This document shows, piece after piece, positions 1 through 64,000 of a stretch of DNA of 64,000 bases. The notes beneath the pieces were generated by a model. The model was given only the letters and a program-made list of their open reading frames with translations. It searched no databases and had not been told where the DNA came from. Within the stretch, counting starts at the first letter, position 1. Every line of letters begins with the position of its first letter. The stretch is taken from contig OX597815.1 of the NCBI GenBank assembly GCA_951406725.2, forward strand, positions 167,586,001-167,650,000. Reading direction: 5' to 3'. The stretch is from Octopus vulgaris. Lineage: Eukaryota. Both the position numbers and the translations under genes were made by a program.

Positions 1-252
1 ACATTTATTATTATTATTATTATTACATTTATTATTATTATTATTACATTTATTATTATTATTATTATCATCATCATCATCAACATCATCATCATCATCA
101 TCAATATTATTGTTGTTGTTGGTTTTGTTACTGTTGTTAAATTTCTGCACCATTTCAAATGTTTAAAGTAAATCTTGAACTGAATCCTCAGAGAGAAATT
201 AAAGTGATTAGTACACTCTCTGTCTATGCATGAATGTATGTATGCACGTATA

Positions 253-454
253 TATAAGGAAAGTTTACGATAAAAACAAAAGACGAAGACAGGTGGAGTA
301 CAAAACAAACAGATGTATTAGTATAACGCTCAGGAATAGAAAAAGTCTTTTACGTTTCGAGCCTACGCTCTTCTACAGAAAGGTACACAGAAAAAAACAA
401 GGAGAGAAAAAATATGTATGTATGTATATATACATGTATGTACACACACACACA

Positions 455-515
<61 letters not shown>

Positions 516-700
516 TTGTAACTACACGCATGCTCTTTGTGGTTTTTTTATTCCACTTTATCGGCTTTTCTGTTTTCCATCCTGTCGAAGAGCTATGCTC
601 GAAACGCCAAAAACTCTCTTTTTACCGAACGTCAAACTAATAAGTTTTATGTGCACGACCTCTTTCTTGGTGTTTATTATTGCTATTTTTAATGTATGTT
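253..700. mobile_element. Two diverged, divergently oriented PLE pseudo-LTR-like repeats flanking a (TA)n tract
   Basis: Each carries a minimal hammerhead-like motif with a GAGC/GCTC stem II (347-382 minus; 582-608 plus). A related tail recurs at ~40060-40110. Confidence 0.55.
347..382 (-). ncRNA. Minimal type-I hammerhead-like motif with A6U core variant
   Basis: Reverse complement reads CUUU-CUGUAGA-A-GAGC-GUAG-GCUC-GAAA-CG-UA-AAAG: stem I CUUU/AAAG, stem II GAGC/GCUC, palindromic stem III ACGU, GUA triplet. Confidence 0.6.
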
Positions 701-825
701 TATTTATTTAACTGCATATGTGTTTGTGTGTGTGTGTGTGTACGCGTACGTATGTGTGTATGTATATATGTATGTATATTCTTTTTTTTTTTCAGTCAAT
801 TGACCGCGGCCGTGCTAGAGCACCG

Positions 826-888
<63 letters not shown>

Positions 889-904
889 ATGTGTGTATTT
901 TTCC

Positions 905-1853
905 CTTGTTTACAACTAACATGGAAAAAATAAATAAACAGTTACCATGGTAGCAAAATATTACACAAGCAATAAGGACGTAACACCCTGTTTGTATTGG
1001 TAGAAACTCCGGGTTTATGTGAAATATTTTGTATAATATATATAAATAAATAAACGGAGTTAAACGCAGGTGTTATTCAAAATCTTTTACTTCCAACATA
1101 TGTTTCGAAGACAGCATTGGTATTATTCCAAAGGAATATAATGGGGTAAAACAATGTAATCTTCTCACCAGGGAAAGAAACCAAACACATCAATAAGACA
1201 TTTTAACAGAATGTGATGGATGTGTATAATGATGAATGGAACGCTATTAAGTTTTTTTTTAAAAAAGACCGTTAGAAGATATAACGTCAAAGGTAGCCTA
1301 TAGAAAGAGAAGGAGTAAAGGAAAGAAATAAGCAGAAAACTAATAAAGGAGAAACATAGAGCGATATGTGAATTAAAAGAAAAGCTTAAATGCTTGGAAA
1401 TAGATATATCTAGTGGAAGTGAAATGTAAGAAGAAAATCAATGTTCAAATTATATATAATGGTAGATATCACTTATATGAACTAAAGGTATGTTTCTGCC
1501 AATGTTTACACCAATAAGCACGCTCTATAAACGTGTTTACAAGGGGATTCTTAGAAAATAGAATAGAAAATAGTTCACTATTACAGAGCTGGCAGAATTC
1601 TTTACCTTTATGATATGGGAATGAAATGGAGAGAATCAACCAATCTAAATTAAATTGTTTATTATGGTCTTTTAGATACACATCCATCACATTCTGTTAA
1701 AATGTCTTATTGATGAGTTTGGTTTCTTTCTTTCTTTCTCAGATGGGAAGATTACATTGTTTTACACCATTTTATTCCTTTGGAATAATACCAATGTTGT
1801 CTTCGAAACATATGTCGGAAGTAAAAGAATTTGAATAACATCTGCATTTAACT

Positions 1854-1856
<3 letters not shown>
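905..1856. mobile_element. PLE remnant: inverted pseudo-LTR pair around the 3' end of a GIY-YIG ORF
   Basis: ~1050-1226 is an inverted copy of ~1675-1856. Minus ORF 1469-1690 contains PYHKGKEFCQLCNSELFSILF..LVN, matching the C-terminus of the PLE ORF at 38738 (PYTNGSGRCGLCDMERWLI...LN). Bounded by (TA)n on both sides. Confidence 0.7.
1090..1176 (-). ncRNA. Degenerate hammerhead motif in pLTR (second copy 1735-1821, plus strand)
   Basis: UUUCC-CUGGUGA-GAAGA..UCUUC-GAAA-CAUAUG-UU-GGAAG. The other copy has CAGAUGG and GUC; combining the two restores CUGAUGA/GUC. Confidence 0.6.
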
Positions 1857-1903
<47 letters not shown>

Positions 1904-4053
1904 TTTCAACAATTGAGGGTAAAATTAATTAATTATTAATCAATTTCACCAAGTATTCAGTATGTAAAGGGACCATTTAAGGCGAATTCAAAATATTACA
2001 TTTTATAAAGGGCTTAGTAAAATAAATTACTTTGCCACATACTGAACTCATTAGAAATAGCAGCTAAAAAAATTTTTTTAGCCAAATTCTAATACTTAAA
2101 GAAAATTTCTCTCAGATAGTGCTTACTCAAAATAGCCCACGAAGGTATGGGGGTAAAAACATTAAAAAATCACATATGCAAAGGTTATTTGAGAACGTAC
2201 GTTTCTAGATCAGCCAAATACAATTCGACATTTCTTTCGTCAGCCCAAAATTCCTTAATTCGGATTTGTAAACACTGAAAGTAGGAGCATACCCTTTTGG
2301 TGACTTTTCACCTTCGAAGATCCGTTCAGACTACCAGTGCCAACAAATTCAAAATATGCAAGCGAAGAATTTCTGCCCTCCCCTTTCCACCCACGTGGGC
2401 TAAGTTAGCAAACACCATAATTTTATCGGTGAAAACCGAAGGATTAAACAGAGAGAAATGAATTATAATTTCAACAATTGAGGGTAAAATTAATTAATTA
2501 TTAATCAATTTCACCAAGTATTCAGTATGTAAAGGGACCATTTAAGGCGAATTCAAAATATTACATTTTATAAAGGGCTTAGTAAAATAAATTACTTTGC
2601 CACATACTGAACTCATTAGAAATAGCAGCTAAAAAAATTTTTTTAGCCAAATTCTAATACTTAAAGAAAATTTCTCTCAGATAGTGCTTACTCAAAATAG
2701 CCCACGAAGGTATGGGGGTAAAAACATTAAAAAATCACATATGCAAAGGTTATTTGAGAACGTACGTTTCTAGATCAGCCAAATACAATTCGACATTTCT
2801 TTCGTCAGCCCAAAATTCCTTAATTCGGATTTGTAAACACTGAAAGTAGGAGCATACCCTTTTGGTGACTTTTCACCTTCGAAGATCCGTTCAGACTACC
2901 AGTGCCAACAAATTCAAAATATGCAAGCGAAGAATTTCTGCCCTCCCCTTTCCACCCACGTGGGCTAAGTTAGCAAACACCATAATTTTATCGGTGAAAA
3001 CCGAAGGATTAAACAGAGAGAAATGAATTATAATTTCAACAATTGAGGGTAAAATTAATTAATTATTAATCAATTTCACCAAGTATTCAGTATGTAAAGG
3101 GACCATTTAAGGCGAATTCAAAATATTACATTTTATAAAGGGCTTAGTAAAATAAATTACTTTGCCACATACTGAACTCATTAGAAATAGCAGCTAAAAA
3201 AATTTTTTTAGCCAAATTCTAATACTTAAAGAAAATTTCTCTCAGATAGTGCTTACTCAAAATAGCCCACGAAGGTATGGGGGTAAAAACATTAAAAAAT
3301 CACATATGCAAAGGTTATTTGAGAACGTACGTTTCTAGATCAGCCAAATACAATTCGACATTTCTTTCGTCAGCCCAAAATTCCTTAATTCGGATTTGTA
3401 AACACTGAAAGTAGGAGCATACCCTTTTGGTGACTTTTCACCTTCGAAGATCCGTTCAGACTACCAGTGCCAACAAATTCAAAATATGCAAGCGAAGAGT
3501 TTCTGCCCTCCCCTTTCCACCCACGTGGGCTAAGTTAGCAAACACCATAATTTTATCGGTGAAAACCGAAGGATTAAACAGAGAGAAATGAATTATAATT
3601 TCAACAATTGAGGGTAAAATTAATTAATTATTAATCAATTTCACCAAGTATTCAGTATGTAAAGGGACCATTTAAGGCGAATTCAAAATATTACATTTTA
3701 TAAAGGGCTTAGTAAAATAAATTACTTTGCCACATACTGAACTCATTAGAAATAGCAGCTAAAAAAAATTTTTTAGCCAAATTCTAATACTTAAAGAAAA
3801 TTTCTCTCAGATAGTGCTTACTCAAAATAGCCCACGAAGGTATGGGGGTAAAAACATTAAAAAATCACATATGCAAAGGTTATTTGAGAACGTACGTTTC
3901 TAGATCAGCCAAATACAATTCGACATTTCTTTCGTCAGCCCAAAATTCCTTAATTCGGATTTGTAAACACTGAAAGTAGGAGCATACCCTTTTGGTGACT
4001 TTTCACCTTCGAAGATCCGTTCAGACTACCAGTGCCAACAAATTCAAAATATG
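1904..4053 (-). repeat. 565-bp tandem array, ~3.8 near-identical units, one hammerhead per unit
   Basis: TTTCAAC ends at 1910, 2475, 3040 and 3605 (period 565). Only isolated differences seen (e.g. G at 3499; A/T run in unit 4). Starts immediately after (TA)n. Confidence 0.95.
2188..2249 (-). ncRNA. Type-I hammerhead ribozyme motif (further copies 2753-2814, 3318-3379, 3883-3944)
   Basis: UUUGGG-CUGACGA-A-AGA..UCU-A-GAAA-CGUACG-UU-CUCAAA: canonical core, 6-bp stem I, palindromic stem III ACGUACGU, GUU triplet; position 10.1-11.1 is A.A. Confidence 0.8.
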
Positions 4054-4846
4054 TCGAATTGTATTTGGCTGATCTAGAAACGTACGTTCTCAAATAACCT
4101 TTGCATATGTGATTTTTTAATGTTTTTACCCCCATACCTTCGTGGGCTATTTTGAGTAAGCACTATCTGAGAGAAATTTTCTTTAAGTATTAGAATTTGG
4201 CTAAAAAAATTTTTTTAGCTGCTATTTCTAATGAGTTCAGTATGTGGCAAAGTAATTTATTTTACTAAGCCCTTTATAAAATGTAATATTTTGAATTCGC
4301 CTTAAATGGTCCCTTTACATACTGAATACTTGGTGAAATTGATTAATAATTAATTAATTTTACCCTCAATTGTTGAAATTATAATTCATTTCTCTCTGTT
4401 TAATCCTTCGGTTTTCACCGATAAAATTATGGTGTTTGCTAACTTAGCCCACGTGGGTGGAAAGGGGAGGGCAGAAATTCTTCGCTTGCATATTTTGAAT
4501 TTGTTGGCACTGGTAGTCTGAACGGATCTTCGAAGGTGAAAAGTCACCAAAAGGGTATGCTCCTACTTTCAGTGTTTACAAATCCGAATTAAGGAATTTT
4601 GGGCTGACGAAAGAAATGTCGAATTGTATTTGGCTGATCTAGAAACGTACGTTCTCAAATAACCTTTGCATATGTGATTTTTTAATGTTTTTACCCCATA
4701 CCTTCGTGGGCTATTTTGAGTAAGCACTATCTGAGAGAAATTTTCTTTAAGTATTAGAATTTGGCTAAAAAAATTTTTTTAGCTGCTATTTCTAATGAGT
4801 TCAGTATGTGGCAAAGTAATTTATTTTACTAAGCCCTTTATAAAAT
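4051..4846 (+). repeat. Inverted ~1.4 units of the same 565-bp repeat
   Basis: Reverse complement of 3130-3926 apart from a 1-nt indel and a substitution in the A/T run. ATG microhomology at the junction (4051-4053). Ends in (TA)n. Confidence 0.95.
4598..4659 (+). ncRNA. Type-I hammerhead ribozyme motif in the inverted arm
   Basis: TTTGGG CTGACGA ...TCTA GAAA CGTACG TT CTCAAA read directly on the plus strand; predicted cleavage after 4653. Confidence 0.8.
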
Positions 4847-4929
4847 ATATATATATATATATATATATTCGAAACTACGATTTTACGCACAATACCCCAA
4901 CCACGAGGCCACGCACCCTCATATAGACA

Positions 4930-6225
4930 AGGAGAAGTTCAAAATTATCCACATTTTCGACAAAATTTTGTTTGGCATGATTACAGTACCTTCAACGCTT
5001 GTGTGCTAAATAGTGGTACTTTTGTGGTCAACTGACAGGTTTTGATCTCTATAACACCAGTTTTCTTTCTTGTATTACAGAGTTAACATAGCTGCTCCGT
5101 TGGCAGTGTGCATCAAGGAAGCACAAAGAAGACTAATCCGATTTCTCTGGTCTGAAATGTGTGAGGGACTGAAATTCATCGCAGGCTCTCAGCGCCTCAC
5201 AGACACATTTTTCTACCGCGTAGAAATGTGTATGAGTGGATCGAGGAGTTTAAAAAATGGCTGGACAAATGTGAAGCAGGAAGAGGGAGCAAGGTGCTCA
5301 TCAACCGCCACCATTGATGTGAAGATTCAACAAGCTCGAGAGATAATTCTGGCGAACCAGCGAGTGAGTATTGATGAGATGGTATGTTCTCTGCAAATTC
5401 GTCATAGTTCTGCGTATGAAATTGTCCACGACCAGTTTCGCTTTTATAAAGTTTCTGCAGGGTGATTGCCAAGAGAGCTAACCAAAGCACATAAGTGCAA
5501 TCGTGTGGGTATCTATCAACACTTATTTGACCACTACAATGATGAAGGCGCAGGTACCTCAGACAGTTCTCTCTAAGCTACCTTAGAGAGAACTGTCATA
5601 GGAGATGAAATCTGGGTCCATCTCTTTGGACCAGAATCCAAAAGGCAGAGTATAGCATGGAAACATCAAGAAACGTCTGCAAAAAAAAAATATTCAAGAC
5701 GTAAACCTTCTGCAGCAAAAGTCATGCCAAACGTTTTTTTGGGACACAAAAGGGCCTATACTGGAACATTACGTGGAAAAAGGATACTACAGTCATTAGT
5801 GTAGACTACAGTGAAATTTTGGAGAACAAACTGAAACCTGTAATTCTCACCAAACACTGAGGTCTATTATCAAAGTAAGTGTTATTGTCACATGACAACG
5901 CACGCCCACATATGGCTGTCCACACTGTTGAAACCATTGTAAAACTTGGTTTTGATTTGCTGGAAACCCTACATACAGTCTAGATTTTGCTCCTTCTGAC
6001 TATCACCTTTTTAGACCGTTTAAACATCCTTTACGAGGTTGTCAGTTTACTGCAAACCAAGAAGCGCGGGAAGCGGTGCATAAATGGCTGCCGACCAGAT
6101 GTAAGCTTTCTTCTTCGATAGAATAAGTAAGATTGTGGACCATTGCAAGAAGTGCATCGAAAAGCAAGGAAACTATATCTAAAAATTTTGTAAGTGTTCA
6201 ACCGCTGCTTTTGTTTTATTAAATT
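4930..6225 (+). mobile_element. Degenerate mariner (DD34D-type) transposon
   Basis: Broken frames give an HTH region (ORF 5070-5465), LPRELT (WVP-like), GDEIWV, HDNARPH, YSLDFAPSDYHLF and KKCIEKQGNY. Confidence 0.9.
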
Positions 6226-6833
6226 TCACTGGTGGTGTGGTGTGGTGTTGATGGACGGTTTGGTAGAATTGTTTATATCTTTGTCTGTTTTTGTATTAAT
6301 GCTGGCAACGCTTGTGTATTTGTATGTGCGTCCTTATATGTTAGTTTTAACAACAAAAATGTGAGGTTATAAAAAAATGATAGAGGTGGATTTAGTTTTT
6401 GGTTAGTATTTATCTAAGAATGTTAATTTGGCTATTTGTAGGACGGAGAATGGGAAAATAAATCATTTTATGGGAAATGGAATTCAAGGTGTGGTTGAAT
6501 AGAAATTTTCTTGGCTTAAGTAATTTTGATTCAAAGTCAGTTCAGGTTGTGTTGTTGAATAGAAGGGAGAGGTAGATTAGTTGGTGAAGTAGTTTTTATT
6601 GGAATAGGAGGTGAGTCATGTGAGGTATTGTACTGGGCTGTAAAGCCTAAGTTTGTGCTGTAGAAAGGCACTGACAAATTAAAACACAGAGGCAGACAAA
6701 GTATCAGAGAGACAGACTTGCACAGATATATACACCATGATTATATATATCCAGTATCCCTGCTTATATAAAGCATCCAAGCACGCATACTGAAGCGCAT
6801 AAATTACAAGTGCTGTAGAACGTTGGTAATAGC

Positions 6834-7046
6834 CTTTCTGCTATAGACACAAGGTCTGAAATTTGGGAGAGCGGGGACTTGTTGATTACATTAACTCCAA
6901 TATTCAACTGACATTTATATTATCGAACCCCGAAAGAATGAAAGACAAAATCGACTTTGGTGGCTTTTGAACTCAGGACGTAAAGACATACGAAATGCCG
7001 CTAAGCATTTTGTCCAGCGTGCTAATAATTCTGCCAGCTTGCCACC
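6834..7046 (-). mobile_element. SINE family B, diverged copy
   Basis: Similar to the copies at 47503 and 37970 (CTGGCAGAA head, GAGTTCAAA B-box-like motif, TTTCATyCTTTCGGGGT core). Confidence 0.7.
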
Positions 7047-7479
7047 AAGTATATTGGTAATAACGCATAAAAGAATAAGCCCTTATAGTATGTCTTAGAG
7101 TATAATTAAATTTATTTGGCTGGCTCATATTCGAAAAATTCTCAAATTTATATTACATGGTCAGGATACACCGTTGGTAGGAAATTCTCCAAAAGTAACA
7201 TCTGCCTGTAGCGACAGTACGAAAAAATATCTTGGAGTTTTTATTGAAGGACACAGCGAGTAGTTTCAGTGTTTTGGTATTTACAGGTAGGCAAATTTAT
7301 AGTTACGTGATCTGAGGAATGTGGAGTATATATAACAATGATATTCCAAGTTGAAGTAGGAAGGTGTCCTTGCTCCATGGTTTTGTTATTGAATCTTTGC
7401 AAAAAAGTAAAAGTTTTTATCTTCTTGATTATAAATAGAATAGTTGTTTGTAATGTGCGTGGGGATATTGAATCCGATC

Positions 7480-8580
7480 TTATTAATTTTATGAAACGCT
7501 AATATTTCGAAGTAGGACCGAAATATTTTGAACAATTATAGGACATCTTCCTTATATTCGCTCAGTAACCTTGCACTTGCAGACAAATGAAATAATATAT
7601 GCCAACTGAGAACTTTATTTCACATAAACTATAATAATAGAACTCACCCAAAAGCAGCTCTTCAACATACAATTCCAGATATTTTATGTGAATGAACTAC
7701 ACATCCTTCCGAATAGACTACAGAAAACAACTCAGGTAACCCATTGTTTAGCATTTCTATGGGGAGCTGCTGTTGCGCTGAGGTATTCCATCTTGAAGGT
7801 TTGTTCGTCTTTGACACTATTTGAAAGTGATCTTTCCCCACATGACTCTGGCCTGCACAGAGATGATAATCTTCAAATCTTACACAATATGAGTGGCCAT
7901 ACTACTGAAAAACTTAGAAAAGACTTAAGAATATTCACTGAGTTTTTCTTACATATATATGTTAATGAAAGTTTACGTTGATTGTTAGGATGTAATTATA
8001 GCTTACATTTACATCTTAGACAAATTATGCACATAATATTACGATGTCCTATTCTTGTCTAGAAAACACCACTTCCACCAATAAACATTACAATCTAAAA
8101 TGTATATCAACACAACCCACGTGTCAGAAACCATCTGGAATTTGTTGAAATTAATTCTTCCGTTCACTGAAGTAAGCTTTACTCTCCAAAGGAGTAATAT
8201 AGCGATCATCAGTTATATTACAACTGGCGGTGGCGCGAAAAACTATACGGAGCAAGCAACTAACAACTTCAAGGGAAATTACAATGAACACTTGTACTCA
8301 TTTGCGTCTAAGAACAGGAAAACGTAGCTTACGTCTCCCGACTAACCCGGAAAGCTCGACACCAAGGATACGATTGCGCTTTTATAACTTGAAATATTAC
8401 TGAGGGAAAGCTATTTGTATTCCAGTGTAGCCACAGTCTTTACGTGGCTGAACTGGTCCAGATAGTAAAACGCCAGCGTTGTCCCTTAATAGACAATCCA
8501 ATGTTCTTTCTAACTCCCACTACAGGTGAGCGTTCTTTGAGAAAATAAATATTCAGCCAGTTCTCCAGCTCGATATTTAA
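7480..8580 (+). mobile_element. Highly degenerate Penelope-like element (RT plus GIY-YIG remnants)
   Basis: GLHRDDNLQI..TEKLRKDLRIF corresponds to GLYRDDGL; KNY....NNFKGNYNEHLYSF corresponds to the GIY-YIG YIG..FK.R..NH..SF motif. Confidence 0.65.
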
Positions 8581-8826
8581 GATTGTTACCAAGGAATACA
8601 AATTTGAGAACTCATCGATCCTACTTTGTCGATGCATAGACACCATGTCCAATAGTCTTCCTTATAATTTAGTGATCTAATTCAATAGATCGTAACCATT
8701 TTTTGCCTGTGAACCTATTTGATTCCTATTTTACTCCGATGGACCCTCATAGCCGTTAGATGTTAAAAAAAATATCATTAATTGTAGTTTTATAGTTAAA
8801 TATTATTAGGAATTGTAAAAACAATT

Positions 8827-9240
8827 CTCTTTTCTCTTTTACTTGTTTCAGTCATTTGACTGTGGCCATGCTGGAGGACCGCCTTTAGTCGAGCAAGTCG
8901 ACCCCAGGACTTATTCTTTGTAAGCCAAGTACTTATTGTATCGGGTCTTTTTTGCCGAACCGCTAAGTTACGGGGACGTAAACACACCAGCATCGGTTGT
9001 CAAGCGATATTGGGGGGACAAACACAGATACACAAACATATATACACACATACATACATATATATATACATATGTACGACGGGCTTCTTTCAGTTTCCGT
9101 CTACCAAATCGACTCACAAGGCTTTGGTCGGCCCGAGACTATAGTAGAAGACACTTGCCCAAGGTGCCACGCAGTGGGACTAAACCCGGAACCATGAGGT
9201 TCGTAAGTATGCTACTTACCACACAGCCACTCCTACACCT
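8827..9240 (-). mobile_element. SINE family A, full length
   Basis: tRNA-like head (GGCTGTGTGGTAAG..GGTTCCGGGTTtAGTCCC), conserved core, internal microsatellite and tail CCAGCATGGCCACAGTCAAATGACTGAAACAAGTAAAAGAG; repeated throughout the window. Confidence 0.9.
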
Positions 9241-10331
9241 ATGTAAAAGTTTTTTGTGTATTTTAGAAGTATAATTCGTTTATTAGACATGAATTTTAGT
9301 AAAATCTTATGTGGACACCCAAGGGTCATATGGACCCCGGTGGACAACCACTGCTCTAATTAAAGGCCAGTTTCACTTTTTCCGCCATTTTGCAAGCCTT
9401 GACTAATAAGAGTCAAACTCATGGGCGTCCAGTTAGGAGCGATTTAATCAACATCTCGCAGTTACATGTCTATTCACGATGATGCACATATAAGACTTGA
9501 ATAATAAAATGCAGAATCTAATTATAATATAAACTTCACTAAATCCATTGATATTCACTTATGTTGTTTGTTAAAATAAGCGTGTGCATACGTATATTCA
9601 TACATACACACGCGCAGGTTCTCTCACACACATAGTACACACATACACACAAACACATATATAAGCATACGCACACATATATGTGTATACGTGCAATGCA
9701 TGTGTGTGTGGTGAGTGTGGAAGTAAACTGCATGTGGGTCGTGTATTTATGCTTGTATATACTTGTGTGTGTGCATGTGTGTATGGTTGTGCATGTGTGT
9801 TTGCGTGCATGTGTGTGTGTGTTTGTGTGTGTGTGTCTGTGTGTGTGAGCGACAATTATGTTAGAAATCTTGTGCAGTCATATCGACAAAAATAATAAAT
9901 TATCTTTTGCAACCATTTGATATATTTGAAAGCGTATCAAATGTTGAAACCAGACGATACCCAACACCCGCAACATTTTAGTTTGTGGGGTGGAGACGAG
10001 CGTTTATGTGTTATTCTGCTCTTTTCACAGCTATATATTAAGAAATCACTTAGGGTTAAGCAAAGATTAGAAAGTTAGACTAGAAACAAATTTAGTTCTC
10101 TTTTCTCACATTAAAAAATGTCCATTGAGATAAACGTTTTAAAATTGGTTCTAATTAATTATAATCTGGCAGGCAATTATTCACAAAAAACAACACGATA
10201 GCGAAAGAAACAGCACCAAACTTTAAATTATAAGTGCTACAAATGCTCAGCAAAAAAAAAAAACCCTTACAATTTCATGTGGTGATCACATATTCATAAC
10301 ATGTTAAATCAGGAAAGACTACTCACCTTTC

Positions 10332-10777
10332 GGATCTTTTCGGTTTGAACGGCAGTTTTTAACATAATTTCTAGGTAACTAAAAAAATTTTTAACTTCCT
10401 ATACTGGTAGAATGTGTTTATAAAACATCTTTTTCTCTTGGCTTTATTGAGAAAATTCTATAGTTTGTAAGATATTTGTTGGGTTTTTTTCTTCAATTTC
10501 TGCAATTTCAACCAATCACTGACGTCTATTGAGGTAAAAAAACATTCTGTGCCGTATGAATATGTCCCTCGTTTAAGAAACAGATTGGGTTTATTTACAT
10601 TTGTGAAGAACAAAAGATACCCTTCCCCCACCCCTAACCCTAATCCTAACCCTAACCTTAACTAACCCTAACCCTAAAACAGATTGAAATGCAATAGATC
10701 GATACTAGGGTCATAATTATTGGTGACAATTTCATATGACACCGCTAGAAAAACTGCCGTTCAAACCGAAAAGATCC
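10332..10777. mobile_element. MITE with 29-bp TIRs, 8-bp TSD and an internal telomere-type repeat
   Basis: GGATCTTTTCGGTTTGAACGGCAGTTTTT and its exact reverse complement; flanks CACCTTTC/CACCTTTT; degenerate (CCCTAA)n at 10632-10677. Confidence 0.9.
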
Positions 10778-12296
10778 CACCTTTTTTTAAAGGTTTAAGA
10801 AATTCCGCAGCTCTAATCTCTTATTGAGTTTCTACAAAGCTCAAATAAGATCTCCGATAACTCTCCCACCTGTGAAACGATAATGTAACACGCACAAACA
10901 TCCTATAATATTGCCATTTCGTTGATTGGAAAATACACCCACCTCCCACAGACTTCAATCTTGAACTCACGACGCACTGCCTTTTCTACCTTTACTACAA
11001 ATACCTATGCTTCTCAGAGCCAAGCTATCTGGGCTTTATCTTCATGCAGTACTGTTGTATTATCCTCTTTGGATCCACATGAACCATGCAATCTTGCTCA
11101 GGTGTCTCTTGCGCCCCACAATAGCCAACTAAGTTAAGTCGCATTTGAGAACCTCAACACCCACCAAAACCTTTCCTGTACAGGGTTTTAATGCTGAAGT
11201 TTTCTTGCAGATGTTAAATTTGGACATAAGCCACATGAAGCACCCTAGTATTAAGAACCTACGAAGGACACAAACTCAATTTTTCCTGTCTAAACTAAAA
11301 AACTATCTAAAAGTTTGGAGAGGAAGAAACAATAGAACACCGGACGAAATGCTTTACTGAATTTAATTTCGTCTCATTATCTTCTATATTTCAACAGATT
11401 ATTACTTCGTAGTGTCGTAACAAAATGGCAGATATGTTCAACAAAGTATAAAATTAGGTGGCAGTTTTGGTATGTTGTACACTTGAGGTTTACTCTAGGT
11501 CATTCTTTAAAGTCGCATCTCCTTATAATAGAAGTTGTTACGATATTTATTTGCAGAAAAAAAAAAACAGAAAAGAAAATGAAGTATTTAAGGGCAGAGG
11601 GAGAGAGGAGGGTGAAATAAAGAGTGGGTGAGAGAAATAATTCAGAAATACAAAGTTCAAATTAAATTAAATCAATATCATAAAAAGTATGTGCACATAC
11701 ACACACACACAAACAAACACACACATACATACGTACACACATACAGGAGGATACGTGTGTTTGCTTACATACCTATAATAGATATAAATATGCACTCACA
11801 TGTGTGTCCTCATGTATGTATGTGTGAATGAATAAGTGGAAGAATGAATGAATGACGAAATAAGAAAATAAGAAACGGAATCCAAAACAGAAAGAGCAAG
11901 CTTATGAGAAAAAAAAAATGTGTATTGTTGCCAGACGCGTTGTTCAATGGTTGTCATAGAACAATGTAAATGGAAGCTGCCTCCTTTTTTAAAGACAATT
12001 TTAAACAGTTTTGGGTTACCAAAAACCAGCAAGCTTCGTTACACCACCACAGTAATTTATGACCGATTTATTCGCTTTTTAACCTCACCTGGTGTCTCCA
12101 CTTGCATGCACACACGCACACATGCGCGTACGTTTGCACAGACGACATACAGATCACATGTAGACACATGCCCACGAATACAAGCACAAACAGCAACACT
12201 GTCATAAAAGATTGACTCAAAGCATCATCACTATTAGCAGGAACACACGGAGGGATTTTCTGAATTAAGAAATATCATTATCGATAATCGTATACG

Positions 12297-12572
<276 letters not shown>

Positions 12573-12797
12573 CATACAAGTAAATATTTAAGTGTGGGTT
12601 ATGTCGATACGATCGATGAGCAGCAAAGTTTCTCGTATATTCCATTTTCTATCTCTATCATTTGTTGTGTGTGCGTGTGTGGTTTTGAGGGCCTGAAATT
12701 TAAGGAGTTGCACACACGATCGCAAAATCGTGGTTCGTTTCCCTGACAAAGCGGTGCATTGAGATCTTGAGCTAAACAATACATTTCTCGTTGCTCT

Positions 12798-12869
12798 ATG
12801 ATCCCTTCGGCATCTGACGCGTGGAACACCGTGCCCTTGTACAGCAAATGTACAGCCGAGTTGATAAGG
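12798..12869 (+). CDS. Candidate short first coding exon (MIPSASDAWNTVPLYSKCTAELIR)
   Basis: ATG-initiated 24-codon frame in apparently unique, GC-richer DNA ending at a strong donor AGG|GTGAGT. No homology recognised and no downstream exon identified. Confidence 0.25.
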
Positions 12870-13929
12870 GTGAGTTTATGTACAGCACGAACATTTGATG
12901 GAAGCGTCCACGATGTCCGTGACTGAACAATGTTGAATCAATTGTTTGATCTACTGAGTTACCTGCTCCTGAATTAACGTGTGAATGGAAGAGCATTGTG
13001 CAAACATATGGGATGCTATAAACATAACTGTCAGGCAAAATCTACATGAGACAGAGTTTGATTTTTAATTACTCATATAAAGCACTCTCCTCTGCAGTGG
13101 ATCTATAGATTTTCCATTTACCCAATTTCATCATGTAACCTTTTCTTCGTTGATGATGTCAACCGCCAAAAAGCAACCAGGGACCGATTAGTGATGTTAC
13201 GGTAAAATATTTTTTCTACTTCTCAGGAACAGGAACGCTCAGTTTGACTGCTTTCAACCATTTTCCATCGACCAAATTTCGTTCACGAAGGTTTTAGTTG
13301 GCCCCTAAGTTACCGGAGATGACATTTGTTCAAGGTGCCGCTTAGTCGGATCGAGCCTAAACCCATATGGTTGCGAAGAGAGCCTCCTATGGCTTACCAT
13401 TTTCAAACTATTGTACTAATGCAACACACATGACAGTGACTTGTACAAGTGGCGTCAACATGATAATTTAGATACATGACTTACATGAATTTTTAACAGT
13501 TTTCAACATTATTTACAAGATGCTAGTCACGTACACACACACACACACACACGTGCACAAACACACATTTACAGAGGCTTTCTGGTATCTCAATCAGCAA
13601 TCACATTCAGCTCTACATGTTGAAAGTAATATTCATTCAGTGACATCCAGGAAGTAAACCTAGTTAATGACAGCAACATTTTGGCAACCGGATTGAATCG
13701 TTGTTTGTTTGTTTGTGTATGTGTGTGTGTGTTCGTATATATATATATACATGCTTGTATGAGAGTGTGTATGTGTGTATGTGTATTGCTTCTAAATTGA
13801 AATCTAGAACATTAATTTTCACAGTACTTCAAAATTTTGGTGTAGATCAGATTTCACGGTCCGAGAAAGCTAGTCGATTGTGAAACTCCGAGGTCACTAT
13901 CACCATTTCGCGTACGATATCTATTCCAC

Positions 13930-14520
13930 TTCTGTGTGCTCTGTGTTCAAATCCCTCGATGGTCATCTTTACCTTTCTCTCTCCAGGAACGATAACATAA
14001 AGTACAAATCATACAGACATCGATACAATCAACTTCTCACCTTCTCACAAATTTGAGTCATTGTATATTATGTTAGAAGCAATTATTATTTATTTTCATC
14101 ACAAACGCGAACTCAGTCAGCTGGAATACCCGTTAGCAAGTCGGACAAAATACTTAGCGGCATTTTTTTTCGGGTCTTTACACTCTGATCGATTTGACCT
14201 CCAATCATTTCGGACCTCATATATACCCGGTGTGCGTGGAGATCGCTACAATTGACTTAACCGTTTCCTCAAAACTGCTGGCCTATTGTTGTATTCTGGA
14301 ACCGTTTTAAGGCATTGATCTGCTAAAATCGTTTGCGCAACAGATAAAATGCTTACGTTCTGGTTTCAAATCCCGATGAGGACGACTTTACCTTGTATTC
14401 TTTTAAGGTTTGATAAAATAAGATACCAATTTAGTAAAGGAGCAGATGTAATCAACTTATCTACTTCTCAGAAATTTGCTTGTTTTGTACCAAAAGTAGA
14501 AAATGTTGCCAGAAGAGCGG
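13930..14520 (+). mobile_element. Cluster of old, degenerate family-B SINEs
   Basis: Repeated decayed GTTCAAATC..CTTTACCTT..GATAA..GTAC motifs. Confidence 0.45.
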
Positions 14521-14619
14521 GATCAATCTGATAACGAAATAACTTGCAGCTAGTTATTACGTCTCTTTTTGATCAGGTCTCCTGAGTCACCAATGTTACT
14601 CTGCTTGCCGTTCGTTGAA

Positions 14620-14948
14620 GGCGCATGGCCCAGTGTTTAGAGCATCAGGATCACAATCAAGAGGTAGTGAGTTCGATTCCCGGACCAGGCTGTGTGTTGT
14701 GTTCTTGTGCAAGGCACTTTATTTCAAGTCGATCCAGTTCACTCTTCTGTAGAAATAAGTTGCGACGTCACTGGTGCCAAGCTGTATCGGCCTTTGCCTT
14801 TCTCTTGGATAACATCGGTGAGGAGGAGAGGTAAGACTGGTGTGCATAGGTGACTGCTGGTCTTCCATAAACAACCTTTCCCGGACTTTCCTTCGGAGCA
14901 GAACTTTCTAGATGCAATCTCATGGTTGTTCATGACCGAAGGGTATCT
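14620..14948 (+). mobile_element. tRNA-derived SINE family C
   Basis: A-box-like TGGCCCAGTGTT and B-box GAGTTCGATTCC, then GTTCTTGTGCAAGGCACTT; a decayed relative lies at ~51295-51420. Confidence 0.75.
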
Positions 14949-15235
14949 CCACTCTTTCTATAACTGACAACATTGTTTCTCAAAATTCATGACTTTATGC
15001 GTATACCTAAGAAAGTTTTATTTGTACTAAATAGAAAACAATTAAAGATGCCATGTGGTATATTAGAAGAATAACTTTAGGTTTTCAGAGTACGAGATTG
15101 ATCGATGTTGAATTTCATTGAAATAAAGTCGAACGTGAAATACAAAATTGATTAAATGGAAAATTTCCTAATCCTAAAACTGTAATCTAATTTAATGCAA
15201 GACATGATCATCATCATTGACATTATTATTACCTT

Positions 15236-15438
15236 CTAAAGCAGCAAGCTGATATAAATGTGAGCACGCAGTACACAATTCGTAGTGGCATTTCGTCTGT
15301 GATTACGTCTGAGTTCGAATTCCGCTGAGATCGACTTTCCTTTCATCCTCGAAGTCGATGAAATAAGTACCAGATAAGCATTGACGTCGATGTAATCGAC
15401 TAGCCTCCTCCTGTAAATAATTTCTGGCAGTGTGACAA
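15236..15438 (+). mobile_element. SINE family B, diverged, directly followed by a family-A SINE
   Basis: GAGTTCGAATTCCGCTGAGATCGACTTTCCTTTCATCC..AAGTACCAG. Confidence 0.7.
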
Positions 15439-15440
15439 TT

Positions 15441-15846
15441 GCGTAGGAGGGGCTGTGTGGTTAGTAGCTTGCTTAAAAACCACATGGTTCCGGGTTCAGT
15501 CCTAATGCATGATACCTTGGGAAAATGTCTTCTACTATAGCCTCGGGTCGACCAAAGCCTTGTGAGTGGATTTGCGAGACGGAAACTGAAAGAAGCCCGT
15601 CGTATACATGTATATATATATATATGTATGTGTGTGAGTATATGTTTCTGTGTCTGTGTTTGTCCCCCAAACATCGCTTGACAGCCGATGCTTTTGTGTT
15701 TACGTCCCCGTAACTTAGCGGTTCGGCAAAACAGACCGATAGAATAAGTACTAGGCCTGGGATCGATTTGCTCGATTGAAGGCGGTGCTCCAGCATGGCC
15801 ACAGTCAATGACTGAAACACGTAAAGCAGTAAAAGAGTAAATAGTA
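15441..15846 (+). mobile_element. SINE family A, full length
   Basis: Same head, core and tail as 8827-9240. Confidence 0.9.
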
Positions 15847-16667
15847 TAGTAGAAGTGATTATTAATATTATCTATGTTGAGTGTCTGTGTGTGCTCCAAA
15901 ATTCCAAATGAGGTGGTGGTGGTGGTGGTGGTGGTGGTGGTGCTGCTGCTGCTGCTGCTGCTGCTGATGCAGCTGGTGTTTTAATATCTTTGGAAAAGGC
16001 ATTACTGCCACGACTTATGTAAGCCATACACTTCACTGACACAAGTTAATATACTGAGCGTCTCACCATACGATAAATAGGTTAAGCTCAACCAATAACT
16101 CTATCATCACGTAATTTTTTTTTAAGTATCATGATTGCTTTATATATTCCACATTTCACAAACCCCTGAAACATTTAACATACCCATACTGAAATCGCCC
16201 ACAGCCAGTTCAGCGACTGGTAATTAGAAAAGCTTTTGTTCACTCCACGCTTGAGATGATATCAATGATTGATTATAAATAGCGCTCTATTATATCGTCA
16301 GAGTTCTGTATATAGGCGCATATACCTGTATTTGCTTATGTTTGTTTGGCTATGTTTGTATTTATTTTCATTTTTTTATAAGGTCATGAAGCCTGAAATT
16401 CATCACCAAGAGAGAATGAGGTTGTCTCATTTATATTTTCTGAGAGAGCATTCACAAACTAACTGAAAGTACTTCTGTCTTGAAATGGAAATAATAACAA
16501 CTAAATCCATCCATCTCTCTACTCTACATTCTCTCTCTTTCTCCCTCTCCTTCCTTCTCTCCCCAGATACGCATACATATTGCTTATATAAATATGCCAT
16601 GCGTGTGTATATATATACACGTATACATATATAAATGCATATAATAACACACACACACACACATATA

Positions 16668-17050
16668 CTCTTTTTCTCTTTTACTTGTTTCAGTCATTTG
16701 ACTGCGGCCATGCTGGAGCACCGCCTTTAGTCGAGCAAATCGACCCCGGGACTTATTCTTTGTAAGCCCAGTACTTATTCTAGCGGTCTCTTTTGCCGAA
16801 CCGCTAAGTGACGGGGACGTAAACACATCAGCATCGGTTGTCAAGCACAGACACACAAACATACACACACATATATATATACATATATACGACAGGCTTC
16901 TTTCAGTTTCCGTCTACCAAATCCACTCACAAGGCATTGGTCGGCCCGGGACTATAGCAGAAGACACTTGCCCAAGATGCCACGCAGTGGGACTGAACCC
17001 AGAACCATGTGGTTTGTAAGCAAGCTACTTACCACACAGCCACTCCTGCG

Positions 17051-17052
<2 letters not shown>
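16668..17052 (-). mobile_element. SINE family A
   Basis: Same head, core and tail; abuts (TA)n. Confidence 0.9.
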
Positions 17053-17117
<65 letters not shown>

Positions 17118-17118
17118 T

Positions 17119-17274
17119 ATACCGGAGTAAACACATAAATGTGAAACAAGGTGGAAAAAAGAGTACTCAAATGCCAGAGGTAGAGTAATATGCTTTATTT
17201 AAAAGCAGCAGAAATTCAACAAAAGCTGTTACTCGGAGTTTCACGTTCCCGTTCGGTGGGCAGTTTTTGGTTTT

Positions 17275-17278
<4 letters not shown>
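17119..17278 (-). mobile_element. Short pLTR-like repeat in (TA)n with a decayed hammerhead (17226-17263)
   Basis: Reverse complement CUGC-CCACCGA-ACG-GGAA-CGU-GAAA-CUCCGAG-UA-ACAG: stems II/III and the GUA triplet are intact, the 5' core is mutated. Confidence 0.55.
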
Positions 17279-17314
<36 letters not shown>

Positions 17315-17943
17315 CATATATTATATTTATGTACATATATGTATATACATAATTAAGTGAGTGTGTGTGAGAGAAAATGAGAGAGAGGGGCACCCGAATA
17401 AGGCCGGAGGGTACAATGGCCGAAACGGTGTGGTGATAACAATTAAAATGAGGGCATTAGCATTAATTAGTACTAATACAAACACACGCCTACAGCATGC
17501 TTGGAAAGATAAAGTCAGCCACACACAAATTTTCCTGCAAGCAGGAACCTCCAGCGTTGAAGCAATCATACAACGCCTGATAAACGTATCCCGAAAATGG
17601 TTTTCTTCGGAGAGGTATCAATTGGTATTCACCCGGTCGGGAGACCCAGAAAGAATTTCATGGATCATCTTAAGCTTGTTCTTAACTCCGGCAACTGTCT
17701 GAAGCATCCTAAGCTATATATATTTGGATTTGGTTTACAAGATTCTTTATATGAGTCCGTGTGTTGAAGCATATTCTGTTGTGTCTGGGGAGAGTCATTC
17801 TCGTTTAGTGCCTTATTATTTAACACACTCACCGGTAAAATTTCCACTTATTTCTTGTTTTTATTTTCTAAAATGTTCGTTGCGTCTTGCAACAATTTCA
17901 ATAGTCTTGACTGTGTCCGTTATTTAAACTGCGTTCTCTTTTG

Positions 17944-17945
<2 letters not shown>

Positions 17946-18025
<80 letters not shown>

Positions 18026-18046
18026 TAGATAGATAGATAGATAGAT

Positions 18047-18131
<85 letters not shown>

Positions 18132-18136
18132 TAGAC

Positions 18137-18222
<86 letters not shown>

Positions 18223-18240
18223 TCAGACAGACAGACAGAC

Positions 18241-18302
<62 letters not shown>
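17946..18302. repeat. Compound microsatellite (TA)n/(GA)n/(GATA)n/(GACA)n
   Basis: Read directly from the sequence. Confidence 0.95.
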
Positions 18303-19102
18303 CTACAGGAGTGAGTGGACATGAGAAAGAAAAGGGCACGCTACACATTCATTAGGATTTACGTGTGTTATTTAAAACAGTTTGATTCGACTCCATGCGA
18401 CTTTACGTTTCTCGGGCCCGCGAAAATTTCAAGTCGCATACACACATACATATATGGTTGGGGGTATGTTTGTATGTATGTATGTATGTATACGACACGA
18501 ATAAATATATGTCTGAGTGTAAATAGTATGTCCACTTTCCACATGAGTTCTTAACTAGGCAAAACAATTTTGTTTCAAGGTGCAGCTGGAAGGTAATAGC
18601 TAAAGTTACTAAATATACATCTTGTATTACATATTTATTAAATTAGCAGACAAACAAACACAAAGAAGAGGAGAAAATGAGTGTACTTTAAGAATAGTGT
18701 CTGCTATTTAAAGAATTCTTGTCTTTCATTTTTCTTATTATTGAATCAGATGAAAATTTAAATGAAAATAAGTGTCAACATTAAATAGAAAAACAAGCGT
18801 ATTCATTGAAGGTTCTAACGTTACCTAAATTATCCTGCAAACGACAAGGATTACTATTATCTGAACGATATTAAAGAAAGATTTGGGTTAATCGTAATAT
18901 GAACGCGGAAAGTCTGCTGTCAAACATCAGCCCACTTATTATACAGGTTAACAACTTTTAAACATTTAAAGTCAAGCACGTTTTGTATGGAACAATTTGG
19001 AAACATTACGCGTATTATATATATATGGGGGTGTATGTATTTCGGTGGGTGGGTGTTAACATTATCACTGTTAACAACATTCTTGTATAAGAATTATTTA
19101 TA

Positions 19103-19141
<39 letters not shown>

Positions 19142-19501
19142 GTACCTTCGAAACGCAGAGTACATAAAACAGAGGACAACCTGATGAAGGGAATGTTCTT
19201 TATGTTGTATGTCTCCTTTCTCTGTTATTTTTCGTCGTTCGAAAAAAGTTCCTTTTCTATGTTTTTGTTTTTTGTGTTCTCGTTTCTCATTTTGTCTATG
19301 TTTTTTTATGTCCTGTACCCATATATGCAAGTATATATACATATATATGTAGGTATGTACATATATGTATGTATAAATGCATATATTTATATATTATTTA
19401 TATTATTATATGATCGAACGCCACGCATCCTTTCCAAATAAGTTTTATCTATCTATCTATCTATCTATCTATATATATATATATATATATATACATATAC
19501 A

Positions 19502-19805
19502 TACGAGTTCTAATCAATAAGTATCCGGAGTGTCGCCATAGTAACGCTGCAAAAGCACGCAGAGTGAAGCCGCTTGGCAAAAATTGACCTTGAGATTCCG
19601 ATGAAGCACTGAAACACGTGTCTGCCAACTTTGTGCCAAAACTGCTTTCAGCTGCCCAAGAAGACATTCAAGTTTCAGTTGCACAAGATCTTGATTGTGT
19701 CGTGAACGATGAAATTTTTTTGAAAACTTTGCGTAGGCCTCTGAGCAGATTCTCTACTCAATTTTCTTTGTCATGGTCGATGCGACGATCACACTCTACA
19801 CAGTG
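19502..19805 (+). mobile_element. Internally deleted mariner-derived element
   Basis: TIR TACGAG.TCT.ATCAATAAGTATCCGGA..GT.GCCATAGTAACG shared with 32890-32933 and 59897-59941; peptide HVSANFVPKLLS. Confidence 0.75.
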
Positions 19806-20545
19806 GTTTTGGTGCATGACTCGACCCACTTACTTTACCTGAAAATTTTGGTCTTAAAAATTTGACTTGTGTGCTGGAGAATATGGAAATATATCATTTT
19901 CATTTATCATGCAATCATGAGAGATAAATCAGAACTTATTTTAGTGTTACTTTGGTCTCTTCAGCGAAATATACTTCACTGCCCTTTCTGAATGTCCATA
20001 TAAAGGTGAGTGAATGAAATATGTCATTTACAAGGCTGTACATTTGCTGGCGCAGGTAAAATTATTCTGATTTAAGAAACAAATCCTTTAGTGACACCAT
20101 GTTCTTGAAAACAATAGGTAAATTAATGTTAAATATATACATATTGAAGGAAAATTCAATGTGAGCTTGATATAATTATACAGTTTCACCATGCCGCATT
20201 TTCATAAAGATTAGATCAAAGAGATAGGTGAATATCAAACGAACTGAAGACTGACAGAATTGAGTTCTGCCCACACTCATAAGATTTCATCCTGTCTCAA
20301 GTAAATAAAATAGAACGTGATAATAAAAATTACGCGTAAAGAGAAAGGTTGATTGACACAATGTTACAGATAAAGGGAATCTAGGTTAGATATAATTCAT
20401 TTTAATTTAGGTAATAATCGCACACACCACTCATATGTATATGTATGTATGCATAGATAGATAGATAGATAGATAGATACATACATACATACATACATAC
20501 ATACATACATACATACATACATACATACATACATACATACATACA

Positions 20546-21395
20546 GAAAACTATGCGTGGATATGTTACTAGCAAGCTCCGTGATGATAGTAACATCGAT
20601 CATCAAAGCAGTTTATCATGGGCCAATAGCCGGATTACTACCTCCAACTTTGAAGGGTATGCGTTTGCAATCCAGGAACAGGAAATATCAACAAAGTACC
20701 TGATGAAGGGATAGAGATGCAGGAAAAGCAGTAAAGTGTGACAACCGATGCAGATTTTGTAGAGGTCACACTGAAGATATCAGTAGTTGTCCGAAAATGT
20801 CATCACGGTATTATCTACCGATGAGACATGATGTACCTAGGAAACTTTATAATGAAATCCGTCGGAAGGATAATCCCGAGGACAAAGAAATATGGACCCA
20901 CGTTATGATAGAAGCAATAGCCACTCATAATAAAAAGGAATACTGGTGGAATGTACCAGTGAAGCCCTCAATAAAATGTAAGCACAACAGATATGATATA
21001 ATGATTTGGGATTGAGAAGAGAGACTGTAGAGTTGTGGAAATTAGCTGCCCAGCGGATGTTAACATAAAGTTGAAGATCAGTAAAAAAGAGAACACCTAT
21101 GCTGAACTATTGAGAAATCTGCATTTATTCTATCCAGATAACAAGTTCAGGTTTATAGCTGTAATTATTGGGGCCCTGGGATATGTAACACACTGTCTAA
21201 ATACCAATCTTGAGAAATTAGGCTTCTTAAAAAAAGAGGAAAGCTAATTCGAAGATTACAGATCCAATCCATCAGTAGAACTCTAAAAAATCTGTAAAAC
21301 TTTCCAGAAGTTTATCATTTAAAAATATATGAGCATTTCTACATATGCAACTGTATGTCTGAGTATACATACATAAAACATACAAATCTGCAAAA
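20546..21395 (+). mobile_element. 3' fragment of an RLE-type non-LTR retrotransposon inside (CATA)n
   Basis: FAIQEQEISTKY, CDNRCRFC, SCPKM..YLPMRHD, YDIMIWD, EISCPAD, KENTY, IIGALG: zinc knuckle plus PD-(D/E)xK-type domain. (CATA)n on both sides. Confidence 0.85.
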
Positions 21396-21890
21396 TACAT
21401 ACATACATACATACATACATACATACATACATACATACATACATACATACATACATACATACATACATACATAAGTATGGTAGATAAGTTCAGTAAAATT
21501 TAGATTCCGATGAATATGGTACTTAAGTTGAAGGCACCAGAATTTAGTATGGTATATAATTTAAAATAAGGTGATTATAATCAAAATAAGAAACAAGGAT
21601 AAATTGATGTAATGTTTTCATTGTTCAATTAAATGGAGACGCATGAAACGATCGTACTGCATTACCTCTGGATATCCTTGTTGCTTATTTTGACATACAT
21701 ACATACATACATACATACATACATACATACATACATACATACATACATACATACATACATACATACGTACATACATACATATAAATATATACGGGTAAAC
21801 AGAAAGTCAATAGACACATTGTTAGAGATAATGGAATTTAGACTTGATATAATCGATTCTAATTAAGGTAATAAATACACACACACACAC

Positions 21891-22183
21891 ACATACTCGA
21901 ACACACTCTCTCTCCACACACACGGGGGTGTGTAGAGGGAGAGGAAGAGAGAGGAGATAGATAATAAGATAGATAGAATGAAAGACAGACATATAAATGT
22001 ATATAATATATATACAAATATATGTATGTGTAATTATACCTATGCAAATATATATATACAGACATACACATACTCGAACACACTCTCTCTCCACACACAC
22101 GGGGGTGTGTAGAGGGAGAGGAAGAGAGAGGAGATAGATAATAAGATAGATAGAATGACAGACAGACATATAAATGTATATAA
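21891..22183. repeat. Direct duplication with period ~177 bp
   Basis: ACATACTCGAACACACTCTC...GGGGGTGTGTAGAGGGAGAGG... occurs at 21891 and 22068. Confidence 0.9.
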
Positions 22184-22240
22184 TACATACAAATATATGT
22201 ATGTATAAGTATACGGGTGCAAATACACACACACACACAC

Positions 22241-22440
22241 TCTTATATAAAATCCGTTCTGTCTGTCTGTGCGTGTGGCTTCTAGGATCGCGGGCATCCT
22301 CCATCCGATTGCGCTCAAATTTGATATGTAGATACCGACGGTATCAGGGCGTGTATAAGTCTTGAAACGATTACAAAAATCGATTCCAGGGGAAAATGCG
22401 ATCGATGTAGCCGTGGGAAATCGTTTTTCTTTGGAATAGA
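22241..22440 (+). mobile_element. Probable 5' part of a non-autonomous Helitron-like element
   Basis: TC start, ATATAAAA, (CTGT)n and CCGATT..CTCAAATTTG layout, similar to the far end of 58693-59530. Confidence 0.45.
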
Positions 22441-22787
22441 AAAAAAGTCTATCTTTATTTCTTCTTTTGCTGGTGTCTCAAATTTAGGTTAAATCAGTGT
22501 TTCTCAAAGGGGAGGCCTATGGGATGGTCAGACAAGTTGTTCTGAGAAAATTTGGTTTAAATGTTTGACAACTCAGCACTATCCATTGGACAGGCGGGGG
22601 GCGTTTTGCTCGTGTATATATATATGCATTATAATTACTTGTGTACATTAGACTTGGGTAAAATAATCGAGGTTAAGGATTTATTACACGGATACAGTTG
22701 AAAGATTTCATTGATTAAATCAGCCTTAGTACTTGACCGGTCTTTCATTTTCTAGACCCCGCTACTAAAAAGAAAAGAAAAAGAAAC

Positions 22788-23043
<256 letters not shown>

Positions 23044-23954
23044 GTACTTATTAATATCATTGTTTAAACGCGAAACAGTAATTCTCTTATAACTTCTGTG
23101 TGTAGCTGTATATGTATATACATCTTTACACGCTTGTCTGCATGTGTGCTGTTACATTTGGGTGTTTCTCTGTGTGTATGTGTCTTTTTCGTCGTCATCG
23201 ATATCCTTTGAACGTAAACGTCAGACGCAGTGGTGAATATAATAAGAGGACAGCTTCAGACACCTTATATTGTACAAAACTACTCTACGTCGCTCTTCAA
23301 TATCGTCTGTACATTGTACCATAAAGGTAGAATGACAAACATCTTTAAAGCAACCTGCTAATAAATCTATACACTCAAATTCAGAAGAGCAATAGTTAGA
23401 TGTTTCATCTCTGGCGACGTCTTAAGCATAAAGAAGAAAACAGACGCTAAACTGACAATGGCATCAAATCCGTGGGAATATATGAAACCTATCTGTACAC
23501 GGTAATCCAGCCCCATTTAAAGAATTGTTTCTGGAAGATACTCCTTTGTTAAATTGGAAAAGATTCTATTGCTTTTTATCCTTATTCTTTACCCCAACCC
23601 CCAACCCCCAACCTTTTATTTCTTTCGTCGTTTTCGTTTTGTTTTCGTTTCGGTAAGGACATTTTAATGTCTTTATTGAATCACAGGCTGGTGCCAATGT
23701 CTGGAATTGATCAATAGTTTTAACCTGTCTACCACTGCTCTTATAAAAGGACAGACTAGACCGAAAACAATGACTTTCATACTAGCTTACCTAGCTGAAC
23801 TTTTACATCAATACTCTGACACCAGATATTATTGTCTAAAATGTGAATACATGTTAATACTATCCTTTTCCTTTCCTTTTTAGATTTGTTAGTATGTATT
23901 TCTGAGCTTCGGGAATCCTATGATTATATTGATAATGAATAACTCGTTCTTCTT

Positions 23955-24103
<149 letters not shown>

Positions 24104-24128
24104 CATCATTATTATTATTATTATTATT

Positions 24129-24730
24129 CAGTAGTTTTATTTTTATAGCGTGCTTTCACTTCACTACCGAGCGCAGCTCTGTGTGCCTTGGGTATGTGCT
24201 GTGATGCTCTGATGGTTATTGTATGGAAAGCGTAGGATGTGTGCAGTGCCTAGTAGTGCAATTTTCTGTATGTTATATGTGTTTGTAAGTCCTGGTGTTT
24301 TTGTTATGTATTTGTCTGAATATTTTTTTATCATGCCTAATGCACCTACTATGATAGGAATTGTTTCTGTTTTCAGATTCCACATTCTAGTTACCTCTAT
24401 TTCCAGGTCTTTGTATTTTGAGAGTTTCTCCATTTCTTTTAGAGACACGTTGTCATCTGCCGGTATTGATACATCAATTAGAAAGCATTTTTTTCTTCAT
24501 GATCTCTGACAACTATATCTGGTCTGTTGGCCTTAATTTCTCTATCTGTGTGTATCGGCATATCCCAGAGTATGGTTGCTTTCTCGTTTTCTGTGACCTT
24601 TTCTGGAGTGTGCCTATACCATCTTTTTTCTGTTGTTATTCCATAATGTTGGCATAGCTTCCAATGTATGTAGGTTCCAACTCTGTCATGTCTGTGAATA
24701 TATTCCTTCTTAGCCAGGACTGGGCAGCTA

Positions 24731-24731
<1 letters not shown>
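24129..24731 (-). mobile_element. R4/Dong-like RLE LINE 3' fragment in (TAA)n
   Basis: SCPVLAKKEYIHRHD..W..C; ILWDMPIHTDREIKANRPDIVV; IDVSIP; EKLSKYKDL; PIIVGALG. Embedded in (TAA)n. Confidence 0.92.
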
Positions 24732-24799
<68 letters not shown>

Positions 24800-24802
24800 T
24801 TC

Positions 24803-24884
<82 letters not shown>

Positions 24885-24939
24885 GGAAAACCAACAGATG
24901 CATGCTCCTGGTGTACCCGTATCAGACTGGTAGACTGGT

Positions 24940-24970
<31 letters not shown>

Positions 24971-25024
24971 CAACAACAGCAGCAACAACAACAAGAGTGC
25001 TCAGAGAGTGCAAACCTCCGCCAA

Positions 25025-25853
25025 TGTTTCTTTATTTTGGCACTACAGTCACAACACAGAGGGGACAATACAATGACAGACAGTGGGGACAAAAACATAA
25101 AACGAATGAAAATGAGTTGTTACATAAAAATGAAAAATGAAATGGTTGCATGGGCCCCAATCCCATGCAGTATCATTTGAACGTTTACATAAACTATTTA
25201 CAATCGTTCTTATCATAAACTCTATTCCATATCCCCAGGAGTTAACTCTTTGAGTTCTTGTGGCCTTCAGTATCTTGGCCATCTTATTCATGTCATACAT
25301 TATGGCTGTCATCTGCCATGCTTCTTTCAGCTCTAGGGGCACTTTGCCAACTCGCACCCTGGCCACATGTTTGCCACAGTACGATGGTAAAAGTACCCAT
25401 TCTTCTGATCTTATTGCCTCCGTAGAGTGCTTAATTGCATCCTCTTCTGATGCAAAATGCACCTCCACAGTAGCGTACTTTCTCCCTCTTGTTATAAATG
25501 TGGTTAGTCTTTTTATATTCATCAAACATAGTTCAATAGCCTCTATTATCGCTATTTCTATTTTCCTTGTCGCTATCTTCATTGTCTTATATATCACCGT
25601 TATTTTCATTACATTGGTTGTTAGTTCCACAAGCAGCGTTAACTTCAGTGTATTTCCGTTTCTTTCCAGCAACAGTTGCAGCCCCATAACTGTGGCCACC
25701 TGCTGGCGTTTTCTCCATTTTTCCACAATGGTAAAAACAACAATTCAAAATAATACTAGTAACAAGTTGAACAGTAACAATCAATCAAACAAATATTTAA
25801 CACTATGACTTAAGTCTAACATGACAAAAAAACAACTCAAACCGCCTGTGACA
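25025..25853 (-). mobile_element. ORF1-only L1/Tx1-like retroelement with 14-bp TSD
   Basis: ORF 25049-25726 (RGRKYATVEVHF..VLLPSYCGK..RVRVGKVP; RRM-like); AATAAAG near the 3' end; flanks CAAACCTCCGCCAA (25011-25024) and CAAACCTCCGCAAA (25854-25867). Confidence 0.7.
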
Positions 25854-25884
25854 CAAACCTCCGCAAAGGCAACACCAACGTCCT

Positions 25885-27105
25885 GATTTCTTTTATCAGG
25901 AACAAGGCCTCTATAAAGATGGGACAACACAAAAACAGACAAAACAATATAATGGGGCACATGATAAACACATATTGAATGAAATTATGGAGACAATGAA
26001 AAATGAGGATGGAATGACTTAACCTGCCACCACCCACATAAGCAGGCAGTTTCATTTTTACTGTTTTTAAACAAAGTTTTACTAACAGTCTTGCATCAGT
26101 TGGTTTTTCCTTTTTCCTTGTTTGTTTTTTTCTCTAAAATATTCACTATTTACATCATATAATTCAATAAATCTTCGAATGACACCACCGGCGGCAACTC
26201 ATCGTAACGAATCTGTACCATTGTCACCTCTAACTTTTCCCCAAACAATTCCTTCAATCTCTCTCTTTCTCTTTCCAACAGAACAGCTTTCATACCTTCA
26301 TTGTACTCTGAGGCTACCAATTTAACTCTAATTACGTTCTTCATCTTTGCAATCATTTTTTCTATCTTTACATTTTTTGGTTTTTGTATCATAGTTCTTA
26401 TATTTTTCCCTTTTGATGCCACTCTCTGTTTTCGTTCACCAATCTCTTCTACTGTTACTGGTATTCCTATCTCTGTATGTCTCTCATTCTCTCTTCATTT
26501 TCCTTTTTCTTCTGCACTTTCTCCTCCTTGATAGATGATGGTAACGTTCTCTGCGTTCCCTCCTCGACTTTGTCACATTTTTTCTCTGCTTTTTCGTTTT
26601 TTCTTGTTTCCAACTCTACGTCTCCTCTCCACTTGCTTTTCTTTTCTTCCTAGAACATTTTGGTGATGAGTCTGTGTTACTTTTCTTCTTCTTCTTCTTC
26701 TTCTTCTTCTTCTTCTTCTTCTTCTTCTTCTTCTTCTTCTTCTTCTTCTTCTTCTTCTTCTTCTTCTTCTTCTTCTTCTTCTTCTTCTTCTTCACCACTA
26801 TATACTGTTCTTCCATTTTTTGCTCCTCTACGGTTGAACCCTCTTCTTCTTCATGTTCCTTCTCTATCTCCTCCTCTTCGTGTTTCTGGGGGCACTTAGC
26901 TTTTATGTGTACCCTTACTCCACATTGATAGCATACGGGAGGTCTTCCCTCCACTACAATTCTCAACCTCGTCTCGTCCGGCAACACCAAGGTCGGGTAA
27001 ACTTATGTGAACCGATACCTCCAGTCCATATCCCCAACAGCTCACCTCCGTAGTTCTTGTAATCTTCAGTATTTGGCCACTGCTATTGTACTGAACAACA
27101 TGCAA
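25885..27105 (-). mobile_element. Second related ORF1-only element, 5' truncated, with CCHC zinc knuckle
   Basis: ILKITRTTEVSCWGYG parallels ILKATRTQRVNSWGYG of the neighbouring element; VEGRPPVCYQCGVRVHIKAKCP (CX2CX4HX4C); charged tail with (GAA)n; no ORF2 recognised before the 3' UTR. Confidence 0.7.
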
Positions 27106-27632
27106 TATCAAATTTTATATTTTGGATATTTCCGAGTAGCACTCAACTACACATGATGTTATTGCCAGAGACACACAACTTGAAACTAAATAAATACTCA
27201 AGCTAATTGAGGAGAAAGATTTCTAGAATGGCATTGCAAGACACAAATCAGTTGCAGATGATTCCCGATGATAATACATTATCCCCAAGTAATGTTATTT
27301 CCCTTACCTGAGTAAGAAGGAAAGTCTTTGCTTTTGTAACAGCTGCAGAGCGCTAATTTGGAAACCAGTTCGTGGTTGATGAGTCACAAGAAATATCTGC
27401 TAAATATCCATCAAAGGGTAGGTAGCCTTCTATATATATTATCATGACTTCTATATATATATATTTATGTTATCATGTGATGATAGTTTCTTCGTGCCCC
27501 GACGATCATGCGGAAGATCGACACGCAAGCGAGTGGCTATATAAACCGATCCTTGACGATGCAGGGCTTTTCTTACTGCTTGCTGTAAGTAGTTTTAAAG
27601 TGATAGTCAATCCGGGCAAATCGGTCTTACTC

Positions 27633-27857
27633 TTTAGCCCATTAGGGTTCAGATTAATCTATCAAATATAATGTTTGCTTATTTATGTTGTTTTGAAATA
27701 ATCATGCATTATCTTGTTTAGAGATTTCACTGATGTTATTGTTTAGTGTTAAAATGACATTGTAGAGTTGAGGTGACAAGCCGGATCTGGACAGTTTCGA
27801 CATAAAACAGGTTAAATATTTTGGCTAGATATGGCCGGTTTGAATGCTAAAGGGTTG
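27633..27857. mobile_element. Decayed MITE with piggyBac-like ends
   Basis: TTAGCCCATTAGGGTTCA... and ...TGAATGCTAAAGGGTT form imperfect inverted termini. Confidence 0.4.
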
Positions 27858-28379
27858 GAGATCTGACCACAGCGGCTGAACGACCTAAGACATCTGTAGT
27901 GACCAGCAAGCTGTAGGTTTTACATTGGAGTGGCCTTCAGAAATGCTAATTGTTTTACTGGAGAAGAGAGATCAGCCTCCCCTGGAGTTGACGAAATGGT
28001 GTCAAAGAAGGCATTGGATTACCCGAAAGACTCCACTCATTGATTTGCTGTCGAGGTTGATTCCTCGAGCCTTTCCTCTACAACGGCACTCAGAAGATAG
28101 TGAGGGTTTACTCACAGCTGCTAGTACTCCAGGTCAGAGTACTCAGGGGAACAATAGTGGCCAAGTGGTACGTTCACACACCTCAAAATCTCAAGAACGC
28201 TCGAACAAAGGTTCCACTCCCGGACGCAGTTAAAGTCATATGTACCCTTCAACTACAGGATGGTCACTGATGGAATGCATTTAGATAGAGATCTGATCGA
28301 TCAGATGTGATTTGCAGAACACATTATCAACGACAACAGCAGCAGTAGCAGCACTTTCAGTCTCTGGTGACAGACTAAA

Positions 28380-28453
<74 letters not shown>

Positions 28454-28514
28454 TAATAATAATGATGATGATGATGATAATAATGGTGATGATGATGATG
28501 ATAATAATAGTAAC

Positions 28515-28554
<40 letters not shown>

Positions 28555-28556
<2 letters not shown>

Positions 28557-29172
28557 TAGCTGCCCAGTCCTGGCTAAGAAGGAATATATTCACAGACATG
28601 ACAGATGTGGAACCTACATACATTGGAAGCTATGCCAACATTATGGAATAACAACAGAAAAAAGATGGTATAGGCACACACCAGAAAAGGTCACAGAAAA
28701 CGAGAAAGCAACCATACTCTGGGATATGCCGATACACACAGACAGAGAAATTAAGGCCAACAGACCAGATATAGTTGTCAGAGACCATGAAGAAAAAAAT
28801 GCTTTCTAATTGATGTATCAATACCGGCTGATGACAACGTGTCTCTAAAAGAAATGGAGAAACTCTCAAAATACAAAAACCTGGAAATAGAGGTAACTAG
28901 AATGTGGAATCTGAAAACAGAAACAATTCCTATCATAGTAGGTGCATTAGGCATGATAAAAAAATATTCAGACAAATACATAACAAAAACACCAGGACTT
29001 ACAAACACATATAACATACAGAAAATTGCACTACTAGGCACTGCACACATCCTACGCAGAACACTTTCCATACAATAACCATCAGAGCATCACAACAAAT
29101 CACAGCACATACCCAAAGCACACAGAGCTGCGCTCGGTAGTGAAGTGAAAGCACGCTATAAAAATAAAACTA

Positions 29173-29175
<3 letters not shown>
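28555..29175 (+). mobile_element. R4/Dong-like RLE LINE 3' fragment in (TAA)n, inverted twin of 24129-24731
   Basis: Same peptides, same 5' start (ACTAGCTGCCCAGTC) and same 3' end (AAATAAAACTACTG then (AAT)n). Confidence 0.92.
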
Positions 29176-29255
<80 letters not shown>

Positions 29256-29339
29256 CAATAATAATAATAATCAATAATGGAGGTGGTGCCTAGCGTGTTC
29301 GTAGTCGAATTACTGAATCCTGGAAAAGAATATATACAC

Positions 29340-31390
<2,051 letters not shown>

Positions 31391-31698
31391 CTCTCTCCCT
31401 CTCTATTTGCGTGTGTCCGTGTATTTACACCAGACGGGAGAAATAGAATGAGATAAACTGGAATTTAATGTAGATATGGCACCAACAGTAGCTTGAAGTG
31501 TAAACAAATGACTATATCTGCCCATGGGCCAAAAATATTTAGGATTGACCCTGGCTAGTGTCATCTCTTCTTGAAGACTCATCAAAGTACACCTGGCCGC
31601 ATTTCTACCCTCGGAGAGATTGATTGTTCTCCTATTTTACATCAGACACAAACTTTTCTTAACTACTATGAACTGTACAATCTATATAAACATACGGC

Positions 31699-31900
31699 CT
31701 TCTTCTTCTTCTTCTTCTTCTTCTTCTTCTTCTTCTTCTTCTTCTTCTTCTTCTTCTTCTTCTTCTTCTTCTTCTTCTTCTTCGTCTTCTTCTTCTTCGT
31801 CTTCTTCTTCTTCGTCTTCTTCTTCTCCGTCTTCTTCTTCTCCGTCTTCTTCTTCTTCTTCTTCTTCTTCATCTTCTTCATCTTCTCCTTCTTCTTCTTC
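31699..31900. repeat. (TTC)n microsatellite with GTC variants
   Basis: Read directly from the sequence. Confidence 0.95.
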
Positions 31901-32106
31901 CACTTCTTTTTCTTCATTTTCTCCTACTCTTCCCCCGCTTCCTCCTCCTTATTTTTAGCGTCATTGTGTTCGACGTTTTTACGTTCTGAGTTCAAATTCC
32001 GCCGAGGTCGATAAATTTAGTACCAGTGAAACGTTGGGGGTCGATATAATCGACAATCCCGTCCCCACAATTTTCGGGCTTTATGCCTTCAACAGAAACG
32101 ATTATT

Positions 32107-32258
32107 ATTACCCCCGCCTTAGCGATGGCGAAAGTATTGTTTCACTTATGTTTGTTTGTCAGTGGTCAAGATATCTCAAGAACCACTGGGTGGATTCGGA
32201 TGAAACCTTCAGGACTGGCACGAACTGATTAGATTTTGGGATTGATCCAGTATCGGAC
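32107..32258 (+). mobile_element. Short interspersed element fragment, possibly Helentron-associated
   Basis: TTACCCCCGCCTTAGCGATGGCG terminal hairpin, (GTTT)n and GGATTCGGATGAAAC layout; family assignment is inference. Confidence 0.35.
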
Positions 32259-32259
32259 A

Positions 32260-32933
32260 AGCTAAAGCACGCAGAGTATAGCCGCTTGGCACAGATTGAC
32301 CTTGAACACTGCTGTGCATGAACATTTTTCAGAAACTTTTCATCGTTCTCGACACAATCAAGGAGATCTTGTGCAACTGAAACCCGAGTGTCTTGGTCAG
32401 CTGAAAGCAGTTTTGGCACAAACTTGGCAGACACGTGTCTCATGCCCAAATTTTCTGTGATAATGTACTGAACTGAACCGTAACTGATCTGCACATCCTC
32501 TGATAGCTCACGGAGGGTTATTCGGAGATTTCCCCTCACAACTGCACGCACATCTGCGATGTTTTTCTCAGCTCTCTGGTTGGGGTTCTCTCAGGACGTT
32601 CGACAATATCGACAAATTTTCGTCCATCTTAGAAATGTCTGAAGCGTGTGTACGGCTCATACACTCCTCACCATACACTTTCTGCAGCTTTGTGTAGGCT
32701 TCTGAGCGGGTATCGCCATGACAACTTTCTCTGTCATGGTCAATGCGACGACCACACGCTACACACCTTCCTATCAAGCACTGCCGTAGACAGTAGAATT
32801 GAGCCAAAACGGTAAACCTTAGTGTGCATGCACAGAAAAGTTCAAGGTCAACTTTTGCCAAGCGACGTCGCTCTGCGTGCTTTAGCTTCGTTACTATGGT
32901 AACAGTCCGGATACTTATTGATCAGACTTCGTA
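32260..32933 (-). mobile_element. Internally deleted mariner with long inverted termini
   Basis: LRELSEDVQISYGSVQYIITENLGMRHVSAKFVPKLLS; TIR ends at TA 32932-32933; 32260-32308 is an inverted copy of ~32840-32887; a plus-strand fragment is duplicated at 33005-33078. Confidence 0.85.
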
Positions 32934-33679
32934 TATATATCAAGAGGGATGAAGAGAAAAGGAAGGAAAAATAGACAGAAACTATGGTCAAGTAATAGTC
33001 GATCTCAGAAGCCTACACAAAGCTGCAGAAAGTGTATGGTGAGGAGTGTATGAGCCGTACACACGCCTCAGACATTTCTTATGTAAAAGTCGACCCCCTA
33101 TCTTTGGCCAAAAGATTTTGAGAATTTTTCATAGACCCCGTATAAAAGTCAACCCTAGTATTTCACGAAAAACATTTGTGGACCAAGTTACCGTATTTTC
33201 CTGTACGTAGAAATAACACTGTTACATTATTGTGCGGCTATCTTACTGGAACCTGCTGTATAAGTGGAATGCTTGGGGCTTATAATGGAATGTTCGGTGC
33301 TTATAGTAAAACACTATTCAATAGTGAGCACTACACACCTGTTGATGAGTGCTACATTACCATTACTAAAATGTATGCACAGGATATGCTGCTAGCCTGC
33401 ATACATCTTGAAGCACATTAAACACATGCGTCATACACTCATTATTTACATGGTGAGAAACGCGCTTCACCGTCAGCATTATTGGCGAACACTGGCAAAC
33501 GTCACTATCTGAATTCGTAGAAAGGCATGACTTTGATAAGCCTAAAAACATTTAGTTAATCGCTAGATCAGTGGTTCCCATGCAACCTTTATATTTTCTT
33601 CTTCTCCAAATACAATAATCACATGCGTTATACGCTCGTCTATATACACATCACTATCGGCGAACAACAGCAAACACCA

Positions 33680-34846
33680 TTGTAATTACAATTTGGATTC
33701 TACGAGATATGGACTTGTACAAAGTTTGAATTGTTTCCAAAGGAATTTTTGTCCATTCAACAGCTAAAACAGTCCCCAGTTCCTGTAGTGATGATGGTGA
33801 AGGATATTTACTCCTTATTTGTTTTTCTAATATGTACCATACATGTTCACTAATATTGAGATCTGGGGACAGTGGGGGCCAGGTAAGATGTTCAACTTCA
33901 TTAGAATGTTCCCCGTACCATTCAGTAACAACTTTAGCCGTGTGAATCGCTGCATTGTCATCCTGAAAGATTGCGTTTCCCTCTAGAAACAGTTCTGTAA
34001 CCATAGGATATATTGATCAGATGAAATGCTTAAATAGTTTTTACTATTAATCCTGCCATGAAGGGAAACCATTGGGGTGGCGGATTTCCAAGATATAGCC
34101 CCCTAGATCATCACAGATACTCCTCCATGTTTAGCAGTTGGAAGAAGACAGTCTAGGTCAAATACTTCCTTTGGCTGTCTCCACACGTATACCCGGCCGG
34201 AGGTCGGAAATAAGGTAAAGGATGACTCATCCGAGAAAATAATATTCTTCCACTGCTCTATGGACCAATTCTTTAAGATTTTACTCCACTCTAAACCCTT
34301 TGCAACGTTTGTTTTTGAAAGTAGTGGTTTTCTGATTGCAGCCCTCCAGCTCCCGGCGAACAGTTTTTGTGGAAACTGCGTTCACGAGGTGGTCATTAAG
34401 CTCTGCATTAATTTTGGGAGCTGTAATTTTGTGATACTTTCTAACAATTCGCGTAGGAGTTTCACGGTCCCTATCTGGAAGTTTTGGTTTTCTTCCGGAG
34501 TTTTGTTTCGACGAGGAGGTTTTTCCCTCTTTCTCAAAGGCTGTCATTACTTTCGATACACTACTTCTTAATACACCAAACATTTCGGCTGTTTTCGTTT
34601 GGCTAGCGCCTGGTATACAGCTGTTTGTCCTCTTTGAAAGTCCGATAGATGTGTCATTTTAATGAATTTTAATAACCTTTTACTGATGATATCTGAAAAG
34701 AAACTGTAATTTTAATCAAACATATTAAGCAACACTAATGATAAATCAAAAACACATCAAAATAAACAAGCTTTTGGCGGTTTTATAGATATTTCAAAAT
34801 TATGATTCTTTGAATGGTATGTGTTTCCATTATTTTGTCCAACCCT

Positions 34847-34850
<4 letters not shown>
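33680..34850 (-). mobile_element. Degenerate Tc1 (DD34E) transposon
   Basis: MTHLSDFQRGQ, SGRKPKL, IIFSDESSF, KHGGVSVMI, FQDDNAAIH, WPPLSPDLNISEHVW; terminal TACAAGGGTTGGACAAAATAATGGAAACA adjoining (TA)n. Confidence 0.92.
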
Positions 34851-34884
<34 letters not shown>

Positions 34885-35072
34885 TACATATATATATACA
34901 TATATATATATTATTTGAGGGAATAAAATCCAAACTTACAAGGAAAAAGAATTCAATTTAGAAATACTAAATCAAATTCCACACAATATAATAAATATAT
35001 AAAAAAATATTAGAAAAAAAAACACCTTTTATCAATTCAAAATTAATAATTAAATTACACCATCTAGAAAAT

Positions 35073-35246
35073 TACATATAATAGAAAAGTTAAAATTAAA
35101 ATAACAATAAAAAGTAACGATTAAGTAAATTACAAAAATAATAAAAATGTAAAATATACCTATTATATACATTTTTATTATTTTTGTAATTTACATAATC
35201 TTTACTTTTTATTGTTATTTTGATTTTAACTTTTCTATTATATGTA
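35073..35246. repeat. AT-rich imperfect hairpin with ~85-bp arms
   Basis: TACATATAATAGAAAAGTTAAAAT... pairs with ...TTTTAACTTTTCTATTATATGTA. Confidence 0.85.
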
Positions 35247-35249
35247 GAG

Positions 35250-35983
35250 GTACATGGGTGAATAAATATTAGCAGGATAAAACAAGCGTTAAAGAAAAGC
35301 AGGAATTGCCAATGTGCACAGAAAACGAATAGTACTTATGATTCCATAAATAGAGCTATCTAATATTTATCCAAAACCAAACCTGTAGAATTTTTATAAT
35401 GGTGTACTTACTGAAATATTCTAGAGACCAAACATCTGTTGTCCGTAATGGAATTGACCGTTATATTTAAACCAGGAGCAAGTTAAGACCGTCAGCGGGG
35501 TAAACGTAAATAAAGACCCTGTATGATTTTAATACATTGAGCCCTGTCCTTTCCTCTTCTCTCTTCCCTTCGTTTATTTTCTTTTATATATTTGTGTTCA
35601 CTCTGATGAAGCTCCATATGCTAGATCGAATGTGCTATAAAGATGGCGAATATTATTTTCGAATTTTCTTTGTAAGCACCGATTGACATCGGCAGCCGAA
35701 ACGGACGTACGAAAAGCTATCAAATGTTAAGTTTATATTACAAAATAATTAACGGATGTTGGTCAATTTGTTTGTTTGTTTCTCAAACGTTTTCTCCATT
35801 TTCTGCTTATTTAAATTTGATTTGTGATAAGCTTTTGTTTATTCAGTTATTATATGTACCCTATGAGTATAATGTGCTTGCATACCCATGCCCAGTGATA
35901 GCATAGGTAAATGATACCGGTAGTAAGAACAGATATTTTTATCCCTTAGACGGTTATTCCAACCACTAACTCTGCTTTACCTT

Positions 35984-35985
<2 letters not shown>
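35250..35985 (+). mobile_element. PLE 3' end/pLTR remnant with hammerhead-like motif at 35603-35709
   Basis: KSRNCQ-CTENE remnant (one frameshift); CUGAUGA-AGCU..AGCC-GAAA-CGGACG-UA; stem I not convincing. Ends in (TA)n. Confidence 0.5.
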
Positions 35986-36018
<33 letters not shown>

Positions 36019-36021
<3 letters not shown>

Positions 36022-36092
36022 GGCAAATAAGAACACAGAGAGTATATAAAATCGACAGATTTCATATCCTCTCCGTTTTCTTATTTGCCGTA
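36019..36092. repeat. Fold-back hairpin next to (TA)n
   Basis: TACGGCAAATAAGAA ... TTCTTATTTGCCGTA (15-bp perfect outer stem, imperfect inner stem). Confidence 0.8.
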
Positions 36093-36294
36093 TGAATCAA
36101 GGGTAACATACTTGTTACTCCCGCCCATACATAATACCCAATTGCGAGATTTGCATGCAATAACAAGCACTTGGATGTGTTTGATTAGGTACACTACTAC
36201 CAGCAGTATATTGGATAGGTACTATCCCTTAGTTTCTCAAGCTCTAACTCATACAGACATATATATATATAATATATTATATATATATATACAC

Positions 36295-36401
<107 letters not shown>

Positions 36402-36519
36402 CGAGGTTCTGTATGTTTATTTGTTTGTCCAGTAAAAGGAAAGTAAATGGTTCAGGGGAAGCTATTATACTTTTTTCTATATATAAAATTAAAATTTTGT
36501 CTCTTTCTTTCTCCAGGAA

Positions 36520-36925
36520 AATGAAAGTACCTAATTCAGAGATAGCTATTATGCTATTGCCTAATTTATCTCAACAAAAATTATGCAATTGTACAACATT
36601 AATTGTGCACAAATTGATGAAGGGGCAAATATCCTCACTGGTTGTGGTAAAGGTGAGACCGTCTTTATTCCTCACATACCAATTATACTATCTAATGTCC
36701 TATTCCAATTTAAGCTGTTACAGTTTCCTATCTCACGTTCTTTTGCCACGAGCATTAATAATAGTCAGGGCCAACCAAACATTACAAGTTGCTGGATTGC
36801 AACTTGAAGGACCATGTTTTTCACACGCCCAGCTTTATGTAAGAGTACCATGTGTGGGAGCAAAAGCAAATATTTTTGCTTGTACACCGCGAAATAAAAC
36901 AAAAAGCATTGTTTATTGAGAAATA
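36520..36925 (+). pseudogene. Helitron Pif1-helicase C-terminal fragment (frameshifted)
   Basis: IMLLPNL..KLCN, ILTGCGKGETVFIPHIP, QFPISRSFATSINNSQG, QTLQVAGLQL..PCFSHAQLYV, KTKSIVY. Confidence 0.9.
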
Positions 36926-37096
36926 TTCACTCTTAATGCAACATGAATATTTCAATAACTTAATGTGTATGACATCATCTTTATTCTACTTCAATTATTA
37001 CATTTTCTCTTATAAAATACACACATACAGGTGGAGTAAGTTATATATATGATAATGCTTAGAATGTGGCTTCTGAAAAATAGTAAAAGTAATTAT

Positions 37097-37262
37097 GTAT
37101 ACGACGGGCTTCTTTCAATTTCCGTCAACGAAATCGACTCACAAGGCTTTGTCCGCCCGAGGCTATAGTAGAAGACACTTGCCCAAGGTGTCACGCAGTG
37201 GACCTCAGCCTGGATCCACATGGACGGAAAACGAGCTTGTTACCAAACAGTCTCACCTTCGC

Positions 37263-37263
<1 letters not shown>
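37097..37263 (-). mobile_element. SINE family A, 5' half (also 58512-58677; 3' half at 54665-54870)
   Basis: Core ACTCACAAGGCTTT..GGCTATAGTAGAAGACACTTGCCCAAGGTG. Confidence 0.85.
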
Positions 37264-37320
<57 letters not shown>

Positions 37321-37396
37321 ACACATACATACATACATACATACATACGTACATACGTACATACGTACATACGTATATATACATACACATATATAT

Positions 37397-37428
<32 letters not shown>

Positions 37429-37941
37429 GTGTATATATATATATATATATACACACCTTGTATTTCTCTGACAGGAGATTTCAATTTGGGGCTATGCTTT
37501 GAAATTAAACAATTACGACGTGAAAGATACATATTAGTCATTTAGAAACACACAAAACCTATTAAATTTATTTACTCGTTTATTATGTGGTGCCACAATA
37601 CTCGGCGCCGTGCAAACGACCTGATTAGTGACACTTTTACACTGCAACTTATATATGACAGAGGCTGTTGGGCAGTATATAAAGGAGCAGCGAGCTTGAT
37701 AACAACCCGAATGACTGAGGTAATCAGACCAGAGATAAAAACAAAAAGAAAATTAAATATTCAAGGTTTATATATTATAGCCAACAGACTCATCCCAGAC
37801 CAGGTGCAGCAGAACTGTGTTGGTGAATAGTCGCAGTTGGTACGATATATTTATTGACACCAAATAAACTATTAATTGATGTTATATTTTTCTGTATTAA
37901 TGACATTTATAAATAGCTCGTGCGTGTGTCCTTCAAGCTGT

Positions 37942-37969
<28 letters not shown>

Positions 37970-37972
<3 letters not shown>

Positions 37973-38188
37973 TTCTTTACTGCCCACAAGGGGCTAAACA
38001 TAGAAGGGACAAACATGGGACTAAGTCGATTACATAGACCCAGTGCGAAACTGGTACTTAATTTATCGACCCCGAAAGGATGAAAAGCAGAGTCGACCTC
38101 GGCGGAATTTGAACTCACAACGTAAAGACAGACGAAATACCGCTTAGCATTTCGCCCGGCGCGCTAACGTTTCTGCCAGCTCGCCGCC
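37970..38188 (-). mobile_element. SINE family B, near full length, within (TA)n
   Basis: Reverse complement of the 47503-47733 type. Confidence 0.9.
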
Positions 38189-38228
<40 letters not shown>

Positions 38229-38246
38229 TGTATGTATGTATGTATG

Positions 38247-38351
<105 letters not shown>

Positions 38352-38737
38352 TGATAAAACGGTAAGATAACAAAAGAAAGAAAGAGACCTCAATATTATG
38401 TAAATAGAGGAAATTTATCTATACAATATGTTACATTACTCGGTAGTCAAGATAAAACTCTGAGTTTCAAATGCCGATGAAATCCACAACACCATCTCTT
38501 CGGTTATATAAAACGTTATATACCGTTAAAATATCTGGTTTACGCCCCTACTCACCCGAGGTAATATAGGTAAATATTTCCTATGATAGATAGACATTTT
38601 CCAGTTAACCATGCTTATAGGAAACTATAGACACAATTTAAAAATTAGTTTTAGTTCAACTACCAATTTTAAAAACATAATCAATCATAACATACAAAAA
38701 ACACAAGAAGAAAACAGCTGTTCATAGGAATAAAGAA

Positions 38738-39175
38738 TTGTGCCCGCTAAATGGAGCTTGCATGTCCAAGACCATCATATATGAAGCTACCGTAAACTCT
38801 ATAACCACTAAAGACACCGTTTCGACGAAGAAATACGTGGGCCTGACAGAGGGTAATTTCAAGGCCAGGTTCAATAACCACACTTTGAGCTTTAGGCACT
38901 GGAACAAAAGAAAAGCGACGCAATTATCCAATCATATTTGGTCTTTAAGAGATAAAGGTGTCGATTATAACATACAATGGAAGATTTTGGCCAGATGTAA
39001 GCCCTATACTAACGGCAGCGGAAGGTGCGGTTTATGCGACATGGAGAGATGGCTTATCTGGAAAAGCAGCTTAGACCCTACCACATGTCTAAATACAAGG
39101 ACAGAGCTTTTCGGATCATGCCCACATGTGACTAAATTTCTGTTACGTTTTTGGTCCCCTAAAGAAAACGGATAG
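38738..39175 (+). pseudogene. PLE GIY-YIG endonuclease domain (open 145-codon fragment, no RT)
   Basis: CPLNGAC..IIYEATV..KYVGLTEGNFKARFNNHTLSF..TQLSNHIWSL..WKIL..CGLC..E..LN.R.E. Confidence 0.88.
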
Positions 39176-39357
39176 AACATGCTTTCTGTGTTATGTCCCA
39201 AGAAGATTTTATATATTTTATATTTTATATATTTTTATATATTTTTATGTATATATATTTTTATGACGAAAAATATATAAGTACGCAGGCAAAGCAGAGT
39301 TATAACAGAGTAATTTCCCTTCATTTTTAACGGTATTTTTTCATAACGTTTTCAAAT

Positions 39358-39410
39358 ATAACCGAAGAGATGGTGTTGTGGATTTCCATATCTGAAACTC
39401 AGAGTTTTAT
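39358..39410 (+). ncRNA. Hammerhead-like motif with U4C core (inverted copy 38452-38507)
   Basis: AUAA-CCGAAGA-GAUG..-GAAA-CUCAGAG-UU-UUAU in both pLTR copies; stem II register is imperfect. Confidence 0.6.
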
Positions 39411-40107
39411 CTTGACTACCGAGTATGTAACATATTGTATAGATATATATATATATATATACATATATATATTTCATACATAACTCTCCCCCTCCTCATA
39501 ACCCCCTCTCCCCCTCCTCACCTATCCTTTCTCCCCCGACCCCTACTTCTACAGTCCTTCATCCTTTCATATATATCCCCTCCTCCCCTTCCTTCTCCCC
39601 ATCCTCTCCTCTTCCCCTTCTCCTCTCTTCTTCCCCTCGCCTTCTCTCCCCTCTTCTCCCCTCCCCTCTTCTCCTCACTATGACTTTACACATCACATCA
39701 CATATGATGTGCCATACTAATACACACACCAACTAATACATACTAATACGTATAATACATACCAGTATACTAATACTTATATATATATATATACTCTCAC
39801 ACACACACACACACACACCTATATATACGTATAATACATACTAATACATACTAATACATACACCAACCCCATACATACGCACGTATCTTACGCACTATAT
39901 ATATATATATATACATATATATATCCAGACCCTCCCACGCACTAGTTCCCTCAACCCTTTTATCAACCCTATTATCTAATATCTTTGACCTCTGGCATTC
40001 TTATAACTGCAAATAAGAATAAAGCTTGTTTTATTTATATTTCCGAGCTTATTAGTTCTTTGTTTTCCACCTGCCTTCGTCTTTTGTTTATTTTCATAAA
40101 GCTTCCG

Positions 40108-40144
<37 letters not shown>

Positions 40145-40159
40145 CCATACATACATACA

Positions 40160-40199
<40 letters not shown>

Positions 40200-40278
40200 T
40201 ATATATATATATATATATATGCTATGTATGTATGTATGTATTTATATATATATATATATAAATACATACATACATACA

Positions 40279-40332
<54 letters not shown>

Positions 40333-40335
40333 TTA

Positions 40336-40690
40336 GCATTCTTATAAAAATAAGAATAGGTGTTATCCATATAACCTTCGAACAAGGGAGGTCAGTCGCT
40401 CCACACTACTTGACCGGCAGCTACAGACGCGTTTCGGGGTATTGCCCCTTTTCAATGCAGCGTAGCCAGCCAGTAGGTGTCGCTTCTGACAATCTCTGTT
40501 CGATGGTTTTATTTACCTAGTTTCGGTGGAATACATCCACTTGTAGCTGCCGGTCAAGTAGTGTGGAGCGACTGACCTCCCTTGTTCGAAGGTTATATGG
40601 ATACAGTTTGTGTATCAAATAGCTAACTTAAGGCGATGGCCTCATGGAGCTAATAAGCGGACAGCTTTATTCTTATTTTTATAAGAATGC
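40336..40690. mobile_element. Fold-back pLTR/retrozyme-like insertion
   Basis: Perfect inverted repeat ~40364-40425 / 40542-40603 plus an outer inverted repeat ~40336-40358 / 40668-40690; follows (TA)n. Confidence 0.8.
40420..40461 (-). ncRNA. Type-I hammerhead with compensatory U3:A8 core
   Basis: GCUGCA-UUGAAAA-GGGG-CAAUA-CCCC-GAAA-CGCG-UC-UGUAGC: all three stems present, GUC triplet. Confidence 0.8.
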
Positions 40691-41098
40691 CATATTAGTA
40701 TAGCGATAACTATTATTTTCCGGGAACGCTGCCGCTGTTCTCTTTTAGAGAGACTTAGTAATTTTAATATTTCTATTATATATATATACATATTTATATA
40801 TTTACATCCACGGATACAAACATACTTGTGTGTGTGTGTGTGTGTGTGTACATTACTTGACTGTCTGGTGTTTGTTTGATATCGGTAAAAAGAGTGAAAA
40901 AAATAATACCCGACATATAGTGGGATTGTGTGAGGATGAGGGACCAAAGGAAAATAAATCTGACAACAAACTGAAAAAGAAAAAAAGCACTGAAATAATA
41001 GATATTGATAGAAAAAGAGTAAAAGAAAGGACAGTAAAAACAAAATAAAAAGAGGGAGCAAACTGAAAGAAAAAACGTGAGAGAGAGAGAGAGAGAGA

Positions 41099-41177
<79 letters not shown>

Positions 41178-43002
41178 GAGAGCAGTAGATTGAAAAAGAG
41201 CGACAAAGAAAGTGAGATGGTTTGAAAAATAGGTAAATTGTCGCTGTAGGATTTCATATTTTGAAAGGGATAACCCGTTAAAAGGCCGACAGTTAGAGAA
41301 GCCCTTCTTTTCTTTGTTTCTCTTTTTACTGCTTCCACCCCAGGTAACTAACTCCACCACCAGTATCCCTACCACAGTAATATGTAAGGAAAACAACACC
41401 TCCTACACTACAAATAATACTACCAGTTCGACCAATATGTTCTTTTTGTACAATGTTAGATAGATTTTTCAGAAAGAACTAACCACGTCCTTTACAAACA
41501 TTTACAACCTGCTGTTATATCAATGAAAAATTAGTTATATAACAAACTTGAGTTTATTCTTGTTACATTTAATCCCATAAATGTTTTTGGACAATGACTT
41601 TCGGGAGTAAATGATAGCCAGAGAAGTCGGGACGTGTGAAAGTGTACAAGTGTGTCAGTTGACTATTTTATAGAAATTTCTGCATGATGCGTGCGTGTGT
41701 GTGTGTGTGTGTTTGTTTGTTTGTTGGTGCGTGTGTGTTTGTGTGAGCTTGTGTGGGTGTGTGAGTATGTATAGTTGTTAATGAATGTTCTGTATGTAAT
41801 AGGTGAGACCCATGTGATATATATATATTCATACATGCATATATGTTGTTGCTGCTTGTGTTGCTGTTGTTCTTTAGCCCTTTGCCCGCCCTAATCAAAC
41901 AGACATGATCAAAGTGGTTCCGGTGGTTAACACCCCGTCTAAACACACACATACACATACATACACACATACAGACACACTCACACACACTCATACAAAC
42001 ATACAAACACACATATATATAATATATTTGTTTGCGTATGTCATAGATACATGCGTATATATGTGTGACTGTGTATGTTTGTAAGCAAGGGTGTGTGTTA
42101 GTATTCACAGTGGCGTCAGAGAAATCTGCTTTGTACAATTTCACAGGCATAAAAGCATTTCTTAACTTTCAGATGTTGTCGATCTAAATAACATATCATA
42201 TAGTTTTAAAGAGTTCTGATTATCATCAGCTGGTGTCTAAAATTCATTCCTTTTAATCTGTTCGTGTTATATGGTGATTACTAGGGGACTTTAAGGATTG
42301 CAGCAACTGCTACATAGCAAACAACTTGGGCGCAATAGATAAAAGTAGTCTCTTTTAATTTCATCAGTAATTCCAGTAGTAAATGAGTTTCAATAAAATT
42401 TACGAAAAATATTTTTCAAATAGTGGCTTAGATTTATCTAATAGGAACCTCCGTCATAACAGCACTATGAAAGTTCGAACGGCTTCAGAAACACCACTGA
42501 CAATTTTTGAATGTGAGTAATGTCTCAAAGAAACATGTATGGCTGTTAGGCGCAGAAGCCGAAAAAGGAAGAAGCCTTGTCGACTATGTTCAACGTTTCT
42601 TGGTCTCAAAGTTTCCAGATAAACTGTGTTAAGGCTGTAGAGTTCGCTCGGTTCTTGTATCTTAAGGAAGAACAGACGCTGATTGATTTTTCTTTTGATA
42701 CCTTTCTCTGGAATTCGGAAATCCCGCAATATTCCTCGTGATAGCCTAAGGAGGAATGTGGCGTTTGCTCTAGAAGCTATACCTTTGGACAGGGAGAATC
42801 CCTTCTTTTGACAGGTACTTTAAATTTACATATTTGCATGAAGGTGAGTGGGATAGGGCCTGCATGGGTGTTTTTGTTTCTTTCTCTTTAAGACTTCGAT
42901 CCAATCTATATTTGTTCCTACAAACATTTAACTCACATAGAGCAGCACATACACTTGACAGCATACACTTTAAAAAACAAAAAGGAACGTATACGAACAT
43001 AC

Positions 43003-43039
<37 letters not shown>

Positions 43040-43266
43040 TTAATAAAATAGATGGAATGAGTAAAATATTTTATTAGGTATGACACATGTTCCGACCTGG
43101 TCTGGGTCTCTATTTTTGTCTAATTTAAGTCTTCAGAGCAAAGCGCCATTTTCTTTATATATAAACTATGAGTATATATATAAATGCGTAATACATATAT
43201 TGCACACACAAATATACATATCTATACCTACATAACTACAATCATTTATATTCACACACACGCACG

Positions 43267-43323
<57 letters not shown>

Positions 43324-43629
43324 TCACATACATACATACAAACACACACACAGATGAACATACACACATACAAACGCATATACACTAACGATACGTGCCC
43401 CCGCAAATTCGGCACAGATAATATTCTTACCATTAAGTCGCGATAAGTTTGTCAGTCAACAAGACTTACTATCACCAAGGTTTATGGGATAGAAATAAGA
43501 TGTCTATATCTTGCGTAGTCTGTTAAATTGTGAGCAAAAGAGACTAGGCTTACAAGGAAGGGCAAAACATTCCGTAATTCATATCCCAGACACAAAGACA
43601 CACACACACACACACACACACACATAAAG

Positions 43630-43852
43630 CTTTTTTTTTTCTAGTTTCAGCTCAGAGCTGCGGCCATGCTGACGCACCGCCGTTTTGTGCTACACTGTTA
43701 TTACGACGAACCTCGTCTAATATGTGGCACTTGGTGAAGAATGGAGTTTGATACAGCTACTCTCATCTGCACCTCTTGCCTTGAGGTAGGTTCATCTGGG
43801 ACTCTTGACAGGAAGATGTCCAGCTTTGATTTAAAAACCGCTACATCTACTT

Positions 43853-43853
<1 letters not shown>
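43630..43853 (-). mobile_element. 3' end of a CR1/L2-like LINE
   Basis: VFKSKLDIFLSRVPDEP..R...SNSILHQ, followed by 3' UTR GGCGGTGCGTCAGCATGGCCGCAGCTCTGAGCTGAAAC and an A-run. Confidence 0.65.
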
Positions 43854-43890
<37 letters not shown>

Positions 43891-43919
43891 GAAGAGAGAG
43901 ACAGAATTTGAGGAAGCAA

Positions 43920-44590
43920 TATTTACGCAAGGGGTGCCAATCCAGATGCCAACTGGGTTTAACCAAATATATATATTGATAGGAAGATCATCAGTATATA
44001 TATAAGAGTGTATAAACAGTCTCATAAAATTAAAATTCCATAAAAGAAAATGGAGAGGAAGAATTAAAACGAAGCTTGGTTTGTTTTATTTGTAATACAA
44101 TTGGAAAAGTAATGCAAATCAGAAGATGAAAAAATATACCTATAAGAGTATAAAAATAACCGCCTCAACCAACAAAATAACCCCCAAAATATCCAAAAAA
44201 TATGTATATAAATATGTTTGAATATACAGATACAATACCAATACCAGTATCCCACTGAACTTTTTAATAATTCTTTCTGGAAACTATCTTAAGCATGTTC
44301 TTGAGAATTATTATTTATGTAGTAATCTTTTGTGCCCAATATTTTAAGGAACTTGTTAAACTTTTTTATGTCCTTAATATGTCCTTGTTACCAAAGACTG
44401 TATATATGTAATGAAGCAATTTGTAACAACCGATAATTAACGCAACCAAACTTCTACATGTTACTTTCGACAATCTTTTTCCAAAGAGTGAAACCGGTAA
44501 AGTAAATAAACATCTTTTAAAATTGCATTTTCAAACCTTCTTTCGTATATAATTCCACTCGTGCGGTACTCTACAACTCCACTTTGTTAT
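43920..44590 (+). mobile_element. Probable PLE-derived remnant ending in (TA)n
   Basis: GAAA-CCGG-UA palindromic stem-III half motif at 44490-44499 in a (TA)n context; no clear 5' core. Confidence 0.3.
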
Positions 44591-44639
44591 ATATATATAT
44601 ATATATATATACATGGGAAAGAACTCTCCAGTATAGCTG

Positions 44640-44815
44640 TGGCCCGAGCTTGCAGATACGTTAGCACTCCGGGCAAAATGTTTAGCGATATTTCGTTTGT
44701 CTTTATGTTCTGAGCTCAAATTCTGCCGAGGTCGACTATGCTTTTCATCCTTTCGGGGTCGATAAATCAAGTACCAGTTGCGTACTGGCTTCCATCTAAT
44801 CGACTGCCCCCACCC
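44640..44815 (+). mobile_element. SINE family B
   Basis: GAGGTCGACTATGCTTTTCATCCTTTCGGGGTCGATAAATCAAGTACCAG. Confidence 0.8.
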
Positions 44816-45658
44816 CACCTAGAGTAGAAAACAATATAGCTGCGGCGTGACCAATGTTTTGAGAATGAATTAGTAGACATGAGCCCATCGTATATATATA
44901 TGCGCGTTTGAATGTATGTGTGTGTGTCTGTGTTTGTATACGATATGCATACGTGTGTTTGTTCCCACCATCACCAGCGGAACTTGGAACGAGACCGTGA
45001 CACACATTGTGACAGAATGCTCCAAACGGATTGGCACAGGAAGAATATAAGAAATGGAGGCACGACCATGTTGTAAAAGAGTGCTTTATGTACCCGAAAC
45101 TTAGTTGTTCGACCAAAGAGGTCGTTAGAATAAGAACCAGGTTTAAAGAAAGAACTGTGATCGGTTTATTCGATTGTACCTTCAAAGTAGTGCCCCAGCA
45201 TCGCTGCAATCCAATGATGGATATATGTAAATGCTAAAAGATTTATGTGTGTGCGTGCGTGCGTGTGATTTTGTGTGGGGTATAGGTCTGTGTGTTGTGT
45301 GTGTATGTGTGTGTGTGTATATGTTTATCAATGTTTACATGAATTAATTATGCACACAGTGTAAGCGGTGATAACCAGCTTCCAGCCTTGTCTATTTCTT
45401 CCTTTAGAAGCTCTTGCAAATGATTCATGAGAGTAGGCGTCGTCGCGTGGTTGTGATGTTTGCTTCATAAGCATTTACTTCCGGGTCCAATTCGACTGTG
45501 CGACACCTACAACATGTGCCTGCAACAGAAACGGAAACCGCGAGGAAGGACGTCGCTTGCATGTTTGTGCGTGAGTACGTGCGTGTACGTGTGATTGAGT
45601 TGTAGGTGTATGTTTAAAGGATGCGTGATTGTAAACACCCACACGAGCACTCACATAC

Positions 45659-45727
<69 letters not shown>

Positions 45728-46199
45728 ATACGTGAAAGTATACATACACAAAGTATACATACATGTGTTTGTAAATATGTGTATATATATAGTAGTTCTG
45801 TATCTGTATCAGGTCACGGTCTCCTTTTGAGCGGGGTTGATATATTCTGTCTGTGTCTGCTTTGGGGTGGTGACTTCGGTACGCTCTCAGTAGTTTTTTG
45901 TTCTATCTAGATTTCTCAATTCACTGATTTTCCAGTTTATTAGGTTAAACCTGTAATTTATGATTGGTATGGCTAGCATATTTATCCCTATTATCTTATT
46001 TTCAGCATTAAGTTCAATGTTCAATATTAGCATAACTCTTCTGTAATATTCTCTCCTAATTTTCTTTTTCCTTTCTGTGTTGTATTTTAGCTGTTTAGTC
46101 CACTCCTAGATATTTGTACGGTCGAATTTGAACTAACACTGTATACGTTAGAGTTACGCCAAATGAAATCAACGCAGAAGCGATACGAAGTGCGTTAGA

Positions 46200-47860
46200 T
46201 GCGTATTTCACCGAAGATGCAGCTTATCAGTGCCATGCATTCTACTTACACAATATTATTGCTAATCAGCAAAATATTTATAAACTAACTGTATATACTT
46301 TAGACTAGAGATTACGATATCGTTTCGGTGGTGACTCGGGTACGTAGTATTCGTAAGCTGCAAATCTTTTGCCTGCCTCCCTTGTGTTCGCTTCAGGGCG
46401 ATTTTTTTTTTGCATTTCTTAGATCCATTTACATATAGCATGGATTTTTTCATGATTCTTCAATTGATTGTAAGGGGTGTGCAGTTACGTTCCCATCCTA
46501 CAATATTGGCCTATACCGAGACGATGGATTGGGAATAAACTCATGGCGGTGAATATCATACTCTTGATAAAGTTAGGAAAAACTTGCTTATACCTTTAAT
46601 TCACTGGTTTCTCAAAATCAATGTTACTACTAACCTCTCCAAAGTCAATTTCTTCCCTAAACCTAAACTCACGCTCTTATAAACCCTACCATAAACGAGA
46701 AATTCTCATATACACAAACGGTGTATAGAGTGTTTAAAAACATGATAGCTAAGATCAGTGATAGGATATGTAATATAACTCGTCTTGAAAATAAATATTT
46801 CATAAGTCAGCTACTTACTATAAGAGTCCTCTAACAGTGGCTTCAAAAATAGGATATATTACAGCTCTTCAATTACAAATTTTGAAATCTAGAAATAAAC
46901 CTAAAAATAGACATCGGAAAATACTATGTTTCGCCACCCCCTTTCTCTCTAAATATTACAACTAACGTAAACAAAACTTCCTGGCTCTTCTAGATAAGCA
47001 TTTCGCAGTAGGCGATAAATTCAGGAAGATTTTTAATAGACGCTCTTTAAGATATCATATAGCTACTACCCCAATATGCCGAATATCATCACTCATAACC
47101 CACACCAAGAACCCACACCCAGTTGTAACTGTCGAAACCCTGCAGCTTGCCTTCTTCACCAGGTGTGTGTAATAAACTCTGTCGTCTCTGAGACAGAAAT
47201 TACAGCAACACTTCAAGATCACGAAGCTGAAAAGAAAAATTACATCGGTTTATGCGAAAACAATCTTAAAACAGGTTATACAAACCACGAGTCTTCTTTC
47301 CAGGAAATCGATAAAAGTAAAGTCACTAAATTGGTTAGCTACGTATGGTCTTTGAAGATAAACTGCACACCGCATACAATCAAGTGAAGAAGCGTGGGGA
47401 AATCCATGCCAAGTGTAAATGGAGTTATGAAATGTAAATTATGCGTAGATGAAGGAATGCATATTCCTTTTAGATTCAAGAATTCCTTTTAGATCCAAGA
47501 ATGGCGGTGAGCTGGCAGAAACGTTAGCACGCCGGGCGAAATACTTAGCGGTATTTCGTCTGCCGCTGCGTTCTGAGTTCAAATTCCGCCGAGGTCGACT
47601 TTGCCTTACATCCTTTCGGGGTCGATAAATTAAGTACCAGTTACGCACTGGGGTCGATCTAATCGACTTAATCCGTTTGTCAGTCCTTTTTTACCCCCTC
47701 TGTGTGTAGCCCCTTGTGGGCAGTAAAGAAATAAGATCCAAGAATTCCACCACACTACTTAATTCCAGTTCTTTTCGCGAACTGGAGAACACCACCTTCT
47801 CCAGATTGAGCAGTTATCTCACTGAGTTTGGATACCTCTCCGATGAAGTATTCTATAACA
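46200..47860 (+). mobile_element. Degenerate Penelope-like element (RT - CxC linker - GIY-YIG)
   Basis: NIGLYRDDGLGI (46502-46537), LLDKHF..KFRKIFNR, CNCRNPAAC, NYIGLCE..TNHESSF, YVWSLK, CKLC. Interrupted by a SINE. Confidence 0.88.
47503..47733 (+). mobile_element. Young full-length SINE family B with 12-bp TSD
   Basis: AGATCCAAGAAT at 47491-47502 and 47734-47745; inserted within the PLE. Confidence 0.92.
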
Positions 47861-48184
47861 ACTAGTTTGATTATGACTTCTACAATCAAAGGGGACGTAA
47901 CTCTAATTTTTCTTCCTTTCCCTTTCTTTTTTCGCTTTTATTCACGCTTTGTCTTCTTATTCCACTCATTGCATCAACCTTCTTCTCGTTTTTCTCGTAG
48001 TTTCTCATGTACCAGCGTCCTGATTTTCAACAGAAATCTTCTTAATTATGTATCTTAATAGCAAGAAATTATTAGTGTCTTTTATTTTAATACAGTGTAC
48101 ATTAGAGTTACACACACACACAAAAATATATATATGAGTGTGTGTGTGTGTGTGTATACATGCACGCACACGCATCCACACACT

Positions 48185-48235
48185 CACACACACATAATAC
48201 ATACATACATACATACATACAAACACACACACACA

Positions 48236-48303
<68 letters not shown>

Positions 48304-48676
48304 TACATACATACATACATACATACATACATACATACATACATACATACATACATACATACATACATACATACATACATACATACATACATACATACAT
48401 ACATACATACATACATACATACATACATACATACATACATACATACATACATACATACATACATACATACATACATACATACATACATACATACATACAT
48501 ACATACATACATACATACATACATACATACATACATACATACATACATACATACATACATACATACATACATACATACATACATACATACATACATACAT
48601 ACATACATACATACATACATACATACATACATACATACATACATACATACATACATACATACATACATACATACAT
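48185..48676. repeat. (CA)n followed by a ~380-bp pure (CATA)n tract
   Basis: Read directly from the sequence. Confidence 0.97.
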
Positions 48677-48767
48677 AGGTGGAAAATCATCCATTCGAAA
48701 GAGAACTGATACAGTACTATCAAGACTAATATTTTCTCTCGATATCACTAAAACCTAAAGATATTAA

Positions 48768-48976
48768 TTCCTTTATAGAAGGGACAAACAAGGACAGACA
48801 AACGGATTAAGTCGATTACATCGACCCCAGTGTGGAACTGGTACTTAATTAATCGACCCCGAAAAGGATGAATGGCAAAGTCAACCTCGGCGGAATTTGA
48901 ACTCAGGACGTAGAGGCTGACGAAATACTGTTAAGCATTTTTCCCGACGTGTTAACGATTCTGCCAGCTCGCCGCC
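48768..48976 (-). mobile_element. SINE family B with TSD
   Basis: CCTAAAGATATTAA at 48754-48767 and 48983-48996. Confidence 0.88.
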
Positions 48977-49513
48977 TTTAAGCCTAAAGATATTAAAGAT
49001 GTAAATGGATAAAAGTATGAAAATAACTAAATTATTAAATGAATAAAAGAATTGACAGGTGCAAGAATGAAAGAATAAGACAATAAAGTTTTTATGACAT
49101 TTACTAAGATTGTTACAATTGATTTCATAACCCTTAACTCGTGATAAGAAATTTGCCTTAAAGCAAAACCAGAAAATATCTTACTATAAATCTACCCAAC
49201 TTAGGTCACCACCTGGCTGAAAGATGCGCTATTTAACTCGAAAAACGACGTAACACAAAGGAAGATTTTGATAAATGGTTTATACATATTTCGATGAGTA
49301 TTTAGTAGATTTTCCACGTCAGTATTTATTTTAGGAGAACTCAGAACTTTTATGCTTTTGCATATGTTCTCTAAAGCTGAGGAAAAATAATACATTTCTA
49401 TTGAAGCTGGAGTTATTTTTCCCATTGAATTATTTAGAAATACTTTAAGTCGGTAAAGATGTAACTCGAAACGTCGTAAGTTGGAGTATGCCGGATTCCT
49501 TACTTCAGACATG

Positions 49514-49582
<69 letters not shown>

Positions 49583-49584
<2 letters not shown>

Positions 49585-49745
49585 TGGTAAAAACGTAAGA
49601 TAACAAAAGATAGAAAAAGACCTCAAGATTATGTAAATAGAGGAAATTCATCTGTAAAATATGTGACAATTATTCGGTAGCCAAGATAAAACTCAAAAAG
49701 AGAGTTTTATCTTGGCTACCGAATAATTGTCACATATTATTTTAG
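49583..49745. mobile_element. Fold-back derivative of the pLTR family seen at 38351
   Basis: Similar to 38351-38460; perfect 37-bp arms 49658-49694 / 49702-49738; lies between (TA)n tracts. Confidence 0.85.
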
Positions 49746-50420
49746 ATATATATATATATATGTCATAGGATGAAATATTTATTTCTATGCAGCACCTGAT
49801 TTGCAGCTGCAGTATTCAAACGTTTCAACAACCCTAAAACATACTTGAACGTTCTTGCTGCCGTAGCCCTATGTTCGGGGTAGCCACAAAGTAAAGAAGG
49901 TGTATTGTCATTGGACGGTGTATAGAGTACGTTCTTATTCGCCAATTTTCGTCGCGTAATGATACAAGTACTGGCATTGTTGTTTAATGATTGCTATATG
50001 GTGTTTAACAATCTACTAGATATTGTTGAACAAATGGCTAAACGTGGAACAATTCTGTCGCTTAAGATATCAATTTCTTTTTCATTCATGGTAAATGACA
50101 GTAAGAGTTTCTATGAATATTCTGAAATATTTCAGTGCATACATCGAAAATGTGTTAGCAGCCAATTGTTTAAAATTAGTAAATACCTAACTGCGTTGAT
50201 AACAGCAGTATTAAAAGTCAATCTTCTTGTTAAGGGATATGGTGTGCTGTACAAAATGTGCGGTTTCTCATAGAGACAACTATGATAGCTACATTTAACA
50301 GACGAATAAAATAAAGAGGAATCATGTCGTGTAGGGTCCATGATTTTATCCCAAACTTTCCGGATGAAACGAGACATGGTGTGAATTTCATTGTCCATGA
50401 ACATGAAGGAATGTATGTGT

Positions 50421-50522
<102 letters not shown>

Positions 50523-53500
50523 CAACCACAGGTGTATATAGCCAAACTTACATTTGTTTTTAAGGTGTATATAGACAAACTTACATTTCTTTTTTAGAAG
50601 CGTCGAATGTGTATAGCACGATACACAGAAAGTGATATTTCGAACGCAGTATCACTGTTAAAAAGGCAGAAAAATTGGGTATTATTACAAGGCTGGAAAA
50701 GTTGTCAACAACAGCCATTGAAAATATCACATTCTTGTTTGTATCGCATGATGTGTGTGTGTATACACATATACATAAACACATACACATGCACATACAC
50801 ACGCACACATACACACCTACACACACAAAGGATCTTCCCTTGAAGTTGTTCAGTGTGAATCGCGTATAATTCCTTGGGAAACAATCAAGTTGAGTGAGGA
50901 TCGCCTTGTATAGCAATGTCATAGAAAAGTAACATATACTCATCAGACATGTGAGGTCTTTGGTTTCAGCCGTTAAAAGTGATTAACTGGGACAGAGGCT
51001 ACAAACGTGTACGCTGTTTTATTTTATAAAGAAGAACCCAGCCTCTCTGTTTTAATAAATGTTTTGTACATATTTTCGCTAGTATTTAGCAGCGCTTCCA
51101 CTTCAGTACTTAAGCCCAATTCCCATTCAAATTTTAAACGTGGCAATTTTAAACCGACAGCTTCACCGAAAGAAGGAGCCTTTAGCATATATATTCCTTC
51201 AGGTTCAAGAGAAAGACAAAATCCACCTCCCTGTACTGTCTATTGTGGAGAGTTCAGGAGCAGAGAAGTGACCAGTATAATTTAGAGAATACCTGATACT
51301 GACTTAGTGGTTAGAGTGGTCGGCTCACGATCACAAGATACTGGATTCAATTCATAAGTTAGGTGATAAGCTGTGACTTTGAGCGACGTACTTCATTTGC
51401 CGTTGATCCTGTAGTTTGTACAAGTCCGAGATCTGACACAACCCGTTCTTCCTCTAGTTGTCTCATTATAGACGTTCTGCTGTGACGATGGGGAGGTGGC
51501 TGAGTCGATGCCAATGTATGGTAGTGACTACATAGGAATTTGAAGCAATTAGCAAAAACATGCTACATACTACCAAGTCGTACTTGCTTGTGATTGGTTG
51601 TTGGTTACTTGTATTCAATGAAGCTCTTCCTTAATTGCCAGAGTGCGCATCTGTCACTTTTTTATTGCATAACTACATATTGGAGCAACTCACAATGTCC
51701 TAAAGAAAAGACTGATTGCTCATACAGCTGTCTTCAGCAGAGCTACGTATTATTTAATTATAAATGAGTAGTTAAAGTTACTCTGGAATCTTTATTGAAT
51801 TCCTCCACGGTTGAATTTGCCTTTCATCTTTTCGCCATGGCAATAAAATAAGTACCAGTTGAAGATCGGCGTCGATGTAATCTTCATACCCCTCCCTCGA
51901 AATTGTTGGTCCTGTGCCAAAAGTTAAAAGCAAAAGAGACAACTGTCATCTATTTCAGCTCAATTTTCCATAGTCGGCATTATTCGTCAATATTCAGAAA
52001 CGCTATTCAGAAACCCAGTAGTTCAGATCATCTGACTTGAAACTGACCACTAAGAACGAAGTTTATGCATCATCTAATGATAACAAACCTTCCTTAAGAC
52101 TCGTGTCTGCTTTGCTTCATGCAACCCTAGCATCTGGGAAACTTTGAATAATGCGTGGTATTTGTAGAGAATTTGACGGGTTAGTGTTTCTTAATTGTTT
52201 CGAGCGGAGGGTGTTGTTCAAGAGCATGACTTTTGAAACTTCTGCGTAATGAGACCTTTCAGTTTCTTTTTTTTTTACTGTAAAACAGAAAGAAAAGTCT
52301 GGATAAAAACTAAGTTACAATAAAAAAACGTCGTATATTATAACAATATATCTTGGCACGATTGTAATTTGATGTGAAAAAAAAACATAACAACAATAAA
52401 AGCAATCCTGATCTTTACGATTAGATATAAATGCTTTTTTTTTTAATGCTTTTAATTCATTGTGGTACAGTCAAGCAGAAAAAGAAAACAAACAATCATC
52501 CATATAAGAAAGTTATCTTAAATCATTTTCAGCTTTCTTCATGAAAACGCTCCTCCAGACTAAGACAAGTTTCATTACTTCACTTGATATTGATTTCAGT
52601 TTTTAGGGCTAAATGTTCAACATTTCACCTTCTTTCTTTTCGGCAGTAATCTTCCTCGTTCTTGTCAGCAATCGAATATTGTATGTACATACATAAATAC
52701 ATACACATATAGATATATGTATAAATTTTTACATATAAGCATATATATATTTTTTTATATATTTGTGTATGTGCGTATACACATCTATCTGTATGCATAA
52801 TATATTGTCACACATGAGTATAAATATGTATGTGTGTGTGTGTAAATACATACACACACATATATGTATATATATATACAGATATGGATAGATTGACATA
52901 TATACACATACATATATATGTATATTTGTATATATTTATATATATATGCATATATGGATGTATATATATATATGTGTGTGTATATATATAAATGTGCATA
53001 TACATGTATATAAATATACATATATATATATATATATACATATATATACACATATAGGCATATACATATATATATAAATATATACGTATTATATACATAT
53101 ATATACACATATATACATACATGCGTATGTATGTATTATGTATGCATGTATGTATGTGTATGTATATAACAGCAATGTTGTTATCTATTTATTCATGCAT
53201 CTCTTCCCAATCAAATAAAAAGGATATCGAATTCAAGACTACTTGATTTACAGCAACGAAACGCAAATCTTTCTTTGTCATCAGTTGTCAAGGCCGACTT
53301 CTCAGCCTTTATTTTCTTTAATAGCTCGATTTCATCATAAGCAACAAAACCTATCGCCTAAAATAGAAATATTTCTAGCCTTTGCTCTTAGCTATTATTC
53401 TTTTGATTTCGTTTTCTCTTCGTTGCTTTACTCTATAATGTCCTTTTTTTCTGTTTTTGCACAAGCTTGTAAAAATAGTCGCCATGATGATCCGTTTGTT

Positions 53501-54276
53501 CTTTACGCCCCATCGTTATGTTTGTTTAGTTATGGTTTAACGAGGGAAAGTAGCCACAGCCCTGGCAATATTATAATCTTCTGGTTTCAAACGAGTCATG
53601 ATAAAGTGCACCAAGAAATACGAAGACACAGGATAAAACTGACGGCCACATTTATTTCTCCATTAATAAGAAGATACAGCAAACTGGTTCAACATGAATA
53701 ATACTGTTAACAAAAACTACATTGGTTCCTCGTGCAGTTTGTACTTGATGAGGTGCGTGGGAAAAGAACAAAGCATGACGTCAAAGATCTCTGCTAACCA
53801 TTCTCTCCTCTCTGGGAATGCTTAGAGGAAATTCTTTATAGTGGTAAGGTGGTTCAAAACGCACCACGCTTTTTCTGGTCTGGCAAGTAGTCTGACTGAA
53901 TGACTTAAAGCATCCAATCGACACGAACGGGCTTGGTCATGAAGCCACTTGTAACAGCGTAGGAGCCAATATGGGCCTATTTAAACTTAAACAAGCAAAC
54001 TGAGAACATACTTGCTACAATGGTTTATACAGAACAAGATATGTAGTAAACTGCTGCACTACGTGTTTTATGTAATATCTCTCGTGGTTTCCGTTTCCTG
54101 AGTAGGAATTCAGTTAAGAGTGACTCAACAATTTAGACATTCGCATTTCTCCGATGCCAAATACTCTTCGCGTATAGTAACAACATTGAACGGACTGACA
54201 AAGAGCTTCAGTATCAACATTGAATGAGTAAACGTTTTATTCATATATAGATGGACAGACAGACTGTCTCAAAAAC

Positions 54277-54530
<254 letters not shown>

Positions 54531-54913
54531 AATAGATATGTGTGTGTGTGTGTTTATGCATGTTTTGCTTGTGTGATCATTTTGTCAAAAGTTGGTAATT
54601 TATTCATACTTTCTTCCTCGTTTGATCAGTACAGGAAGCGGAAATGTCGGTAAAATTTTCTTATAACTTTCTTTCGGTCATTTGACTGTGGCCATGCTTG
54701 AGTACCGCCTTGGAGGATTTTAATCGAACAAATCGCACTCCCATCCAGGACTTAACTTTTAAGTCTAGTACTTATTCTATCGGTCTCTTTTGCCGAAACC
54801 GCTAAGTTACGGGGTGAGAAACTCACCAAAACCTTAGGCAAGTGGTTAAGGGGGAAAACACAGACACAGATACACACACATAGACATATATACACATATT
54901 ATGTATATATATA

Positions 54914-54952
<39 letters not shown>

Positions 54953-55159
54953 AGATTAATCAGCCGAAATTGCTACGATGATCCGGTTCTTGACTGAAGA
55001 TTGAAGGCTTCGAATGTCCCGTCCGTGTTTTTTGTATCGTCTTCTAAATGTTTTACGTTCTTGTCCCAGTTTGTATTTTTCTACATAAACATAATACGTA
55101 TATATATATATATATATATATACATACATACATAATATACATGGTCGCACTGAACCATT

Positions 55160-55460
55160 AAATCCTATAGGATCTTCGCATTATTACTTTCGATGAGGCC
55201 TTCTGGTTATATTCGTACACCATTTTGCCTCTGTCAAGTCCATACTTGTTGCAAAGTGTCCAATTGACAATCCTTGCTATATTGTCATGACGTCTCGTAT
55301 ATTCTTTCTGGGCTAGTGGCGTACATTGGCTATATGCCATACAGATTCATCATTTTGTCCACAAATTCTGCACTTTTCACTTTCTGATGTGTTGTCTATT
55401 CTGTATTTGATGTAATTCGTTCTTAGAGCTTACTCTTGGACAGCACAGATTAGAGCCTTG
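55160..55460 (-). mobile_element. RLE LINE fragment (zinc-knuckle region)
   Basis: ALICAVQE.ALRTNYIKYRID..EKCRICGQ..CTPLAQKEYTRRHDNIAR. Confidence 0.85.
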
Positions 55461-55712
55461 ACAGTGGCTGGGCGTGTGCTTCCTACTCTGACTAGTCAGC
55501 AGCTAAAGACACTGAAACACTAATAAAACCCAGCAGGACAACTGAAAAATAACTCTGTTGTTGTTATTATTATTATTATTATTACTTTTTTTTCTTCTTT
55601 CAAATTTGCTTTCATTTCTTGCCGAGTGTCTTCCCGACTCATAGGGCAAAGAAAGTCATAGTATACATAGTATACATTATTATTATTATTATTATTATCA
55701 TCATCATTATCA

Positions 55713-55779
<67 letters not shown>

Positions 55780-55794
55780 CATCATCATCATGGT

Positions 55795-56160
55795 TTGACA
55801 CGGGTTCGGTCTTATTCCTAGTAGAATTTGTCTCGATAGCGCGTTACTACCCGTAACCTTCGGTATCACAAGTTTTCAGCAGTCATTCAAGTGCTTAGAA
55901 CCCTCCTGGTAATTCTTGCTATCCGTAAGAGACAATCTTTCTGTAGGAGCTCTACCGGGCATTCTATTTTAGTCTCCTTCAGCCCTTTCTCTATAACTTT
56001 GCTTACTGTTCCCAAAGCACCAATTATTATAGGCAAGGCCTTTACCGTTCTCATACTCCAAATTCTTCCTATTTCAAATTTTTAGGGATTGCATTTTTTC
56101 TTCCTCGTTCTTCACGATCCTAGAATTATACGGGTATGATGTGTTGATTAGTAAACAATT
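55795..56160 (-). mobile_element. RLE LINE 3' end running into (TGA)n/(TAA)n
   Basis: IGRIWSMRTVKALPIIIGALGTV..LLQKDCLLRIARITRRVL. Confidence 0.8.
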
Positions 56161-56232
56161 ACTATCGGGGTCGATGTAATCGACTAGTCCCCTCCCCACT
56201 AAATTTCCGGCTTTGTGCCTTCAGTAGAAACG

Positions 56233-56289
<57 letters not shown>

Positions 56290-56307
56290 GTTGTTGTTGT
56301 TGTTATA

Positions 56308-56391
<84 letters not shown>

Positions 56392-56692
56392 CCAATATAC
56401 TATTCCATACACTACCCAAAAGATTTTATGCATACATGTGTGTGTGAGAGAGAGTGTGTGTGCGTGTGTTGGGGGTGTGCGTGTGTGTGTGGGGGGGGGG
56501 CGTTTGTATACCCTCAGTTATATAGACAAACAGAAAAATTCCTAAACGGTCTTCCTCTTACATAGAAACGTAAGCACATACTAAAACAATTTGCATTAAA
56601 TAATTAAACGTACTTACACATGCATGCTTCCTTACATGCATATACACATAAATATATATTTACATATACATACATAGATAATTTTATATTTA

Positions 56693-56740
<48 letters not shown>

Positions 56741-57314
56741 TTTTTTATATTTGACTCTATTGAATGTATGTCATTATTACATCATACACTTTATGAACTA
56801 TTACATCATACACTTTAAACATAGAGCATGGACTCTCTTTATTATATATAAAAAAAATTTGTTTGATAAGGTTCGTTATTTCAAGAACCGAAACATGTTA
56901 AATTAAAATTTGTCTAATATAGCAGCATTTTCAAACTTCATTTTTTACAAATATATACCCACTCGTATACGAGCTAATTTTATTATAAATATATATATAT
57001 ATATACAAGTACTTATACATATGAGTATACTCACATGCATCTACGAAATCAAAGCAAATTTAATTTTTGTCAATCACACAATTGCGCAAATATACACAAA
57101 GGAAATCTCGGACACAAACAACTGAAATAAATACAGAGAACTCCACAAACAACAGTACACACACAGATATCCATGTCTCGAATTTTCGCACATGCACGAG
57201 CATATAAATACACGGAGATCAAACATACATTCATTCATAGATATTACTTCACTTACATATACGTTTCCTCAGACATACGCATATAGGCATTCGTTTCCAT
57301 ACGCTCATGCCCCC

Positions 57315-57397
<83 letters not shown>

Positions 57398-58692
57398 CAT
57401 ACATAACAAACACACTTATAACGAAATACAAACATGTATGGAAACCAATAATCTAAACTAAGACAAATATATAAACATACATAAATACAAAGTATTATGT
57501 ATACTAACATAAACACGTATATTCCTCTTCCATGCAAATATAGTTAAATACGTAAACAAACACTCTCGTGTATTATATATCCGTAAACACATACGCACAC
57601 GCGGGCGCAGACATAGACTCAAACAGAAACAAATACATTAGCACACACAGAGACATGTGTAGGCAAAGATACACACATATGCATACATATATATTCGAAG
57701 AATCGTAAGCATACACACACAAGCATACATACTTATGCTTACAAATACATTCCAATTCGATATACAATTGTAAACAAAACATGGCTGATGACAATATATC
57801 AGTCCCGTGTGGGCTTTAGCTAGAAATCAGTGGAGAGGGGAGGGTAAGTGGTAACAAGAAAAGAAACTGGAAGGGAGAAAGTAGAGATGTAAAGAAAAAA
57901 AATAAAGGAAAATTGAAATTAAAATAAAAGCAAAGCAAAATGGTAATTTTAGGTCAAAGAATTTAAAGAGGAATGGAAAAATGTTCTCAGCACCTATAAC
58001 TGACTAGTGAAAGTAAATGAACACCCAGGGAGAAAAAAACACAGAAAATGAAATTTAAACAAATTTTTCTCCTTGTACTGTGTTCGTAAGTTCTTAGGAC
58101 TCAGACCTCCAAAGTAATACGCCAAGACATAAACGTTGCATCGTTTACTTACCTCAAAGATTTTGATTTCAAAAAGAGAATAGATGAAAACAAAAAGAGT
58201 GAAAAAAAAAACATATCAGAAAAAGCATTTATAAGGAAAAGAATCACAAGCATAGTGAAACTTAGAAATACCAGCATCGAAACTAATAAGAAAATACCCC
58301 AACCCTTATACAGAAATATAAACAATTCTGGCCCTTCGTATCTGTTGTGAGCATTAATAGGTTTCCAGTCTGGAGATCTTAGCATCTGAGGATAAGCTAT
58401 GCCTCATGGTTGCATCTTGCATTTCTCGAAAATCTAAGAAAAAGAAAACAAAAAGAAAAATAGAGAAAGATGAACCGCTATATAAATAAATATATATATA
58501 TAAGTATGCATATACGACGAGTGTCTTCCAGTTTCCGTCTACCAAATCCATTCACAAGACTTTGGTCGGCCCGAGGCTATAGTAGAAGACGCTTGACGAA
58601 AGTGCCACGCAGTGGGACTAAACCCGGAACCATGTGGTTAGGAAGCAAGCTTCTTCTACGCAGCCACGCCCTCGCCTATATTTATATATATA

Positions 58693-59517
58693 CTAGCATT
58701 AAAGACCCGTCGTTGCCGGGTCATAGTGCTAGTGCATGTATATATGTGTACATATTACATGTACATCTATATATATACATCTACACATAAAATGCAAAAT
58801 ACAAAGTTATATCTTGATATCGCTAGTGATAACAATACTCAAAATATATAACAGGCTGGAATTGTTAGCTCTTCTTTTTTCTCTACATTGTATACTTTAT
58901 AGACAATAGTCTTTTCTTTAATTTAATTTTTTATTATCCATCTGGACTATTCCATTTCTGCACGCTAATTTTATTTTTAATTTAATTCCCATTCATGTGA
59001 TACCACTTGTTCAAGTTCAAATCATTGATGCAATTTTATACCAATTGCTATTTTTACTTATATTATACTTTAGTTTGATTTTAATTATTACTTACTACAT
59101 ATAATTCAATTGTTATTATTATTTTTATTGTTAAAGTGAAAGCATCTGACATAAAATAGAGAAATATTTTTGTTTCACTTTTAACACGTAATACTGAAAT
59201 AGTGGAGAAGATATGATATTGCTATGGGCTCGCTCTAGGCAAGAAGTTGAACATTTTTTCCCATGAAACTACATGGACCCTAAGTAAGGCATGTGTAAAA
59301 TTTTAATGAAATTGGCTGTGTAGTTCTCAAGTTTTAGGGAATCGTAGTGGAGAAGATATGTTATTGCTGTGGGCTCGCCCTAGGCAAAAAGTTAAAAAGA
59401 ATTTTGCCGATGACACTCCCCGGACCCTAAGTAAGGCATATGTAAAATTTGAATGAAATTGGGTGTGTAGTTCTCAAGTTTTAGGGAAACACACAGACAT
59501 ACAGACAGACACACATT

Positions 59518-59530
<13 letters not shown>
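58693..59530 (-). mobile_element. Non-autonomous Helitron-like element
   Basis: Minus-strand 3' end with GACCCG/CGGGTC hairpin followed by CTAG|T; ~145-bp internal direct repeat (59200-59340 / 59345-59487); (GTCT)n near the 5' end. Confidence 0.75.
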
Positions 59531-59551
<21 letters not shown>

Positions 59552-60057
59552 GAGTAAAGTAGGCAGGAAAACAATAACTGTCATTAGATATAACTGAGGG
59601 TGTTAGAAACACCCAAGTTGCCAGAGATAACAGCTAAACGCTCTAATGCCGCAGTCAAAGCACATAGTTGTAAACATACACTGACAAAAGCCATAAATGC
59701 TTGCAAAAGCAGCGGCCGAGATATCCTCATACTGATCGGTCAGTTTCGGCTTTTCCGCCGAAGCCTCTTCAGTTCTCGGACCAAGATCACTGTCAACATA
59801 TATGTCTACACTACCGAAACCTATGGGTGATTTATCGAATCACTAATGTGTATACACACTCGCACACACAAACACATACGCACACACGTATATATATTTG
59901 AGGTCTGATCAATAAGTATCTGGACTGTTGCCATAGTAACGAATCTGAAGGCTAGTTGTCGAAATACCGTTCAACCAGTGAGATATTTATTGTAATCGCA
60001 TCGCGCTCTTCGTATTGACTAATTACTTTTGTGAAGAGTTACTTCAATCCTTTTCAA

Positions 60058-60141
<84 letters not shown>

Positions 60142-60214
60142 CAACAACAACAACAACAACAATAATAGTAACAACAACAACAACAATAATAGTAACAACA
60201 ACAACACAAAAACA

Positions 60215-60590
60215 CAAAAAATATCTCACAAAAATCACACAATAAAAAGGCTTCTTGGATTGATAGAGTATCTATTGACATAGACTCTTTAGAAGAGCAA
60301 AAGTGGGAGGGTTTCAAGGTAGAGGATGTAAGATCTTCACTCAGCAAGTCTCCAGGAAAGGATAAAATTCCTAACTTCTGGTTGAATGCCTTCCCAGAGA
60401 GTCATGAACTGCTAAGAAAACTTTACAACGTTTTGCAACAGTATGATTCCCTTTTGGCTAGCTAATGATGTTATATTCTTACTTCCAAAAAGTGAAGAAA
60501 CAAATTAACCAAAAAATTATAGACCATAACTTGTTTAACAACAACGTATAAAATACTAACATCTGTCTTGACTGAATATACCTCTGATGA
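60215..60590 (+). mobile_element. RT N-terminal fragment of an RLE-type LINE following (TAA)n/(CAA)n
   Basis: KSPGKDKIPNFWL..FLLPKSEETN.PKNYRPITCLTTTYKILTSVL. Confidence 0.85.
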
Positions 60591-60699
60591 AAACCCAATA
60601 ATTTTCGAAAATCGATTAAGGTTGTTCATCATTTTTGCAGTTTGTGAAGAAATGGCTAAAATGTTTATAATTATAACATATATTACTTATATACATATC

Positions 60700-61125
60700 G
60701 TTGGGCAGGGCAGTAGCTCGCATGTCAGACGATCGATTACCAAAAAGATTGCTCTTTGGCGAGCTGCAAAAGGGAAAGCGCTCACAAGGCGGCCAGAAGA
60801 AGCACTTCAAGGACACACTGAAAGCCTTCAACATCGGCCATGACACTTGGAAGCAGTTTGCTCTGGACAGAGAAGGGTGACGATCAGCTGACCACAAGGG
60901 TGCCAACACATGCAAGACCAATAGGATCGCTGCTGCAGAAGACTGCAGACAAGCCAGGAAGAACATAGCTAACAACTCTGTAGCAGATGCTACCATTCCC
61001 TGACCACACTGTCAAAGACTCTTTTGGGCGCAGATTGACCTCACTAGCCATCTGCGGACTCATAAAACAAGCCCATCCCCACCCCAGGATGGCTAGATGG
61101 TCTTCGTCGCATCGACGGACAAACT
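60700..61125 (+). mobile_element. RTE-clade LINE 3' end
   Basis: GKRSQGGQKKHFKDTLKAFNI..WKQFALDR.., and a decayed C-terminal zinc finger PHCQRLF..IDLTSHLRTH. Confidence 0.85.
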
Positions 61126-62571
61126 ACATGTATCCGAGAATAGTAAAAATTACAAGAACGAAAGAAAGGCACCACTTGAAAGAAACCGAACGAGTCTAAT
61201 GCTATGAGTTTGAATCGTAAAGTCGACGTGGAATGTATTGTACACTACATACAATGAATTTTTAAATTACCAAAATTTCACCTTTGTCAGTGTGAACAAT
61301 AAAGTTAAAAGAAAAAGTATGTAGCCTTTGTTGCTAGCGATTCTGAATGAAGAAGGTAGATAACTTGAAATATATGTCAATACTTTAAAAACATTTTATG
61401 ATTTTGTCGTACGATTAAGGTTATCAGTGGGATAATTATATTTTAAGACAGATGCAAGTGTATTTAATTTTCGCGAAAATGTATCCGGTCAAAGTCGTTT
61501 TTTCTTTGTATTCTTATAATGGTTTCAGTCGTAGGACTGTAGCCATGCTGGAGCACTGTCGTGATTATTTTATAAAAATAAATCCGGTTGTTGCTTTTGT
61601 CATTCCTTCTAGGTGAGACAAAAATTTAATTTTCGCCGGTGTCAGCTTTGCCTTTCATCCTTTTGAGTTCGATGAATAAAATACCAGTCATGTTCTACAT
61701 ACTTCCCACAAATTCCCGGTCTAGAAACAATTACTCCGGGTTTTCACATTGTGAATTCGAATCCCACATAGGTAATTTTTACCTTTCATCCCTCTAAAAT
61801 CGATTGTATTGACTAATCACCTCACCGTCAAATTGCTGGCCTTCTGCCTAAATCAGAAAAAGCATTATTATTTTCATTACCATCATCATTTCTTCCTCCT
61901 CAGTTTTTTCATTTCTTCTCACCCAGCAGCATTCCTTTTCAGTTATCATATACTTTCACAATCTTTCAACTTGTTTAAAAAGATGTCGGAGATGGTGAAA
62001 CACAGTTTGATTTTCGTTTGTTTGACATTTTACGAAATGAGGCGTGTCCTTATCTGCCGTAACTTTCGTACGATCTCGACAGTATTTAAGTAAAATACCT
62101 ATCCGCCTTTGGGAGATATCTTATAAATACCACTGATCTACAGGACAGTGACAACAACAATAACAAGAATAAATATTAAACAACAAAATCAGTAAACTTC
62201 GTCTAGACACATAAGTTTGAAGAAAACGAAGAGACATTCAAGTTGGTGGGACAGAGAGGGAGGTGGAGATGCTAGAAAAGAAAAAAAGAAAAACAATATC
62301 AGGTGGAATGAGAAAACGAGGACCAATTGAATATAGCTTTATACCAGCTAACGTTACAGTTGTTTTATAGACACAGGTTATCCATGATTAAGAAATCTAT
62401 AATCAAAGACGTTCCAACCGAGAACATTCCGCCCCTATTTTTGACATAATGTATCTGGAATAAAATTAGTAGATGTATCATTTGTGATTTTTTTCCAAGC
62501 TACATATAGGCTCAGTCGTTGAAATTTCAACGTGGTTGGAGATAATGATGATTATGATATTCACACTCCTC

Positions 62572-62605
<34 letters not shown>

Positions 62606-62779
62606 ATTTCTTTTGTTTTCTTCTTCTTCCCAAGCAGTTCTGAGGAGCAAAGGCCATTAAGGTAGTGATAGAAAGCAATCTTTTTGAGTGTCCTTTACCT
62701 GGATGCAGACTAGCTTGTCTGTGTGTGCAGCAGCTTCCTCCCAAAAATAAGAGTCATACTTCATTCTGACCATCACCTG

Positions 62780-63990
62780 AGATTTATAGAATGTTAATAA
62801 TTGTTGGTGGTTGACGAATCCCTTGTCTCCGAATAGAAGTGCCAGTCGTTGGGAGAGGGTTCCGAACTATGTTAAGGATTAGTTTTCGCCAGTTGTGATC
62901 CTCGATGGTAGGGATTCTCTATATTTACAGCAACCGGGAAGAATTAAGTTGTTTATCTTTAATGGGGATGGGATGCGCCGATACTGTCTTGATATGAAGA
63001 GCATGTGTGTTTACTGTTGAAAGAGACAAGGATGGTACATATCCACTTGAGGATGCTTTCGAGGTGTCTGTCCAAGGATTCAGTGCGGGTGTTTTTTATG
63101 CGGTGATGGGGTGTCATAGTTACATGTGGATGATGCATTGGGGAAATATGGAGAAAATTTCGACTCCTTTCTACTACATAAAGATGCTTTCAGCAAAGCC
63201 CAAAGTTGCATATTTTAGACCTAGATTTTTGGTTTATTTTTTTAAAATAATTTTATCTAATTCCATTGTTCTTACAACGTTAGAATAGATTTAATTCATT
63301 GTTTGAATAACGTTCGTAGATTTTGCAATACTGAATTGTAATCATTCTAACATTGCAGATGTAATATTCCATTTCCATTTTATATTATCCATTAACTGAA
63401 AATTCGTAGAAACGTTCCTCTTGCGCATATTAGTGAAGCATTTCTATTTTGCTGTGGGTTTTTTGGGTTTTGTTTTTTTTTCTTTTTTGTCGGAAACCTA
63501 TGAAATGACCTTACAATCGTTTTCACTTTTTAATATTTCTATGAATCTTTATTTCCGCTTATAGCTGAGTACGAAATGTCTTGGACATATTTTCCCCATT
63601 CTACATTTGTTCTATCATTGAGAGTATTTCAGGGCTTAGTCGCTCCATTTTCTAGTAATTCATTCTCGTTTTCTCATTCTAGATATCATGCTTTCCAGTC
63701 AGATGTTAGAAAGGTCACAATTTGAGTACTTGAAACGGTCAAACGATTTTAGGAAGCTGTTTTTAACTTTAGTGCGAATTGATTGTAGATGTGTAATTTC
63801 CCGTGGAGATAGAATTTTAACTCTATGAGTTAGGTGTTTACGAGCAATAAATCTCATGATAATATTTTGAAAAGCTTCAAAATTTGATCTTTCTCAGCCA
63901 TAATATATCTTAACATTGGGAGTTATTTGTATTCCATTAAGTTTTCAAAACGTGTTCTCTTTTTTTAGCAAAAGCTGTCCATGCTAGTGT
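62780..63990 (-). mobile_element. Possible very old PLE/RT remnant
   Basis: Only weak, frameshifted resemblance to RT motifs and coding-like composition. Confidence 0.25.
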
Positions 63991-64000
63991 CATTCAGCGG

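Follow-up and report, generated by a model that had tools for sequence, protein, structure and literature searches.

The array at positions 1904–4846 of the window (the whole 64,000-nt stretch of Octopus vulgaris contig OX597815.1 that was analysed) is, in the account we favour on balance, a single insertion of a protein-free, hammerhead-bearing family with a 565-nt unit, made by the RT-EN protein of a Penelope-like element (PLE), which used a (TA)n target for priming on both its strands and a single, probably circular, RNA as the template. That PLE machinery made the insertion is the part of this account that we hold with high confidence. By the sequence-level definition the family, hereafter F1, would be a non-LTR retrozyme and a non-autonomous PLE derivative.

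The repeat period of the array is 565 bp, with units starting at 1904, 2469, 3034 and 3599 (the last partial), and the units are 99–100% identical to one another. The layout given in the initial annotation, ca. 3.8 units followed by ca. 1.4 inverted units, head-to-head between (TA)n tracts, is real in the assembly (Table 1), and the hammerhead-sense 3' ends of both arms face outward into (TA)n. Relative to unit 2, two substitutions (3499 A>G and 3768 T>A) are seen, and the final right-arm pass lacks one nucleotide of a C-run. The unit is low in GC (34%) and, as annotated, contains no long ORF: stop-to-stop frames reach at most 58 aa within the unit, and frames of 69–70 aa are found only across the inversion or a frameshift. 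It lacks the RT plus GIY-YIG ORF of an autonomous PLE. The annotated rule of one hammerhead per unit holds for five complete motifs and fails for the first motif of the right arm, which is without CUGACGA.

Table 1. Features of the array and its flanks, in window coordinates. Unit positions (nt) are numbered from the base following the predicted cleavage site (nt 1).
Feature	Position	Strand	Basis
(TA)n target tract, left end	1856..1902		sequence
Left arm, 3.8 units, hammerhead sense; nt 401 round to long end B (nt 290)	1904..4053	-	unit alignment
Tail, end A (~nt 194) to end B (~nt 290), retained at left outer end only	1904..1999	-	end mapping
Hammerhead motif, type-I; predicted cut 2194/2193	2188..2249	-	alignment, motif
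Hammerhead motif, type-I; predicted cut 2759/2758	2753..2814	-	alignment, motif
Hammerhead motif, type-I; predicted cut 3324/3323	3318..3379	-	alignment, motif
Hammerhead motif, type-I; predicted cut 3889/3888	3883..3944	-	alignment, motif
Head-to-head inversion junction, 5' ends of the arms (nt 401, nt 528), 3-nt overlap ATG	4051..4053		alignment
Right arm, 1.4 units; nt 528 round to short end A (nt 194)	4051..4846	+	alignment, end mapping
Hammerhead 3' half only, without CUGACGA, severed by the inversion	4051..4094	+	motif
Complete type-I hammerhead, extended stem I; predicted cut after 4653	4591..4666	+	covariation, helix probabilities
(TA)n target tract, right end	4845..4868		sequence

A genome search with the unit returned 1562 candidates; 40 of these, on many contigs, were scored, and full-length matches were 93–100% identical. 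An exact 25-nt cleavage-site pattern matched the genome 281 times, and three further matches were without the upstream U (284 in total). We mapped 89 loci: the window array with 39 others from the unit search, and 49 from the pattern matches, these being the new ones among the first 100 of the listed matches plus two from a further pattern search. Both samples were selected through matches biased towards arms that run across the cleavage site. The loci have distinct flanks, as expected of the dispersed, mobile family that a non-LTR retrozyme forms. The unit is thus dispersed, young, free of ORFs and equipped with a type-I hammerhead, a retrozyme in kind, much as had been proposed. The units are nearly identical and inverted repeats are hard to assemble, which would fit an assembly artefact or an ordinary satellite, but the same architecture recurs at 88 other loci, each with its own haplotype and junctions, and we give such an origin practically no weight.

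At least four sister families of ORF-less units, ca. 545–600 nt long, were found. F2 (ca. 545 nt) is 82% like F1, with copies 99–100% identical and arrays of about six units; F3 (602 nt) is ca. 70% alike in the aligned 3' part; F4 has a 558-nt period, and F5 is ca. 600 nt long (examples of F2–F5: L101:1234-1763, L067:4810-5541, L263, L315). A tail motif common to the families has 2305 exact genome matches, part of which were inspected. One F5 insertion is present, with identical flanks, at L278, L279, L283 and L284 (G000:C1, ca. 21.1–22.3 Mb), a segmental duplication; its central junction is a near-perfect palindrome, the length of which differs between copies.

The hammerhead elements described in the annotation, a CUGACGA/GAAA core, a UUUGGG/CUCAAA stem I and a GUU site, are all present. 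In the plus-strand motif they run in the order UUUGGG (4598–4603), CUGACGA (4604–4610), GAAA (4642–4645), ACGUACGU, GUU (4651–4653) and CUCAAA (4654–4659). Stem I pairs 4598–4603 with 4654–4659 and is extended by pairing of 4591–4594 with 4663–4666; the CUGANGA, GAAA and NUH core and helices I–III of a type-I hammerhead are all there. Helix III is short, 2–3 bp in a monomer and 8 bp (-9.8 kcal/mol) in a dimer. The stem III palindrome, GUAC in F1–F3 and GCGC in F5, fits the dimer model in the available text of Cervera and de la Peña 2014 (PMC4209133). In the whole-unit fold, helix probabilities of stems I and II are mostly 0.86–0.98. Among 16 variants from F1–F3, the core letters are constant except N7 and N17, and 91% of cells pair, versus 30–45% with the partners slid. 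The F1 pair 506/10 is G-C 38 times, A-U 35 times, G·U seven times and never A·C. Both sides were changed in 8 of 17 pairs among the 16 related F1–F3 sequences, which is not above a shuffle control (298 of 500 shuffles), and folding energy alone was no better than that of shuffles (z -0.36). Core and helices are kept across families only ca. 70–82% alike. Judged at the sequence level, the motif is a conserved hammerhead structure, with compensatory changes in support of the fold.

Family-specific departures from the canonical motif were also observed. F1 has GUU (U17) and A·A at positions 10.1/11.1, and F2 has GUU and U·U; both depart from the usual G10.1-C11.1. F3 and F5 are canonical, with GUC and G10.1-C11.1. 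The Rfam Hammerhead_1 search that the annotation had suggested as a check found no match in the F1 motif, either at the gathering score or at E values up to 10, and F3 scored 22–24 bits against RF00163, where the cut-off is 34. Matches to Rfam miRNA and snoRNA models were far below gathering scores and, in one scan, fell mostly on microsatellites. From its sequence, the self-cleavage activity of the F1 hammerhead may be low. In the available text of Li et al. (bioRxiv 10.64898/2026.07.22.740005), in vitro cleavage is reported for one of nine Xenopus retrozyme dimers.

The evidence for PLE machinery comes from the insertion ends. The 3' ends of arms fall at two fixed sites, A (ca. nt 187–204) and B (ca. 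nt 290–295), ca. 95 nt apart. Two arms were present at 59 of the 89 loci, and one end A was combined with one end B at 25 of 28 and 28 of 31 such loci in the two samples (53 of 59); of the rest, two were BB, none was AA, and four had another end. Under independent 50/50 choice, 53 A+B combinations out of 55 have P = 4e-14. The same combination was seen at all scorable sister loci (F2, 10/10; F3, 3/3; F5, 6/6). Among the first 40 loci, (TA)n adjoins 64 of 66 A or B ends; such a tract would mask any target-site duplication. Two fixed 3' ends with a one-sided tail, an inverted 5'-truncated copy, and an AT-rich or (TA)n target, the marks of PLE insertion, are therefore combined in this family. The annotation was right that the outer ends of the array lie at different phases of the unit; these phases are the two fixed end sites of the family, one per arm, rather than arbitrary permutation points, and the permuted ends that it expected genome-wide were not found at the mapped loci. 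According to the available text of Frangieh et al. 2024 (PMC11167929) on the Poseidon PLE, the two strands of the target are both cut and extended by the PLE protein, and RT starts internally at two positions, one on each side of the tail; A and B are therefore most simply read as two RT start sites.

The tail carries a 15-bp hairpin (1918–1950) with pair probabilities of 0.97–1.0 (0.56 for the innermost pair), and the hairpin is kept in the sister families. A closing stem that would hold A and B together appeared in folds of the isolated tail, was absent from the alignment fold, and had a probability below 0.2 in the whole-unit ensemble; it is not supported. RT stalling inside the tail was looked for, and no 47-nt bin was enriched. 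The 5' stops of arms are spread round the unit at ca. 1 per 600 nt, in samples that favour long arms, and do not pile up at one transcription start.

The two arms of an insertion were very likely copied from one template. Differing columns amount to 56 of 7791 (0.72%) between opposite arms and 0.65% between tandem passes, as compared to 2.64% between loci. Comparison of the passes of each locus at 57 diagnostic columns gave 1929 concordant and 14 discordant cases, with 641 discordant ones expected under random drawing; L220, which is probably a two-template event, contributes four of the 14. A common haplotype would also result if one arm were copied from the other by fold-back or self-priming, the model for Adineta PLEs proposed in the available text of Arkhipova et al. 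2013 (PMC3846280), and in 37 of 53 arm pairs the arms are indeed nested, as this route requires. The remaining 16 pairs are not nested, the arms of L191 and L257 having no shared sequence at all, and there neither arm can have been copied from the other. Moreover, the longer arm is A at 25 loci and B at 28, and at most junctions the arms overlap or are separated by no more than 6 nt, as expected of end-joining, in place of long palindromes. We consider fold-back an improbable source of the inverted arm; the non-nested pairs argue against self-priming, as described in that paper, as the sole route.

Whether the common template was a circle or an uncleaved multimer is a separate question. Insertions cross the cleavage site seamlessly: 281 exact matches keep the upstream U and three do not. 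Arms almost never stop at this site, and a linear monomer is therefore not the usual template. Stops there comprise two clear cases (L037/L192 and L191) and a degenerate one (L190) among 284 (0.36 expected, P ~0.05), not a pile-up, and are at most a weak hint that some templates were cleaved linear RNAs. Seamless crossing fits equally well with two-site PLE priming on an uncleaved read-through multimer transcribed from a tandem locus, the hammerhead being weak or vestigial and no circle being formed, and the GUU and A·A departures of F1 agree with such a hammerhead. Read-through, however, requires for each long array a longer parent of the same haplotype, and among the ten longest arrays all 45 pairs differ at one or more sites fixed in all passes, and 15 variants private to a locus are carried by all of its passes, against four that are partly shared; this favours rolling on a circle. 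The argument is indirect, since parent arrays may be absent from the assembly. Pass-specific variants do not recur between loci, as they would if patterns were inherited from multimeric parents, and both the conservation of core and helices across the sister families and the lack of 5' stops at one transcription start also speak against a multimer. We regard the multimer as the less likely template, and lean towards a circular one. None of the 24 listed runs is recorded as RNA; contigs from 4 of them, the RNA nature of which was guessed, cover the unit (three runs) or part of it (the fourth). Joints from 4653 to 4089 were seen in two of these runs, but tandem DNA yields the identical joint, which counts neither for nor against a circle. 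Rolling on a circle has been proposed for retrozymes (available text of PMC7229834), while for an Anolis PLE in vitro, unprocessed RNA was used and hammerhead cleavage was not needed for insertion (available text of PMC11167929).

A search for the partner enzyme revealed two young autonomous PLE families in the genome. The first is Hydra-type: a GIY-YIG remnant at 38533–39172 of the window belongs to a family with 21,880 genome candidates and a 717-aa frame carrying the RWK, DKT, CxCx5C, CxxC and CxH motifs that the available text of PMC8557442 gives for the Hydra clade. One short and one long end were found in all of 20 hand-picked two-armed insertions of this autonomous family. Its copy in the window is a truncated two-armed insertion at 38346–39470 (family examples L100–L119), and its 3' end has a hammerhead-like CCGAAGA in place of CUGANGA and a tail of ca. 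68 nt that follows the one-end-each rule. The second family is Neptune-like, with many intact 781-aa frames (L353–L362, e.g., G000:C16:20835000-20841000). Upstream lies a long N/T/H-rich open frame, some copies have an extra end of ca. 35 nt, and the 3' UTR of ca. 1 kb has tandem repeats in which GATTGG and TGACGT occur. A (TA)n end is common to both families, and either could therefore act in trans on the unit. Neither shares DNA with the unit, and the tail of the unit was found neither in these families nor in sampled old GIY-YIG remnants. A profile search of 323 sequences found no tail directly behind a PLE ORF; two matches lay ca. 770–810 nt downstream of one, beyond the PLE's own end. F5 was considered as an autonomous partner and rejected as another ORF-less unit.

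GIY-YIG PLEs, annotated as abundant in the window, are not: tblastn gave two remnants with the Hydra-type query and none with the Neptune-like one. An old GIY-YIG PLE remnant at 46978–47444 is 33% identical to the Hydra-type protein, and 56826–57022 matches the Neptune-like 3' end at 74%. The array has a (TA)n tract in common with its immediate left neighbour, an inverted-arm element (1036–1227 and 1676–1875) with a degenerate, palindromic hammerhead-like motif (GAAACAUAUGUC), which is probably a different PLE derivative. At 335–395 (minus strand) and 574–625 (plus strand) lie two short, divergent hammerhead-like motifs; their cores read CUGUAGA or CUGUCGA, and their stem II is GAGC/GCUC. To the right of the array, broken reading frames at 5055–6200 resemble a mariner-type transposase; the one frame run against Pfam gave no match.

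A single locus, or constant attachment to a PLE ORF, had been named in the annotation as an outcome that would speak against it. Apart from being dispersed, the F1 element was joined to a PLE ORF at none of the 89 loci, and PLE remnants lay at least 280 nt outside the elements. This bears on a further possibility, that an unsampled autonomous PLE is the source of the units, as truncated pLTR fragments expanded locally by unequal crossover. An origin of retrozymes from pLTRs followed by local amplification is proposed in the available text of Li et al. (bioRxiv 10.64898/2026.07.22.740005), and the uninspected part of the 2305 tail-motif matches leaves room for such a source. Yet wherever an arm runs beyond end B, the same unit continues, and junctions are locus-specific. 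In addition, locus-private variants are found in a single pass (100) or in every pass (15), while the partly shared ones expected of local expansion are rare (4). We consider this origin, too, to be improbable.

The favoured pathway, insertion of a probably circular RNA by PLE machinery, would proceed as follows. The hammerhead would cut tandem transcripts, probably as a dimer formed through the palindromic stem III, and ligation of the products would give a circle of 565 nt. The tail would be bound by a PLE protein, probably dimeric, that nicks the target on both strands; on the same RNA, site A would serve as the start for one cDNA and site B for the other. Each cDNA would then roll round the RNA until drop-off (about one stop per 600 nt), with head-to-head end-joining of the two cDNAs as the last step. 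A wider reading, which we put forward tentatively and hold to be somewhat short of even, is that a long-lived clade of 545–600-nt circular ribozyme RNAs parasitises PLE enzymes via the conserved tail hairpin and is not the current pLTR of any partner. Its insertions would then record the general mechanism of EN+ PLEs: a single protein dimer and a single circular RNA, with rolling synthesis from two start sites, obligatorily different, each serving one target strand. If true, this reading would give pLTRs, inverted copies and the one-sided tail a common explanation.

The mapped ends provide insertion-level evidence that retrozymes use PLE machinery, which bears on how animal retrozymes integrate. 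They also bear on the tandem, inverted and tailed insertions of PLEs themselves, and speak against fold-back as the sole origin of inverted arms. The families offer a short substrate and young near-identical copies, and the genome that holds them also has two intact ORFs as candidate helpers. Both canonical and non-canonical hammerheads are supplied by the sister families, F3 and F5 being the better first substrates for cleavage. The alternatives of a circle and an uncleaved multimer, and the rule of one start site per strand, become directly testable.

Twin priming of LINE-1 also produces a head-to-head inversion with RNA-sense 3' ends outward and a micro-overlap junction, as in F1; the second LINE-1 priming site is variable and internal, while both F1 sites are fixed and either arm may exceed one unit. 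The class of retrozymes and the unit size are already known. Neither the F1 family, nor a counted one-end-each rule, nor a counted rule of different start sites on one template was found in the literature searched, whose scope lay outside Repbase, most subscription journals and supplements (which may hold family lists). Published retrozymes measure 51–972 bp in the available text of Li et al. (bioRxiv 10.64898/2026.07.22.740005), who argue that they are non-autonomous PLE derivatives. The annotated "comparatively large" unit does exceed the RNAs of 170–400 nt that have been tested, but at 565 nt it is inside the published range.

As far as the available texts of Cervera and de la Peña 2020 (PMC7229834) and bioRxiv 10.64898/2026.07.22.740005 go, F1 resembles animal non-LTR retrozymes in being an ORF-less, low-GC tandem, with one type-I hammerhead per unit, dimers to multimers, and co-occurring PLEs. 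It differs from them in its size relative to the tested 170–400-nt RNAs, in that its putative circular RNA is deduced from insertions, and in being found mostly as dispersed insertions, short and head-to-head, that lie in (TA)n and have two fixed ends of PLE type. In those papers, the case for PLE mobilisation is built on co-occurrence and on homology to pLTRs rather than on insertion ends. Non-autonomous Chlamys PLEs such as MRC1 (available text of Craig et al. 2021, PMC8557442) likewise form multicopy head-to-tail insertions; unlike F1, they generally resemble an autonomous partner at the 3' end, and most are without hammerheads. The likeness to EN+ PLEs, above all to those of the Hydra clade (Craig et al. 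2021, PMC8557442) and to Poseidon of Anolis (PMC11167929), extends, in the available texts, to partial tandems, an inverted 5'-truncated copy, a tail at one end, (TA)n targeting and a hammerhead upstream of both end sites. F1 stands apart from these elements in having no RT-EN ORF and in its tail of ca. 95 nt, as compared to their 30–40 bp.

Follow-up and report, generated by a model that had tools for sequence, protein, structure and literature searches.

Small non-LTR retrozymes of 170-400 nt have been described from metazoans (Cervera & de la Pena 2020, PMC7229834), and a preprint derives retrozymes from the pseudo-LTRs of Penelope-like elements (PLEs) (Li et al., bioRxiv 10.64898/2026.07.22.740005). 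According to Cervera & de la Pena 2014 (PMC4209133), Cercyon PLEs account for ~1,300 U3-A8 hammerheads in the single genome of Schistosoma mansoni, and the same account describes the double-hammerhead arrangement for metazoan type I motifs. The covariation of C3-G8 to U3-A8 is reported for several natural hammerheads, which are active in vitro (Perreault et al. 2011, PMC3088659). PLE insertions are described as partial tandems with an inverted 5'-truncated copy in AT-rich or (TA)n targets (Craig et al. 2021, PMC8557442). The anole element PAc could insert in vitro without being cleaved, and no RNA reads terminating at the cut were seen (Frangieh et al. 2024, PMC11167929). Both the U3:A8 core variant and the class of element considered below are already published.

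Herein, we analysed a 64,000-nt stretch of Octopus vulgaris DNA (the window), in which a type I hammerhead, HHR-B, belongs to a repeat unit of 362 nt. Like the metazoan non-LTR retrozymes of PMC7229834, the unit is non-coding, has a GC content below 50%, occurs head to tail, is strongly self-paired as a circle, and carries a canonical type I hammerhead with a weak palindromic stem III; the PLE origin proposed for retrozymes by Li et al. (bioRxiv 10.64898/2026.07.22.740005) would be common to both. It departs from the retrozymes described in PMC7229834 in its U3:A8 core and in a second, degenerate hammerhead per unit, and from retrozyme arrays in the inverted two-arm form of the present insertion. 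The core of HHR-B shows the same covariation as the natural hammerheads of PMC3088659 and the Cercyon hammerheads, which PMC4209133 likewise presents as type I, PLE-linked and dimer-dependent. However, the Cercyon U3-A8 motifs are counted there among the minimal ones, with a stem II of 7-8 bp, a stem I of 4-5 bp and an ill-defined loop 1, whereas HHR-B has the canonical sizes (stem I 6 bp, stem II 4 bp) and loop-contact letters. As in the PLE insertions of PMC8557442 and PMC11167929, an inverted 5'-truncated copy, a (TA)n target and an internal start of reverse transcription are seen, but the unit has no reverse transcriptase (RT) or endonuclease frame, unlike the PLEs of these reports.

A type I hammerhead with a U3:A8 core

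An intact hammerhead had been proposed in a sequence-only reading of this DNA. Its UUGAAAA core, GGGG/CCCC stem, 6-bp stem I, ACGCGU palindrome and GUC were all found, and they lie on the minus strand, which that reading had not named (Table 1). Read from 40461 to 40420, stem I is GCUGCA/UGUAGC, 6 bp including one G.U pair (40458/40423). The core letters U3 U4 G5 A6 A7 A8 A9 run from 40455 to 40449, followed by stem II (GGGG at 40448-45, CCCC at 40439-36) with the loop CAAUA, by G12 A13 A14 (40435-33), and by the palindrome ACGCGU (40432-27), which precedes C17 (40426). The core features of a type I hammerhead are all present: a Watson-Crick 3-8 pair, U4 G5 A6, A9, G12 A13 A14, A15.1-U16.1 and H17. 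U3:A8 substitutes for C3:G8 with the 3-8 pair preserved, and each of the two changes, C to U and G to A, is an ordinary transition.

The loop and bulge letters were matched by eye to the Rfam Hammerhead_HH9 consensus. HHR-B has the canonical type I loop-contact letters, namely the UAC bulge, the U 3' of stem I, and C...A in loop II, which is 5 nt long versus 6 in the HH9 consensus. Because these letters agree with the consensus, the architecture is predicted to be canonical (tertiary-stabilised) and not minimal; PMC6155905 offers general support for loop-loop contacts in hammerheads. With a stem II of 4 bp and no extra base between positions 9 and 10.1, HHR-B also lies outside the definition of the minimal PLE hammerhead.

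Table 1. Features of the locus, in window coordinates.
Feature	Position	Strand	Remark
Type I hammerhead HHR-B (stem I 6 bp, stem II 4 bp, palindromic stem III, C17)	40420..40461	-	
Core UUGAAAA	40449..40455	-	U3 = 40455, A8 = 40450
Predicted cut, 3' of GUC (C17 = 40426)	40425..40426	-	Core consensus
Extended stem I (UAC bulge 40464-62, single U 40419, distal 8-bp helix)	40411..40472	-	Pair probabilities
Degenerate hammerhead-like motif HHR-A (5-bp hairpin, GAAA, short stem III)	40505..40544	-	
Arm B: unit 244-362, uncut hammerhead, 1-62, 5-letter replacement, ~127-149	40336..40544	-	
Arm A: unit 1-238, inverted relative to arm B	40542..40779	+	5' end 0-3 nt from predicted cut
3-nt overlap TGT, common to arms A and B at the inversion junction	40542..40544		
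Perfect 62-bp inverted repeat	40364-40425 / 40542-40603		Product of inversion
Outer 23-bp inverted repeat	40336-40358 / 40668-40690		
(TA)n left flank	40281..40328		7 nt from arm B end
(TA)n right flank	40778..40788		Overlaps last arm A letters

The fold of HHR-B exceeds chance. With a descriptor that accepted a C3:G8 or U3:A8 core, a stem II of at least 4 bp and a stem I of at least 5 bp, HHR-B was the sole match in the 64-kb window, and none of 100 locally dinucleotide-shuffled windows matched. A loose core pattern yielded 120 prokaryotic loci by chance, which served solely as a null, and both stems were present in none of them. In viral contigs, the fixed hammerhead pattern gave no match and a looser one gave three, all without stem I. 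The 42-mer alone reached a z of -1.86 (9/200 shuffles equally good) and the 66-mer a z of -3.59 (1/200). In the monomer, stems I and II had pair probabilities of at least 0.94 and stem III of 0.0. When two 42-mers were co-folded without constraint, the minimum free energy structure was a double hammerhead (-31.9 versus 2 x -12.9 kcal/mol) with a stem III of 6 bp. Rfam gave no match in the window at the gathering score and, at E<=10 around HHR-B, four weak unrelated matches with no hammerhead among them; we infer that the core swap is responsible for this miss.

The second motif, HHR-A, has a poor stem I. In sister copies it too has a UUGAAAA core upstream, of which five letters are missing here. 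Intramolecular pairing of HHR-A with HHR-B was considered and dismissed, as inspection by eye showed no complementarity between their stem III sequences.

A nearly invariant family of 362-nt units

Twenty-four runs were listed, and in 20 of them 63% or more of the sampled words are found (12 studies, nine organism labels). The material was contigs throughout, and no run is recorded as RNA; one run (X11) is RNA by the tool's guess, and one was judged to be DNA. Seven runs were aligned to the window, and a letter was listed as a variant when it reached at least 2%. Three deep runs held 1073, 733 and 357 contigs matching the unit, respectively.

Whether the sister cores would all read CTGANGA had been set beforehand as the test. 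They do not: none of the seven runs lists another letter at position 3 or 8, and U3:A8 is therefore the norm of the family and not the decay of a single copy. Across 40449-55 and 40426-35, no alternative letter was listed in 7/7 runs at the 2% threshold, and U3:A8 appears, from these alignments, to be the state of the family's founder. The sequence-only reading had gone further and taken the compensatory change as a mark of selected catalysis rather than decay. Its second half holds, the change being a family trait, and a working ribozyme would agree with the loop and bulge letters, the double-hammerhead co-fold and the arm start at the cut; the first half does not follow, since almost no variation exists anywhere in the family. 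With 13 variable places among 206, the probability of finding no variant in the 14 core places is 0.39, and conservation of the core was rejected as proof of selection. Its description of U3:A8 as a rare functional variant likewise stands in part: the pair is natural and active in vitro elsewhere, but it is less rare than supposed, having been published for Penelope-like elements, and the window contains another core of the U3:A8 type (56863), with a broken stem I. At the locus as a whole, that reading recognised the motif and missed the element that carries it.

Pairing survives both changes listed within the 42-mer (G.U becomes A-U at 40458, and G-C becomes G.U at 40438). Five changes are listed in distal stem I: pairing is kept at 40413 and 40417 and broken at 40414 and 40469, while the change at 40466 preserves it solely if linked to that at 40417. 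Outside the arm B deletion, the window copy has two listed differences from the family majority (40487 and 40702), and this small number suggests a young insertion at this locus. The family is likely high-copy, because of the number of contigs and because the unit was assembled even in a 5-Mb run (X5); summed contig depth, ~1e6 in X1, is not equal to copy number. A near-identical unit (window 40336-40760) occurs under nine organism labels, in some runs with just 5-6 Mb of contigs, and may reflect close relatives, contamination or transfer.

In the putative RNA run X11, 15 of the 17 places not private to the window were A>G or T>C, nine of them within one contig, whereas the deep runs showed mostly C>T and G>A. 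The X11 changes resemble A-to-I editing of double-stranded RNA, which hints at expression of the family. A binomial test on them was set aside, since the places are not independent.

The joints between contigs gave the order of the unit: plus strand 40542-40772, a 12-nt bridge, minus strand 40544 to 40426, and back to the start, 362 nt in total. Seven letters of the bridge are at 40773-79 and five are missing from the window; it carries the second UUGAAAA core, ahead of HHR-A. The joint 40426/40542 was present in 4/4 runs and the joint 40544/40772 in 2/4; the cycle was closed in two of the four (X17 and X5), and the ends of one 392-nt contig overlap by 30 nt, which gives the same 362-nt cycle. 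The run judged to be DNA has both joints, and the head-to-tail form therefore exists as DNA. The unit is non-coding, with a GC content of 0.41. Folded as a circle with the five missing positions set to N, it reached -115.7 kcal/mol against -81.7 +/- 6.1 for shuffles (z -5.5; 0/60 equally good), with 64% of positions paired and stems I and II retained.

No open reading frame of at least 100 aa was found within 40336-40640. Among the 145 of 464 window frames scanned with Pfam, which were the least repetitive ones, there was no RT match; four weak matches fell below the cut-off and no host gene was recognised. Within this scope, neither the arrangement that defines an autonomous PLE, an RT plus GIY-YIG frame between pseudo-LTRs, nor an autonomous PLE with sequence in common with the unit was found. 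A metagenome search returned one locus (L001) with a C3:G8 hammerhead and the same GGGG/CCCC and ACGCGU. It has a PLE-like RT frame at 1-1017, which matched just under the Pfam cut-off (28.6 versus 29.6) and ends without a C-terminal endonuclease, and ~720 nt later a canonical type I hammerhead at 1734-1776, which scored 23.9 bits against Rfam HH9 (gathering 52). L001 is an analogue from another source, not the partner of the 362-nt unit.

In the literature covered, figures, supplements and most subscription texts aside, we found no U3:A8 core in a canonical retrozyme hammerhead, so one may be in print; no description of the 362-nt family was found either. The family adds a natural, predicted U3:A8 ribozyme, likely high-copy, with the full canonical architecture, and one that Rfam did not flag here.

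The inverted insertion and its explanations

The window is non-coding, microsatellite-rich and ~35% GC. Within arm B, the five letters at 40359-40363 stand for 64 nt of the unit, which sister contigs keep. The inverted repeats in Table 1 arise because a permuted unit is inverted. No target-site duplication is visible, both flanks being (TA)n. The locus has one complete hammerhead, where an active retrozyme copy is defined by at least two consecutive ones.

After twin priming, the two internal ends are expected to lie close together. Arm A ends at unit position 238 and arm B starts at 244, 5 nt apart, as predicted by twin priming (a model cited in PMC2246262). The 5' end of arm A is the first base past the predicted cut, give or take the three shared letters, and is preceded by a T in place of the unit's C17. 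A start within this 4-nt window of 362 has an a priori chance of ~1%, a figure taken post hoc from a single locus. Against a start set by cleavage, arm B passes through the uncut hammerhead site, and among the 18 rows listed of 83, no loose end lay at the cut. Contig depth showed no step there, contigs being unable to reveal ends. The start of arm A at the predicted cut is a hint that the RNA probably self-cleaves in vivo. This start also sets the locus apart from anole PAc, which used uncut RNA in vitro (PMC11167929).

According to the above results, we favour, with a probability of about 0.72, the reading that HHR-B is a U3:A8 type I hammerhead, predicted to cleave itself as a dimer, and the ribozyme of a 362-nt repeat that is likely a non-autonomous, retrozyme-type passenger of PLEs. 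What is observed is the fold, the presence of U3:A8 throughout the family, the head-to-tail arrangement of the 362-nt unit and the two-arm inversion in (TA)n; the following course would connect these findings. Head-to-tail copies of the unit would be transcribed; two hammerheads would pair via their ACGCGU palindromes and cut after GUC, releasing 362-nt monomers, possibly circularised; and a PLE reverse transcriptase acting in trans would copy the RNA into (TA)n. At this locus, the first cDNA would have started near unit position 149 and run back through the uncut site to 244, the second would have extended from 238 to the cut end at position 1-4, and the two would have been joined across three shared letters in a manner like twin priming. 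We regard it as possible, though short of an even chance, that in vivo cleavage has left its record in the genome at this locus, with cut RNA copied by twin priming and the inverted arms of the family beginning at the cut. If true, hammerhead cutting would be tied to PLE-type insertion, which was not seen in the sole in vitro system, and CUGANGA scans would overlook whole high-copy retrozyme families. The family thereby bears on whether the RNA ends copied by PLE machinery are set by hammerhead cleavage. The arm starting at the predicted cut is a single lead that merits a genome-wide count: an accumulation of 5' ends there among the copies would amount to evidence that cleavage occurs in vivo.

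The repeat could also be mobilised by PLEs while its hammerhead is a slow or silent passenger that the founder handed down; copying would then proceed from uncut RNA, and the arm would start at the cut by chance. We consider this, the main rival, unlikely, although several observations agree with it: the family is probably young, is uniform and has passed no selection test, arm B traverses the uncut site, and HHR-A looks dead and is equally invariant. Weak in vitro cutting by metazoan PLE hammerheads is in keeping with it, as are the insertion of unprocessed RNA by the anole PLE in vitro (PMC11167929) and the spread of Naiads without canonical hammerheads, as described in PMC8557442. What speaks for the preferred self-cleaving ribozyme instead is the complete canonical architecture of HHR-B, down to its loop and bulge letters, together with the circular fold (z -5.5) and the post hoc ~1% position of the arm A start at this one locus.

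It seems to us improbable that the sequence derives from an autonomous PLE as a truncated pseudo-LTR, with a collapsed partial tandem giving the mere appearance of a 362-nt cycle. PLE insertions do make partial tandems and inverted 5'-truncated copies (PMC8557442), L001 has such a hammerhead behind an RT frame, and an acceptor-like tract and an ATG occur near unit position 149. But the ATG frame stops after three codons, the hammerhead is predicted to be canonical and not minimal, the X17 and X5 contigs close the cycle and never exit to coding sequence, and the loose ends in X14 and X11 stay on it. These contigs also bear on the least credible of the explanations, a satellite or MITE-like DNA repeat spreading at the DNA level, whose terminal inverted repeats (TIRs) would be genuine. 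The outer 23-bp inverted repeat fits such an element, and retrozymes may amplify as tandem arrays according to the preprint of Li et al. (bioRxiv 10.64898/2026.07.22.740005). However, the sister contigs are head to tail, indicating no two-arm layout, and no target duplication is visible in the (TA)n; the MITE form was rejected because the sister contigs are not TIR-bounded.

Related ends and other repeats in the window

In a few cases copy ends could be placed, near unit 149-151 (the locus and a related end) and at 177 (X11 contigs), which corresponds to window 40690-40718; the two lie ~28 nt apart, resembling the optional 'tail' of PLEs. The related 3' end, at 39993-40030 on the minus strand, has ~30 nt in common with the unit near position 149 and a splice-acceptor-like tract ending in CAG that is not in the unit. 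It possibly represents a sister family.

A repeat of 565 bp at 1899-4854, flanked by (TA)n tracts, probably forms a second family of the retrozyme type. It comprises 3.8 copies on the minus strand and 1.4 in inverted orientation, at 99% identity. A hammerhead-like motif with a C3:G8 core recurs in every unit (five copies); its stem I has 6 bp, its stem II is long and irregular, its palindrome measures 8 nt, and its fold z is only 0.18. The repeat has the same inverted layout as the 362-nt locus, but no arm starts at the predicted cut (4051 versus 4088, the plus arm starting 37 nt before it), which counts against reading the arm A start as a trace of cleavage.

Two further motifs were noted. 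At 56855-56905 (plus strand), a second core of the U3:A8 type, UUGAUAA, is accompanied by a 5-bp stem II, the palindrome ACAUGU and a broken stem I; it is likely a decayed motif from another family. At 59790-59715 (minus strand), a C3:G8 core has a 5-bp stem II, what may be a stem III of 5 bp, and a stem I of 6 bp that is displaced; its hammerhead-like nature is uncertain. The window also contains an inverted pair of 870 bp with 92% identity (24027-24879 / 28408-29278) and several other dispersed repeat families of 200-400 bp.

Follow-up and report, generated by a model that had tools for sequence, protein, structure and literature searches.

One end of a repeat insertion in the Octopus vulgaris genome lies at the predicted cleavage site of a hammerhead ribozyme carried by the same repeat, which raises the question of whether this copy was made from an RNA that had already cleaved itself in the cell. 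The locus was analysed within a stretch of 64,000 nt, referred to as the window, whose numbering is used for all positions; it was picked, among 423 windows of the genome, for this coincidence at the cut.

Structure of the Insertion

At this locus a 362-nt non-coding hammerhead repeat is inserted head to head into a (TA)n microsatellite. The insertion consists of two pieces in opposite orientation, both of which terminate in the TA microsatellite. With the repeat unit numbered from the cut, piece A comprises unit 1–238 on the plus strand and piece B comprises unit 244–362 followed by unit 1–149 on the minus strand, and unit 1–149 thus occurs twice at the locus. The features are the following:

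40109–40335, no strand: (TA)n/(TATG)n microsatellite, left flank (target), recognized by sequence
40336–40544, minus strand: piece B, unit 244–362 then 1–149, minus 57 nt; 3' end (unit 149) at 40336, 5' end at 40541–40544
40336–40358, minus strand: outer left arm, unit 127–149, 23 bp, complementary to 40668–40690
40359–40363, minus strand: deletion junction where piece B has lost 57 nt (unit 63–119), with small changes
40364–40425, minus strand: inner left arm, unit 1–62, beginning directly after the hammerhead cut
40413–40470, minus strand: first hammerhead, canonical type I, predicted cut between 40426 and 40425
40514–40544, minus strand: second hammerhead-like motif, 3' part, degenerate; 5-bp hairpin 40540–40526, GAAA 40524–40521, GUA 40516–40514
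40542–40544, no strand: 3-nt microhomology at the inversion junction, unit 1–3 on the plus strand and unit 244–246 on the minus strand
40542–40779, plus strand: piece A, unit 1–238; 5' end 0–3 nt from the cut of the first hammerhead, 3' end abutting the TA flank
40753–40760, plus strand: strand predicted to pair over 7 bp with A-CUAGGU of the second motif (type III-like helix III), then A as position 17; pair probabilities 0.84–0.97 in the predicted circle
40780–40805, no strand: TA-rich right flank (target), recognized by sequence

The inner arms (40364–40425 and 40542–40603) are complementary over 62 of 62 bp, with no inward extension, and the outer pair of arms (40336–40358 and 40668–40690) measures 23 bp. 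The element exceeds the inverted repeat that had been found earlier, its right piece reaching 40779 and its left piece, which carries the 57-nt deletion, reaching 40336. Piece A ends 5 nt short of the native start of piece B, and the two 3' ends lie 89 nt apart in this one copy, the only one examined with both flanks (n = 1). Since both flanks are TA microsatellite, a target-site duplication is unreadable.

The 362-nt Repeat Unit

Contigs of four public runs (773–3469 per run) were aligned to 40330–40770. At least half of the sampled words were present in 20 of the 24 public runs listed, and in the four runs the family sequence covers the stretch through its right end. In all four, contigs (27, 16, 14 and 13) depart from the window sequence after 40544, and what follows in them matches the reverse complement of 40760–40779. 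An opposite-strand joint from 40544 to 40770 was listed in each of the four runs, which indicates that the family unit closes on itself. The resulting unit of 362 nt is made up of 238 nt (40542–40779), 5 nt that are absent at the locus and were taken from contig loose ends, and 119 nt (40544–40426). No frame of at least 120 amino acids was found inside it; one microsatellite-driven frame (40642–41253) overlaps its end. The predicted circle of 362 nt has a folding energy of −119 kcal/mol (z = −6.9 against 100 shuffles), with helices I and II of the first hammerhead formed.

Non-LTR retrozymes of metazoans have been described from coral, mussel (350–390 nt) and axolotl (330/350 nt) (Cervera and de la Pena 2020, PMC7229834; Li, Clavereau and Pollet 2026, bioRxiv 10.64898/2026.07.22.740005). 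On sequence criteria the 362-nt unit is a non-LTR retrozyme, a further member of this known class. Like the described elements it is non-coding, falls within 150–450 nt and below 50% G+C (41%), and bears a type I hammerhead with a short, weak, palindromic helix III; it likewise occurs in a more-than-unit copy, belongs to a family that is high-copy in the contigs of the four public runs, and is predicted to form a stable, self-paired circle in which the ribozyme can fold. Having no RT or GIY-YIG frame, the unit does not qualify as an autonomous Penelope-like element, and no partner autonomous element was identified for it in the window.

A full tandem array of the 362-nt family was seen neither in the window nor in the contigs. 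Pattern scans for further copies gave 0 matches in genome contigs and 0 in viral contigs, and the sole match, in a metagenome contig, was discarded because it is a 20-nt stretch of GC-rich DNA that agrees by chance. None of the public runs listed as containing the sequence is recorded as RNA. Two that were guessed to be RNA, and may be DNA, contained contigs identical over 101 nt across the cut; contigs reveal neither ends nor circles.

The First Hammerhead

The ribozyme extends from 40461 to 40420 of the minus strand and shows a 6-bp helix I prolonged by a further 6 bp beyond an internal loop, a helix II of 4 bp, the core UUGAAAA at 40455–40449 (U3-A8), GAAA at 40435–40432, and the palindromic CGCG followed by GUC, the cut being predicted between GUC and UGUAGC. 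It was the sole full type I match of the descriptor in the 64-kb window, and matches of its quality were obtained in 0 of 20 dinucleotide shuffles. The folding z of the region was −3.3, and helix I with its extension ranks with the most stable regions of the predicted structure (pair probabilities 0.94–1.0). With Rfam, there were 0 matches that reached the gathering score anywhere in the window, and within 40330–40800 no hammerhead family was matched even at E values up to 10. The U3-A8 core is a hammerhead variant described in PMC4209133.

In the two deep runs no variant at 1% or more was listed for the core. Four of the five changes listed in helices I and II keep the pairing (40438, 40458, 40422 and 40423, the last two in one low-depth contig each), and the fifth, at 40461, breaks the end pair of the helix. 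A15.1 (40432) was changed in one low-depth contig. In one contig the palindrome CAUG replaces CGCG in helix III, with helix I fully paired. The first hammerhead looks selected.

Other Insertions and Repeats in the Window

Three further head-to-head insertions were found in the window, with 3' ends 96, about 67 and about 67 nt apart, as compared with 89 nt at 40336–40779. The first is a hammerhead array of 565-nt units (1904–4846), tandem-plus-inverted in (TA)n, with 3.8 units on the minus strand and 1.4 on the plus strand. Its core CUGACGA lies at 2243 (minus), the cut is predicted before 2193, and the 3' ends are those 96 nt apart. The three full units differ at 0, 0 and 1 sites, and the inversion junction again shows a 3-nt microhomology. 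Similarity between the 362-nt and 565-nt units was not significant (score 48 against 41 ± 6 for shuffles).

The second is a Penelope-like remnant in (TA)n (about 38350–39444) comprising a GIY-YIG C-terminal frame at 38681–39175 (E 0.003, below the cut-off) and an inverted copy of its own 3' end, with a possible minimal hammerhead with the box CCGAAGA in its 3' region. Its ends differ from those of the 362-nt element. The third (49583–49745), a foldback, belongs to this Penelope-like family as well, and its two 3' ends, about 67 nt apart, are at identical positions, so that 2 of 2 copies share them; both of its 5' ends fall within the palindromic helix III, about 5 nt upstream of where the putative hammerhead would be cut. 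Fixed positions of the two 3' ends were thus seen only for the GIY-YIG-bearing family (2/2 copies) and not for the 362-nt family.

A 183-nt minus-strand fragment between TA runs (39926–40108) shares with the 362-nt family a hairpin near unit 127–149, with a different loop (local score 65 against 30 ± 5 for shuffles). It was considered as a second copy ending at unit 149 and rejected, as it apparently continues for about another 70 nt, up to the TA flank.

The window also contains abundant short interspersed repeats (8821–9242, 15441–15842, 16661–17055, 37090–37203, 54656–54814 and 58501–58667), presumably an octopus SINE. The tails of three copies yield false half-hammerhead matches (8849, 15814 and 16691), which were discarded as they come without a 5' core box; a fourth half-hammerhead match lies at 5439. 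An inverted pair, 24147–24731 and 28556–29157, is 96% identical over about 600 bp, and its frames resemble the C-terminal part of a non-LTR retrotransposon protein. The frames at 32159–32590, 33654–34658 and 5055–5465 resemble remnants of Tc1/mariner transposases, and a 76-bp inverted duplicate (32631–32706 and 33004–33079) accompanies one of these Tc1/mariner-like frames. MITE-like inverted repeats of about 200 bp (89%) are found at 1032–1227 and 1676–1880, with an AT-rich spacer of 450 bp.

The Junction at the Cut

The right arm had been reported to start exactly 3' of GUC in the preliminary description. The edge of the arm does lie at the cut and the 62-bp repeat is perfect, but "exactly" is softened by the 3-nt microhomology. 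TGT at 40542–40544 is also native to the spacer side in the family contigs, and since these positions are common to both pieces, piece A begins at unit 1, 2, 3 or 4 (four registers). The outer edge of the microhomology corresponds to unit 1 exactly, and the true end is 0–3 nt from the cut.

Under uniform stopping, the chance of an end of piece A at unit 1–4 is 4/362 (1.1%; 0.3% for the exact edge). Piece B starts 5–8 nt past the 3' end of piece A, for which the chance is 2.5%, and jointly the two coincidences would be expected in about 3 of 10,000 cases. The coincidence at the cut was selected for; the abutment of the two pieces was invisible when the locus was picked, so this second coincidence was not. 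Against run-off, microhomology by itself makes many joints available: those of at least 3 nt exist at 12 of the 362 unit positions for the observed start of piece B, and at 63 of the 362 for starts within 6 nt of it.

A post-insertion inversion of the DNA, two independent insertions or a fold-back in the assembly might also have given rise to the inverted repeat. The 57-nt deletion of the left arm looks later, as would suit an origin of this kind, and among the 32 records listed no contig spans the exact junction. A fold-back would copy one sequence, however, whereas each piece has parts of the unit that are absent from the other; an inversion in place would still require an element starting at unit 1–4, independent insertions would not abut in unit coordinates, and the window holds three more insertions of head-to-head shape. 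Origins of this sort are considered highly improbable.

The reading put forward at the outset, that reverse transcription ran off the self-cleaved 5' end of an RNA, stands as the best single explanation, with the reservation that it concerns one copy with a blur of 0–3 nt and that chance could have produced the match. It gains independent support from the reconstructed unit, in which the two pieces also meet at the second priming site; twin priming on a single linear RNA would lead to just that. Linear self-cleaved retrozyme forms exist in animal tissue, as described in PMC7229834. According to PMC11167929, the anole Penelope-like element could insert in vitro without cleavage, and none of its reads started at the cut. 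No report of hammerhead-retrozyme copy boundaries at the cut was found in searches of the open-access literature.

A peak of family boundaries at the cut, the check proposed beforehand, did not appear in the contigs, but the comparison is insensitive: of the 969 contigs in a second alignment, which included the two deep runs, no more than 17 contained a non-fitting part, and flank junctions therefore mostly escape it. No loose end at 40425/40426 or 40542–40545 was present among those listed (24 of 238; 12 of 25 in the second alignment), nor was any position with many molecule ends. Depth showed no step across the cut (1.05M against 1.03M in run X1, 0.29M against 0.32M in run X7).

The lack of a peak in the contigs speaks for another reading, in which the enzyme and its two priming sites are the same but the RNA template was either a closed circle or a multimer left uncut; piece A would have stopped near unit 1 by chance, the joint forming at the closest 3-nt microhomology. 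According to PMC7229834, the main retrozyme RNA is usually the circle, and the two arms of the locus are identical over 62 + 23 bp. The near-identical units of the young 565-nt array suit a circular template, and its 5' ends lie 38 and 165 nt upstream of its cut (0/2 at the cut); when both retrozyme-like insertions are pooled, 1 of the 4 5' ends coincides with a cut, namely the one for which the locus was picked. Moreover, with a family of so many copies, a scan of the whole genome should turn up a 1% event many times over. On this reading, however, the match at the cut has to be luck, and the two coincidences together have the joint frequency given above, although the first was selected for. 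A monomeric circle further needs one enzyme to halt at the primer of the other while the other displaced 149 nt, and after such displacement a stop at the cut has no stated reason. Copying from a circle or an uncut multimer is judged somewhat unlikely.

The end might also mark the cut in another way, through a stall of the enzyme on the circle, either at its strong helix I or where it was ligated, or through a failed end-to-end jump on linear monomers. End-to-end template jumping is known from R2 elements. Helix I and its extension are very stable in the predicted fold, but a stall at this helix would be expected on its 3' side, at about unit 13, and not at unit 1. Piece B crosses the cut site without a scar, which counts in favour of this explanation, but its clean read-through also counts against it. 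Both forms of this explanation, taken together, are regarded as quite improbable.

Run-off of reverse transcription at a hammerhead-cleaved RNA 5' end is, on this evidence, somewhat favoured, and the edge of the copy at the cut is likely the trace of a template RNA that had been cleaved in the cell beforehand.

Proposed Mechanism of Insertion

The insertion was likely made by a Penelope-type reverse transcriptase priming twice on one linear RNA of about 1.4 units. That the 5' end of this template was made by hammerhead self-cleavage is, for the whole, the best explanation, held with modest confidence. An oligomeric transcript would be cut at the first hammerhead and left uncut at the next, which has a weak palindromic helix III and a U3-A8 core. 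One nick in the target would prime at unit 149 of the second unit, and copying would proceed back through the uncut hammerhead to unit 244–247, where it would meet the second primer. The other nick would prime at unit 238 of the first unit, from which the enzyme would run off the cut end at unit 1. The two cDNA ends would then anneal via 3 nt and be joined, and the long inverted repeat would later shed 57 nt from one arm. A linear RNA reaching from unit 1 through the uncut hammerhead to unit 149 would explain both stops, since one enzyme halts at the second primer and the other runs off. The second hammerhead-like motif would not be needed for the insertion.

The Second Hammerhead-Like Motif

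A half-hammerhead had been noticed in the spacer on the minus strand, and it is indeed present at 40540–40514. Its description as truncated at the core holds for the copy in the window and not for the family, in which the 5' core half exists: recovery of the full unit from the family contigs gave a 5' box UUGAAAA at unit 238–244, and the boxes (C/U)UGAN(G/A)A, GAAA and GUH then follow in order. Patterns like this one occurred in only 3 of 3000 shuffles, which makes the motif likely hammerhead-derived. The earlier proposal of two distinct ribozymes is borne out in that a second, non-chance core exists in the family, and fails in that the G10.1-C11.1 pair and a helix I beside the cut are both missing. 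Helix II is not closed by G10.1-C11.1, A facing C at this place, and the 5-bp hairpin is flanked by three unpaired bases on its 5' side and one on its 3' side; this pair is described as highly conserved in hammerheads in PMC4209133.

A type I reading was rejected, as it has no stable helix I (pair probability 0) and lies 9.8–12.9 kcal/mol above the ground state. In a type III reading 40753–40759 would form a helix III of 7 bp, with the cut after 40760, at a cost of 3.3 kcal/mol. The helix III pairs A15.1-U16.1 and C15.2-G16.2 are both predicted, with the probabilities listed above, whereas four unpaired bases precede helix I and a helix I directly after the cut is absent. The 5' box is paired in the ground state of the predicted circle. 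No change at 3% or more was listed for 40505–40544 in the contigs of the four runs. The motif is probably a broken relic, and activity is, from these predictions, improbable. The UUGAAAA box may be kept as a priming signal, since the long 3' end of the 565-nt family also falls at TTGAAA.

Comparison with Known Elements

The 362-nt unit differs from the described metazoan retrozymes in its U3-A8 core, in its second, degenerate hammerhead-like motif and in being inserted head to head, one of the two 5' ends being located at the cut. For retrozymes the proposed route is reverse transcription of circles, whereas the copy at 40336–40779 reads better as a product of linear cut RNA.

It is argued from Xenopus that retrozymes derive from Penelope-like repeats (bioRxiv 10.64898/2026.07.22.740005), adjacent inverted 5'-truncated copies and (TA)n targets are given as Penelope-type traits in PMC8557442, and the anole Penelope-like element is described as starting reverse transcription at two internal sites (PMC11167929). 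With endonuclease-bearing Penelope-like elements the locus shares an adjacent inverted copy, a TA target, two 3' ends and a hammerhead. Unlike theirs, its unit carries neither an RT nor a GIY-YIG frame, its 3' ends are separated by 89 nt instead of 30–40, and its first hammerhead is canonical, not minimal. U3-A8 cores and pairs of hammerheads on opposite strands are described for Schistosoma elements (PMC4209133).

Twin priming of L1 leaves one element split into two inverted fragments between which some internal sequence is deleted (PMC2837659), and the present locus resembles it in its two inverted fragments, the short internal deletion at the inversion point and the microhomology at the junction. 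Unlike L1, it has no poly(A) and no readable target-site duplication, and its second priming site is probably fixed and not a chance internal match. In R2, genomic 5' junctions are set by an HDV-like ribozyme and joined by chance microhomology, as reported in PMC3774820. Both R2 and the octopus copy have a genomic 5' junction that reports a ribozyme cut site and a microhomology joint, but R2 uses another ribozyme and is an autonomous element with a fixed rDNA target.

Significance

The insertion at 40336–40779 is a real feature and an instructive single copy. The route of animal retrozymes into DNA has been proposed only, as reverse transcription of circles by Penelope-like enzymes (PMC7229834), and their mechanism is described as remaining to be worked out (bioRxiv 10.64898/2026.07.22.740005). 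A tentative and, taken as a whole, unlikely extension of our reading is that animal retrozymes are also copied by Penelope-type enzymes from linear self-cleaved RNA with two fixed priming sites, the boundaries of the copies recording cleavage in vivo; in this family it would include a second, type III-like hammerhead junction with a 7-bp helix III, its core lying partly on the second priming site and being either a relic or a switch. If a peak of 5' ends at the cut is absent, the insertion would be an ordinary copy of a known class. If the 5' ends of the 362-nt family do peak at the cut, the genome would show cleavage in the germline by a U3-A8 hammerhead, together with the use of linear RNA as template.
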